DNA of 45,988 bases from Roseiflexus sp. (lineage in GTDB: Bacteria > Chloroflexota > Chloroflexia > Chloroflexales > Roseiflexaceae): the NCBI GenBank assembly GCA_025055265.1, contig JANWXL010000271.1, positions 1 through 45,988 on the forward strand. The letters are read 5' to 3'. The translations under genes and the position numbers were made by a program. Shown here one piece after another: positions 1 to 45,988 of this stretch. The notes under the pieces are model-generated. The model was not told where the DNA came from, did not search any database, and saw only the letters and a program-made list of their open reading frames with translations. Position 1 is the first letter of the stretch. Each line of letters opens with the position of its first letter.

Positions 1-766
1 GGGCGGTAACCAGGCTGCTGTCGATGCCGCCGGAGAGGAAGACGCCGACCGGTTGCCCGGCGGGCAGACGTGCAGCGACCGCCTGTTCGAGCAGATCGCG
101 CAAGCGCCGGGCGTATGCTTCCGCCGGAAGCGTGTCGTCCCGCTCATCCTCGCGCGGTTCCCAGAACACCTCTTCGTGGCAGGCGCCGCCTGCACACAGA
201 CGGAGACAGCGTCCCGGGAGCATTTCAGAGACGCCATCGATCAACGTTTCGCTTCCTGGAAGGTAGGCGAAGGTCAGGAAGGCGCGCACCGCGTTCAGGT
301 TGAGACGCGCATTCAAACGAGGCCAGGCGCGCAGCGCACGTAGCGACGCCGACGCCGCCCAGTGGTCGCCAGCGCGCGCATAGAAGAGCGTGCGCGTCCC
401 GACGTGATCGCGCACCAGCACCAGGTCGTCCCCATCGAGGATGGCGAGCGCGAACATGCCATCGGCAACGGCGAAGCCACGCGAGCCGCGCCGGGCATAC
501 AGGTGCAGCAGGATTGCGCCGTCGGCGCAATCGTCCGGCAGGGCGACGCCATCGCGCCTCAGCATGTCGAGAAGTTCGGTGCGATTGAACAGCGTGACGG
601 CGCCAACCGCAACCAGATGATCAGCAGAGAAGACATGCGTATGGCGCCCGTCAGGGATCGCGCCGAGCGCCGCGCGATGATTGGACGCGACCAGCATTGC
701 GCCCATTGCCGCGAGGTCGTGTTCTGCTCCATCGGCGGTCAGCGCCGCACACAACCAGCCGCTCAT
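1..766 (-). CDS. Asparagine synthetase-like protein (Ntn glutaminase-like domain plus ATP pyrophosphatase domain), truncated at the window edge
   Basis: Not in the ORF track. Translated by hand from ATG at 766, which overlaps the upstream stop as ATGA: MSGWLCAALTADG...GMFALAILDGDDLVLVRDHVGTRTLFYA...RLRDLLEQAVAARLPAGQPVGVFLSGGIDSSLVTA. SGGxDSS is the PP-loop; GMFA..D..L.RD..G...L.Y is the AsnB N-domain motif. Confidence 0.88.
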   Translation of the reverse strand, partial: MSGWLCAALTADGAEHDLAAMGAMLVASNHRAALGAIPDGRHTHVFSADHLVAVGAVTLFNRTELLDMLRRDGVALPDDCADGAILLHLYARRGSRGFAVADGMFALAILDGDDLVLVRDHVGTRTLFYARAGDHWAASASLRALRAWPRLNARLNLNAVRAFLTFAYLPGSETLIDGVSEMLPGRCLRLCAGGACHEEVFWEPREDERDDTLPAEAYARRLRDLLEQAVAARLPAGQPVGVFLSGGIDSSLVTA

Positions 767-1353
767 CCGAAGTCCCCCACATCGCCAGCGTCACCACTGT
801 CGAACGGCGAACTGTCATCACCCCAGTCGCCGTCGGACTCCGCCCCTGCTTCAGGCGGTTCGGAACTTTCCCAGTAGCTGTTACCGCTGCTGTCCCAGTC
901 CGAGCCGCCTCCCCACCCGCCGCTGTTGCCAATCTGTTGCTGTTGTTGCAGCGCTTTCTGGCGCAGCATCTCTTCCTCTTCAGGGCTCAGGTGCTCCGGC
1001 GGCAACACCAGCGAACCGAGCAGAAATCCCGCTCCCATGCTCGTCAAAATCGCGCCGACCCGTCCGCCAAAGGATGTTTGATTGACGGTCAATACCTGCC
1101 CACGATGCCAGAGGGTGCGGCCATACCCCTGCTCACGCGCATAGATGACCCGCCCGTGGTTGAACGTGCGTTTGATGACTACGTCGCCGAGCAGTTCATC
1201 AACCCCGGCAAACCCCTGGTTGTCGCGCCACTCGACCCGACCATCCGGCAGGCGACGACGCCACTCGTACCGTCCGTCGCTGAAGGTGCGGCGGACGCTG
1301 CCATCAGCGAGCAGTTCGTCCTGATATGTTATTACATTCGGGTTCAGTGTCAC
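763..1353 (-). CDS. Hypothetical protein with two internal beta-rich repeats, a Gly-rich hydrophobic segment and an acidic G/S/D/W-rich tail
   Basis: ORF 763..1404. Start reassigned to GTG at 1353, which has AGGAG upstream and avoids overlap with the upstream stop at 1368. Coupled to the downstream gene by ATGA. Confidence 0.75.
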   Translation of the reverse strand: MTLNPNVITYQDELLADGSVRRTFSDGRYEWRRRLPDGRVEWRDNQGFAGVDELLGDVVIKRTFNHGRVIYAREQGYGRTLWHRGQVLTVNQTSFGGRVGAILTSMGAGFLLGSLVLPPEHLSPEEEEMLRQKALQQQQQIGNSGGWGGGSDWDSSGNSYWESSEPPEAGAESDGDWGDDSSPFDSGDAGDVGDFG

Positions 1354-1367
1354 AGGCTTCTCTCCTG

Positions 1368-2324
1368 TTACTCGGGCCAGCTCATGTAACCGGTGGTGCG
1401 CCATCGGCGCAGACTGGAGAACCAGGATTCGTGACGTCGCGTTGGGCGGACGACACGATGAAGGGTGCGCAGCAGCGTCACCGGGCGCAGCGCGGCGACT
1501 TCGGCGCGATAACCGGCGCGCAGCCAGGCGCGCTCGATCAGACTCAGCGACGCAGGAAGATGTTCCGCAGGCTCAGAGCGGCGTATGGCGAACAGATGGC
1601 GACGCAGCGCGTGCATCGGAGTCAATCCCAACGCGCGCACCCGGAAGCCGCGCGGCAGATCAAGCAGCGTTGCAGCATCGGCGACAAAGCGCAATCCTTC
1701 CGGGCTGGCATCGTGCAGCAGCAGAATGCGCGGGGCAGCAGCGCGCATGAGCATAGCAATCAGCGCGTCTGGCAGCGGCGACGCTTCTTCCAGCGACAGG
1801 ATTGCACAAGACATTTCCATGTGCAGAAAGTTGGCGCGCAACATCCGGGCAATGGTCGCATCCTGACAGACGAGCACATATGCCAGACCGTAGTCGTAGA
1901 GGTCTGGCTCGCGATCATCGAGCGCCACAGAGGGTGGTACGTCGTCGGGAAGCAAACCCGCCGGATCACCCCGATGTGCGCGATACTCTGCAAGCGCATT
2001 GTCAAAGGCAGTTTCCGTCACTGGCGGCGTGAGCGTGAAGGGGAGCCGTCGCACCAGAAATGGAAAGGTCATCAGCAGCGATGCGCTCATTGCTCCGATC
2101 CAGAGCGGATGCGGACGGCGCAGCGCGAGGGTCAGCGATGATCCAGCAACGGCAGTCGCCTGGCTGGCGGCGGTGAAGACGCGCGATTGCGGCAGCAGGG
2201 TTCGGCAGACCTCATAGTAGAGCTGGCGGCGGGTGTAGCGCACCCCACCCATTCCTGCGTGCGCAATGCTGCACTCCAGCGCAGCGTCGAGATTGCTGTG
2301 GCGCATTCGCGTGCCGAATAACAT
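1368..2324 (-). CDS. Membrane-associated protein with a Spo11/Topo VI-A-like TxRxLYY motif and a degenerate TOPRIM-like domain (paralog A)
   Basis: 318 aa with AAGGAG RBS. Motifs YTRRQLYY, VLVCQDATIA, LLLHDASPEG, LGLTP and GYRAEVAAL; hydrophobic segment near aa 55-90. The ORF is solid; the fold call is inference. Confidence 0.7.
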   Translation of the reverse strand: MLFGTRMRHSNLDAALECSIAHAGMGGVRYTRRQLYYEVCRTLLPQSRVFTAASQATAVAGSSLTLALRRPHPLWIGAMSASLLMTFPFLVRRLPFTLTPPVTETAFDNALAEYRAHRGDPAGLLPDDVPPSVALDDREPDLYDYGLAYVLVCQDATIARMLRANFLHMEMSCAILSLEEASPLPDALIAMLMRAAAPRILLLHDASPEGLRFVADAATLLDLPRGFRVRALGLTPMHALRRHLFAIRRSEPAEHLPASLSLIERAWLRAGYRAEVAALRPVTLLRTLHRVVRPTRRHESWFSSLRRWRTTGYMSWPE

Positions 2325-2335
2325 TACGTCACTCC

Positions 2336-3508
2336 TTATCGCTGGGGCCAGGTCATGAACCCGATGGCGCGCGCCGCCGCCTGCGCTTCCGCTTCCGGGT
2401 CAACGGCCCGCGCAGGCGTGCGTCGTTCAACGGCGACCTGCACAGGCGCCAGCCGCTCCACCGCTCTGGTCACCACATTGACCAGTCGGGCTGGCGGGAT
2501 GAAGAGCGCTGAGGTAACAAAACCCTGGCGCAGCCATTCGAGTTCCTCGTTCTCCAGGGTCAGTCCGCCTGGCATCTGCACCCGGCGCTCGAGAAGATTG
2601 ATCAGTTCTTGCGGCGTCTGCTCGCGTTTCCAGGGCAAACGTTGCTGCTTCACGTGGCGCGGACGCAACCCCAGGTCGATCACGCGGTGGTTCGGCGACA
2701 GCCCCCATTTGCCTGGCAACAGCGCGGGCAACAGACACCCGGCAACGCTGGCGTCATGGATCAGGATCAGCGGCAGACGTGGACTCTGGCGCAGCAGCGC
2801 AATAATGCGTTCATCGGCTGCGGAGAACGGTCCATCAGTGGAGATCAGCGCCAGACCCAGGCGATCCGGCAGTCCATTTGCCCGCAGGCAGTCGAGCACA
2901 TCGGCGACTGGCGAGGCGAGCACGGCGCGCACCCGCGACGGCGGCAACTGAACCTGACGCAGCGCAGCACTCTCCTGATTGGTGACCCATCCAGGCAGCA
3001 GTCCATGAACGCTTACCCAGGGGACGACGTATGTCGTCTCAAAAGACTCTATCACCGGCAACAGACGGCGGTACGGATTAGATGACTTAACCGCCCGATA
3101 ATAGAAGCCAGCCGCTATCGATCCCACAAGAGCGCCAGTGGCGAGTGCAATAACAGCCGAAAATAGAGAGCGCTCCCTTAGAATGACAGACAGCATACAC
3201 GCGAGAGTAACCAAAAAAACGAGGCCAAATATGATTGTAGCGACCACTGCCGATGGTTCGGACCATGAAAATCCCGTCTTGAATATGGACGCCAGTTCGC
3301 GCCGGAATACGAAGTGCGCCAGTTGCGCTGGTGTGTAGCGGTACGTCCCCCGATGGCTCAAACGGTCAGCGAGGCCGCGCAGCCGCAAGTCGCTCATCTT
3401 CAGCGTGTTTTCACGCGGCTCCAGGGCAAATTGCTTCTGGCACTGCGAGCACTTTTTATCGCGGCGCTCGCGGTATTTCAGTTCGACAAGGCAATGCGGG
3501 CATTTCAT
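2336..3508 (-). CDS. Zn-ribbon plus 2 TM helices plus degenerate TOPRIM-like domain (paralog B)
   Basis: 390 aa. N-terminal CPHC...CSQC; two TM helices. LILIHDASVAG, LGLRP, ELEWLRQGF and C-terminal GFMTWP match paralog A (HDASPEG, LGLTP, ERAWLRAGY, GYMSWP). Confidence 0.7.
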   Translation of the reverse strand: MKCPHCLVELKYRERRDKKCSQCQKQFALEPRENTLKMSDLRLRGLADRLSHRGTYRYTPAQLAHFVFRRELASIFKTGFSWSEPSAVVATIIFGLVFLVTLACMLSVILRERSLFSAVIALATGALVGSIAAGFYYRAVKSSNPYRRLLPVIESFETTYVVPWVSVHGLLPGWVTNQESAALRQVQLPPSRVRAVLASPVADVLDCLRANGLPDRLGLALISTDGPFSAADERIIALLRQSPRLPLILIHDASVAGCLLPALLPGKWGLSPNHRVIDLGLRPRHVKQQRLPWKREQTPQELINLLERRVQMPGGLTLENEELEWLRQGFVTSALFIPPARLVNVVTRAVERLAPVQVAVERRTPARAVDPEAEAQAAARAIGFMTWPQR

Positions 3509-4195
3509 TCAGGCGCCTCCCTCCAGCACGCCTGCGAGTCGCCGCAGCAGCATCGCCAGGCGCTCGCGTAGCGACACCTCAACGTGGACTCGATCAACCG
3601 CCATTTCCTCTTCCAGCTTTCGCAGCGCCGTCACCAGCCGCGCCGCCGCTTCATCGCCGCTGCGCGCCCGTTCTTCCGCCATTGCCGCCGTGATTGCGTA
3701 GTCGTCGTGGTCAATGCCCATGCCGGTGTTGGCGATGACCAGCGGCAGCGGATCATCGGCGCGGTTGTTGAACGAGTGCGGCATCAGCGCCGGAATGTGG
3801 AGCATTGAGCCGGGGATCAATCGCACGTGAGCGACCGCTTCGCGCTCGTGATCGTACAAGCCGCATGACGCATACCCCATGCTCAGCACAAAGTGCTCCG
3901 CGCCGTGAGCATGCGGCGTGAAGGCGCTGTGCGGGCGCACAAACCCGAGTTTATAGGTGGCGTTTGCCGGGTTCTCATCCGAGGTTTTCGCGGAACCGAT
4001 CAGATACTGCGTGTACTGCCCGCTATCAATAAACTGCAGCATGCCGGCGCAATCCTCCGCGCGCCGGGTTGGATCCAGACGGCGAATGCAATTTCTGCTC
4101 ACAGCATAGACGATTCCATCTGGGCTGAAAACATACAGGGTTGCACCGCATGGAAGGGTGGTTCTGAGGCGCTCGAGGTATCTGGCAAAATGCAT
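3509..4195 (-). CDS. Cupin-domain protein (metal-binding)
   Basis: Cupin motif 1 FTPHAHGAEHFV and motif 2 PGSMLHIPALMPHSFNN. Its stop abuts the ATG of the next gene. Confidence 0.8.
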   Translation of the reverse strand: MHFARYLERLRTTLPCGATLYVFSPDGIVYAVSRNCIRRLDPTRRAEDCAGMLQFIDSGQYTQYLIGSAKTSDENPANATYKLGFVRPHSAFTPHAHGAEHFVLSMGYASCGLYDHEREAVAHVRLIPGSMLHIPALMPHSFNNRADDPLPLVIANTGMGIDHDDYAITAAMAEERARSGDEAAARLVTALRKLEEEMAVDRVHVEVSLRERLAMLLRRLAGVLEGGA

Positions 4196-4284
4196 AGGCG
4201 ACGACGCTGCGCAGTATTCGTCACCATAATGCTACCACGTCGCACTGTGTTTGTCATCAAGAGATTGTTAAGTGTTTGACGATC

Positions 4285-4325
4285 TTGACAAGGATCAGAA
4301 TTGTATTGTACAGTATTCCTGTACG
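4285..4325 (+). promoter_or_regulatory. Sigma70-type promoter and YefM-type operator of the TA operon
   Basis: TTGACA (4285-4290), 18-nt spacer, TACAGT (4309-4314). TGTACA (4307-4312) and TGTACG (4320-4325) match the TGTACA core known for yefM-yoeB operators. Confidence 0.65.
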
Positions 4326-4346
4326 ATACATGTTCAGGAGACGGGT

Positions 4347-4634
4347 ATGCCTGTTCAGACGACCTACACGCAGGCGCGCGCTCGACTGGCGGCGCTGCTC
4401 GATGAAGTGGTCAACAACCGAGACATTGTCATTATTCAGCGTCGTGGCGGCGAGGATGTCGCTTTGATTGCCGCCGACGAACTGCAGAGCCTGCTCGAAA
4501 CAGTGCATCTGCTCCGTTCGCCAGCGAATGCAGAGCGCTTGCTCGCGGCGCTTGCACGGGCGCGGCAGCGCAGCGGAACGCCGCAATCTGTCGATGACCT
4601 GCGCCGTGAGGTAGGGCTTGCCGAGAACGAGTAA
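4347..4634 (+). CDS. yefM: Type II antitoxin, Phd/YefM family
   Basis: AGGAG then ATG at 4347. TYTQARARLAALLDEV...IIQRRG...ETVHLLRSPANAERL is the YefM signature. Confidence 0.93.
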   Translation: MPVQTTYTQARARLAALLDEVVNNRDIVIIQRRGGEDVALIAADELQSLLETVHLLRSPANAERLLAALARARQRSGTPQSVDDLRREVGLAENE

Positions 4635-4920
4635 GGATCTCCCAACACAGCGAACCCAACGGAACGCTGTGTTTCAACCAGAGTTTCGTGATGATCTGCG
4701 CTACTGGGTTGAGAAGGACAGGCGAACCGCATTGCGCATCCTGACATTGATCGAAGCCGTTATACGCGATCCTCTCACTGGTATTGGCAAGCCGGAACCC
4801 CTCAAGTATCTGGGTGCGAATGTATGGTCACGGCGAATCACGCAAGAACATCGTCTTGTATATGTCGTCAGCGACGACCGAATCGATTTTCTTCAAGCGC
4901 GCTACCACTACACTGATTGA
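4618..4920 (+). CDS. yoeB: Type II toxin, Txe/YoeB family ribosome-dependent mRNase
   Basis: GIGKPEPLKY...WSRRITQEHRLVY...ARYHY. Overlaps the yefM 3' end; exact start uncertain. Confidence 0.93.
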   Translation: MPRTSKDLPTQRTQRNAVFQPEFRDDLRYWVEKDRRTALRILTLIEAVIRDPLTGIGKPEPLKYLGANVWSRRITQEHRLVYVVSDDRIDFLQARYHYTD

Positions 4921-4946
4921 CTCTTCTCTGTCGAACGTGCTATACT
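4917..4946 (+). promoter_or_regulatory. Promoter of the metG leader
   Basis: TTGACT (4917-4922), 18-nt spacer, TATACT (4941-4946) preceded by TGc (extended -10). Confidence 0.7.
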
Positions 4947-4985
4947 CCTGCCGTACCAATTCGTTATGAGAACTCACTGAAAACC

Positions 4986-5087
4986 ATGCAAACTCTGCGT
5001 GACATGCATACCGCCCGCCGCCCCGCTGCAATGTGCGTTTCAGGGATGCGTGCGGCGCCGCCTGCGGTCTGCGTGTCGCCAGGGTAA
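4986..5087 (+). CDS. Putative Met-rich leader peptide (33 aa) of a metG attenuator
   Basis: MQTLRDMHTARRPAAMCVSGMRAAPPAVCVSPG*, with 4 Met and 2 Cys. Lies between the promoter and a terminator and contains an antiterminator strand. No clear SD. Confidence 0.55.
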   Translation: MQTLRDMHTARRPAAMCVSGMRAAPPAVCVSPG

Positions 5088-5100
5088 GCCGATCTGTACG

Positions 5101-5144
5101 ACAAAACGCGGGCCGTGGGCAGCAAAAGCGCCCACGGCTTTTGT
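5101..5144 (+). terminator. Intrinsic terminator (attenuator) upstream of metG
   Basis: Stem GCCGTGGGC (5112-5120) / GCCCACGGC (5130-5138), followed by TTTTGT. Confidence 0.75.
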
Positions 5145-5212
5145 ATTGAGAGTTGCATAATCGTCAGATTTCGCCTATCCTTGCATAGAGCATAGAAAGT
5201 CCGAGGTTCTCT

Positions 5213-6991
5213 ATGCCCGACAACATTCTGGTCGCAGTCGCCTGGCCCTACGCCAACGGTCCGTTTCACGTCGGTCATATTGCGGGCGCTTATTTGCCCG
5301 CCGATGTCTTTGCGCGCTACCATCGCCTGCGCGGGAATCGCACGCTGATGGTCTCCGGTTCCGACTGTCACGGCACGCCAATCACGATTGCCGCCGAGCG
5401 CGAAGGCATCTCGCCGCAGGACGTCATCCGGCGCTACCATCCGACATTCCTCAAAACATTTCAGGCGCTCGGAATTTCGTTCGACCTGTTCACGCAGACC
5501 TATACCGATAATCATTACCGGGTGACGACCGATATGTTCCTGCGGTTGCTGGAAAACGGCTACCTCTACAAAGATACGATGGTTGGCTCGTATTCCGAGA
5601 CGCTGGGACGTTTCCTTCCGGATCGGTTCGTCGAGGGGACTTGCCCGCATTGCGGGTATCCGCGCGCGCGCGGTGATCAGTGCGACAGTTGCGGGCATCT
5701 CCACGATCCGCAGGACTTGATTGCGCCGCGTTCGGTGCTCGATGGCGCGCCGGTCACCTTCCGCGAGACCGAGCATTTCTTCCTTGACCTGGCGAAACTC
5801 GAACCGAAGTTGCGCGCCTGGCTCGAGAGCGTTGATCGGAGTTACTGGCGCGCGAATACGCTGCTCTTCACGCAGAACTGGCTGCGCGAGGGGCTGCGCG
5901 GGCGCGCCATCACCCGCGACCTGGAATGGGGCGTGCCAGTGCCGGTCGATGATCCGGCATTCAAAGATAAGCGCATCTATGTCTGGTTCGATGCGGTGAT
6001 CGGCTATTACTCGGCGTCGATTGAGTGGGCGGAGCGCACCGGGGCGCCAGACGCCTGGAAGGATTGGTGGGTGTGCCTGCCCGATGGCACGGCGCCAGCG
6101 CGGTCGTACTATTTCATCGGCAAAGACAACATTCCCTTCCATACAATCATCTGGCCCGCAATGCTGATTGGCTACGGCAACCTGGCGCTGCCGTATGACG
6201 TGCCCGCCAATGAGTTCCTCAACCTCGAAGGCGACAAGATGAGCACAAGTCGCAACTGGGCGCTGTGGGCGCCGGAGATTGAGGATCGGTATCAACCGGA
6301 TGCCATTCGCTACTACCTGATTGCCAACGGACCGGAGACGCGCGACAGCAACTGGAGCTGGGCGGATTTCGTCCAGCGGGTCAACAGCGAACTGGTGGCG
6401 ACGTGGGGCAATCTGGCGAACCGGGTGCTCAGCATCACCCACCGCAATTTTGGCGTCGTTCCGCAACCGGGCGCATTGACCGACGCTGATCGGCAACTCA
6501 TTGCTGCGACCCAGCAAACGTTCGAGAGTGTGACGGCGCTGCTCGATGGAGTGAAACTGCGTGCAGCGTTGAACGAGGCGATGGCGCTGGCGCAGGCGGC
6601 GAACCAGTATCTCAGCGAACAGGAGCCGTGGAAACTCGTCAAGAGCGACCAAGATCGCGCTGCGACCGTCCTGTTTGTGGCTTTGCGCACGGTCGATACG
6701 CTCAAGGTGCTGTTCTGCCCGTTTTTGCCATTCAGCAGCCAGCGGTTGCACGAACTGCTCGGCTACACCGGAACCATCGCGCCCCAGCCGTATGTTGAAG
6801 AAGCCACAGCGCCGGATGGAACGCCGCGCCTCGTTCTGACTGGCGACTACAGCGCCAGCGCTGGCGCCTGGGGAATCAGCGTGCTTGCGCCAGGGCAACC
6901 GATCCAGCCGCCGACGCCGCTGTTCCAGAAGCTGGATGAAGCGGTCATCACCGAGGAGCTTGCGCGCCTGCACGCAAAGGTGCGTTCGTGA
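5213..6991 (+). CDS. metG: Methionyl-tRNA synthetase
   Basis: PYANG..HVGH (HIGH motif), CPHC...CDSC Zn knuckle, YVWFDA, GKDN, KMSTS (KMSKS motif). Confidence 0.97.
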   Translation: MPDNILVAVAWPYANGPFHVGHIAGAYLPADVFARYHRLRGNRTLMVSGSDCHGTPITIAAEREGISPQDVIRRYHPTFLKTFQALGISFDLFTQTYTDNHYRVTTDMFLRLLENGYLYKDTMVGSYSETLGRFLPDRFVEGTCPHCGYPRARGDQCDSCGHLHDPQDLIAPRSVLDGAPVTFRETEHFFLDLAKLEPKLRAWLESVDRSYWRANTLLFTQNWLREGLRGRAITRDLEWGVPVPVDDPAFKDKRIYVWFDAVIGYYSASIEWAERTGAPDAWKDWWVCLPDGTAPARSYYFIGKDNIPFHTIIWPAMLIGYGNLALPYDVPANEFLNLEGDKMSTSRNWALWAPEIEDRYQPDAIRYYLIANGPETRDSNWSWADFVQRVNSELVATWGNLANRVLSITHRNFGVVPQPGALTDADRQLIAATQQTFESVTALLDGVKLRAALNEAMALAQAANQYLSEQEPWKLVKSDQDRAATVLFVALRTVDTLKVLFCPFLPFSSQRLHELLGYTGTIAPQPYVEEATAPDGTPRLVLTGDYSASAGAWGISVLAPGQPIQPPTPLFQKLDEAVITEELARLHAKVRS

Positions 6992-7098
6992 AAGGAGGAA
7001 GCTCAAAATCGGGGAGCAATGCGAAGATGCAGTTGTGAGGAGGAGATCGAGCGTCATGGATTGGGATCATACAGTTGTATCGGAGGAGAACAGCAGGT

Positions 7099-7440
7099 AT
7101 GAATGAATGGACACTTCGTCTGATCGTCGCGCTCATCTTCGCAGGCATTCTGGCATATCAGGCGCGTGCTACGGTTGATCGGCCAATGACGCGCCGCGCG
7201 TACACCCTGGGAGCAACTGCGTTTCTCGCGTTTGCGGCGCTCAATCTGGCGCTGGCGACCGGCGCTGAGTTCGGCATTATCCAGATCGTGTTAGGCTTCC
7301 TTGCCGTGGGGCTTCTGCTCTACGCCGTGGCATCACTCCTTATGGGCGCGCGCGCTGGCGAAATGCGTCGCGGACAGGAGTCGGCGGCGAAAATGATCGA
7401 AGAGTTCAAAAAGCGGAGAGAACGGCAGGAGGAAGGTTGA
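7099..7440 (+). CDS. Small membrane protein (about 3 TM), unknown function
   Basis: GGAGG RBS, ATG at 7099; three hydrophobic stretches and a charged tail. Confidence 0.75.
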   Translation: MNEWTLRLIVALIFAGILAYQARATVDRPMTRRAYTLGATAFLAFAALNLALATGAEFGIIQIVLGFLAVGLLLYAVASLLMGARAGEMRRGQESAAKMIEEFKKRRERQEEG

Positions 7441-7496
7441 ACGTAGCAGGTGAGAAGGTGAAAGGTTAGGGATTGCAGGCGGATTATCGCAGAGGA

Positions 7497-7867
7497 GCGG
7501 CGGTGCGCCCGGTGACATCGTAGGGGCGCGGCGGCGTGCCGGACGCCACCGTAGGGACGCGGCGGCGGTGCGCCCGGTGACATCGTAGGGGCGCGGCGGT
7601 GCGCCCGGTGACATCGTAGGGGCGCGGCGGCGTGCCGGATGCCATCGTAGGGACGCGGCGGCGTGCCGGATGCCATCGTAGGGGCGCGGCGCCGCTGCGC
7701 CCGACGCCACCGGAGGGGCGCGGCGGCGTGCCGGATGCCATCGTAGGGGCGCGGCGGCGCCGCGCCCGTCGCCCCGGTTGGGGGGGGGCGGGGTGGGGGT
7801 GGCCTTGGTTGGGCGGGGGGGGGGGTGTGCCGGGTGACTTCGTTGGGGCGCGGCGCCGCCGCGCCCG
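7497..7867 (+). repeat. Tandem array of 31/34-bp GTAG-type REP-like units
   Basis: CGTAGGG(G/A)CGCGGCG... units with GTAG at 7520, 7551, 7585, 7616, 7647, 7678 and 7743, and a GGAG variant at 7712. The 3' part degrades into G-runs. Confidence 0.85.
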
Positions 7868-7892
7868 CAGCGGAGACGTTGCACTGATAATT

Positions 7893-8798
7893 ATGCCATT
7901 ATTACACCAAATCACCCCCTATACCGCCTATGTTCCAGGCGCCAATAATCTTGGCGTCATCCTGACAGGCGACGGCGGCGCGATTGCGGTTGATACCGGT
8001 CTCGACAAAGATACCGGGCGCATGGTGCGGCGTGCGCTCGAGGAGGCGGGTCTTCGGTTGTGCGCGATCATCAGCACGCATCACCACGCCGACCATATCG
8101 GCGGCAATGACTATCTCGTGCGCAACCTTCCCGGTGTGGCTGTCTATGCGTCACGGCTCGAAGCGCCCTTCATCGAAAACCCGCTTCTCGAACCGGTTTA
8201 CCTGGCGCTCGGCGCCAGTCCGCCAGCCGCGCTCCGCACCAAATGGCTGATGGCAAAGGGTGTGCCGGTTCATCAGATCATCGACGGCGATACGCTGGAA
8301 ATCGCCGGGGTGACGCTGGAAATTGCGGACCTGCCAGGGCATAGTTTGGGACAGATCGGCGTGGCATTCGACGGCGTGTGCTTTGCAGCGGACGGCTTTT
8401 TTGGACCCGAGGTGCTGGCGAAGCATGGTATCCCGTATGCCCACGATGTTGCCGCGCAGATCGCGTCGCTCGAACGTCTGGCAATGCGAGACGAACGGTT
8501 TTTCCTGCCTGGTCATGGCACATTGACGCCGCGCAGCGATCTGAACGCAACGATCCAGGCAAACCGGCACGCAATTGAGCGTGCCTCGCGTGCTGTGCGT
8601 GACGCGCTCGCCGAACCCGGCGATATCCTGACTATTGCGCGTCGAGTTCAGCAGGCACTGGGACTGACGATCGCCGGATTGCCGCAGTACGCCATTTTTG
8701 TCTCGGCAGTCGCGGCGCATCTCAGCTATCTTGAGGCGCAGGGTGGTGCAACGCTGGTCATGACCAGCGAAGGCGCAGTGTGGCGTGGCGGGTCATGA
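7893..8798 (+). CDS. MBL-fold metallo-hydrolase
   Basis: VDTG, THHHADHIGG, PGHS, AADG and LPGHG motifs. Start set to ATG 7893 because the upstream in-frame part is repeat DNA. Confidence 0.9.
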   Translation: MPLLHQITPYTAYVPGANNLGVILTGDGGAIAVDTGLDKDTGRMVRRALEEAGLRLCAIISTHHHADHIGGNDYLVRNLPGVAVYASRLEAPFIENPLLEPVYLALGASPPAALRTKWLMAKGVPVHQIIDGDTLEIAGVTLEIADLPGHSLGQIGVAFDGVCFAADGFFGPEVLAKHGIPYAHDVAAQIASLERLAMRDERFFLPGHGTLTPRSDLNATIQANRHAIERASRAVRDALAEPGDILTIARRVQQALGLTIAGLPQYAIFVSAVAAHLSYLEAQGGATLVMTSEGAVWRGGS

Positions 8799-9910
8799 AC
8801 GACGATGACATACTCGAAGTCGAGACAGTTCCAGAGACGACCAGCGACGTTCGCAATGCCTTGCTGATCCCCGGCTGGTTGCTGCGCATCGCGTCGGCGA
8901 TGGCAGGCGTACTGATCTTTGTGCTGGCGCTCGACCTGCTCAAAGAAGGGGCGCGCGACTATGGGCGGGCGATGGTTGCGTTTTTCAACGTCACCAGTCC
9001 GGTCAGCGCACTCGGCTTTGGCTGGCTGCTGGCGTATATGTTTCTCAGCGGCTCGCCAGTGGCGGCGATTGCGGTGACCTTCTTTGCTGCAGGCACCCTG
9101 GACGCGCTGCAAACGTTTACCATGATAACAGGGTCACGTCTGGGCGCTTCGCTGATCGTGCTGGGGGTCGGGTTTCTGTATTACTTGCGCGGGCATCGAC
9201 GCGCTGCAAGTGTTGCCATTGGCGTGCAGGCGCTGATCACGACCGCTGCAATCTACCTGCCGGCAATGGCGCTCGGCGTCTGGGCGTTGACGTCGGGGCT
9301 GGTGCAGACGGTTTATGCCGAAGCGGATGCGCCGCTGCAATCGGTGTTCGACTGGTTGTATGAACCAGTTCTGACAGCAATCGATGCGCTTGGCGTTCCG
9401 GGATGGGCGCAGTTTGGCGCAGGCGTCGCGGCGCTGCTGATGGCGTTCGCCCTGCTCGACCGCGCGCTGCCGCAGGTGGATCCAGAGTCGAATGCGTTCA
9501 GTCGCATTGGGCGAGTGGTGTATCGTCCTATGGTCATGTTTGCGCTCGGTATGGCTGTGACCTCAGTGACGATGTCGGTGTCGGTCTCGCTCTCAATCCT
9601 GGTGCCGCTGTCGGTGCGCGGTCTGGTGCGACGCGAGAATACGCTGCCCTACATCATGGGGGCGAACATTACGACATTCATCGATACGCTGGTTGCCGCG
9701 CTGATCGTCGGCGGCGCGGCAGCGTTCACCATCGTGCTGGTGGAAATGGTCAGCGTAGCGCTTCTGTCACTCGTCGTGCTATTGTTTTTCTACCATGCAT
9801 TTCAACGGTCGATCTTGCGGTTGCAGGATGCTATTGTGCGCAACCGCAAGACCCTGGCGGTCTTTCTGGTGGTGATGTTCGTTGTGCCCGTTGTTTTGCT
9901 CGCCTTCTAA
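8795..9910 (+). CDS. Na/Pi-cotransporter-family-like membrane protein
   Basis: About 9-10 TM; repeated motifs ITGSRLGAS and IMGANITT resemble the GANIGT motif. ATGA overlap with the MBL gene. Confidence 0.7.
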   Translation: MNDDDILEVETVPETTSDVRNALLIPGWLLRIASAMAGVLIFVLALDLLKEGARDYGRAMVAFFNVTSPVSALGFGWLLAYMFLSGSPVAAIAVTFFAAGTLDALQTFTMITGSRLGASLIVLGVGFLYYLRGHRRAASVAIGVQALITTAAIYLPAMALGVWALTSGLVQTVYAEADAPLQSVFDWLYEPVLTAIDALGVPGWAQFGAGVAALLMAFALLDRALPQVDPESNAFSRIGRVVYRPMVMFALGMAVTSVTMSVSVSLSILVPLSVRGLVRRENTLPYIMGANITTFIDTLVAALIVGGAAAFTIVLVEMVSVALLSLVVLLFFYHAFQRSILRLQDAIVRNRKTLAVFLVVMFVVPVVLLAF

Positions 9911-10728
9911 TGATGAATGTGCTGATCTACGCCGGTCCAGGTCCCTGGCGCAACGAAGCGCTCGCTACCGCTGCTCAGTTCGTCGGTCAGGTTGCTGCGT
10001 CGGTGACGCTGGTGACGGGTGGCGGCATCCGCAACGTGGAACTGCTTGATGATGCCGTTGTGCGCCTGGGTCTTCCGCCAGATGTGGAGGTCAGGCGCCG
10101 CGTGGTGGAAGGCGCGCCCCAGGAAGCAATCCTGACAGTCGCCAGCGAAGCGATCTACGATCTCGTGATCTTTGGGCGGTTTCAGCGTCCGTTGGAACGT
10201 CTGCTGCCCATCCGACGCAGCGATGCGCTGACGCGCCGGTTGCGCACGGCGGTGTTACGGGTCAGTGGACCAGTGCGCCCTATCCGGCGCATTCTGCTGG
10301 CCAGCGGCGGCGACCAGCATACGTTTGCCACTGCCGGGTATGCGGCGCTGCTGGCAACGCCGCTGGGAGCGTCTGTCACCCTGTTGCACGTGGTCTCACA
10401 GCAACCAGTGGTGTTCGAGGGACTGGCGCCGCCGGCTGCCGACGAAGCGACCTTCCTGGCAGGTGAAACGCCGGAAGCGGACACGCTCCGCCAGGCTGCC
10501 GCCTGGCTGCGTGAACGCGGTATCATGGTCGCCGTTCGGGTGCGCTTTGGTCTGGTGCTGGACGAAATTCTGGCGGAGCTGGATGAAGGGGACTATGATA
10601 TTCTGGCAGTTGGCACCCACCACGCCGCCGGTCCCCTCGATCGCGTGCTGCTCGAAGATTTGACCGGCGATCTGCTGGATCGCTGCCCGCGCACGGTGCT
10701 GGTTGCCCGGCGCATCCCTCACGATTAG
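9910..10728 (+). CDS. Universal stress protein (tandem USP domains)
   Basis: TAATG overlap. YDLVIFG, IRRILLASGG, VTLLHV, YDILAVG and CPRTVLVAR are USP motifs. Confidence 0.85.
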   Translation: MMNVLIYAGPGPWRNEALATAAQFVGQVAASVTLVTGGGIRNVELLDDAVVRLGLPPDVEVRRRVVEGAPQEAILTVASEAIYDLVIFGRFQRPLERLLPIRRSDALTRRLRTAVLRVSGPVRPIRRILLASGGDQHTFATAGYAALLATPLGASVTLLHVVSQQPVVFEGLAPPAADEATFLAGETPEADTLRQAAAWLRERGIMVAVRVRFGLVLDEILAELDEGDYDILAVGTHHAAGPLDRVLLEDLTGDLLDRCPRTVLVARRIPHD

Positions 10729-10745
10729 ATGTTGCAATTGTTGTT

Positions 10746-11675
10746 ATGAAAAGTTTCAGCGACTTCCAGCGACGATTGCAGGCAGGGCAGATCGTCGTCA
10801 CCGGCGAGATTGCGCCGCCGCGCGGCGCATCCCGCGCTGCTGTCGAACGGTTAGCGCTCGGTCTACGCGATGCAGTCGATGCCATCAATCTGACGGATAA
10901 TCAGCGCGGATTGGGGCGCATGTCGGCGCTTGGCGCCGGTATTATCGTCCGTCAACTGGGGCTGGAGCCGATTGTCCAGATGACATGCCAGCATCGCAAC
11001 CGGATCGCGTTGCAGGCGGATGTGTTGAGCGGCGCGGCATGCGGCATCACCAATTTCCTGGCAATGACTGGCGACCACCCGAAGATTGGTGATCATCCCG
11101 ATGCCAAGAATGTGCTGGACCTCAACTCGTTCCAGTTGCTCAAGATGCTGCGCACCATGCGCGATGAGGGAAAGTTTCAATCGGGCGTCGCGTTGACCGA
11201 ACCGCCCCGTTTTTTCCTCGGCGGCGTCGCTAATCCGAATATCGAGCGCGTCGCCCGTCTTGAACGTAAAATTCAGTTTGGCGCTGAGTTCATTCAGACG
11301 CAGATCCTGTTCGATCTTGATCGCTTCCGGCAGTGGATGGCGGATGCACGCGCAGCCGGGTTGCATCAGCAGGCGTACATTCTTGCGGGCGTCATTGTGG
11401 TCAAATCGGCGCAGTCGGCGCGCTTCCTCCGTGACCACCTTCCCGGATCGCGCGTGCCCGAATGGGTCATCGAGCGGATGGAGCGTGCCGATAATCCTGA
11501 AGAGGAGGGCATAACCATCGCTGCAGAACTTGTTCAGGAATTGCTCGGTATCGAAGGAGTGCGCGGCGTGCACATTATGTCGGTCGGATGGACCAAAGCT
11601 ATTCCCCAGGTTGTGGAACGCGCCGGATTGCTGCCACGCCCGCCATTGCCGCCAAACGATCCTGACCAGGAATGA
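10746..11675 (+). CDS. metF: Methylenetetrahydrofolate reductase
   Basis: EIAPP, DAINLTDN, TCQHRN, MTGDHP, GAEFIQTQ, GVHIM. Confidence 0.9.
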   Translation: MKSFSDFQRRLQAGQIVVTGEIAPPRGASRAAVERLALGLRDAVDAINLTDNQRGLGRMSALGAGIIVRQLGLEPIVQMTCQHRNRIALQADVLSGAACGITNFLAMTGDHPKIGDHPDAKNVLDLNSFQLLKMLRTMRDEGKFQSGVALTEPPRFFLGGVANPNIERVARLERKIQFGAEFIQTQILFDLDRFRQWMADARAAGLHQQAYILAGVIVVKSAQSARFLRDHLPGSRVPEWVIERMERADNPEEEGITIAAELVQELLGIEGVRGVHIMSVGWTKAIPQVVERAGLLPRPPLPPNDPDQE

Positions 11676-13093
11676 ATGCGCCTATGATTGTGATGAAATT
11701 CGGTGCAGCGGCGGTGAGCGATGCCAGCCGGATCAATGATCTGGTGCGCATCGTTCGCCATGCTATCGATGAAGGTCAGGCGCTGATTGTCGTCTGTACC
11801 GCCATGCCCGAGGTGACAAACCTGCTGATTGGCGCTGCGCGCGCCGCAGCGCGCGGCCATCTGGCTAACGCCGAGCAGGCGCGCCGTGAACTGTGGCAGC
11901 GCCATCGCGCCCTTGCTGAACGCCTCGTTACTGACGATTGGGAACGTGAGACGCTCTATCACTCCTGGGCAGACCTGCTCAAGTCGTTCGACCGAATCGT
12001 GCGCGCGCTTGCGACGCTGGGCGAACATTCGCCGCGGAGCAGCGATGCGGTTGCCGCTATTGGCGAACGCTTCATTGGTCTGCTGCTGGCGGTGGCGCTG
12101 CGACGCGCAGGCGTTGCAGCGCAGTTGATCGACGGCGCTGAGTTGATCGTCACCGATGAACATTTTGGCAATGCCCGCCCGTTGCCGGACGAAACCGCCA
12201 CCCGCGCGCGCACACGTCTCCTGCCGCTGATTCAGTCGCGCATTGTCCCGGTAGTGACCGGCTATATCGGCGCTACCCGTCAGAACATTACCACCACCCT
12301 GGGGCGCGGCGGCGGCGACTACTCGGCGACCCTGATTGCGGCGGCAATCAATGCCGATGAAGTGGTGATCTGGACTGATGTGGCAGGCATTCTGACAGCG
12401 GATCCGAAGATTGTGCCCGAAGCGCGCACCCTGCCGGAATTGTCGTACATCGAAGCAGCTGAGATCGCCACGCTTGGCGCCGAAGTGCTTCACCCGCGCA
12501 CTCTTACTCCCCTCGCCCATCGCAACATTCCGCTGCACATCCGCAGCCTGGCGCAACCTGATGCGCCAGGCACGCGCGTGGTCGCCGAGCCGCGCGTGTT
12601 GTCTGATACGGCGCGGACCATCATCTCAGCCCCCTCAATCAGCCTTATCGAGATCAACATGAGCCCCCTGGCGGCGGCGGAGCTTGGATGGGCGCCGGAG
12701 CTGGCGATGCGGGTGCTCGCCGAACTGACAAACTGCGGGATTGAAGTTTTGACCTTTGCCCAAAGTTTCAGTGAACGAAGCCTGCTCCTGGCAGTGCGCA
12801 TGTCCGACGTTGAGTACGCATATGAGCGTATTGAAACATGCCTGCTGCCGGAGCGGGAAAACCAGGCGCTCCGCACGCTCAGCCTGCGTTCGCCGGTGGC
12901 GCTGGTAGCAGTACTTAGCGCGCCAGGGAGCGCAAATCTGGCGCCACGCGCACTGGCAGCACTGGCGCGGGTGCCGGCCACGGTGCTGGCAATGGTTCAT
13001 GGCAACGCCTCGCATCACCTCTCCTTCATTGTTCCGGAAGAAGAGATGCAGAGCGTTGTACGCGCGCTGCACCGCGAATTGATGATGGGGTAG
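11672..13093 (+). CDS. Aspartate kinase family protein with C-terminal ACT-like domains
   Basis: [44 protein letters not shown]. Several active-site motifs are atypical. Confidence 0.85.
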
Positions 13094-13182
13094 GGCTTAT
13101 TTGCTGCTTTTGCCCTCATCCCCCGCACTTTCCATAGCCCGCAGTTGGTGAAGATCAAGAAAACAGCCCGGTATTCCTGGAC

Positions 13183-13263
13183 GCTGCGGGCTGAAGCCCT
13201 GGCTGAGATCGTGAAAGCCCCTCCGGGGCTTCCACTTCCTGAGCGAGGGCTTTAGCCCGCAGC
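13183..13263. repeat. Palindromic REP/MITE-like element
   Basis: GCTGCGGGCTGAAGCCCTGGCT ... AGCGAGGGCTTTAGCCCGCAGC inverted repeat, with an inner hairpin AAGCCCC-tcc-GGGGCTT. Confidence 0.7.
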
Positions 13264-13508
13264 TCAGAGGATGCGCGACCTGGCGGCACAGGCATGCCGG
13301 ATTTCTTAGTCCTCATCAACCGCCGGGCGAGTCGGCGCATAGCGGAATATTTCTTAAGAACCATCAGTCGCCGGGCGCAAAGCTCACAGGGCGCGCGATC
13401 TGGACGACACAGGCTTACGGATGTATTTCATAATGTCCGTCATTCGCCGGGCGAGTGGCGCATAGCGGAACATGGACCGTAGGTCCATCGGTCCGGATGC
13501 CGATCTTC

Positions 13509-14216
13509 CTATCCGTCATCGTTATCGTCGCGTGCGGTGCGCACGGGCGCCCCGGCAACGACCAGCACATATTCGCCCTGTATCCGCGCCGACGCCAGGT
13601 AGGTGAGCAGGTGCGAGAGCGTTCCGCGTTCGACGTGCTCAAATTTCTTTGTCAGATCATTCGCCAGGGCGGCCGGTCGGTCGCCGTAGACCGCCAGCGC
13701 GTCCTGCACGAGAGCAATGATGCGGTACGGGCTCTCATAAAAGATGAGAGTATGGGGCGAGTCGCGGTCGATCTCGAGAAAGCGTCGGCGCGGACCGGGT
13801 TTGCGCGGCGGAAAGCCGCGAAACGTGAAGCTGTGGAGCGGCAGTCCGGAAAGGACGAGCGCCATGATCAGCGCCGCCGGACCGGGGATCATCGTGACAT
13901 CGATGCCTTCGGCGATGGCGCTGCGCACCAGGGTGAACCCCGGATCAGCAATGCCAGGAGTGCCGGCGTCGCTGATCAGCGCCACTGCCTTTCCCTGGCG
14001 CAGCAGTCCCATCAGGCGTTCGCCAGCCTCGCGTTCGTTGTGTTCGTGAAATGCAACTAAAGGTTTTCGAATGTCGTAGTGTTGAAGTAGAATACTGCTT
14101 TTGCGCGTATCTTCGCACGCAATCACATCAACTGAGCGCAGTGTTTCCAGCGCTCGCAACGATATATCGCTCAGGTTGCCGATTGGGGTGGCGACAATGT
14201 ACAACATCAGCTCCAT
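13509..14216 (-). CDS. rsmI: 16S rRNA (cytidine1402-2'-O)-methyltransferase
   Basis: [42 protein letters not shown]. Confidence 0.95.
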
Positions 14217-14394
14217 TGTACTCGACGATTGCCCGTCGTGTCGAATGCTGCACGTTTAGTGACGCACATATGACCGCGTTGTAACTGTATTCCTGTGTTA
14301 CAATGCAATGCTGTCGGGATCGAGCATCCTCTCAGCATCGTTTATGAACCATCAGGCGCGCGCCACAACGGCGCCTATCGCCCCGTGGTGAACT

Positions 14395-17300
14395 ATGGCG
14401 GCAGTTGCTGCATTTCGTGCGGCAGACAACGAAACAATCTCCAGACGCGCTCTTCTGTGCAGTCTGGTGAATACAGCGCCGTGGTCTGTCATTCTGATCG
14501 ATTCTTCGGGCGTGATCGCTGCGATCAGCCCATCAGCGCGTCGTCTCCTCAATGTCGAGGCGGGGGCGCCTGCATTTGCCATTCTGCCAAACAGCGTGGA
14601 TGAATTGACGCGGGCGCGCTTTCACCAAACGCTTGCCTGCGCACACGATCAGACGCCTGGCGCTCCGTGCCTCTTTCAGCAGCTTGAACCTTCACCCGTT
14701 GAAATCGAAGCATTGCCAATCTCTTTCGACGACGCGGGCTGGGTGTCGGTCACGTTGTATGAACCATCGCGCCCGGCAGTGTTGCGCCAGTTGATGATCG
14801 CCTTGCAGCAGCGCCTGCATCAACTCTCTGACGCAGCATCGCTCCGCGAAGCGTGCGATCAGTTGAGTGCGTTCCTTCTTCCGGCGGGCGTCAGCCCTAC
14901 GGTAATCGTCCAGAGCAGCCCGGGATCGTCGTTCTCAGTGCAATACGCGCCGCCGCTGTTTGAGGCAATCGCTCCTGATGAGCGCACGCTGATGCTGGCG
15001 CTCCAGCGATCTTCGCCCCTGTCTATCAGCGCCATGGATTATAACGTCTCCAGCGGAATAGCGCACCTCCTGGGATCGCGCGGACAGGCGGCGTTTCTTC
15101 TGCCGGGAGGCGGGCAACGTCAATATGTGTTGCATCTGTGGGGCAGCAGCATATCGCCGGATGAGGAAGCGCAGGTCAGCGCCATCGCTGCACTGATTGC
15201 ATCCCTGCTGGCGCACGTTATCGATCGCGAGCGGACGGTGCAGCGCCAGCAGCGCCTCGATGCCCTGCTGGAGGCAGCCCAGGCGATCATCTCGCTCAGA
15301 ACGGTCGACGATGCACTGCGTGAAATCTGTCACCGATTGATGACCCTTGTCAATGCCGATCACGTCAGCGTCTATCTTCCCGCCAGCGACCCCAGCATAC
15401 TCGTTTGCATGATGGCCACCGGTGTTGCAGAACATCTCCGCGGCAGGACTCTGCCGCTGATCGGCAGTCTGATCGGACGCACCTTTCGCGAGGGTGCGAC
15501 CCTCTATTTTGACAATATCGAGGCGGAAACGGAGATGTACCGTCCGTTCTGGGAGGCGCATCGCTTGAAGGCAGCGCTGAATCAGCCGCTGCGCCATCAT
15601 GAGAGCGTCATCGGCGTTCTCAGCGCTGGCTGGTACCACGCACCCGAACTGGATGAGGATGATTACATGATCATGCGTCGCCTCGCCGAGTGTGCGACGG
15701 CGGTCGTGACGAATGCGCAGCTCCACCGTACGCTGATCCGATCCGAACAACACTCCCGCCTGTTGTTTGAGCAGACGGAGGAGCTGGTGTTCGGTCTGGC
15801 GCCTGACGGTAGTATACTGCATTGTAATCACTCCGCCACTATCCGGGTCGGCGCTGCTCCAGGCATCTCGTTCTTCAGTCTTGTGACCCCTGCTTACGAA
15901 GATGAGGTGCGGCGACACCTTCAGGAGATAAGCGCCCGTCAGCAACCGTCTCCTCCCTGGACCTTTGCGGTGCGCAGCATTGAGGGTCAGCCGCTTGTTC
16001 TTGAAACAACTGCTCAGGTGATCCGCCTCGGCTCGTCGGTGAGCGAGATCGACCTGATCTGTCGCGATGTCACTGCGCGGCACGCCGCTGAACGGGAGAT
16101 GCAACAATTGCACCTGGAGTTGACTACGCTCCTGCGCGTCAGTCAGGCGATCAATCGCTCGACTGATCTTGAACACGTTCTCCGGACAACGCTCACGATC
16201 ATCGTGCAGGCGATGAACCTTCACGCTGCAGCGATTATCCTGTACGACGCTGATGGTCATCTTCGGTTGCGGCATTGCCATAGCGCTTCGTCCGTGATTG
16301 AGAATTGTGATCAACCACTCACGCATATGTTTCGGGAAGAGCGCGAAGCGCTGGCGGGAGGGGTTTCGCGCACCGTCGATGTGAGGACCCTGCGCGCGCA
16401 AACGCCCGATCTGCCTGCGCTGCAACGCTTGCCGGACGATGCTGCGTATCTGGCGATCACCCCATTGCTCATCGATGACGCGGTCGTTGGTCTGCTCGAG
16501 TTCCTCGGCAAGCAGCGCCCATTCGAGATGCGCGATATGGAACTGGCGGAGGCGATTGCATCGCAACTGGCGCAGGCGATTCGTAACGCGCAGACCAACC
16601 AGGAGATGCGTGAGACGTCGCTGATGAACGCGCGCCTCTACCGCGAGGCGGAAGCAATGCGCGCGTATCTCGACGCCATCATCCAGAATGCGCCCGATGT
16701 GCTCATCGTCTGTCGGCCCGATATGTCGATGCAGCCGCTAAACCAGGAGCCGTTAACCGCCCTTGGGTATCAGCGTCACAAACTTGCCGGTCAATCGTTG
16801 TTGCGCATCGTCCCGCCCGACCACCGCGCGACGCTGACGCGCGCCTGGTTGCAGGTGCGTCAGGGCGAGTCGCAACGTTTCGAGATGGACCTGCTCCGCG
16901 CCGATGAGAGCCGTTTTACGGCGCTGGTTTCGTTCGATCTGATCCCGGATTACAATGAAGTGCTGGTCGTTATCAAGGATGTGACCGAACTGCGGCAACT
17001 GGAGGCGCAGGTGCGCCAGCACGAAAAACTGGCGGCGCTGGGCCGGCTGGTCGCTGGCGCTGCGCATGAGTTGAACAATCCGCTGGCGGTCATCCTCGGG
17101 CTTTCGCAACTGCAACTTGGCGAGGATATCCCGCCTTCAGTGCGCGCTGATCTCGAGCAGATCGAACGCGCTGCGCGGCGCGCCGCTGCGATTGTCCATC
17201 AGTTGCGCGCATTTGGGCAACCTCGCACGCTGGAACTCGCTCCCGTCGATCTCTCCCTGGTGATCAACGAAACATTGCAGCGCCTGGCGTCCAGGATCGC

Positions 17301-18108
17301 CGCCGAGAATGTTGTCGTGACCATTGATCTGCCCTCTGATTTGCCGCACATTTTGGGCGAACTGCATCAGATCGAGCAGGTGGTGTTCAACATTGCGCTG
17401 AACGCTATTCAGGCGCTTGCGCTTCGTCTGCCTGGCGAGCCGCGTTGCCTGCGTTTCAGCGCCAGAGTCGAACCTGACAGCGTTGTGCTGGCGATTGAGG
17501 ATACCGGACCGGGAATTGCGCCGGAACATCTGTCGCGCGTATTCGAGCCGTTCTTCACCACCCGCGATGTCGGGCAGGGCATGGGAATGGGGCTTGCTGT
17601 GGTATACAGCATCGTGCAGCAACATCACGGCGAAGTGTGGGTGGAGAGCAGTCAGGGCGTCGGAACCACTTTCAAGGTGCGCCTGCGACGGACTGACGGG
17701 CCGCCGGAGGAGGGGAAGGCGCCGCTGGTCTCTTTACCGCCCAATCTCTCTGTTTTGCTCGTCGAAGACGACGATCAGGTGCGTACCATGGCGCAGCGCG
17801 CGCTGGAACGTCTCGCATGCCGCGTCGACGCCGTTTGCAGAGGCGAAGAGGCGCTGGCGCGCGCGATTGCCTGGGACTATGCGCTGGTGATCACTGACCT
17901 GCAGATGCCCGGGCTGGACGGCGTCGAATTGTATGAACGGCTTCAGGCGCTCAAGCCATCGTTGCGCTGGCTGATTCTGACTGGCGATACCATGGGTGAG
18001 CGGAGCAGCGCATTTCTCCAGCGCACTGGACTGCCGGTGTTGCACAAGCCGTTCACGAACGAACAACTGATCGAAGGCATTGCCGCAAGCCTGCAAGGGG
18101 ACATGTAG
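14395..18108 (+). CDS. Cytoplasmic hybrid sensor histidine kinase (PAS/GAF, HisKA, HATPase, REC)
   Basis: H-box AAHELNNPL, N-box NAIQA, DTGPGI, FEPFFTT, GMGMGL; receiver motifs LVEDD, TDLQMP and KPF. Confidence 0.93.
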   Translation: MAAVAAFRAADNETISRRALLCSLVNTAPWSVILIDSSGVIAAISPSARRLLNVEAGAPAFAILPNSVDELTRARFHQTLACAHDQTPGAPCLFQQLEPSPVEIEALPISFDDAGWVSVTLYEPSRPAVLRQLMIALQQRLHQLSDAASLREACDQLSAFLLPAGVSPTVIVQSSPGSSFSVQYAPPLFEAIAPDERTLMLALQRSSPLSISAMDYNVSSGIAHLLGSRGQAAFLLPGGGQRQYVLHLWGSSISPDEEAQVSAIAALIASLLAHVIDRERTVQRQQRLDALLEAAQAIISLRTVDDALREICHRLMTLVNADHVSVYLPASDPSILVCMMATGVAEHLRGRTLPLIGSLIGRTFREGATLYFDNIEAETEMYRPFWEAHRLKAALNQPLRHHESVIGVLSAGWYHAPELDEDDYMIMRRLAECATAVVTNAQLHRTLIRSEQHSRLLFEQTEELVFGLAPDGSILHCNHSATIRVGAAPGISFFSLVTPAYEDEVRRHLQEISARQQPSPPWTFAVRSIEGQPLVLETTAQVIRLGSSVSEIDLICRDVTARHAAEREMQQLHLELTTLLRVSQAINRSTDLEHVLRTTLTIIVQAMNLHAAAIILYDADGHLRLRHCHSASSVIENCDQPLTHMFREEREALAGGVSRTVDVRTLRAQTPDLPALQRLPDDAAYLAITPLLIDDAVVGLLEFLGKQRPFEMRDMELAEAIASQLAQAIRNAQTNQEMRETSLMNARLYREAEAMRAYLDAIIQNAPDVLIVCRPDMSMQPLNQEPLTALGYQRHKLAGQSLLRIVPPDHRATLTRAWLQVRQGESQRFEMDLLRADESRFTALVSFDLIPDYNEVLVVIKDVTELRQLEAQVRQHEKLAALGRLVAGAAHELNNPLAVILGLSQLQLGEDIPPSVRADLEQIERAARRAAAIVHQLRAFGQPRTLELAPVDLSLVINETLQRLASRIAAENVVVTIDLPSDLPHILGELHQIEQVVFNIALNAIQALALRLPGEPRCLRFSARVEPDSVVLAIEDTGPGIAPEHLSRVFEPFFTTRDVGQGMGMGLAVVYSIVQQHHGEVWVESSQGVGTTFKVRLRRTDGPPEEGKAPLVSLPPNLSVLLVEDDDQVRTMAQRALERLACRVDAVCRGEEALARAIAWDYALVITDLQMPGLDGVELYERLQALKPSLRWLILTGDTMGERSSAFLQRTGLPVLHKPFTNEQLIEGIAASLQGDM

Positions 18109-18136
18109 CCTTTGCCCGACCACGTGTCGTATACCT

Positions 18137-19285
18137 ATGCTCCCTGTTGTTCAAATTGTCCGTCGTCCTGGCATTCTTGATCTTGGATGGGGGCATCCCG
18201 ACCCTGCTCTGCTGCCCGTAGCGGCGTTGCAGCGCGCCACAGCAACAGCGCTTGAGCGCTATGGCGCTGATGCCCTGACGTATGGCGCCGAACGCGGACC
18301 TGGCCCGCTGATCGAATGGATCTGCGCCCGTCTTGCGCAGACCGATGCACGTGCGCCTGATCCGGTCGATGTCATCATCACGGCTGGCGCATCGCAGGCG
18401 CTGGATCTGCTCTGCACGCTGTGGACAACCCCCGGTGATACGGTGCTCGTTGAGTCGCCGACGTATCATCTGGCGGTGCGCATCCTGCGCGACCATCCGC
18501 TGGAACTGGCTGCCGTTCCGTCCGATGCCGACGGTGTTGATGTCGATGCACTGGAAGCGCTGCTGGCGCGTCTGGCGCGGCGGGGCAAACAGGCGCGCAT
18601 GCTCTACTTCGTTCCCACGCATCACAACCCAACCGGCTCGTGTATGAGTCTCGAACGCCGCAGGGCGCTGGCAACAGTCGCAGCAGAGCACGGAGTGTTG
18701 CTGGTTGAGGATGACGTGTATCGCGAACTGAGTTACGACGATCCCGCGCCGCCATCGGTGTGGAGTATAGCGCCTCCGGGCACGGTTGCGCGCATCGGAT
18801 CCTTCTCAAAATCGCTGGCGCCGGGGCTGCGTCTCGGCTACGTGACCTCTCATGCGTCGCTGGCGCAGCGACTGATCGGCAGCGGGCTGCTCGATAGCGG
18901 CGGCGGACTCAATCCGTTTGTGGCGTTGACCGTTGCCGAGGTTTGTACAGCGGGCGATTTTGACGCAACCGTGGCTCGCCTGCGTGCTGCCTATCGTGAG
19001 CGACGCAACGCGCTCGCAAAAGGGCTGCACGATTATCTGCCAGCCGGGTGCCGCTTCGTCGTGCCGGGCGGCGGCTTCTTTCAGTGGGTGGAGTTGCCAG
19101 AGGGAATCGATGCCGGAGAACTGCTGCCGCGCGCCGAACAGTCAGGCGTTTCGTACCTTCCCGGATCGCGTTTTTATCTCGACGAACCGCGACGCAACAC
19201 CCTGCGTCTGGCGTTCAGTCTGTACTCGCCGGATCAGCTTGTCGAGGCGGCGCAGCGCCTGGGAGAAGCCATTGGTAGAATTTGA
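18137..19285 (+). CDS. PLP-dependent aminotransferase class I/II (LysN/ARO8-like, no HTH)
   Basis: GWGHPD, HNPTG, EDDVY, SFSKSLAPGLRLG (PLP lysine). Confidence 0.9.
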   Translation: MLPVVQIVRRPGILDLGWGHPDPALLPVAALQRATATALERYGADALTYGAERGPGPLIEWICARLAQTDARAPDPVDVIITAGASQALDLLCTLWTTPGDTVLVESPTYHLAVRILRDHPLELAAVPSDADGVDVDALEALLARLARRGKQARMLYFVPTHHNPTGSCMSLERRRALATVAAEHGVLLVEDDVYRELSYDDPAPPSVWSIAPPGTVARIGSFSKSLAPGLRLGYVTSHASLAQRLIGSGLLDSGGGLNPFVALTVAEVCTAGDFDATVARLRAAYRERRNALAKGLHDYLPAGCRFVVPGGGFFQWVELPEGIDAGELLPRAEQSGVSYLPGSRFYLDEPRRNTLRLAFSLYSPDQLVEAAQRLGEAIGRI

Positions 19286-19315
19286 GAAAAGAAATCGGTA
19301 TCGCCGGATCTGGTC

Positions 19316-19364
19316 CGCAAAGGCGGGCTTCGCAACCGGCGCCCGCGACTTCAGGCGCCGGGCG
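19316..19364. repeat. Short REP-like palindromic element between convergent genes
   Basis: GCGGGC..GCCCGC stem and TTCAGGCGCCGGGCG; a similar TCAGTCGCCGGGCG occurs at about 13364. Confidence 0.45.
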
Positions 19365-19382
19365 GGTGAGCTATGTGACAGA

Positions 19383-19901
19383 CTATAGCGTATATCGTGC
19401 GCGCCAGCGGCGAAACAGGCGTCGCCGCGTTCGCTGACGATAGTGGGGATCGGTCTCCTTCAGACGACGACGATTCGCCAGACTGCTGCCATCAATCAGT
19501 CCTACCAGAAACTGCTTGATGTCCCCCAACGATGCTGCTTTATCAGCCAGCACCAGCACCCACGCCTCGCGCGACGTCGGCGCCGGACCGAGCGGATACA
19601 TATGACTTTCAATCGCCGCGCAGACTGCCGGGTCCTCGCCTCTCTCGGCAGCCCAGCGCGCTGCCACGCGCCCGTGCGTCGTCAGCGTTCCTGCGCGCGA
19701 GTTGATGTCGTGGAGCAGAGCGGCGCGTACACATGTGCGAATGTCGGCGCGCAGCAATCGGCTCAGATGGTATGACATGCGGACTGAACGGGTCAGATGA
19801 TCGTGTTTGGGAATACTGTGATGCATGTGGTGACGAGTTTCGACGACTTCCGGCAGGGTCAGGAGATCGCGGATGTAGTCGAAGGCGGCGTGATGTTCCA
19901 T
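19383..19901 (-). CDS. HD-domain phosphohydrolase
   Basis: HH...H, RAALLHD, HG, SHMYP, LADK. GGAAGAGG RBS before ATG 19901. Confidence 0.85.
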   Translation of the reverse strand: MEHHAAFDYIRDLLTLPEVVETRHHMHHSIPKHDHLTRSVRMSYHLSRLLRADIRTCVRAALLHDINSRAGTLTTHGRVAARWAAERGEDPAVCAAIESHMYPLGPAPTSREAWVLVLADKAASLGDIKQFLVGLIDGSSLANRRRLKETDPHYRQRTRRRLFRRWRARYTL

Positions 19902-20063
19902 GCAGACCTCTTCCTGAAACAACGATGCGTTGACGACGGCCCGACGATGCCGGTGTTGGTTATACCACATCTGCGGTGTGTAGGGCATTCCCCAGAAGTA
20001 CTGATTTGTAGATTGCGTCGCTCCGCTCGTAATGACACCTGGTCCCCATGTTTGGACAGACTC

Positions 20064-21014
20064 TTACCCGCCTGCATTGGACCATGCACGATCAAGCAGT
20101 TGATCCGCAGCGGCGTATGGATCGAGCGTGCGCGCGACAATCTGCGCAATCAATGCGTCCCAGTCGGAAGACGATACGCGCGCGTGCACTCGTGCGAGCG
20201 CCGTTTCCTGAAGAATTAACCGCAGTTCACGCCTGGCGCGTTCCTGTTCACGCCCGGCGAAGCGCCCGCTTTCGCGCAGATAAGCCAGGTGCCGCTCCGT
20301 CGCCGCTGCAATTGCTTCAATGCCTTCGCCACGTGTGGCAACCGCGGTCAGCACGGGCGGGGTCCAGCCGTCGGCTGGCAGATCGGCCAGGCTGAGCATG
20401 GCGCGCAACTGACGAACAGTTTGTTCAGCGCCATCGCGATCCGCTTTGTTGACGACCAGAAGATCAGCGATCTCGAGAATGCCAGCTTTGATCGCCTGAA
20501 TATCATCACCGGCGCCAGGAGTTTCGATAACAATGGTGGTATGAGCAGTTGCAGCAATCTCGACCTCGCCCTGACCGGCGCCGACCGTCTCGACCAGCAC
20601 CATATCAAAACCGGCGGCGTCGAGCACGGCTACTGCGTCACCGGTTGCGCGGGCGATGCCGCCCAGTCGCCCCCGGCTTGCCATGCTGCGAATGAATACG
20701 CCAGAGTCGCCGCTGAGCGCCTGCATGCGGATTCGGTCGCCCAGGATGGCGCCGCGTGTGAATGGCGACGTCGGATCGACCGCAATAATGCCGACGGTGC
20801 GACCGGTGCGTCGCCAGTGCGCTGCCAGGGCGGCGACCAGGGTGGATTTGCCAGCGCCAGGAGCGCCAGTCACGCCGACGATATGCGCGCGACCGGTGTG
20901 TGCGAACAGGGCGGCAAGCAACATGCGCGCCTGCGGACCGCCAGTTTCCACCAGGGTCAGCGCCTGCGCCAGCGCGCGCCGATTGCCTTCCAGCAACGCC
21001 TGTGCCAGATCCAC
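20064..21014 (-). CDS. meaB: Methylmalonyl-CoA mutase-associated GTPase
   Basis: GVTGAPGAGKST, AVDPTSPFTRGAILGDRIRM, ETVGAGQ, NKAD. GTG start at 21014. Confidence 0.93.
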   Translation of the reverse strand: MDLAQALLEGNRRALAQALTLVETGGPQARMLLAALFAHTGRAHIVGVTGAPGAGKSTLVAALAAHWRRTGRTVGIIAVDPTSPFTRGAILGDRIRMQALSGDSGVFIRSMASRGRLGGIARATGDAVAVLDAAGFDMVLVETVGAGQGEVEIAATAHTTIVIETPGAGDDIQAIKAGILEIADLLVVNKADRDGAEQTVRQLRAMLSLADLPADGWTPPVLTAVATRGEGIEAIAAATERHLAYLRESGRFAGREQERARRELRLILQETALARVHARVSSSDWDALIAQIVARTLDPYAAADQLLDRAWSNAGG

Positions 21015-21018
21015 GCAG

Positions 21019-21423
21019 TCAGGCCCTCGTTCTGCACTGCTCTTGAATGAATCGCACAATGTCGTGGGTCGAAGCGCCGGGTCCGTACACTTCGGCAATA
21101 CCGTGCTGCTCTTTCAATATCCGGGCGTCTTCATCGGAGATGATCCCGCCTGCCACCACCAGCACGTCGTGCATGCCGTGGTCGCGCAGCAATTCCATCA
21201 CGCGCGGCAGCAGGGTCATGTGAGCGCCGGAGAGAATCGAAAGACCAATAACATCGACATCTTCCTGCAGCGCCGCTTCGACGATCATCTGCGGCGTCTG
21301 CTGAATGCCGGTGTAGATCACCTCCATGCCGGCATCGCGCAATGCGCGGGCAATAACCTTCGCACCGCGGTCATGCCCGTCCAGACCTGGTTTTGCAATC
21401 AGCACGCGGATTGGACGATCCAT
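21019..21423 (-). CDS. Cobalamin-binding small subunit of methylmalonyl-CoA (acyl-CoA) mutase
   Basis: [13 protein letters not shown] (DxHxxG motif), SILSGAH, GGII. Confidence 0.93.
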
Positions 21424-21440
21424 TGGAACCTCATGTGCGG

Positions 21441-22421
21441 CTACTTACGCTGACGCGGACCGGGACCCCAGCGCCCGAAGAGTCCCGGTCGTTCATATGC
21501 CATATCGATCATCGCATGGAACTCCTGCTCGCCAGGGCGCATGTTGGGGCGTTCCGCCAGCCACTGATCCCGTGCCTCCCGAGCGCGGCGAAACCATGCC
21601 AGCAGCGCTTCGCCATCGCCGGCGGCGACCTGATCGCGCAATTCCGCCAGGCGTTGCGACATTTCATCGAGCCAGCGCGCCAGCGCCTCGCGATTGGTCA
21701 GGCAGATGTCGCGGTGCATTTCGGCGCTGCCGGATGCCAGCCGGGTCACGTCACGGAAGCCCGTGGCCGCCAGCGGCGCCATCTCGCGCCATCCGGGGCT
21801 GCGGCTCACCACATCCATCAGCGCCGTCGAGATCATGAACGGCAGGTGCGAGACGCCAGCCACATATGCATCATGCTCGACCGGATCGATGTAGTAGAGT
21901 TTCGCGCCAATCTGCTCAACCATTGCCTCAACCAGGCGCACAGCGGTTTCGCGGGTATGTTCGCGTGGCGAGAGGCAGTAAATGGCATTGCGGAAGAGAT
22001 CGGGCGATGCAGCGGCAGGACCGGACTTCTCGCTTCCTGCCATCGGATGCCCGCCAATGAAATCGACGGTCGTGGGCAGCAGTTCGCGCGCCCACGCAAG
22101 GACCTGCGCTTTCGTGCTTGCCACATCGGTGACCGTCGCTCCGGGTGGCAGCAGCGGCGCAAGGTCGGCGAACACGGTACGGATTGCCTGCACTGGAACC
22201 GCAACGATGACCAGGTGCGCGTCGCGCACTGCATCAGCCAGCGTGCGCGCCTCACGATCAATGGCAAGCCTGCCGCGCGCCTCGGAAAGCGCGCGCGCAT
22301 CGGTATCAAAACCAGTCACAGTAATGGCGCCCAGGGGGGACTCGCGCTCATTGGCGGAACGCAGCGCCATGCCGAGCGACGCGCCGATCAGTCCAACGCC
22401 GATGATAGCAATCTGAATCAT
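21441..22421 (-). CDS. tyrA: Prephenate/arogenate dehydrogenase
   Basis: [26 protein letters not shown]...[14 protein letters not shown]. Confidence 0.92.
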
Positions 22422-23047
22422 GGTTCAGGCTCAACAAACGACAGAAATAATAATTCAGCAACTCCGATGATCAAGGCGACCAGCGCAACCGCAACCGGCG
22501 TCAGCGTTCGCAGGCCCGCCAGAACGATCAGCAATGCAGCCAGCAATCCAATCTCATACGCCTGACGTCGTGCACGGCGGCGATCATAGCGTCGCGCCCG
22601 TTGTCGGAAAAGACGTTGCCCTGCTGCGTAGAGCAATGGCATGGCAAGCGATGAACAAAACCAGAAGACGGCCAGCGCCATCACAGCGTACACTGGCGCG
22701 TCTGGCGGAGACAGCAACCATGCAGTCGGCGGCGGCACAAACGCCAGCGTATACAGGAGCAGCGCCGTTCCAGAAACTCCCTCAACCGCCAGACCTGTCA
22801 GACGAAACCGATGTTCGACTGGCGCAAACGTCAGCACTGCAGCGGCGACAACCAGTATATAATATACCATGCGTTCCAGCGCATCGTATGGTTGCCGTCG
22901 GTCAACGCTTCCCCAGATCAGCATCGTCAGCGCCCCAGCCCAGCAGAGGCCGGCAAGCGCTGCGAGCAACAACACAATCCGTCGCGAAAGGGGCGACGTT
23001 GCAGACTCGGTTTCACCCTCCTCGGACACAACAGAACGGCGCATCAC
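22418..23047 (-). CDS. Hypothetical membrane protein (about 6 TM)
   Basis: Hydrophobic 209-aa ORF overlapping both neighbours by 4 nt. Confidence 0.75.
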   Translation of the reverse strand: MMRRSVVSEEGETESATSPLSRRIVLLLAALAGLCWAGALTMLIWGSVDRRQPYDALERMVYYILVVAAAVLTFAPVEHRFRLTGLAVEGVSGTALLLYTLAFVPPPTAWLLSPPDAPVYAVMALAVFWFCSSLAMPLLYAAGQRLFRQRARRYDRRRARRQAYEIGLLAALLIVLAGLRTLTPVAVALVALIIGVAELLFLSFVEPEP

Positions 23048-23514
23048 AGATCAGCCGGTTCTTCACCGCGAGCAGTATAGTACACGCCAAGATACGGCAG
23101 CCGTGGATTGCCAGGGAACGCGCCAAGCGCCACACTGACCGTCTGCTCGTCTCGATCACGGAGAATGGTCAGACGAACGGTATCCCCGGCGCGATAGCGT
23201 AAGAGTTGATCGCGCAGATCGCGCGCATCCTGCACATACACCCCCTCGATTGCCACGATCACATCGCCGCGCGCCACGCCTGCGCGCGCCGCCGGACCGT
23301 TGCGATCAAGGCGCGTGACCAGGACGCCGAGTTCCGGCAGAACCGGTTGCAACGCAGCGGTTGCGCTCAGTTCGAGGCGCGCCTCGCGCCGTCCAATGTC
23401 GCGCCCGGCGACCCAACCGCCAATGCCCGCAAACACCCCACACCAAATGCACAGAAATGCTATGGCAGCTATGAGTCCCGCAATCCACCAGGGTCTGGAT
23501 ACGCCTTCGGTCAT
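23044..23514 (-). CDS. Membrane-anchored PDZ-domain protein
   Basis: N-terminal TM; GVLVTRL..NGPAARAGVARGDVIVAIEG is a PDZ signature. Confidence 0.85.
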   Translation of the reverse strand: MTEGVSRPWWIAGLIAAIAFLCIWCGVFAGIGGWVAGRDIGRREARLELSATAALQPVLPELGVLVTRLDRNGPAARAGVARGDVIVAIEGVYVQDARDLRDQLLRYRAGDTVRLTILRDRDEQTVSVALGAFPGNPRLPYLGVYYTARGEEPADL

Positions 23515-23541
23515 ACGGCTTCCAACGACTATCGTTCAGCA

Positions 23542-23583
23542 TAGGGATTAGGGATTAGGGGTTAGGGATTAGGGGTTAGGGGT
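23542..23583. repeat. Heptamer tandem repeat (TAGGGAT/TAGGGGT) x6
   Basis: Read directly from the sequence. Confidence 0.9.
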
Positions 23584-23688
23584 CAGGAGCGCGTGCTTAC
23601 CTGCACCCTGACGCCTTCAACCTGCCGCCTTCCCGCCTCCCCGCCCACAATCTTCGCACGTGCAATGTGCAACGTACACCACGCACCT

Positions 23689-23758
23689 GGCGCGTGGGCG
23701 CGCCAGCGGCGCGTGGGCGCGCCAGCGGCGCGTGGGCGCGCCAGCGGCGCGCCCCTAC
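23689..23758 (-). repeat. GTAG-REP-like element with a 19-bp tandem triplication
   Basis: (GGCGCGTGGGCGCGCCAGC) x3 followed by GGCGCGCCCCTAC; on the minus strand this reads GTAGGGGCGCGCCGCTGGCGCGCCC. Confidence 0.8.
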
Positions 23759-23785
23759 GTGTCCCGCACGCAACGTTCAACGTTG

Positions 23786-25084
23786 TTACGCCCGTCTGCC
23801 CGACGACGGTCTTTTCCAGCGTCCCAATCCTCTGAGGCGCGGCAGGCGCAATCGCCGAACGATTGCGCGTGGTCGCGGCAGGCGCACCGACGGCAGGCGC
23901 AGGTGGCGACGGCGGCGGACCGGCGGCGCCAGGTGCAGTTGCTCCAGCAGGATCGAGGCAATCTGCGCCGCGCCGTCGCGCGGAACCGCATCGACCAGGC
24001 GCGCCGTCACTGCTGCGTAAGTGGAAGGTTCCATCAACTCCGCCAGCACCGGCACGATGCGATCGATCGTCGGGCAGAACAACCCCAGTTCATGGTTCAG
24101 CACAAAGTCGATGTTGCCGCGCTCCTGCATGCCGACCGCCTGCGTCACAATCACCGGGCGACGCATGACCAGCGCCTCCATCAGCGTGCCGGGGCCGGCT
24201 TTCGAGATCACGATGTCACTGGCGGCCATCAACTCTTCCATATTCGTCACGAAACCGAAGATATGCACATTCGGACCGAACCCGCTCTGCTCGAGACGCT
24301 CGCGCAACGCTGCATTGCGCCCGGTGACGACCAGCAACTGCAACTGCGGATACGCTGTGTGAATGTTGCGCACCAGTTGCTCCATGTTGCCAGACCCCAC
24401 CCCGCCGCTCGTGACCAGCACAGTAAACAACTCAGGCGCAAGACCGAGGTTCGCCTGCGCAGCATCACGGGTCTGCTGGTATGCAGCAAATTTGGGGTGA
24501 ACGGGGAAACCAGTGCGCACCAGTTTACTTTCCGGCATCCCCAAACGACGCATCCGCTCATAAGCTTCGTCAGTGGGAACGATGCACAGTTCTGCATCCG
24601 GGTCCGCCCACGAGGCATGCAGGCTCACCAGATCGGTCACAACCGTGATAAAACGAAATGAGAGGCGATAGGTGCGGCGTGCATTGCCGATCAGACGGTT
24701 GAGCAACGGGTGCACCGACACCACCAGCTTTGGACGCACGGCTTCCAGCACGCGCAGAATGTTACGGTGCGCCGCAAAATAGACGACCTTCGTCAACGCA
24801 TCAATACGCCGTCGACCGTCGGTCAGGCGATAGAGCGTATCGTAGAGCGGCAACCAGCGCGTTGAGAGCTTATCGTAGACGACCGGCGCATTCCGCACCA
24901 CCGGAACGCCGGTATGTGCAAAGATGTCGATAATGTATGTTTCAACCGCATCGCCCACGCGCTGCTCGATTGCGGCGGCGATTGCCTGCGCGCCTGAGCG
25001 ATGGCCGCCGCCGGTATCGGAGATGGCGAACAGAATCCGCGGTACATTGACAGGTGAAGGCTCTCTCTGTGGAATATCAGACAT
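23786..25084 (-). CDS. MGDG synthase/UgtP-like diacylglycerol glycosyltransferase (GT28)
   Basis: SDTGGGHRS, SVHPL, VVTDL, GGVGSG, SKAGPGT, QERGN; Arg-rich C-terminal tail. Start 25084 or 25117. Confidence 0.88.
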   Translation of the reverse strand: MSDIPQREPSPVNVPRILFAISDTGGGHRSGAQAIAAAIEQRVGDAVETYIIDIFAHTGVPVVRNAPVVYDKLSTRWLPLYDTLYRLTDGRRRIDALTKVVYFAAHRNILRVLEAVRPKLVVSVHPLLNRLIGNARRTYRLSFRFITVVTDLVSLHASWADPDAELCIVPTDEAYERMRRLGMPESKLVRTGFPVHPKFAAYQQTRDAAQANLGLAPELFTVLVTSGGVGSGNMEQLVRNIHTAYPQLQLLVVTGRNAALRERLEQSGFGPNVHIFGFVTNMEELMAASDIVISKAGPGTLMEALVMRRPVIVTQAVGMQERGNIDFVLNHELGLFCPTIDRIVPVLAELMEPSTYAAVTARLVDAVPRDGAAQIASILLEQLHLAPPVRRRRHLRLPSVRLPRPRAIVRRLRLPRLRGLGRWKRPSSGRRA

Positions 25085-25207
25085 TGTGAATGCCGCCAGC
25101 GTCGCCGACAACCGCACGGAGTGCGATGATCAGCGCAAGATTACGGTGAGTCTGCTTCAATGCCATCGTACCATACCGTTCCGTAACGTGCAAAATGGCA
25201 TCGAGAT

Positions 25208-25236
25208 TTGCCCGCCCCTTGCTTGTATGCTATACT
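25208..25236 (+). promoter_or_regulatory. rpsB promoter
   Basis: TTGCCC, 17-nt spacer, TATACT with an extended TG. Confidence 0.65.
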
Positions 25237-25242
25237 ACCAGA

Positions 25243-25393
25243 CGGCGCGCTGCGGCGCGCTTCATTACACACATCGCTCTATTGCCGCCTCTCCTGCCGG
25301 TTTGCGCCGGTCGTGCGGCGTCTAAGGGAGCGGTGGAGGCATGGGTTTGGCAGGCGGGCGTCTGCCAGTCTGAAGCATAAGGAGGAATCGGGC
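25243..25393 (+). promoter_or_regulatory. rpsB 5' leader, probable S2 autoregulatory RNA
   Basis: Long structured UTR with CACAC near its 5' end and GTGGAGGCA, recalled as typical of rpsB leaders. Confidence 0.5.
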
Positions 25394-26185
25394 ATGACCC
25401 AGGGAGTGCAGCGGCTCGTCTCGATGCGAGCGCTGCTTGAGGCAGGAGCGCATTTCGGGCATCAGACCAAGCGGTGGAATCCAAAGATGCGGCCGTACAT
25501 CTTTACGGCGCGCAACGGTATTCACATCATCGATCTGCAGAAGACGATCGTTGGTCTGACAGCGGCGTATCAGTTCATTGTTGAGACCGTGGCGGCGGGC
25601 AACAAGGTATTGTTCGTCGGCACCAAGAAGCAGGCGCAGGAAACAATCGCTGAAGAGGCGACGCGCGCCGGGCAGTTCTATGTGACCCAGCGCTGGCTGG
25701 GAGGGACGCTGACCAATTTCGTGACTATTCGCAAGCGATTGCAATACCTGAAAAATCTCGAAGAACAACGCAGTCGCGGCGAGTTCAACAAGCTCACGAA
25801 AGCCGAAGCGCTCAAGCGCGACGCCGAGATCGAAAAGCTCAACAAGGTCTTCGGCGGCGTGAAAACGATGGATCGATTGCCTGGCGCCCTGTTTGTCGTC
25901 GATCCGCACAAAGAAGACCTCGCGGTCAAAGAAGCCAATAAAGTCGGCATTCCGATCGTGGCGATGGTTGACACCAATTGCGATCCCGATCTGATCGACT
26001 ATGTCATTCCGTGTAACGACGATGCCATTCGCAGCATCCGTCTGATCGCCGCGAAAATCGCTGATGCCGCCATTGAGGGTCAAAACCGGCGCGAGTCGCT
26101 CCAGGCGGACATGGCGCAAGGCGGCTCATATGAGCAGGCAGCGGCAGAACGCATGATCGCCGAGGAGGCCGGGGCGGTCGAGTAG
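25394..26185 (+). CDS. rpsB: 30S ribosomal protein S2
   Basis: [44 protein letters not shown]. Confidence 0.98.
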
Positions 26186-26207
26186 GATGATGGTGTAAGA
26201 GATGCAA

Positions 26208-26252
26208 GGAAGACTGAAGGCAGCCGCGCCGCCTTCGATCTTCCCTGTTTTT
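26208..26252 (+). terminator. Hairpin plus U-tract between rpsB and tsf (likely partial terminator)
   Basis: GGAAGA..GAAGGC / GCCTTC..TCTTCC followed by TGTTTTT. Confidence 0.6.
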
Positions 26253-26274
26253 ATGTCAGAGAGAAGGAGTCATC

Positions 26275-26805
26275 GTGGCTGAAATTACTGCTCAAATGGT
26301 GAAGGAGCTGCGCGAGCGCACCGGCGCAGGCGTGAAGGAGTGCAAGGATATTCTCGAGCAGACCAATGGCGATTTCGAGAAGGCCATTGAAGAATTACGC
26401 AAACGCGGGCTGCGCGTGAGCGACAAGGTCGCCGGGCGTGAGGCAAAGGAAGGACGTATCGAGGTGTACGTCCATCACGGCGCACGTGTTGCCGCGATGG
26501 TCGAACTGAACTGCGAGACCGATTTTGTGGCGCGCACCGACGATTTCATTCAACTGGCGCGCGACATCGCCATGCAGGTTGCAGCTATGAACCCGCGCTA
26601 CGTCCGTGTCGAAGATGTGCCGGAGAGCGAGATCGCCGCCAGCGGAATGTCGCCTGAGCAGTTCTATCGGGAGCATGTGCTGCTGAAACAGGTGTTTATC
26701 AAGGACTCATCGCAGACGATTGAAGAGAAGATCCAGGCAGCGATTGCAAAGATCCGTGAGAACATTGTCGTGCGGCGCTTCGTTCGCTATGAAATCGGCG
26801 GCTGA
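26275..26805 (+). CDS. tsf: Elongation factor Ts (short form)
   Basis: VKELRERTGAG, ELNCETDFVA, ENIVVRRFVRY. Confidence 0.96.
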   Translation: MAEITAQMVKELRERTGAGVKECKDILEQTNGDFEKAIEELRKRGLRVSDKVAGREAKEGRIEVYVHHGARVAAMVELNCETDFVARTDDFIQLARDIAMQVAAMNPRYVRVEDVPESEIAASGMSPEQFYREHVLLKQVFIKDSSQTIEEKIQAAIAKIRENIVVRRFVRYEIGG

Positions 26806-26889
26806 GCAGATCGCGATCCGCCGGACGACGAGTGAACGTGCCGCGACAGGCGTTCCTTCGTCTATGTCTGCCTGGTGTACGGAGGCATC

Positions 26890-27621
26890 ATGGCTGAACC
26901 TCGATATCGCCGCATTCTGCTCAAACTGAGCGGCGAGGCGCTTGCAGGCGGCGGCGCTCACTCAATCGATCCGCAGATGCTCGAGTATTACGCGCAGGAG
27001 ATTGAACGCGTGCTTCGGCTTGGCGTACAGGTTGCGGTTGTGTTGGGCGGGGGAAATATCTGGCGCGGCAATCAGGCGATTGCGCGCGGCATGGACGCGG
27101 CGCAATCGCACTACATGGGGATGCTGGCGACGATTATCAACGCACTGGCGCTTCAGGATGCACTGGAGCGCCGGGGCGTCTTTACACGAGCTATGACTGC
27201 GATTAAAATGGATGAAGTTGCCGAGCCGTATATTCGCCGACGCGCCACGCGCCACCTGGAAAAGGGGCGCGTTATTATCCTCGCCGCTGGCACAGGCAAC
27301 CCGTACTTCACAACCGATAGCGCAGCAGCGCTGCGTGCGGCGGAGATTCACGCCGAAATCATTCTGATGGCAAAGAACGGCGTTGACGGCGTCTACAGCG
27401 CCGATCCGCGTCGGTATCCTGACGCGAAACGCTTTGAATACATCAGTTATATGGAAGCGCTGAGTCGCGGGTTGACCGTGATGGATAGCACCGCCCTGAC
27501 CTTTTGTATGGATAATAACATTCCTATCATCGTGTTTGATCCGCTGACGCCGGGAAATATTGAGCGGATCGTCCTGGGGGAGCACGTCGGCACGCTGGTC
27601 AGCAATCATCCGTTGCAATAG
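26890..27621 (+). CDS. pyrH: UMP kinase
   Basis: [32 protein letters not shown]. Confidence 0.97.
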
Positions 27622-27669
27622 CGCCAGGCCGCCGACGACTCCGCTGCAGAGAAGGAAACGAGGAAACGT

Positions 27670-28227
27670 ATGGTCAATGACGTCCTGCGTGAGGCTGAAA
27701 GCCGAATGAAAAAGGCGACCGAGGCGCTGCGCAACCATCTGGCGACCATTCGGACGGGGCGGGCGTCGCCGGCGCTGGTGGAGCATCTGCACGTCGAGGC
27801 GTATGGATCAACGCTGCCGTTGAATCAGCTTGCGACCATCACTGTGCCAGAGCCGCGTATGCTGGTGATCCAGCCGTTCGACGTAAATACGGTCAAGGCG
27901 ATTACCAAGGCGATCATGAACTCTGAACTCGGCATCACACCCACCGACGATGGACGTCTGATTCGCCTGGCGATCCCGCAGTTGACCGAGGCGCGGCGTA
28001 AGGAGTTGACCAAACTGGTGCGCGCCCGCGTGGAGGAGTCGAAGGTGGCGCTGCGCAATATCCGCCGTGAGGCGCTCGAAGATCTGCGTGACCTGGAGCA
28101 CGAAAAGATGATCTCGGAGGACGAGCATCGCCGCGCTCAGGAGAAGTTGCAAGAGCTGACCGATCGCTACGTGCGGGAACTTGATCATATTGGGGCTGTC
28201 AAAGAAGCTGAAGTGATGGAAATCTGA
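27670..28227 (+). CDS. frr: Ribosome recycling factor
   Basis: [22 protein letters not shown]. Confidence 0.97.
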
Positions 28228-28338
28228 TCGGCGACTGTTCGGGCGGTGCGCTGCGCGTAGCATCGGCGCCGCTGGCGCCCCGCTCATCAGCGCTCGTATC
28301 TGCTGAACGGCTCAATTTCGTGATAGGATACTGGTGAC

Positions 28339-29049
28339 ATGTCGCAGCGCGCACGCATTCCCCGGCATATTGCAATCATTATGGATGGGAATGGTCGCTG
28401 GGCGCGCCAGCGCCATTTGCCGCGCCTCGCCGGTCATCGCGCCGGCACGGAGAATATTCGCCGGATTGTGACGGAGTGCGCCGAGCAGGGTGTGCAGTAC
28501 CTGACGCTCTATGCGTTTTCGACCGAAAACTGGTCGCGACCGTCGGCGGAAGTCGATGGCCTGATGCGCATCCTGAGCGATTTTATCGACCGCGAGACGA
28601 TCAATCTGCACCGCGAAGGTGCGCGCCTGCGTCATCTCGGTCGCCTCGACAACATTTCCGCCGAACTGCGCCAGAAGATCCTCGATGCTATCGAACTGAC
28701 GCGCTATAATACCCGTATCACGCTGGCGGTCGCGTTCAATTACGGCGGACGCGCTGATATCGTCGATGCGGTGCGTGAATTGATCGCCCTCGGCGTCAGA
28801 CCCGAAGATGTCACCGAAGAGATGATCAGCGATCATCTCTCGACCCGCGGGATGCCCGACCCCGATCTGATCATTCGTACCAGCGGCGAATGGCGCCTCT
28901 CGAATTTTCTAATCTGGCAGGCCGCCTACAGCGAATACTGGACGACGCCGGTCTACTGGCCCGATTTCAGTCCTGAACATCTGCGTCAGGCGATTCACGA
29001 CTATGGACAACGCGAACGCCGCTTCGGCGGACTCTCAGAGGAATCCTAG
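28339..29049 (+). CDS. uppS: Undecaprenyl diphosphate synthase (isoprenyl transferase)
   Basis: [38 protein letters not shown]. Confidence 0.97.
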
Positions 29050-29893
29050 CGCGTTGGTCCAACGGGTGCTGAGCGCAGTCGTGCTGCTGCCGCTCGTGGT
29101 CGTCTGCGTGTGGTGGGGCTTCTGGCCATTTACAATGCTGGCGGTCGCCGCTGCAGTCATCGGATTGGGCGAGTTGTATGCGGCGTTCAGCCACGGCGGG
29201 TACCAGTCGAACTATGCCCTCGGCGTCGTTGTGGCGGCGCTCATGTTGGGTGCAATGATCGTTCGGGCGCTGACCGGCGTCGATCTGCTGGCGCCTGCGC
29301 TCGGACTGGCGGTGATGATCAGTCTGGCAGCCTGTGCGTCGCGTCACGCGCAGCATGGCGCCGTGGCGGAGTGGGCGTTGACGTTCGGCGGCGCCCTCTA
29401 TATCGGTGGTCTCCTGGGATTTCTGATCCTGATCCGCGCTCTGGAAACCCCGCTGCACGGCGGGTTGCTCGCCCCCCTCCAGCCACAACCCGGCGCCGCC
29501 TGGATCGCTCTGGTGTTGATGGCGACCTGGGGGCAGGACGTCTTTGCCTACTTTGTCGGCAAGCGCTGGGGACGCCGCAGAATGGCGCCGTCGCTCAGCC
29601 CGCGTAAGACGTGGGAAGGCGCCGCTGGAGGGATGCTGGGCGCGCTCGCTGGCGCGTTCCTGGCGCTGGCGCTGTTTGGTTTGCCGCTCTCGCTCTGGGC
29701 GACGGCGCTTATTGGAGTTGTTGCTGGTATTGCCGGACCGATTGGCGATCTGTCCGAGTCGTTTATTAAGCGTCAGGCCGGGCTGAAAGATGCTGGCAGC
29801 CTCATCCCTGGCCATGGCGGCATCCTGGATCGGATCGATAGCGTGTTGTTCAGTGCGCCAGCAATCTACATCGCGCTCATGGTTCTGGCATAG
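29003..29893 (+). CDS. cdsA: Phosphatidate cytidylyltransferase
   Basis: [37 protein letters not shown]. Confidence 0.95.
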
Positions 29894-29969
29894 GGGGAAG
29901 AAGAGCGGCGCGAGGCGGTGAGAAGGTTGAAGGTGGGAAGGTTGCGGTTGAACGTTCAGGAATCTCGAT

Positions 29970-31688
29970 ATGTCTGCATCCCGGTTGTCCGCACGCAATA
30001 AACGCTGGATCGTCCACGAAACGCCGCACGAGTTCGTTGCCGCCTTTCGCCAGTTTCCGCCGCTGATCGCCGCTGTGCTCTATCAGCGTGGTCTGCGGAG
30101 CGAGAGCGCGATCCGGGAATTTTTCTCTTCCGACTATCGCCTGAACGACCCCTTCAGCCTGCGCGGCATGGAAGCGGCCGTCCAGCGGATCGTCGCGGCC
30201 ATCCAGAACCACGAACCGATGGCGGTCTATGGCGATTATGACACCGATGGCGTGACAGCCGTGACGTTGCTGGTGCAGGTCATTCGCGCCATGGGCGGAA
30301 TGATTCATCCCTATGTGCCGCATCGTGTTCGCGAGGGGTATGGTCTGAATATTGCCGCGATCAATGCACTGGCGCAAGAAGGCGTTCGCCTGCTCATCAC
30401 CGTCGATTGCGGGATCAGTAATGTGCGCGAAGCGGATCATGCCCGCGCTGTCGGGCTGGATCTCATCATTACCGACCACCACGAGCCGCCTGCGCGCCTC
30501 CCCGATGCGCTGGCAATCGTCAATCCCAAACAACCGGGGTGCCCGTATCCGTTCAAGCATCTGGTCGGCGTGGGCATTGCCTACCAACTGGCGCGTGCGC
30601 TGGTGCGACGCGGTCTGCGCTCAACGCTCCAGAAGGATGATCTGCTGGACGTCGTTGCCATTGGCACCGTCACCGACATGGGACCGCTGATCGGCGAAAA
30701 TCGCGTGCTGGTCACGCATGGCCTGAAGGCGCTCAATGCCGCACAGCGGCCGGGGGTGCGCGCGTTGATCGAAGCCGCCGGTCTGACGCCAGGCAGGGTG
30801 ACGTCGACTGACATCAGTTTTGGGCTTGGACCGCGTTTGAACGCTTCCGGTCGAATTGACAACGCGCGCTTGAGTTACGAACTGTTGCTCGCTGAAGAAC
30901 TCGATAGTGCACAACGTCTGGCGCGTGAACTGAATGTCCAGAACCGTCAGCGTCAGGATCTGTCGAAGAGTGTCCACGAGCAGGCGAGTGCGCAGATCAG
31001 GGCGCTGGGCAAGGACCGCCAGCGGATTATTGTTCTTGACGACGCCGGGTATCCGGCTGGCGTGGTCGGACTGGTAGCGGCGCGCCTGGTCGAGGAGTTT
31101 GGTCGGCCAACCGTGCTGATCGAGCGAGGTGAAACGTGGTCGCGCGGTTCGGCGCGTTCGGTTCCAGGTTTCAGCATCATTGAGGCATTAACCGCCTGCG
31201 CCGATCTGTTTGAGCGCTTCGGCGGGCACACGGAGGCCGCCGGGTTTACCATCGCCACCAACCGCCTGCCGGATCTCGAAGAGCGCCTGGTGCGCTATGC
31301 CAATCAGCGCCTGGCTGATGATCTGCTGGTTCCCAGCCTTCGGATCGATGCTGAAATTTCGCTTGGCGAACTGTCGTATGATCTGCTGAAGGAACTGACA
31401 AAACTGGAGCCATTCGGTCAGGGTAACCCGCAACCGGTGCTGATGAGCAGCCGGGTGCAGGTCATCGGCGCATGGCCGCGGGGGAGCGAAGGGCAACACC
31501 TGAAATTGCGCCTGACCGATGCCAGCGGCGCAGGTCCCTTCGATGCCATCGCGTTTCGCTTTGGGCATCTGGCGCGCTACTTTGATCAACCGCGCTGGAT
31601 CGACGTGGCATACACCTTCGAGGCCGATGAGTGGAACGGCGGTGACGCCGTGCGGTTGAATGTCAAGGATATCCGCAGCGCACGATGA
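29970..31688 (+). CDS. recJ: ssDNA-specific exonuclease RecJ
   Basis: YGDYDTDG, EGYG, TVDCG, TDHH, PRLNASGR, GSARS, FGGH. Confidence 0.96.
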   Translation: MSASRLSARNKRWIVHETPHEFVAAFRQFPPLIAAVLYQRGLRSESAIREFFSSDYRLNDPFSLRGMEAAVQRIVAAIQNHEPMAVYGDYDTDGVTAVTLLVQVIRAMGGMIHPYVPHRVREGYGLNIAAINALAQEGVRLLITVDCGISNVREADHARAVGLDLIITDHHEPPARLPDALAIVNPKQPGCPYPFKHLVGVGIAYQLARALVRRGLRSTLQKDDLLDVVAIGTVTDMGPLIGENRVLVTHGLKALNAAQRPGVRALIEAAGLTPGRVTSTDISFGLGPRLNASGRIDNARLSYELLLAEELDSAQRLARELNVQNRQRQDLSKSVHEQASAQIRALGKDRQRIIVLDDAGYPAGVVGLVAARLVEEFGRPTVLIERGETWSRGSARSVPGFSIIEALTACADLFERFGGHTEAAGFTIATNRLPDLEERLVRYANQRLADDLLVPSLRIDAEISLGELSYDLLKELTKLEPFGQGNPQPVLMSSRVQVIGAWPRGSEGQHLKLRLTDASGAGPFDAIAFRFGHLARYFDQPRWIDVAYTFEADEWNGGDAVRLNVKDIRSAR

Positions 31689-31700
31689 GGTGACGATGCG

Positions 31701-33572
31701 ATGGAAGAGATTGTTCGTTTTCTGCTGGAGCACCCGCCTTTCAGCCAGTTGCCGTTGCTTCAGATCCAGCGCATCGCAAGCGCGGTGCAGATCGAGTATT
31801 TCGGGCAGGGCGCCCACATCCTGACGCAGGGCGGGAAGCCCGCCTCGTTTCTCTACCTGATCCGGCGCGGCAGCGTTGATCTGTTGCAGGAACGGAATGG
31901 CGTGGTGGAATTGACCGACACGTTGAGTGAGGGGGAGTGTTTTGGGTATGTCTCGCTCATTCGAGGCAAACCGCCAATCAGTACTGTGCGCGCGCATGAA
32001 GCGACTCTCTGTTATCTCATCCCGGCGGCGCTGTTTCATCAGTTACGACGCGATTATCCCTCATTTGCGCAATTCTTTGCGCGGTCGATTACGGATCGGC
32101 TTGAACACGCGCTTCAGCAACGCCATGCGACCGCTGCTCCCGAACTCTTTCAGACCCGTCTGCGTGACCTGATCACCGAACCGCTGGTGACGGTGTCTCC
32201 CGACACTCCCGTGCGCGAAGCGGCGCGTCGGATGCGTGAGGCGCAGGCATCGGCGCTGATTGTTGATCTGCCGCCGTATGGCGTGCTCGACGCAGGGAGC
32301 GGCATCGTCACCGATCGTGACCTGCGCAACCGGGTTGTGGCTGAAGGTCTCGACTACAACACCCCGATTGCGCAGGTGATGAGCGCCCCTGCCATCACGG
32401 CGCCTGCCGATTGCCTGGTGTTCGAGGGGTTGCTGAAGATGATCGAACACGGCGTGCACCATCTGCCACTGAGCGATGGCGGGCAGATCATCGGCGTGGT
32501 CAGTTATCGTGATTTTTTGCGCCTGCAAAGCCACAACCCGCTGCTTATGCCGCAGCGCCTGGTGCGTGCGCACAGCGACGCCGACCTGCGCGCTTACACC
32601 GAACAGGTCACAGCCACAGTCGGCGGGTTGCTCGACGCAGGCGCCAGGGTCAGCGATATCGGGCGCGCCGTGGCGGCGGCGCATGACGCTCTGCTGGTGC
32701 ATATTATTCGGGATGCCGAGGCGGCGCTTGGTCCTCCGCCGTGCCCGTATGCCTGGCTGGTGCTGGGAAGCGAAGGGCGCTACGAACAAACGTTGCGCAC
32801 CGACCAGGACAATGCGCTGATCTACGCCGACAATGCGCCAGAAGGCGCTGAAGCCTACTTCGAGGCGCTGGCGGAACGGGTCGTTGAGCAACTGGTGCGC
32901 TGCGGCTTCCCGCGGTGCCCGGGCAATGTGATGGCGACCAACCCGCAATGGCGTCAGCCGCGATCTGTCTGGCAGAACTATTTCCGGCAGTGGATCAGCG
33001 TCCCCAGCGAAGAGGCGCTGCTCCAGACCGCAATCTTCTTCGATCTGCGTCCTGTCTACGGCACGCTGGACACCGAAGCATCGCTGCGTCCGATTATCCT
33101 CCGCGCCCGTGAGAACCGGATCTTCCTTGGAAGGCTAGCGCGCGCTGCGTTGCGTCAGACGGCGCCGATCAACTTCTTCCGTCAGTTGGTGCTGGAACGT
33201 CGCGGCGATCAGCGCGGCGTGATCGACCTGAAGTACCGCGGTACGGCGATGATCGTCGATCTGGCGCGCCTCTTCGCGCTCGAAGCAGGCGTGCCCGACA
33301 CCAATACCATCACCCGCCTGCGCAAATCGGCCAACCACAGCAGCTTGAGCGAAACCAGCGCTGAGGAGTTGATTGCCGCCTTTGAACTGATCGGACTGTT
33401 GCGTTTGCGCTGGCAGTATCAGCAACTGCGCCAGGGTCTCGAGCCGGGCAATCAGGTCGAAGTCGATAAACTGACCCCTCTCGAACGGCGGGAACTGAAA
33501 GAGGCGCTGCGTGCGGTCGCTGTAGCGCAGCGTGCGGTGGCGGTCACCTTCCAGACCAGTCTGATCGCGTGA
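31701..33572 (+). CDS. cNMP-binding plus CBS pair plus DUF294 putative nucleotidyltransferase
   Basis: N-terminal cNMP domain (LYLIRRGSV, GECFG), CBS (GIVTDRDLR, HHLP), NTase motif GSEGRYEQTLRTDQDNAL. Confidence 0.9.
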   Translation: MEEIVRFLLEHPPFSQLPLLQIQRIASAVQIEYFGQGAHILTQGGKPASFLYLIRRGSVDLLQERNGVVELTDTLSEGECFGYVSLIRGKPPISTVRAHEATLCYLIPAALFHQLRRDYPSFAQFFARSITDRLEHALQQRHATAAPELFQTRLRDLITEPLVTVSPDTPVREAARRMREAQASALIVDLPPYGVLDAGSGIVTDRDLRNRVVAEGLDYNTPIAQVMSAPAITAPADCLVFEGLLKMIEHGVHHLPLSDGGQIIGVVSYRDFLRLQSHNPLLMPQRLVRAHSDADLRAYTEQVTATVGGLLDAGARVSDIGRAVAAAHDALLVHIIRDAEAALGPPPCPYAWLVLGSEGRYEQTLRTDQDNALIYADNAPEGAEAYFEALAERVVEQLVRCGFPRCPGNVMATNPQWRQPRSVWQNYFRQWISVPSEEALLQTAIFFDLRPVYGTLDTEASLRPIILRARENRIFLGRLARAALRQTAPINFFRQLVLERRGDQRGVIDLKYRGTAMIVDLARLFALEAGVPDTNTITRLRKSANHSSLSETSAEELIAAFELIGLLRLRWQYQQLRQGLEPGNQVEVDKLTPLERRELKEALRAVAVAQRAVAVTFQTSLIA

Positions 33573-33645
33573 GGGCGTCGTGCAGTGAGCCTGTCGAACT
33601 GCACGACCGGTGACATTTCAGTCTGATCCCATGATGGGGGCTGCC

Positions 33646-34344
33646 ATGTTCCTGTTTCGCCGTCGGCCCGCCAACCTTCCTGAACCTGTGGTCCAGTATC
33701 TCGATGCGCCGCGCCCCGACCCGGCGTTGCTCTGGCGTGACGTACCATACAGCGTGATGGATGTCGAAACCACCGGGCTGAACCCGCGCCGCGACGCGCT
33801 GCTGGCGATCGGGCTGGTTGACATTGACGAAGGGCGCATCCGCATGGATCGGCGCTGGTACTCCCTGGTGCGTCCGCCAGATGATGCCCCGGTCAATCCA
33901 GAAGCCATTCGGATTCATGGCCTGCTCCCGCAGGATGTCGAGCACGCACCGCCGCTCGATGACGTGATCCCTGTGATGCTCCAGCGGCTGACAGGACGCG
34001 TGCTGGTGGTGCATGTCGCCGACGTTGACATCGGCTTTTTGCGCCAGGCGATGCGGCGGCTCTACGGGGTCGAGCCGCGCGGTCCCGCGATTGACACGGC
34101 GCGGCTGGCGTGGCATTTTCAGCGCCATCAGCATCTGATCGAAGGCTCTGGATCGGATCAGGAACCGGCGTTGCAATTGCGTGCACTGGCGGAAAGCGTT
34201 GGATTGCCCGTCTACCCCGAACACAACGCCTTCAATGATGCGCTGACGACGGCGCAGCTCTTCCTCGCTCAGGTGAGCATGTTCGAAGCGCATGGCACGC
34301 CGCGCCTGCGCGACCTCCTGCGCGCAGGCGGGTGTCTGCGGTAG
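33646..34344 (+). CDS. DEDDh 3'-5' exonuclease (DnaQ/Pol III epsilon-like)
   Basis: DVETTG (ExoI), HVADVD (ExoII), HNAFNDA (ExoIII). Start 33631-33646. Confidence 0.9.
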   Translation: MFLFRRRPANLPEPVVQYLDAPRPDPALLWRDVPYSVMDVETTGLNPRRDALLAIGLVDIDEGRIRMDRRWYSLVRPPDDAPVNPEAIRIHGLLPQDVEHAPPLDDVIPVMLQRLTGRVLVVHVADVDIGFLRQAMRRLYGVEPRGPAIDTARLAWHFQRHQHLIEGSGSDQEPALQLRALAESVGLPVYPEHNAFNDALTTAQLFLAQVSMFEAHGTPRLRDLLRAGGCLR

Positions 34345-34675
34345 ATGAGAGGCCAGAGGTGAGAGGCGTGAGGCGAGAGGTGAGAGACGTGAGGCGCACG
34401 GCGAGAGATGCGAGGCGAGAGGCGCGCGGCGTGAATGGGGAGAAGGGAGTGGGAAGCGGCAAGCGGAGTTTGGGTAAGTGGCAGACGGTGCACATTCGTT
34501 ATTCGCTTCCATTCGTTTATTCGCTTCCCCATTCGTTGACAGACGAAACAGGAGCGAGGCGCGAGGTGAGAGTGCGAGGTGCGAGGCGCGAAGCAAGAGG
34601 GGTACGAGGCGCACGGAGGGGCGCATTCGTTCTTCGGCGCCATTCGTTTATTCGTTTCCCTATTCGTTGACAGCG
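34345..34675. repeat. Compound intergenic repeat: (GxGAGGC)n heptamers alternating with two approximately 50-bp ATTCG-rich direct repeats
   Basis: CATTCGTT.TTCG...CCATTCGTTTATTCG.TTCCC.ATTCGTTGACAG at about 34492 and about 34624, each preceded by a heptamer run. Confidence 0.8.
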
Positions 34676-34747
34676 CATAGCATGAGGTGTGCGGCGCGTT
34701 TACCTTGCTTCATTTTTACAAAATCTTGATGTTAGCCTTAAGTTGAC

Positions 34748-34777
34748 TTGACATCATCCGCATATAGTGTTTACAAT
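34748..34777 (+). promoter_or_regulatory. Promoter of the acyl-CoA synthetase pair
   Basis: TTGACA, 18-nt spacer, TACAAT. Confidence 0.65.
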
Positions 34778-34902
34778 CAGTACACACATCCCCGCATATG
34801 CCCGAGTCTGGTGTAAGCCCTGTACAGCACGATGTCGTGCGGCGACGGGCGCTCTCCGCGAGTCGCTCTAATCGCACAGCATTGACGCCAGGAGGTGAAC
34901 GA

Positions 34903-36822
34903 ATGACACTCACCCACGCGATTGGTTCGACCAACAACGTCGCAGTCGCTGACGTTGTCGTTGGTCCGCTGGAGGAAGCCGCTCGCACTGCGAACCTGAG
35001 CGACTATGAGTCGGTCTACCGTCGTTCAATCGAAGATCCGCATGGGTTTTGGGCAGAGGCAGCCCAGGCGCTGCACTGGTTTGAGCCGTTTCACACCGTG
35101 CTCGATGACAGCAATGCCCCTTTCTACAAATGGTTCGTTGGCGGCAAGACGAACATGGCGTACAACGCCCTTGATCGTCACGTGCAGACATGGCGCAAAA
35201 ACAAGGTGGCGCTGATCTGGGAGAGTGAAGACGGCATCGTTCGCACCTACACCTACTGGCAACTCTACCGCGATGTGAACAAGTTCGCCAATGTGCTTAA
35301 ATCGCTTGGTGTGCGCAAGGGGGATCGGGTGGCCATCTACACCGGACGCTGTCCAGAGCAGGCGATTGCCATGCTGGCGTGCGCCCGGATTGGCGCCGTT
35401 CATACTGTCGTCTACGGCGGTCTTTCGACCGAGGCGCTGCGCAGCCGTATCGAGGATGCGCACGCCAAAGTGCTGGTAGTGGCGGATGGCAGCCTGCTGA
35501 ATGGGAAGATTGTCAAGCTGAAAGAGATTGCGGATCAGGCCGTTGATCACGCTCCGTCGATCGAAACGTGCGTGGTCATCAAACGCACCGGGCACGAGGT
35601 CGATATTCGCGCCGGGCGCGACTACTGGTGGCATGAACTGATGAGTCTGCCAATCGCCTCAGCGCGCTGCGAGAGCGAGCCGCTCGATGCGGAAGACCCC
35701 TTCTTCATCATCTATACCTCCGGTTCCACCGGCAAACCTAAGGGTGTGGTCCATACCCTTGGCGGCTACATGGTGGACGTGTACACCACGCTGAAGTATG
35801 TGCTCGACTTCAAAGAGGAAGATACGCTCTTCTGCACCTCCGATGCGGGCTGGATTGTCGGGCACTCGATTGTGCTGTATGGGCCGTTAATGCACGGCAT
35901 CACGACGCTGATGTACGAAGGCGCGCCCGCCTATCCTTACCCGGATCGCTGGTGGCACCTGATCGAACGGCATGGCGTCACGCTGATGTTCACGGCGCCA
36001 ACCGGCGTGCGCGGGTTGATGCGGTATGGCGATGCCTGGCCCAAGCGTCGCGATCTGAGCACGCTCCGTCTGCTGGCGTGCGCGGGTGAACCGCTCAACC
36101 CCGAAGCCTGGCGCTGGTTCTATGAAGTGATCGGACAGCGGCGCTGCCCGGTGATCGACAACTGGTGGCAGACTGAAACCTCACGTCCGATGATTTCGAA
36201 CTTCGCCTCACTGCCAATGAAGCCAGGGTCGTGCGGATTCCCTGTGCCCGGGGTTGAAATCGATGTCGTTGATGAGCAGGGGCAGAGCGTGCCGCCGGGC
36301 GTCGAGGGTTCACTGGTCATCAAGCGCCCCTGGCCCGCGATGTTGCGCACCATCTATGGCGACGATCAGCGTTATATCGAGCAGTACTGGAGCCGCTACC
36401 CCGGCATGTATCTGACCGGCGACGCTGCCAAGCGCGACGCCGACGGGTATCTGTGGATCATTGGCCGCACCGACGACGTCATCAAGGTTTCCGGGTATCG
36501 CCTTGGCACTGCCGAAGTCGAAAGCGCTCTCGTGTCGCATCCGGCGGTGGCGGAAGCCGCCGTCATCGGATTGCCGCATCCGGTTCGCGGGAATGCAATC
36601 CATGCCTTCGTTCTGTTGCGCGCCGGATATTCGCCATCGGAAGAACTGGCGAATGAATTAAAAGCGCACGTCGGCAAAGTGATGGGACCCATCGCCAAGC
36701 CGGAAACAATTTCGTTCCCGCCGACGCTGCCCAAAACACGGTCTGGTAAGATCATGCGCCGTGTCTTGCGCGCGCAGGCGCTCGGCGAACCGCTTGGCGA
36801 TCTCAGTACGATGGAAGGGTGA
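34903..36822 (+). CDS. Short-chain acyl-CoA synthetase, propionyl-CoA synthetase (PrpE)-like pocket
   Basis: YTSGSTGKPKG, WWQTET, PKTRSGKIMRR; SDAGWIVGHS and ACAGEPLN. GGAGGT RBS. Confidence 0.9.
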   Translation: MTLTHAIGSTNNVAVADVVVGPLEEAARTANLSDYESVYRRSIEDPHGFWAEAAQALHWFEPFHTVLDDSNAPFYKWFVGGKTNMAYNALDRHVQTWRKNKVALIWESEDGIVRTYTYWQLYRDVNKFANVLKSLGVRKGDRVAIYTGRCPEQAIAMLACARIGAVHTVVYGGLSTEALRSRIEDAHAKVLVVADGSLLNGKIVKLKEIADQAVDHAPSIETCVVIKRTGHEVDIRAGRDYWWHELMSLPIASARCESEPLDAEDPFFIIYTSGSTGKPKGVVHTLGGYMVDVYTTLKYVLDFKEEDTLFCTSDAGWIVGHSIVLYGPLMHGITTLMYEGAPAYPYPDRWWHLIERHGVTLMFTAPTGVRGLMRYGDAWPKRRDLSTLRLLACAGEPLNPEAWRWFYEVIGQRRCPVIDNWWQTETSRPMISNFASLPMKPGSCGFPVPGVEIDVVDEQGQSVPPGVEGSLVIKRPWPAMLRTIYGDDQRYIEQYWSRYPGMYLTGDAAKRDADGYLWIIGRTDDVIKVSGYRLGTAEVESALVSHPAVAEAAVIGLPHPVRGNAIHAFVLLRAGYSPSEELANELKAHVGKVMGPIAKPETISFPPTLPKTRSGKIMRRVLRAQALGEPLGDLSTMEG

Positions 36823-36870
36823 CAGGATTCGGTTGCCTGATAGTGTCAGTATGCTTAGGGAGGAATCTGC

Positions 36871-38823
<1,953 letters not shown>

Positions 38824-38844
38824 ACGCCTATTCTGCGCCTGCTC

Positions 38845-38959
38845 TAGAGGATGTCTCTGAACGTTTGACGCGAAGGCGCGAAGACGCAGAGGTTGTCATC
38901 TTGATCGCCAGACTGTGCGCCTTTGCGTCTTCGCGTCAACGTGTTTGAAAAATGCTCTA
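38845..38959. repeat. MITE-like nested inverted-repeat element between convergent genes
   Basis: Outer TAGAGGAT.. / ..ATGCTCTA; inner TTGACGCGAAGGCGCGAAGACGCAGAG / CTGTGCGCCTTTGCGTCTTCGCGTCAA. Confidence 0.65.
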
Positions 38960-38990
38960 CCGGCAGCTTTGAACCTTCACTGCTGAATGT

Positions 38991-39539
38991 TCATTCGACG
39001 TGGTATGCCAGGACGACCAGATTATGCGGCTTTCCCTGGCGATCGCGGATGTGATTGACGAGGCGCCCTTCGAGTTTGAAGCCCAGGCGAGTAAAAATGG
39101 CCTGGCCGGCGGTCTGTTCCTCAACCATGTCGACGAACACTTTTGCTGCTCCCAGTTTGCGCGCATGGGCGACAATTTCGCCTGCCATGACGGTGCCAAG
39201 CCCGCAGCGTCGCCAGGCTTTGTCAACGATCAATTGAATATCCGCCACGTGGCTCGAACGGCCCGGCAACTGGCGCGCCGAGGCATACGCAACAATCGCG
39301 CCGTCGGGCGCCACTGCCACGATCTGTCGCCAGTGCTCGGCATCGCGTGCGTTGACCAGACGCGCCACCACTTCCGGGCTGCGCAGGTCATTCTCGGCAT
39401 GCAGCCAGTCGTTCTCGGGCAGCGCCGCTCCGAACGCGATCAGGCGCTCATTGTCTCCCGCCTCTATCAGACGAATGTGAACGGTGCGTCCGTCACGCAG
39501 CGCGGCGTCGAAAGGAACCTGTGGAGGGGCAGTCGTCAT
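38991..39539 (-). CDS. GNAT family N-acetyltransferase
   Basis: LRDGRTVHIRL, VDKAWRRCGLGT (acetyl-CoA-binding motif A), FTRLGF. AGGAG RBS; TGGTATAAT extended -10 at 39589-39597 (minus strand). Confidence 0.88.
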   Translation of the reverse strand: MTTAPPQVPFDAALRDGRTVHIRLIEAGDNERLIAFGAALPENDWLHAENDLRSPEVVARLVNARDAEHWRQIVAVAPDGAIVAYASARQLPGRSSHVADIQLIVDKAWRRCGLGTVMAGEIVAHARKLGAAKVFVDMVEEQTAGQAIFTRLGFKLEGRLVNHIRDRQGKPHNLVVLAYHVE

Positions 39540-39619
39540 TGGCAGCTCCTGTCGTGGTAACCAAACCGTGAAATCTTGCACAACATCGATTATACCATTG
39601 TCGGTTCACAGGAGTTTGT

Positions 39620-40402
39620 ATGGTTCGCAATGATGGACGGGCGCCGTCCGATCTGCGCCCGGTTCGGATCAGCATCGACACGTATGGCTATGCCGAGGGT
39701 TCAGCGCTGATCGAGATGGGGAATACCCGGGTGCTCTGCACAGCCAGCGTTGAAGAAGGCGTGCCGCAGTGGCTGCGTGGTCAGCAGCGCGGTTGGGTCA
39801 CTGCCGAATATGCGTTGCTGCCGCGCTCGACGGTGCAGCGCACTCGCCGTGAACGCAACGGCCTCTCTGGACGCACGCAGGAAATCCAGCGTCTGATCGG
39901 GCGCGCGCTGCGCGCTGCCGTTTCCCTGGAAGCGCTCGATGGATTTACGGTCACCATTGATTGTGATGTGCTTCAGGCGGATGGCGGCACCCGCACTGCC
40001 TCGATTACCGGCGGGTATGTGGCGCTGGCGCTGGCCATGCACCGCCTGACCGCCGCCGGACGGCTGGCAACCAATCCGCTCCAGCGCGCCGTTGCCGCGG
40101 TCAGCGCCGGGTACGTCGCCGGGTGTGCGCTCCTCGATCTCGACTACAGTGAAGATAGCGTCGCTGACATGGATTGCAACCTGGTGCTGACTGAGGATGG
40201 CGCCATCGTTGAGGTTCAGTCCACTGCTGAAGCGCGCGCCGTCAGCCGCACGGAGTTCGATGCCCTGATCGATCTCGCAACCGATGGCATCCGTCGCCTG
40301 CTTGCGATCCAGCGCGAGACGCTGGCGCCGGTCGTCGAAACGTTGAGGGTGGAAGGTGGAAGGTTGCCGGTGGGAGGTGGGACGTTGAACGTTGAGGATT
40401 GA
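39620..40402 (+). CDS. rph: Ribonuclease PH
   Basis: GSALIEMGNTRVLCTAS, GRTQEIQRLIGR, QADGGTRTASITG, LDLDYSEDS. Confidence 0.96.
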   Translation: MVRNDGRAPSDLRPVRISIDTYGYAEGSALIEMGNTRVLCTASVEEGVPQWLRGQQRGWVTAEYALLPRSTVQRTRRERNGLSGRTQEIQRLIGRALRAAVSLEALDGFTVTIDCDVLQADGGTRTASITGGYVALALAMHRLTAAGRLATNPLQRAVAAVSAGYVAGCALLDLDYSEDSVADMDCNLVLTEDGAIVEVQSTAEARAVSRTEFDALIDLATDGIRRLLAIQRETLAPVVETLRVEGGRLPVGGGTLNVED

Positions 40403-40603
40403 ACGTGTGAAGGGAGCGGATGTGGGAAGGGAGCGGGCGGCAGGCGGGAGGATAGAGGTGATAGGGGATAGATAGGGGATAGGAGATAGGTTACAGGTAT
40501 GCAGCGATCTAACCCCTAACCCCTAACCCTTAACCTCTAACTCCCGCAGTTCCCGGTTCTCGGTTCTCAGTTCTCGATTCTTAATCCCCGCTCCCCGGTT
40601 CTC
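40340..40603. repeat. Cluster of heptamer-type short tandem repeats (AGGTGGA/ACGTTGA, GATAGGG, CTAACCC, GTTCTCG)
   Basis: Read directly from the sequence; G-rich runs are followed by C-rich runs. Confidence 0.8.
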
Positions 40604-40683
40604 ATATGCTATAATTCTGAGAAATTGATGAGAAGCCATCCATCCTCACGCACTCACGTGGCACAACTAAAGGAGAGTCGGCT

Positions 40684-41934
40684 ATGCTCGGCGAGCCGCA
40701 ACACGATGAGGCGATTGCTCACTTTCAACGCGGTCTGGTGCTCGAACGGGCGAACCGCGTTGAAGAGGCGGTGGAAGAATACCGGCGCGCATTGGAGCAT
40801 AATCCGCATCTCGCAGAAGCGCATGACGCCCTTGGCAACTACTACCATCGGCATGGCTTACTGGCAAAAGCAGCAGAAGAGTTTCGTATTGTCGCAAATC
40901 TGGAAGGCGGATTTCTGGCATACTTCAACATCGGCAGCATCTTGATTGAACTTGGCAGGTACGATGAGGCAATTGACGCTCTGCTGCATTGCCTGATGTT
41001 CGATGCCGACGACCCGGCTGTTCACTATCAACTGGGACTGGCGCAGTTTCTGCGAGGTGACGATTACGCAGCGCTGTACCATCTTCAGATAACACGTCAG
41101 CGCTACCCGAGTGATAGCAGTGTTCACGTGCTCATCGGGCGCTGTCATCTGCGCCTCGGCGCATACGACGATGCGGAGATGGCGTTTCAGACAGCGTTGA
41201 AGTGCGCTACAAGCGAGATGGGTCGGCTTCGCATTCAGATGCATGTGCAGGCGGTCGAACGCCACCGTGAGATTGGCGCCATCCGTTCTCTGCGAGAACG
41301 CTTCTATGCCAGCTACGGCGCAGCATATCTTGGATCAACCCACGATGACGGAAGCAGGGTGGATGAGTTCTCCGATTTCCACTTTACATACCCCGATATT
41401 GCCATCAGCCTCTATCGTCTGATCCGCCTCGCCCGGTTGCAACGCTGGCGCTTGACCTGTGTCACGCCCATTGATCGCCTGGCTGAACCGCTTGCTCGCG
41501 TGCTGGCGGAATTGCTCGACGTGCCGCTTCGTAGCGCCGATGCGCTCCAACCCAATGATACAGCGCTGCTTACGCTGGCAGTTGGTCATGAAGCCGAATT
41601 GTTGAAACTGGCGATTGAGCGAGCGCCGTGCGTTGCAGTCACTTTCTGTCTGGGGCTGGACTGGTTGCGTCATCACGCAGTCGTCCCCGATGTCATCGGA
41701 GTAGTTGCGCATCACGTATGCAGCGTGCCGTGGGAGTCCGAGTTTCGCCGTCTGCGCGCAAATGGCGCACCCGTCGATGACCAGGATCTCTGTTTGACCC
41801 AGGCAGTGCAGCAGATTACAGCGGCTATACAGGCGCTGCCGCCTGATCCGGCTATGGATCAGCGCCTGGCATTCTTCCAGACCTTCCGCCGTCTACGGTA
41901 TCTCCAACATGCCTGCGGTGCAGCCGTCTCCTGA
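40684..41934 (+). CDS. TPR-repeat protein with an uncharacterised C-terminal alpha/beta domain
   Basis: About 5 TPRs (AHDALGNYY, AYFNIGSIL..LGRYDEAI, VHYQLG). AAGGAG RBS; TGcTATAAT at 40607-40615. Confidence 0.85.
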   Translation: MLGEPQHDEAIAHFQRGLVLERANRVEEAVEEYRRALEHNPHLAEAHDALGNYYHRHGLLAKAAEEFRIVANLEGGFLAYFNIGSILIELGRYDEAIDALLHCLMFDADDPAVHYQLGLAQFLRGDDYAALYHLQITRQRYPSDSSVHVLIGRCHLRLGAYDDAEMAFQTALKCATSEMGRLRIQMHVQAVERHREIGAIRSLRERFYASYGAAYLGSTHDDGSRVDEFSDFHFTYPDIAISLYRLIRLARLQRWRLTCVTPIDRLAEPLARVLAELLDVPLRSADALQPNDTALLTLAVGHEAELLKLAIERAPCVAVTFCLGLDWLRHHAVVPDVIGVVAHHVCSVPWESEFRRLRANGAPVDDQDLCLTQAVQQITAAIQALPPDPAMDQRLAFFQTFRRLRYLQHACGAAVS

Positions 41935-42026
41935 TGATGGACTCGATCTCTTGAACGATGCTCTTGATCGATGCCATCTGTATAAGATGTATCTCGCTTT
42001 CCGGTTGAATATCAAAGGAATGTCCG

Positions 42027-43841
42027 ATGACCACGTCGGTAAATGCAACTCTTCCCCACTGGGATATGACTGTTGTCTACCCTGCGCTCGACTCGCCAGA
42101 GTTCAAACATGATCTGACTGCCGTGCGTCAGGCGTTCGACGACATTACGGCGCTGTTTGATCATCTGAAGATTGATTGGCGCGATGATCAGGCAACCGAT
42201 GACAGCGCTGTTGCAGCATTCAATACCGCTGTCGCAGCGCTGAATGATCTGCTCGAACGCTTCTCGACGCTTCGCGCGTATGTCTACAGTTTCGTCGCAA
42301 CCGACTCGCGCAACGAGCAGGCGCAGGCCGCGCTTAGCCTGCTGACGCAAGATAGTGTCAAACTGACAAAATTGCTGAAACGGCTGACCGCCTGGCTCGG
42401 CGGGCTGGATGTCGAGACATTGATACAGCGTTCGGCCGTCGCGCGCGATCACGCCTACCTGGTGCGGCGCGCCGCCGCAGAAGCCCGTCACCTGATGTCG
42501 CCAGCCGAAGAGGAGCTTGCGGCAGAACTCGATCTGTCGGGCGGGATCGCCTGGACGCGCCTGTACCAGAATCTGACCTCACAGATTATGGTTCCAATCG
42601 AACGCGGTGGTCAGATCGTCGAGTTGCCCATGAGCCAAGTGCGCAATCTGGCGCGTGATCCCGACCGCGAGGTGCGGCGCCGTGCGCATGAAGCGGAACT
42701 CGCCGCCTGGGAACGCGCAGCACTGCCCATTGCAGCAGCGCTTAACAGTATCAAAGGGCAGGTCCTCGCACTCAGCCGTCGTCGGCGCTGGGCGTCCCCG
42801 CTCGATGTCTCACTGTTCGACAACGGCATCGACCGTGCCACGCTTGATGCGATGATGAGCGCCGCGCGCGAGTTCTTCCCCGCTTTTCAGCGGTATCTGC
42901 GCGCCAAAGCGCGGTTGCTCGGCGTTGAACGTCTCGCCTGGTACGATCTGTTCGCACCGGTTGGCAGTGGTGGGCGCAGCTGGCAGTTCAGCGACGCGGA
43001 AGCGTTCATTGTCGCTCAATTCACACGCTACTCGCCGCGCCTGGGAGCGTTTGCTGCGCGGGCGTTTCGTGAACACTGGATCGATGCCGAACCGCGGGCA
43101 GGGAAAGCTGGCGGCGCTTTCTGCATGCCGCTTCGACGGGATGAGTCGCGCATTCTGGTGAACCATGACTCCACGGCGGATAGCATGTTCACGCTGGCGC
43201 ACGAACTCGGGCACGGCTACCACAACCTGAATCTGGCGCAGCAGACGATGCTCAACCGCGATACGCCAATGACCCTGGCGGAAACGGCAAGCATCTTCTG
43301 CGAGACGATTGTGCGTAATGCGGCGCTTCAGGACGCAACCCGCGATGAGACGCTCGAAATCCTTGAGGCGTTCCTGAGCGGCGCCTGCCAGGTCGTGGTC
43401 GATATTACCTCGCGCTTCCTCTTCGAAACAGCGCTCTTCGAGCAACGTGCGGTGCGCGACCTCTCGGTGTCGGAGTTGTGTGCGTTGATGACCGATGCGC
43501 AAAAGAAGACCTACGGTGATGTGCTTGATGAGCAGACACTGCACCCGTTCATGTGGGCTGTGAAAGGGCATTACTACAACAGTGGCTTTTCGTTCTACAA
43601 CTATCCCTATATGTTCGGGTTGCTGTTTGGGTTAGGGTTGTACGCAGAGTATCAGCGTGCGCCTGAAACGTTCAGGGCGCGTTACGATGACCTGCTGGCA
43701 TCAACCGGTCTGGCAAGTCCTATCGACCTGGCGGCGCGACTGGGTTTCGATCTGCGTGCGCCTGAGTTCTGGTGCGCCAGTCTCAACGTCATTCGGAATG
43801 ACATCGACCGCTTCGAGGCGCTGGTGGACGACGCGGCATGA
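42027..43841 (+). CDS. pepF: M3B oligoendopeptidase F
   Basis: GKAGGAFC, TLAHELGHGYH, AETAS, FYNYPY.FG. Confidence 0.92.
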   Translation: MTTSVNATLPHWDMTVVYPALDSPEFKHDLTAVRQAFDDITALFDHLKIDWRDDQATDDSAVAAFNTAVAALNDLLERFSTLRAYVYSFVATDSRNEQAQAALSLLTQDSVKLTKLLKRLTAWLGGLDVETLIQRSAVARDHAYLVRRAAAEARHLMSPAEEELAAELDLSGGIAWTRLYQNLTSQIMVPIERGGQIVELPMSQVRNLARDPDREVRRRAHEAELAAWERAALPIAAALNSIKGQVLALSRRRRWASPLDVSLFDNGIDRATLDAMMSAAREFFPAFQRYLRAKARLLGVERLAWYDLFAPVGSGGRSWQFSDAEAFIVAQFTRYSPRLGAFAARAFREHWIDAEPRAGKAGGAFCMPLRRDESRILVNHDSTADSMFTLAHELGHGYHNLNLAQQTMLNRDTPMTLAETASIFCETIVRNAALQDATRDETLEILEAFLSGACQVVVDITSRFLFETALFEQRAVRDLSVSELCALMTDAQKKTYGDVLDEQTLHPFMWAVKGHYYNSGFSFYNYPYMFGLLFGLGLYAEYQRAPETFRARYDDLLASTGLASPIDLAARLGFDLRAPEFWCASLNVIRNDIDRFEALVDDAA

Positions 43842-45214
43842 ACCCGGAATCATTCCTGACGGCGACGCTTCGCGCGCTGCCGCACGGCGCCGCCGTGACA
43901 CGCATCCTTGCTGCAGCAATCGCGGCTGTTGAGCCGGGCGCTGCGGTGCGCCGCTTTTTGCGGCGCGAAGGCGAATACCTCCACGCTGGCGATGCAGTGT
44001 ATGATCTCCGGTCATTCGACCGGATCTGGATCGTTGGGGCAGGCAAAGCGGGAGCGCCAATGGCCGCCGCTGCCGCCGGGATCATTGGCGAGCGACTGAC
44101 CGGCGGCGTGGCTGTCGTCAAGGAAGGGCATATTGCCGCCGAAAACCTGGCGGCATTACGTCCGCGCGTCGAGGTGATCGAAGCCGGGCATCCAATCCCT
44201 GATGCACGCGGCGTTTCCGCTGGTGAACGGATCGCCGATCTGCTGCGCCATACGACCGAACGCGACCTGGTACTGGCGCTGATCTCCGGCGGCGGATCGG
44301 CGCTGCTGACGCGCCCGGCGCCGGGGATCACGCTCGATGACCTGCAACGCTTGACAGGATCGTTGCTGGCGTGCGGCGCATCGATCAATGAGATCAATAC
44401 TCTGCGCCGCCACCTCGATACGCTGAAAGGCGGCGGGCTTGCGCGGTTGGCAGCGCCAGCCGCCGTTGTCACCCTTATCCTGTCCGATGTGGTCGGCGAC
44501 CCGTTCGACGTGATCGCCTCCGGTCCCACCGTCGCCGATCCGACCACCTTTGCCGATGCGCTTGGCATACTCGAACGATATGATCTGACGCGCCAGACGC
44601 CAGCCGCTATTCTGGATCGGTTGCAGCGCGGCGCGTGCGGCGAGATCGCTGAGACGCCAAAGCCGGGCGATCCGGCGCTGGCGCGAGTTCACAACCTGAT
44701 CATTGGCAGCAACCGCCTGGCAGCCGAAGCGGCGCTGGCAGCGGCGCGCGATGAAGGGTTCAATACCCTGCTCCTCACCACATTTCTCCAGGGAGAAGCG
44801 CGCGTTGTCGGGCGCGTCCTGGCGGCTATCGCACGCGAGATTGCACTTAGCAATCACCCGATCCGCCGACCAGCGTGCGTGATCGCTGGTGGCGAGACGA
44901 CCGTGACCCTGCGCGGCGACGGTCGCGGCGGGCGCAACCAGGAACTGGCGCTCGCCGCAGCCGCCGACCTCGCCAGTGCGCCGGGCGCGCTGCTGGTCGC
45001 ACTGGCGACCGATGGCGGCGATGGACCAACCGATGCAGCTGGCGCCGTGGTGAGCGATACGACGATCCAGCGCGCTGCGGCGCTGGGACTCGATGCAACC
45101 GCAGCGCTGGCGCGCAACGACAGTTACCCCTTCTTCGATGCTCTGGGTGATCTCCTGCGCCCGGGTCCCACGCAGACCAATGTCAATGATCTGGCGCTTA
45201 TCGTGGCGGTGTAA
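43838..45214 (+). CDS. Glycerate 2-kinase (MOFRL/GckA family)
   Basis: GAGKA, AGHPIPD, ISGGGSAL, SDVVGD...IASGPT, GGETTV, GGRNQE, TDGGDG, TNVND. Confidence 0.92.
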   Translation: MNPESFLTATLRALPHGAAVTRILAAAIAAVEPGAAVRRFLRREGEYLHAGDAVYDLRSFDRIWIVGAGKAGAPMAAAAAGIIGERLTGGVAVVKEGHIAAENLAALRPRVEVIEAGHPIPDARGVSAGERIADLLRHTTERDLVLALISGGGSALLTRPAPGITLDDLQRLTGSLLACGASINEINTLRRHLDTLKGGGLARLAAPAAVVTLILSDVVGDPFDVIASGPTVADPTTFADALGILERYDLTRQTPAAILDRLQRGACGEIAETPKPGDPALARVHNLIIGSNRLAAEAALAAARDEGFNTLLLTTFLQGEARVVGRVLAAIAREIALSNHPIRRPACVIAGGETTVTLRGDGRGGRNQELALAAAADLASAPGALLVALATDGGDGPTDAAGAVVSDTTIQRAAALGLDATAALARNDSYPFFDALGDLLRPGPTQTNVNDLALIVAV

Positions 45215-45243
45215 CCGTAGGCGGCGAGGCGGAAGAAAATGCC

Positions 45244-45988
45244 ATGATCCCTGTCGAGATAGTCGTAACTGGCAACGAGTTGCTCCAAGGCGACGTGCTG
45301 GACACCAACACCAACTGGATATGTCGGCGGATCACTGCGCTGGGAGGGCGCGTCGAACGGGTGGTCATCGTGCGCGACGACATGGAAGCAATTGTCCGCG
45401 AGATTCGCTCGTGTCTGGAACGTTCCGCCAGGCTGATCATCACAATTGGCGGCATGGGACCGACGCAGGACGACATGACCGTTGCCGCTGTCGCTGCCGC
45501 CACGCACCGCTCCCTGATCCTTCATCCTGAAGCGCTCGAAATGGTGCGGCGGCAGTACGAGCGTTTTGCGCGCGAAGGCGCCGTGGACGACCCGACCATC
45601 ACTCCTGCACGTGAAAAGATGGCGCTGCTGCCCGAAGGCGCAACTCCGCTTGATAATCCGGTTGGTGCAGCGCCTGGCGTTTTCCTGGAGACGGATTCAT
45701 CTGTCATTGTCTGCCTTCCTGGCGTGCCTGCGGAGCTCAAGGGGATATTTGAAGGCGCGCTCCAACCCGCGCTGCAACGGCTCTTCGGGGAAAGCGCGTT
45801 CCTCGAAAAACTGGCACTAGTGAACTGCAAGGATGAGTCGGTCCTGGCGCCTGTTCTGAAAGCGGTCGCGGAGAAGCATCCTGATGTTTACCTGAAGTCC
45901 AGAGCGCAGCGGTTCGGTTCTGATGTCAGGTTCCGCGTTACGCTCTCAACGACTGGACGATCCAGAGAGATGGCGGATCAGCGGATCG
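45244..45988 (+). CDS. CinA-like molybdopterin-binding-domain protein, truncated at the window edge
   Basis: Not in the ORF track. Hand translation MIPVEIVVTGNELLQGDVLDTNTNWI...GGMGPTQDDMT...NPVGAAPG...LPGVPAEL matches the CinA N-terminal domain. Confidence 0.88.
   Translation, partial: MIPVEIVVTGNELLQGDVLDTNTNWICRRITALGGRVERVVIVRDDMEAIVREIRSCLERSARLIITIGGMGPTQDDMTVAAVAAATHRSLILHPEALEMVRRQYERFAREGAVDDPTITPAREKMALLPEGATPLDNPVGAAPGVFLETDSSVIVCLPGVPAELKGIFEGALQPALQRLFGESAFLEKLALVNCKDESVLAPVLKAVAEKHPDVYLKSRAQRFGSDVRFRVTLSTTGRSREMADQRI

What the first reader, a model, noticed from the sequence alone, without database searches (positions are those of the whole stretch)
1..4195. Uncharacterised operon: cupin, two membrane-anchored Spo11/Topo VI-A-like proteins, a repeat protein and an Asn-synthetase-like ligase
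Seen: five co-oriented genes with junction gaps of 0, 11, 14 and -4 nt, beside a TA module. Known: Spo11/Top6A carry the catalytic Tyr in T.R.lYY, followed by a TOPRIM domain (VLVVEK..., D.DP.G, LG..P, K.E.EAL). ORF 1368-2324 shows look-alikes in the same order (YTRRQLYY, VLVCQDA, HDASPEG, LGLTP, RAEVAAL) but with a hydrophobic segment inserted. No Top6B GHKL ATPase or Wadjet JetABC partner is present in the window. Inference: a membrane-tethered Top6A/JetD-fold module coupled to an ATP-dependent amide ligase and a metal-dependent cupin, possibly a defence or modification system. I know of no described system with this composition.
Basis: partly seen in the sequence, partly recalled or inferred. 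Interest (0 to 1): 0.85.

Follow-up and report, generated by a model that had tools for sequence, protein, structure and literature searches.

The report
Disarmed topoisomerase subunits paired with ligase
This gene cluster, conserved across several bacterial phyla, encodes two relatives of the DNA-cutting subunit of topoisomerase VI that have lost key metal-binding residues, a protein ending in a fixed acidic tail, and an ATP-using ligase that likely attaches an amine to that tail, which would make it an undescribed protein-modification system.

Summary
The operon is real and widely conserved. Gene order is cupin, B, A, a beta-sheet protein, then an AsnB-like ligase; 75 of 80 relatives' loci carry the ligase and 77 the beta-sheet gene. 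A has a winged helix plus a Top6A-type TOPRIM fold (best matches Top6A, MksG, Spo11; Z 10.6-7.1).

A has Glu>Gln and DxD>DAS. B in this window has also lost the Arg and Tyr. Only B is clearly membrane-anchored.

New here: the beta-sheet protein ends in Asp-Phe-Gly in 74 of 77 loci. In a second architecture it is absent, and the TOPRIM protein itself ends in D-x-F-G beside AsnB-like genes, usually two (ligase in 74 of 79 loci). The dedicated ligase subfamily lacks the glutaminase Cys, and in two phylum samples occurred only in genomes with these proteins (10/301, 3/351).

Best reading (0.45): a membrane-associated system in which the ligase amidates the tail carboxylate, with non-cutting Top6A descendants as scaffold or sensor. 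Defence is neither supported nor excluded. No paper describing it was found in the searches run. Function is untested.

The parts
3509..4195 (-). Cupin, 228 aa; accessory (48 of 80 genome loci)
   Evidence: Weak Pfam Cupin_2/Cupin_1 here, E 1.2e-5 in a Streptomyces homolog. H95, H97, E100, H101 and H140 invariant in 18 of 18 aligned. Count.
2336..3508 (-). Protein B, 390 aa: Zn ribbon, winged helix interrupted by a two-helix membrane hairpin, degenerate Top6A-type TOPRIM, ends GFMTWP-QR
   Evidence: Profile match to the A family, probability 100, E 1e-54. 20 of 63 family members match PF21180 at E<=0.01, best 2.6e-7. Residues at Top6A positions in this copy: A61, H65, P200, D252, S254, S333.
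3440..3502 (-). Four-Cys Zn ribbon of B (C3, C6, C20, C23)
   Evidence: Invariant in alignment A2 of 63 sequences. Most rows were picked for this motif, so the invariance is partly by construction.
3110..3235 (-). Predicted transmembrane hairpin of B (residues 92-133)
   Evidence: Kyte-Doolittle 2.89 and 2.07; 43 of 50 B-type representatives have at least one such segment.
1368..2324 (-). Protein A, 318 aa: winged helix plus Top6A-type TOPRIM, no Zn ribbon, ends GYMSWPE
   Evidence: AlphaFold2 model with mean pLDDT 84. VIA top five are 1d3y Z 10.6, 2zbk 9.2, 8b7f 9.0, 2q2e 8.8 and 8uru 7.1.
2211..2234 (-). TRRQLYYE motif of A; R33 and Y37 sit at the spacing of Top6A R102/Y106
   Evidence: R in 50 of 62 and Y in 53 of 62 A-type representatives. 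Top6A numbering from PMC13040014 passages.
1443..1949 (-). TOPRIM domain of A (residues 126-294) with Q154 / H204-D205-A-S207 / E275 in place of E / DxD / E
   Evidence: Range. Register from the HMM alignment of a B-type profile to 1d3y and the A/B profile alignment. Counts: Q 42, E 8; D 49; S 41, D 7; E 55; His 61, all of 62.
763..1353 (-). Tail protein ('rep'), 196 aa: nine-strand meander beta-sheet, Gly-rich hydrophobic segment, helix, variable Gly/Asp/Ser linker, terminal DFG
   Evidence: Model; family sequences; invariant columns. No specific fold match.
766..774 (-). Codons of the terminal Asp-Phe-Gly of the tail protein
   Evidence: Sequence. DFG ends 74 of 77 homologs, SFG 1 and DSG 2 (hand count).
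2..766 (-). N-terminal 255 aa of the AsnB-like ligase (576 aa in kin); no Cys at position 2; PP-loop SGGIDS; remainder on contig C221
   Evidence: Pfam GATase_7 and Asn_synthase. Own-genome continuation. Subfamily signature NGEGGDP-x-FGGPKN.
4347..4920 (+). Adjacent divergent YefM/YoeB toxin-antitoxin pair; a neighbour, not part of the conserved core
   Evidence: yoeB lies beside the operon in G004 and G009, as a fragment in G003, and was not found in G006.

Best explanation
The operon encodes two Top6A/Spo11-derived proteins with a degenerate metal site, a beta-sheet protein ending in Asp-Phe-Gly, and an AsnB-like ligase lacking the glutaminase Cys, and it likely works as a membrane-associated protein-modification module in which the ligase would adenylate a carboxylate of that tail and couple it to an amine. 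Shown: the folds, the residue losses, the tail conservation, the switch of the tail between genes in two architectures, and the co-inheritance with one ligase subfamily. Inferred from AsnB and lasso-cyclase chemistry: ATP-dependent acyl-adenylate formation and attack by ammonia or an amine other than glutamine-derived ammonia. Inferred from neighbours: the amine is a small amine or omega-amino acid, or a protein Lys, because a LysA-like decarboxylase or an aminobutyraldehyde-dehydrogenase-like gene is often adjacent, and a second ligase (another AsnB or an ATP-grasp-like protein) would add a second step. Inferred: B anchors the complex in the membrane; A and B dimerise like Top6A without cutting DNA, hold the tail protein, and may sense DNA or another signal.
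For: (1) Type I loci: B 76, tail protein 77, AsnB-like 75 and cupin 48 of 80 (hand count). In the three loci where tail and ligase genes were missing despite flank, both were found elsewhere in the genome, 3 of 3. (2) The tail protein ends DFG in 74 of 77 after a linker of variable length and sequence. (3) Type II loci have no tail-protein hit in 79 of 79. Instead 83 of 88 complete TOPRIM ORFs end in FG, mostly D-x-F-G, and 74 of 79 loci hold an AsnB-like gene, usually two; four of the five exceptions are contigs under 2.7 kb (hand counts). P0193 fuses the TOPRIM protein, the beta-sheet domain and a DGFG end. (4) In the own-phylum sample the ligase signature occurred in 10 of 301 genomes, exactly the 10 with strong B matches; in Actinomycetota both occurred in the same 3 of 351, centre genome included. 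(5) The PP-loop is intact in 152 of 152 long ligase ORFs (of 200 HMM hits). A Met-Cys-Gly-type start was found in 1 of 152, a separate second AsnB in L072. (6) The metal set is broken: the first Glu site is E in 8 of 62 A and 14 of 50 B representatives; the second DxD Asp is D in 7 of 62 and 1 of 50. Passages of PMC7671362 and PMC11302465 state that these residues are conserved in all Topo VI-A/Spo11, Topo VIII and Mini-A except DxN in SPO11-2. (7) A more distant stand-alone clade keeps R-x-L-Y-Y in 5 of 5 and DxD in 3 of 5 aligned, has neither tail type where its end was read, and the ligase signature was not found in its 13 genomes. (8) Predicted complex of A with tail-protein residues 1-143: weak support, score 0.53, best of 3 controls 0.00, runs agreeing in at least 37% of contacts, partner pLDDT at least 73. 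The mark was reached by 116 of 157 solved complexes and 2 of 215 mismatches, but at 0.60 or under by only 18 solved ones and both mismatches. (9) Lasso cyclases are AsnB homologs predicted to adenylate a peptide Asp/Glu carboxylate for attack by an amine (PMC6784204 passages).
Against: No biochemical data exist, and the tail-ligase link rests on co-occurrence alone. A conserved terminal motif can be a docking tag rather than a substrate. The tip differs between architectures (x-D-F-G versus D-x-F-G), and two type I tails end DSG. A keeps the Arg, the Tyr, one Asp, the clasp Glu and a near-invariant His (61 of 62; 50 of 50 in B), which is more than a pure scaffold needs, and 14 of 50 B representatives have Glu and 29 Asp at the first site. 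The amine-supplying neighbours are optional: the decarboxylase is in 16 of 79 type II loci, and the dehydrogenase was read directly in only 2 Streptomyces loci. Kin genomes are not independent, so the co-occurrence counts overstate the number of events. The type II loci were ranked by similarity to FG-ended queries, which may inflate the FG count. One 16-kb type II locus (L132) has no AsnB-like gene. The complex prediction is weak and, by the tool's own calibration, more often wrong than right at this score unless likely beforehand.
Confidence: 0.45

Rival explanations
1. The tail is a reusable carrier, like LysW-type amino-group carrier proteins (recalled, not tested by a call). The ligase loads an amine substrate on the tail; the cupin, decarboxylase, dehydrogenase and second ligase tailor it; and the product is a small molecule or lipid head group released at the membrane.
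For: Acidic flexible tail with a fixed tip. Neighbours are small-molecule enzymes: a cupin in both architectures, a LysA-like decarboxylase, an aminobutyraldehyde-dehydrogenase-like gene, and a sixth gene with ATP-grasp-type leads.
Against: No conserved peptidase or release enzyme appeared among the neighbour clusters (shadow ORFs merged one large cluster, so this is not exhaustive). The tip is Gly, not the terminal Glu recalled for LysW. It does not explain why a winged helix-TOPRIM protein is the obligatory partner.
Confidence: 0.2
2. It is an anti-phage or anti-plasmid system. A and B form a membrane-tethered Top6A-like dimer that binds incoming DNA and either nicks it through a remodelled His-Asp/Tyr site or triggers the ligase to tag proteins or make a signal.
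For: The fold is shared with MksG/JetD. R33, Y37, H204, D205 and E275 are retained in A. Distribution is patchy (10 of 301; 3 of 351), B is expanded in tandem up to five copies with variable membrane segments (L138, L140), TA modules lie next to the operon in this genus, and G005 has lost the operon.
Against: No PADLOC match for 5 of 5 proteins and no PHROG match for 6 of 6. No viral contig and 2 of 72,556 plasmids, both over 470 kb. The locus lies next to metG in the kin regions read, and G005 keeps remnants of the last gene there. The canonical metal ligands are lost, B here lacks four of five further key residues, and no Top6B, JetB or JetD_C was found in the own genome.
Confidence: 0.2
3. 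The FG tail is only a docking tag that recruits the ligase to the membrane. The real substrate is an envelope polymer or lipid (a peptidoglycan, teichoic acid or exopolysaccharide carboxylate) that is amidated or aminoacylated.
For: The best NCBIfam matches include the exosortase-associated amidotransferase TIGR03108 (244-265 bits in two ligases, cut-off 817), and the decarboxylase weakly matches TIGR03099. B is membrane-anchored. Acidic C-terminal tips often act as docking motifs (recalled).
Against: All scores are far below the cut-offs. No glycosyltransferase or polymer-export gene appeared among the conserved neighbour clusters examined. The system spans monoderm and diderm phyla with different envelopes.
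Confidence: 0.15

Closest known systems
Top6A / Spo11 (type IIB topoisomerase A subunit; PF21180; PDB 1d3y, 9o0g, 8uru)
   Same: Winged helix followed by a Top6A-type TOPRIM; the R-x-x-Y-Y motif and the clasp/T2BI Glu are kept in A.
   Different: The first Glu and second DxD Asp are mostly replaced, and a His precedes the first Asp. B adds a Zn ribbon and a membrane hairpin within the winged helix. No Top6B was found. Coupled to an amide ligase.
Mini-A proteins (PMC7671362, passages and section 16 read)
   Same: About 300-aa stand-alone 5Y-CAP plus TOPRIM proteins with no B subunit nearby.
   Different: Mini-A are viral or proviral and keep E and DxDxxG in every member. This family was not found in viral contigs and is degenerate; its box reads R-x-E-[VL]-A-A rather than xWELDAL.
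Wadjet JetD / MksG (PDB 7til, 8b7f)
   Same: TOPRIM fold match: 8b7f Z 9.0, rmsd 4.3, 149 aligned; 7til Foldseek probability 0.90, E 0.07.
   Different: No JetD_C or JetB Pfam match in the own genome, no PADLOC match, and the conserved neighbours are ligases, not an SMC complex.
AsnB family and its amine-accepting offshoots (asparagine synthetase B, beta-lactam synthetase, lasso cyclase)
   Same: Ntn-type domain plus Asn_synthase domain and the PP-loop SGGxDS; PDB sequence hits 7ylz, 1jgt, 1ct9.
   Different: No N-terminal Cys; own signature GEGGDP-x-FGGPKN; below every NCBIfam cut-off (TIGR01536 246.5 of 267; lasso cyclase 124.8 of 525). The likely substrate is the end of a folded 170-400-aa protein, not a short leader-bearing precursor. 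TsrC and ScdTA (C-terminal amidation) were named by earlier finding e1-7282252 and were not checked here.
LysW / amino-group carrier proteins (recalled)
   Same: A small domain plus an acidic flexible tail with a conserved tip, next to an amide ligase.
   Different: The tip is DFG, not EDWGE; the core ligase is AsnB-like, not ATP-grasp; the body is a beta-meander or a TOPRIM protein.

Membership tests
Top6A/Spo11 | Winged helix plus Top6A-type TOPRIM fold | tested here: met
   1d3y Z 10.6, rmsd 4.0, 160 aligned; N-terminal part matches winged-helix domains at Z about 5; 20 of 63 match PF21180.
Top6A/Spo11 | Arg and catalytic Tyr (R-x-x-[YF]-Y) | tested here: met
   Met in A only (R33, Y37; 50 and 53 of 62). 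Window B has A61/H65, and R is in 24 of 50 B representatives.
Top6A/Spo11 | TOPRIM Glu plus DxDxxG | tested here: not met
   A: Q154, D205, S207. B: P200, D252, S254. Family counts; register.
Top6A/Spo11 | T2BI/clasp Glu | tested here: met
   E275 in A (55 of 62). Window B has S333, though 42 of 50 B representatives have E. Definition.
Topo VI holoenzyme | Top6B partner gene | tested here: inconclusive
   PF09239 not found in the own genome, 82.8% complete; the control rings over cut-off in 4 archaea. Not searched in relatives.
Top6A/Spo11 | Covalent DNA cleavage | not testable with these tools
   Needs biochemistry.
Mini-A | Viral or proviral location | tested here: not met
   No relative in viral contigs with A1 or A3 patterns and no PHROG; chromosomal position next to metG in kin.
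Mini-A | E plus DxDxxG and xWELDAL box | tested here: not met
   against PMC7671362.
Wadjet JetD/MksG | JetD_C profile match and JetABC neighbours | tested here: not met
   PF09983 and PF13835 not found in the own genome, while the control rings in C. glutamicum; no PADLOC match. JetA and JetC were not searched.
Glutamine-hydrolysing AsnB | PP-loop SGGxDS | tested here: met
   152 of 152 long ORFs.
Glutamine-hydrolysing AsnB | N-terminal nucleophile Cys | tested here: not met
   Window protein begins MSGWLC; an MCG-type start in 1 of 152, a separate copy.
Lasso peptide system | Lasso cyclase profile cut-off | tested here: not met
   NF033535 124.8 bits against cut-off 525 for the kin full-length ligase.
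Lasso peptide system | Leader peptidase, RRE and short precursor | tested here: inconclusive
   None among the larger neighbour clusters, but ORFs under 70-90 aa were not examined and one cluster was merged by shadow ORFs.
LysW/AmCP carrier | C-terminal EDWGE (recalled motif) | tested here: not met
   Tails end DFG or D-x-F-G.
ATP-grasp (sixth gene, outside the window) | Profile or structure match | tested here: inconclusive
   No Pfam, NCBIfam or PDB sequence hit. Atlas feature neighbours at 0.96 carry AnkG_N (94%), GSH_synth_ATP (13%) and GSP_synth (15%).

The most novel reading that the evidence does not exclude
A fourth branch of the type IIB A-subunit family has been recruited to the bacterial membrane as a DNA- or stress-sensing pseudo-topoisomerase. 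It controls an AsnB-type ligase that conjugates a Gly-terminated tag (the DFG tail protein, or the TOPRIM protein itself) to target-protein lysines or other amines: a ubiquitin/Pup-like tagging system with a new ligase chemistry, possibly used against invading DNA.
Probability: 0.12. Interest if true: 0.95.

Novelty: categorically new. Interest (0 to 1): 0.72.

Why it matters
Published surveys read here describe Top6A/Spo11, Topo VIII and Mini-A as keeping their metal ligands. This is a large family (1,135 representatives at 50% identity with E up to 0.001) that has lost them, gained a membrane anchor and is tightly co-inherited with a dedicated amide ligase. If the tail is the ligase's substrate, it is a new type of bacterial protein modification. 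It is testable with two purified proteins, or in Streptomyces, Gloeothece PCC 7822 or Roseiflexus strains that carry it. It also widens the set of bacterial relatives relevant to the origin of Spo11-type subunits.

Tried and rejected
Library scans: A and B of the window gave no informative Pfam, PADLOC, NCBIfam or PHROG match. Foldseek on A gave no E<=0.001 in PDB or BFVD; the top PDB row, POMGNT2 (TM 0.22, rmsd 9), was rejected. The A1 profile found no meaningful PDB sequence.

Tail protein: Tcp10_C/CPAP G-box appears weakly (Pfam E 0.014; Foldseek E 0.14) and the best VIA Z is 6.8 to assorted beta-sheets, so no family was assigned. An SSB-like reading of the acidic tip (recalled) was dropped because no OB-fold match was listed and the tip tracks the ligase.

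'Cluster 11', first taken for a conserved downstream gene, is an off-frame shadow of an aldehyde dehydrogenase.

The TA pair as part of the system was rejected: it varies within the genus and is not a conserved neighbour elsewhere.

Expression: one metatranscriptome holds contigs covering pieces of all five genes, but DNA carry-over cannot be excluded, so it was not used as evidence.

A count of how many single sequences keep E and DxD together, a background rate for FG-ended proteins, and a tree were not run because the script machine was lost.

Literature: term searches returned 0 papers; one search returned one fungal Spo11 paper (listing only); some searches returned papers of which none in the listings, or in the passages read, describes this system. 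Subscription journals and supplements were not searched, and supplementary tables of the topoisomerase surveys could list members.


Full report
OBSERVATION. The window starts at the end of contig C505 of a 4.0-Mb, 82.8% complete genome; the closest named relatives of protein A are Roseiflexus records at up to 88% identity. Five minus-strand genes lie at 3509-4195 (cupin), 2336-3508 (B), 1368-2324 (A), 763-1353 (tail protein) and 2-766 (AsnB-like, cut), with gaps of 0, 11, 14 and -4 nt. The ligase continues on contig C221, followed directly by a 477-aa gene. A divergent YefM/YoeB pair and metG lie upstream.

FOLD OF A AND B. A and B are paralogs (BLAST E 2e-10; profile probability 100). An AlphaFold2 model of A from a 44-row alignment has mean pLDDT 84. 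Against 48,161 solved chains the five best matches are all Top6A, MksG or Spo11 (Z 10.6, 9.2, 9.0, 8.8, 7.1; rmsd 4.0-4.9; 149-163 aligned; model residues 126-294), and residues 1-127 match winged-helix domains at Z about 5. Foldseek lists Top6A, MksG, Spo11 and JetD weakly, none at E<=0.001. At sequence level, 20 of 63 B-family members match PF21180, the Atlas neighbours carry PF21180 in 13% and 36% of members, and a B-type profile's best PDB hit is M. jannaschii Top6A (E 0.14), which fixes the motif register.

ACTIVE SITE. Top6A uses R102, Y106 and the acidic set E202/D254/D256/E342 (PMC13040014, passages). In 62 full-length A-type representatives the equivalent columns are R 50, Y 53, Q 42 (E 8), D 49, S 41 (D 7) and E 55. 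In 50 B-type representatives they are R 24, Y 41, D 29 (E 14), D 45, S 37 (D 1) and E 42. A His before the first Asp is kept in 61 of 62 and 50 of 50. These sets are 62 and 50 of the 147 new representatives, after dropping fragments, fusions and ambiguous rows. The window's A has R, Y, Q, D, S, E; its B keeps only the Asp. Surveys of type IIB proteins state that E and DxD are conserved throughout, apart from DxN in SPO11-2 (PMC7671362 and PMC11302465, passages). So A and B descend from Top6A but fail the membership test, and canonical cleavage is unlikely (inference). B has a Zn ribbon and a two-helix hydrophobic hairpin placed just after the YY helix. A's insertion is weakly hydrophobic and is short in 35 of 62 representatives.

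CONSERVATION, TYPE I. The A profile finds 1,135 representatives at 50% identity. Of 291 confirmed genome matches the best 80 were fetched, from Chloroflexota, Streptomyces, Nocardia, Prauserella, Dactylosporangium, Kitasatospora, Acidobacteriota and Verrucomicrobiota. By hand count, B is present in 76, the tail gene in 77, the ligase in 75, the cupin in 48 and the sixth gene in 8. The four lacking B have A within 400 bases of the contig start. Two of the five lacking the ligase end at a contig edge, and the other three genomes hold both the ligase and the tail gene elsewhere.

THE TAIL. The tail protein has a conserved nine-strand meander sheet, a Gly-rich hydrophobic segment, a helix and a linker of very variable length. 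It ends DFG in 74 of 77 loci, SFG in 1 and DSG in 2. Type I A and B end instead in a G-F/Y-M/L-T/S-W-P motif.

CONSERVATION, TYPE II. B-type proteins from other lineages end in D-x-F-G themselves. In 79 metagenome loci (best 80 of 307 matches) there is no tail-gene hit, 83 of 88 complete TOPRIM ORFs end in FG, and 74 loci have an AsnB-like gene, commonly one on each side. Accessory neighbours are a cupin (16 loci), a LysA-like decarboxylase (16), a roughly 207-aa unknown protein (17), a roughly 260-aa unknown protein (14) and a TrkA-domain channel (7). An annotated example lies on a Gloeothece verrucosa megaplasmid. Type II proteins often keep a GG-x-x-W motif that aligns with the type I ending and then continue into the acidic tail, and one protein fuses the TOPRIM, the beta-sheet and a DGFG end (P0193). 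The simplest reading is that the tail is a required part, carried either in cis or on a separate protein.

THE LIGASE. Among 152 long ORFs (of 200 HMM hits) the PP-loop is intact in all. 117 of the 119 in the higher-scoring group share GEGGDP and 26 of the 33 in the other share GEGGDQL; only one, an unrelated extra copy, has an MCG-type start. It scores below every NCBIfam cut-off. A 75-residue signature segment was found in 10 of 301 own-phylum genomes, the same 10 that have B matches at E<=1.5e-49, within about 5 kb on one contig in 9 and split by the contig break in ours. In Actinomycetota both searches gave the same 3 of 351 genomes, one being the centre genome. Thirteen further own-phylum genomes have weaker TOPRIM matches and no ligase signature. 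Five of these were aligned: they are membrane-anchored and lack the Zn ribbon where the start was read, and they keep R-x-L-Y-Y (5 of 5), Asp at the first site (5 of 5), DxD (3 of 5) and the clasp Glu (5 of 5); no tail gene was found in the 2 genomes searched.

MECHANISM. AsnB-family enzymes adenylate a carboxylate and pass it to a nitrogen nucleophile, and lasso cyclases do this on a peptide Asp or Glu (PMC6784204, passages; the rest is established knowledge). Without the N-terminal Cys the ligase cannot draw ammonia from glutamine and would use free ammonia or an amine (inference). The one carboxylate-rich feature that tracks it in both architectures is the FG-ended tail, so I commit to the tail as substrate (0.45). 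Optional neighbours would supply or tailor amines: the decarboxylase in type II, an aminobutyraldehyde-dehydrogenase-like gene right after the ligase in two Streptomyces loci read directly, and a cupin with invariant His/Glu. A second ligase, AsnB-like in type II or ATP-grasp-like in Roseiflexus and Chloroflexus (leads only), would add a second step. A predicted complex of A with the tail protein's folded part gave weak support: 0.53 against a best control of 0.00, with at least 37% contact agreement and partner pLDDT of at least 73; the mark was reached by 116 of 157 solved and 2 of 215 mismatched pairs, but at 0.60 or under by 18 and 2. What the Top6A descendants sense, if anything, is unknown; the retained Arg, Tyr, His-Asp and clasp Glu are unexplained by a pure scaffold.

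RIVALS. A carrier-based small-molecule pathway (0.20) shares the acylation step but lacks a conserved release enzyme. Defence (0.20) is favoured by patchy distribution, tandem B copies, adjacent TA modules in this genus and loss in G005, which keeps fragments of the sixth gene beside metG. It is disfavoured by no PADLOC or PHROG match, no viral contigs, 2 of 72,556 plasmids, and no Top6B, JetB or JetD_C in the own, incomplete genome. Envelope amidation with the tail as a docking tag is put at 0.15.

NOVELTY. The literature searches and passage reads found no description of the system; subscription journals and supplements were not covered. Two earlier AI notes from other genomes describe the type II form and agree with what was found here independently. 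The type I layout, the transfer of the tail between genes, the matched genome-level occurrence and the stand-alone clade are the additions. All parts have known folds except the tail protein, but the combination matches no known kind of system. Verdict: real, conserved, undescribed in the searches run, function untested; interest 0.72.

Noticed in passing
L194:1107-2540 (own genome, contig C221): Sixth operon gene, 477 aa, with no Pfam, NCBIfam or PDB sequence match; Atlas neighbours suggest an ATP-grasp of the glutathionylspermidine/glutathione synthetase type. Found in only 8 of 80 loci, all Roseiflexus or Chloroflexus by record title.
   Followed up: partly
L195:4826-5758, L196:5286-6128, L197:4841-5923, L198:5476-6363, L199:4912-5724: Stand-alone membrane-anchored winged helix-TOPRIM proteins, matched in 12 of 14 sampled genomes of one family of the own phylum. 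They keep the R-x-L-Y-Y motif and often DxD, with no ligase signature found; a possible less degenerate sister clade.
   Followed up: partly
L205:725-1539 (G005): A near-complete same-genus genome lacks A but keeps fragments of the sixth gene next to metG, indicating deletion of the operon.
   Followed up: partly
L022:4462-5548 (G003): A nucleotidyltransferase plus HEPN-like gene pair (recognised from the translation, not scanned) and a yoeB fragment lie between metG and the cupin; the site looks like a TA hot spot in this genus.
   Followed up: no
L138:3680-10410 and L140:2523-6416: Tandem arrays of five and four B-type genes; four of five in L138 end in DGFG. P0099 and P0138 are tandem fusions of two B units.
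   Followed up: no
L095:12315-13718 and L082:3274-4671: Aminobutyraldehyde-dehydrogenase-like gene directly after the ligase in Streptomyces (NF010000 about 405 bits, cut-off 615). Shadow ORFs overlapping it cluster across 15 to 27 loci, suggesting it is common there.
   Followed up: partly
L139:4268-4891 and L119:1078-1944: Two unnamed gene families (about 207 aa in 17 loci; about 260 aa in 14 loci) recur upstream of the second ligase in type II loci, with no significant Pfam match.
   Followed up: no
window 1368-1400 and 2336-2360: Both A and B end in a conserved G-[FY]-[ML]-[TS]-W-P motif of unknown role; a similar motif precedes the acidic tail in type II proteins.
   Followed up: partly
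window 7333-7915: A region upstream of the 7632-8798 ORF gives repetitive translations on both strands, suggesting short tandem or dispersed repeats.
   Followed up: no
L132:8001-9101: A type II gene ending DSFG on a 16-kb locus with no AsnB-like neighbour; the one clear exception to the coupling.
   Followed up: no

What the first reader, a model, noticed from the sequence alone, without database searches (positions are those of the whole stretch)
4917..5212. Candidate methionine-sensing leader-peptide attenuator controlling metG
Seen: a near-consensus promoter; a 33-codon uORF (4986-5087) with Met codons at 4986, 5004, 5031 and 5046; and a terminator at 5112-5144. Segment 5057-5074 (GCCGCCTGCGGTCTGCGT), just after the last Met codon, can pair with 5106-5123 (ACGCGGGCCGTGGGCAGC, the terminator 5' arm) at 17 of 18 positions including 4 G-U pairs, so the two structures are mutually exclusive. 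Known: this is trp/his/pheST-type attenuation geometry, whereas Met genes are usually controlled by T-boxes, SAM riboswitches or MetJ. Inference: stalling at Met codons frees the antiterminator and induces MetRS. I do not recall a characterised Met leader-peptide attenuator. Caveats: weak SD, and a mini-ORF MRTH* (4966-4980) lies just upstream.
Basis: partly seen in the sequence, partly recalled or inferred. Interest (0 to 1): 0.8.

Follow-up and report, generated by a model that had tools for sequence, protein, structure and literature searches.

The report
Methionine-codon attenuator controlling metG
In front of the gene for the enzyme that loads methionine onto tRNA lies a short methionine-rich reading frame followed by a transcription stop signal, conserved across many Chloroflexota, which likely lets a ribosome stalled for lack of methionyl-tRNA switch the gene up, a classic type of switch not found described for this gene.

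Summary
Observation confirmed: promoter, 33-codon leader ORF with four Met codons, 17/18-pair antiterminator and terminator lie as stated before metG in a Roseiflexus-like genome. No Rfam T-box or SAM match.

Alone the leader is unremarkable (3 internal Met); conservation makes the case. All 9 same-genus genomes with an intact leader keep a Met-rich ORF. 12 of 19 sampled genera of the family, and some Anaerolineae, carry divergent versions. ATG is the most enriched in-frame triplet (z 9.2). In a later metagenome set 15 of 22 metG-leader terminators had at least 3 in-frame Met codons, against 12 of 401 genome-wide. Antiterminator and terminator both show compensatory changes. Folding switches to termination just after the last Met codon.

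Best reading: a classical ribosome-mediated attenuator sensing Met-tRNA (0.85). Translation and regulation are untested. The leader has no Shine-Dalgarno in this genus, and the antiterminator is weak in several genera.

Added here: a conserved second promoter-like element after the terminator, and a second metG leader type with a conserved peptide in other Chloroflexales.

No published metG case was found; closest is an untested Streptomyces metL. This scan reported the same design at least 8 times on other Chloroflexota DNA.

The parts
4347..4920 (+). yefM-yoeB toxin-antitoxin pair, upstream neighbour, not part of the element; the yoeB stop codon overlaps the -35 box
   Evidence: NCBIfam hits; yoeB found upstream in 8 of 27 leader-bearing loci with long flanks, all in this genus
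4917..4946 (+). P1, sigma70-type promoter (-35 4917-4922, TG 4938-4939, -10 4941-4946); start inferred near 4953
   Evidence: same boxes in 9 of 9 same-genus leaders, promoter-like boxes in several other genera
4966..4980 (+). 4-codon mini-ORF, probably incidental
   Evidence: present in 2 of 10 same-genus-type leaders
4986..5087 (+). leader ORF, 33 codons, Met at codons 1, 7, 16, 21; no Shine-Dalgarno motif
   Evidence: homologous ORFs of 90-102 nt in 9 of 9 same-genus leaders, while flanking distances vary by single bases
4992..5014 (+). segment 1, predicted to pair with 5064-5085 (protector hairpin 1:2) and so to mask the antiterminator
   Evidence: folding only:
5057..5078 (+). segment 2, antiterminator 5' strand; 5057-5074 pairs with 5106-5123, 5075-5078 with 5099-5102
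   Evidence: -36.8 kcal/mol; covariation
5110..5147 (+). intrinsic terminator (stem 5110-5123 with 5128-5140, T-rich tail from 5139)
   Evidence: 98.8% of cells paired, 4 of 9 pairs with change on both sides in 19 leaders
5153..5181 (+). P2, predicted second promoter after the terminator (-35-like 5153-5158, 17 nt, -10-like 5176-5181)
   Evidence: same pattern in 23 of 90 Chloroflexales metG leaders, 10 of 10 in this genus; 0.001 expected per 330 nt (pattern defined after seeing these loci)
5203..5206 (+). Shine-Dalgarno motif of metG
   Evidence: sequence
5213..6991 (+). metG, methionyl-tRNA synthetase, 592 aa

Best explanation
The metG leader holds a conserved Met-rich short ORF, a terminator and a competing pairing, and is likely a ribosome-mediated transcription attenuator that reads the supply of charged elongator Met-tRNA. 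Shown: the parts, their conservation, the in-frame Met enrichment and the compensatory changes. Predicted by folding: a ribosome held at Met7, Met16 or (marginally) Met21 covers segment 1 and leaves segment 2 free to pair with the terminator's 5' arm, so RNA polymerase would read into metG; a ribosome that has passed codon 22-24 covers segment 2 and the terminator forms. Inferred: the ORF is translated in step with transcription, and low Met-tRNA charging therefore raises MetRS. Also inferred: the second promoter-like element after the terminator gives a basal level, so the attenuator adds expression rather than acting as an on/off gate.
For: Same genus: 9 of 9 intact leaders keep the ORF with 3-6 internal Met; lengths 90, 93, 96, 99, 102 nt between homologous start and stop, while distances outside the ORF vary by 1 nt. 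Family: hairpin-plus-leader seen in 36 of 49 loci, 12 of 19 genera (hand-picked). 15 group representatives: ATG is the top of 64 triplets (z 9.2, 0 of 1000 shuffles); 68 of 79 ATGs share one frame (null maximum 56); SD-like motif before 10 of 15 leader starts. Later metagenome set: 15 of 22 terminators carry at least 3 in-frame ATG closed by a stop, against 12 of 401 terminators genome-wide in G000. Antiterminator: 85.7% of cells paired against 33-44% when slid, 6 of 17 pairs changed on both sides; RNAalifold recovers the register. In 32 of 44 leaders all Met codons lie before the best duplex with the terminator arm. Window switch: P(terminator) at most 0.02 for codons 4-21 and at least 0.94 from codon 23 at 37 C; switch point stable over footprints of 6-12 nt.
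Against: No data on translation, RNA ends or response; the RNA runs are contigs only. No SD motif before the leader start in this genus. The best duplex beats shuffles at p<0.05 in only 10 of 44 leaders (3 of 15 representatives) and is unclear in five genera and in Anaerolineae; at equilibrium the terminator wins at every ribosome position in many of those. 5 of 9 same-genus leaders have a Met codon inside segment 2, where stalling would favour termination. With a 14-nt footprint Met21 no longer antiterminates. Without a ribosome the outcome depends on kinetics: 2:3 is favoured at transcript ends 5123-5130, 1:2 plus terminator at 5147. Some ATG conservation in this genus may come from the self-complementary 1:2 pairing. 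No synonymous bias in the same-genus ORF (two rows were mis-anchored for the 5' test). Cys is also enriched (21 of 397 codons). Relatives are not independent, and sets and thresholds were chosen after seeing the first loci.
Confidence: 0.85

Rival explanations
1. The leader is translated but mainly reads initiation (fMet-tRNA, one-carbon status) or general ribosome speed: the ATG cluster would serve as alternative start sites, and Cys codons could add a sulfur signal.
For: No SD at the first ATG in this genus; several in-frame ATGs could start translation; Cys 4.7-fold over the ORF background; an initiation-sensing uORF was proposed for Streptococcus fthC (PMC11109978, passages).
Against: 10 of 15 representatives have an SD-like motif before an upstream start, with the Met run internal. 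Slow initiation would leave 1:2 plus terminator in the full-length fold, which would lower MetRS when Met is short.
Confidence: 0.07
2. An untranslated RNA switch (unknown riboswitch, tRNA-binding element, or MetRS binding its own mRNA) uses the same alternative helices, and the ATGs are structural.
For: Both helices covary; in this genus the conserved Met7 context pairs with segment 2; no synonymous signal.
Against: Leader sequences of different genera share little beyond in-frame ATGs and a stop 13-57 nt before the hairpin in 44 of 45; length changes keep the frame; no Rfam match; T-box and SAM models do find other sites in this genome.
Confidence: 0.05
3. The hairpin is a constitutive terminator that ends the upstream yefM-yoeB transcript or a small RNA, and metG is transcribed only from P2.
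For: No other terminator is evident between yoeB and the leader; P2 is conserved.
Against: yoeB is upstream in only 8 of 27 leader-bearing loci with long flanks; it does not explain the Met enrichment or the covarying antiterminator; in genus g26 and Anaerolineae the terminator lies about 30-120 nt before metG in most leaders and the P2 pattern was not found in g26.
Confidence: 0.03

Closest known systems
Classical ribosome-mediated attenuators (E. coli trpL, hisL, thrL, leuL; pheM-pheST for a synthetase)
   Same: Short ORF with codons of the cognate amino acid, 1:2 / 2:3 / 3:4 alternative helices, intrinsic terminator (scheme read in PMC1183508, passages; pheM-pheST recalled).
   Different: Amino acid is Met and target is MetRS. 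A 2013 survey lists only His, Leu, Thr, Trp (Rfam) plus Ile/Val and Phe attenuators (PMC3766115, passages). Met is also the initiating residue, so the switch needs initiator tRNA to stay charged while elongator tRNA empties (inference).
Streptomyces lividans metL upstream of metNIQ (PMC8079986)
   Same: Putative Met-dependent leader peptide, 29 aa, Met codons near its end (passages).
   Different: Precedes a Met transporter, is leaderless, lacks a typical intrinsic terminator by the authors' account; the passages seen give no functional test or comparative analysis.
uORFC-8-2 motif upstream of cysS in Rhodobacterales (PMC8632094)
   Same: Predicted leader-peptide attenuator of an aminoacyl-tRNA synthetase found by comparative genomics, with cognate codons and terminator (passages).
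   Different: Two tandem Cys codons, other phylum, other gene.
T-box (RF00230) and SAM-I riboswitch (RF00162)
   Same: Control Met-related or synthetase genes by premature termination; both models find sites elsewhere in this genome (T-box hits below gathering score).
   Different: Neither matches this leader or 20 related leaders; they need no leader translation.
E. coli metG leader (two promoters with a terminator between them; recalled, not retrieved)
   Same: Upstream attenuated promoter plus downstream promoter.
   Different: As recalled, no Met-codon leader peptide was described there.

Membership tests
Classical ribosome-mediated attenuator | Short leader ORF enriched in codons of one amino acid | tested here: met
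   54 Met of 397 internal codons in 15 representatives; ATG top triplet, z 9.2; weak in the window alone
Classical ribosome-mediated attenuator | Downstream gene makes or uses that amino acid | tested here: met
   metG
Classical ribosome-mediated attenuator | Intrinsic terminator between leader ORF and gene | tested here: met
   predicted hairpin plus T tail, covariation; actual RNA 3' end not seen
Classical ribosome-mediated attenuator | Antiterminator exclusive with the terminator, starting 3' of the control codons | tested here: met
   met for the window and the 19-leader alignment; inconclusive for five genera and Anaerolineae
Classical ribosome-mediated attenuator | Protector/pause hairpin 1:2 | tested here: inconclusive
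   predicted in the window; covariation of 1:2 was not counted; pausing cannot be shown here
Classical ribosome-mediated attenuator | Leader ORF is translated in vivo | not testable with these tools
   indirect only: frame-preserving length changes, SD-like motif in 10 of 15 groups but not this genus
Classical ribosome-mediated attenuator | Read-through rises on starvation for the amino acid and depends on the control codons | not testable with these tools
   needs reporter or Term-seq data
T-box riboswitch | Match to RF00230 (stem I specifier, T-box bulge) | tested here: not met
   no match at E<=10 in 4500-5500; three T-box-like hits elsewhere in G000, none here
SAM riboswitches | Match to a SAM aptamer family in Rfam | tested here: not met
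   none in the leader; two SAM-I hits elsewhere in G000
Arrest-peptide leaders (TnaC type) | Peptide sequence conserved with synonymous bias | tested here: not met
   no synonymous bias in same-genus ORFs; peptides of other genera differ. Met instead by the second leader type

The most novel reading that the evidence does not exclude
Chloroflexota control MetRS through the ribosome in two interchangeable ways: this Met-codon attenuator, and a second leader (seen in 36 of 90 Chloroflexales loci, tandem with the first in 3) whose conserved Trp-rich peptide ends at a single Met codon at the foot of a hairpin and could be a Met- or SAM-responsive arrest peptide. Together they would show that Met, the initiating amino acid, can be sensed at elongation, and give a natural reporter for separate charging of initiator and elongator Met-tRNA.
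Probability: 0.4. Interest if true: 0.8.

Novelty: new variant of a known kind. Interest (0 to 1): 0.62.

Why it matters
Leader-peptide attenuation is established for a handful of amino acids; Met genes are usually assigned to SAM riboswitches, T-boxes or repressors (own knowledge; consistent). Met is a hard case because the leader must initiate with Met while stalling at internal Met codons. A conserved Met attenuator on metG would make it testable whether initiator tRNA stays charged while elongator tRNA empties, as selective-charging theory would require (theory for isoacceptors in PMC1183508; its use for Met is my inference). It would also fill in how Chloroflexota regulate a synthetase that has no T-box here, and add an RNA family absent from Rfam 15.

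Tried and rejected
Rfam scan of the leader: two chance hits, E 0.68 and 0.98; 20 related loci: a tRNA and two weak hits.

Own-genome BLAST: no second copy of the leader. Unsupervised scan for amino-acid-rich uORFs before terminators in G000 was dominated by noise and did not rank this leader highly. Seven other synthetase-like genes in G000 showed no comparable leader by eye, so no internal positive control was obtained. The other genome-wide Met-cluster hits had no evident link to Met genes on inspection (not annotated).

RNA runs: contigs X1 and X2 cover the leader and the start of metG in one piece each, but show no ends, strand or level, and DNA carry-over is not excluded; not used as evidence.

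Equilibrium footprint folding failed to show a switch in many genera. Synonymous-bias test on same-genus ORFs was negative. The mini-ORF as a needed part was rejected (2 of 10). MetG tree (68 sequences; close duplicates and 30 Ktedonobacteria/Dehalococcoidia-rich rows left out, midpoint root): both leader types are interleaved in Chloroflexales and the Anaerolineae leaders sit on a separate branch; common origin against convergence was not tested.

Literature: searches found no Met leader for metG; one search found nothing I read on Met selective charging. Lopatovskaya 2010 (Chloroflexi attenuators) is not held; its gene list, as I recall it, lacks metG. Supplements of PMC11109978 could not be read and might list such a motif; one supplement of PMC8632094 had no hit.

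Full report
Observation. The window is contig C505 of G000. The simple terminator scan missed the hairpin. Taken alone the Met content is weak (3 internal Met, p 0.019, one of 298 candidates).

Known RNA families. No Rfam family fits the leader (two chance hits) or 20 related leader loci. The same genome has two SAM-I matches and three sub-threshold T-box matches at other places, so the models work here and do not hit metG.

Conservation. MetG was found in 152 of 167 genomes of the order. I fetched upstream DNA for 90 of them, plus 80 named genome loci and 80 metagenome loci. In the same genus, 9 of 10 genomes have the leader intact on the contig; all 9 keep P1, an ORF with 3-6 internal Met codons and the terminator. 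The ORF measures 90, 93, 96, 99 or 102 nt between homologous start and stop, while promoter-to-start (38-40 nt) and stop-to-hairpin (24-25 nt) distances vary by single bases. One start is GTG. The window's leader has the fewest Met codons of the nine. In the family, a hand-picked set of 36 of 49 loci (12 of 19 genera) has a hairpin with a leader; one of these (L044) has no proper Met-rich ORF, two (L016, L044) lack a T tract, and two have only 2 in-frame Met. Eight Anaerolineae/Thermoflexia loci carry Met runs before different terminators. None was picked in the other three families of the order (0 of 41).

Is the Met signal chance? With one representative for each of 15 groups, ATG is the most enriched of 64 triplets in the 120 nt before the hairpin (z 9.2; 0 of 1000 dinucleotide shuffles), and 68 of 79 ATGs share one frame (null mean 43.6, maximum 56 in 100,000). 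Internal Met is 54 of 397 codons; Cys is 21 of 397 (frame chosen by ATG majority). These sets were picked after seeing them, so I applied a fixed detector to the metagenome loci fetched later: of 71 with at least 300 nt upstream, 20 had a strong terminator; 15 of 22 terminators (14 loci) had at least 3 in-frame ATG closed by a stop. The same detector gave 33 of 47 terminators in 89 order loci, 11 of 17 in 77 named loci (five of these are family-level loci, four of them duplicates), and 12 of 401 genome-wide in G000, the window's own included. Several metagenome hits are near-copies of earlier loci, so this set is only partly independent.

Structure. The terminator is paired in 98.8%, with 4 of 9. 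RNAalifold on 17 leaders cut before the terminator's 3' arm returns the same register, 5 of 9 pairs changed on both sides. These controls do not correct for kinship, and the register came from the window. Across 44 leaders the best duplex with the terminator's 5' arm lies after all Met codons in 32, but beats shuffles at p<0.05 in only 10 (3 of 15 representatives); it is unclear in five genera and in Anaerolineae.

Modelled switch. Folding the window RNA downstream of a ribosome footprint gives P(terminator) at most 0.02 for A-site codons 4-21 and at least 0.94 from codon 23 at 37 C, and much the same at 55 C. Footprints of 6-12 nt keep the switch at codons 22-24; at 14 nt Met21 no longer antiterminates, Met7 and Met16 still do. 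With no ribosome, 1:2 forms first, 2:3 is favoured at intermediate lengths and 1:2 plus terminator at full length, so the default depends on kinetics. In many other genera the equilibrium model gives termination throughout, which is either a limit of equilibrium folding or a sign of weaker switches.

After the terminator lies a -35-like box, 17 nt and a -10-like box (5153-5181). The pattern occurs in 23 of 90 Chloroflexales leaders, in 10 of 10 of this genus with fixed boxes and a variable spacer, and in loci with no attenuator; 0.001 matches are expected per 330 nt (pattern defined after inspection). I read it as a second promoter giving basal metG expression (inference).

Upstream genes. A yefM-yoeB pair ends at the P1 -35 box, but yoeB is upstream in only 8 of 27 leader-bearing loci with long flanks, so the terminator is not tied to it.

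Expression. Two metatranscriptome contig sets cover the leader and the start of metG; contigs give no ends, strand or level, so they are not evidence for attenuation.

Mechanism. Most likely a classical attenuator: coupled translation of the leader, stalling at internal Met codons when charged elongator Met-tRNA is short, 2:3 pairing, read-through to metG (0.85). Shown: parts, conservation, Met bias, covariation. Predicted: the fold switch. Inferred: translation, stalling, response. The main weaknesses are the missing SD in this genus (SD-like in 10 of 15 groups), a Met codon inside segment 2 in 5 of 9 same-genus leaders and no functional data. The lack of synonymous bias fits a peptide with no function of its own but gives no support.

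Second leader type. 36 of the 90 Chloroflexales loci (11 of 49, 10 of 12, 4 of 4 and 11 of 25 by family) have a different metG leader: one Met codon at the foot of a short GC hairpin followed by a C/U-rich tail. The 13 codons before the Met vary mostly at third positions (synonymous share 0.39 in frame against 0.15 and 0.11; 25 rows) and encode a Trp-rich consensus. It lies downstream of the Met-rich attenuator in three genomes, and the hairpin form occurs before related metG genes in two Terriglobia loci and 11 of 71 metagenome loci. It is absent from the window, and the tighter motif was not found in G000. Its mechanism is open.

Comparison and novelty. It works like trpL/hisL/pheM-type attenuators and meets every membership feature testable from sequence except the inconclusive 1:2 helix; translation and response are untested. 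Nine literature searches found no Met leader for metG. Read as passages: PMC4833913, PMC2965389, PMC3766115, PMC8079986 (putative metL before metNIQ), PMC1183508, PMC2494555, PMC8632094 (one supplement searched), PMC11109978 (supplement unreadable). Lopatovskaya 2010 is not held, and most subscription papers are outside the library. This scan's index holds at least 8 earlier AI reports of the same design on other Chloroflexota DNA, several named Anaerolineales (seen after my own analysis; unchecked notes, not independent support); none was listed for look-alikes of this stretch or for the second leader type.

Verdict. Real, conserved, and probably a Met-tRNA-sensing leader-peptide attenuator: a new variant of a known kind. 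Interest 0.62.

Noticed in passing
L012, L014, L015, L020, L023, L024, L027, L030, L039, L041-L043, L045-L048, L067-L071, L074-L078, L082, L085-L088, L092-L094, L097 (about 105-445 nt before metG): Second metG leader type: conserved Trp-rich peptide with synonymous bias ending at one Met codon at the foot of a GC hairpin, then a C/U-rich tail; possible arrest-peptide or Rho-linked attenuator.
   Followed up: partly
L014, L043, L015, L198: Both leader types in tandem before metG: Met-rich attenuator first, second type next.
   Followed up: partly
L104, L105, L203, L207-L209, L211, L214, L215, L217, L218: Terriglobia and metagenome loci with a Chloroflexales-like MetG carry the Met-plus-hairpin leader without the Trp-rich part, often reading Met-Ala-Gly/Val-Pro-Pro-Pro; suggests the leader travelled with the gene.
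   Followed up: partly
window 5153-5181: Conserved second promoter-like element after the terminator, also in loci with no attenuator (L049-L051).
   Followed up: partly
window 5034-5036 and 5070-5072; related leaders: Cys codons are over-represented in the Met-rich leaders (21 of 397); co-sensing or a by-product of pairing is unresolved.
   Followed up: partly
window 4347-4920: yefM-yoeB pair directly upstream; in relatives it is intact, partial (L003, L005, L006) or absent (L010).
   Followed up: partly
L007 (G007:C485): About 120 extra bases between the terminator and the P2 element in one same-genus genome.
   Followed up: no
window about 7480-7900: Repeated GC-rich sequence between genes, seen as repeating peptide motifs in minus-strand ORFs.
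   Followed up: no
window 10746-13093: metF-like and aspartate kinase genes 4 kb downstream of metG; their leader was not examined.
   Followed up: no
G000:C199:8646-8827, C110:23-159, C602:18208-18464, C417:2465-2727, C77:2831-3061: Two SAM-I riboswitches, before genes that look like metY and metH by their N-termini (names recalled), and three T-box-like elements below the gathering score.
   Followed up: no
L075-L078: In this family the second leader type is followed by a separate strong terminator 17-42 nt before metG.
   Followed up: no
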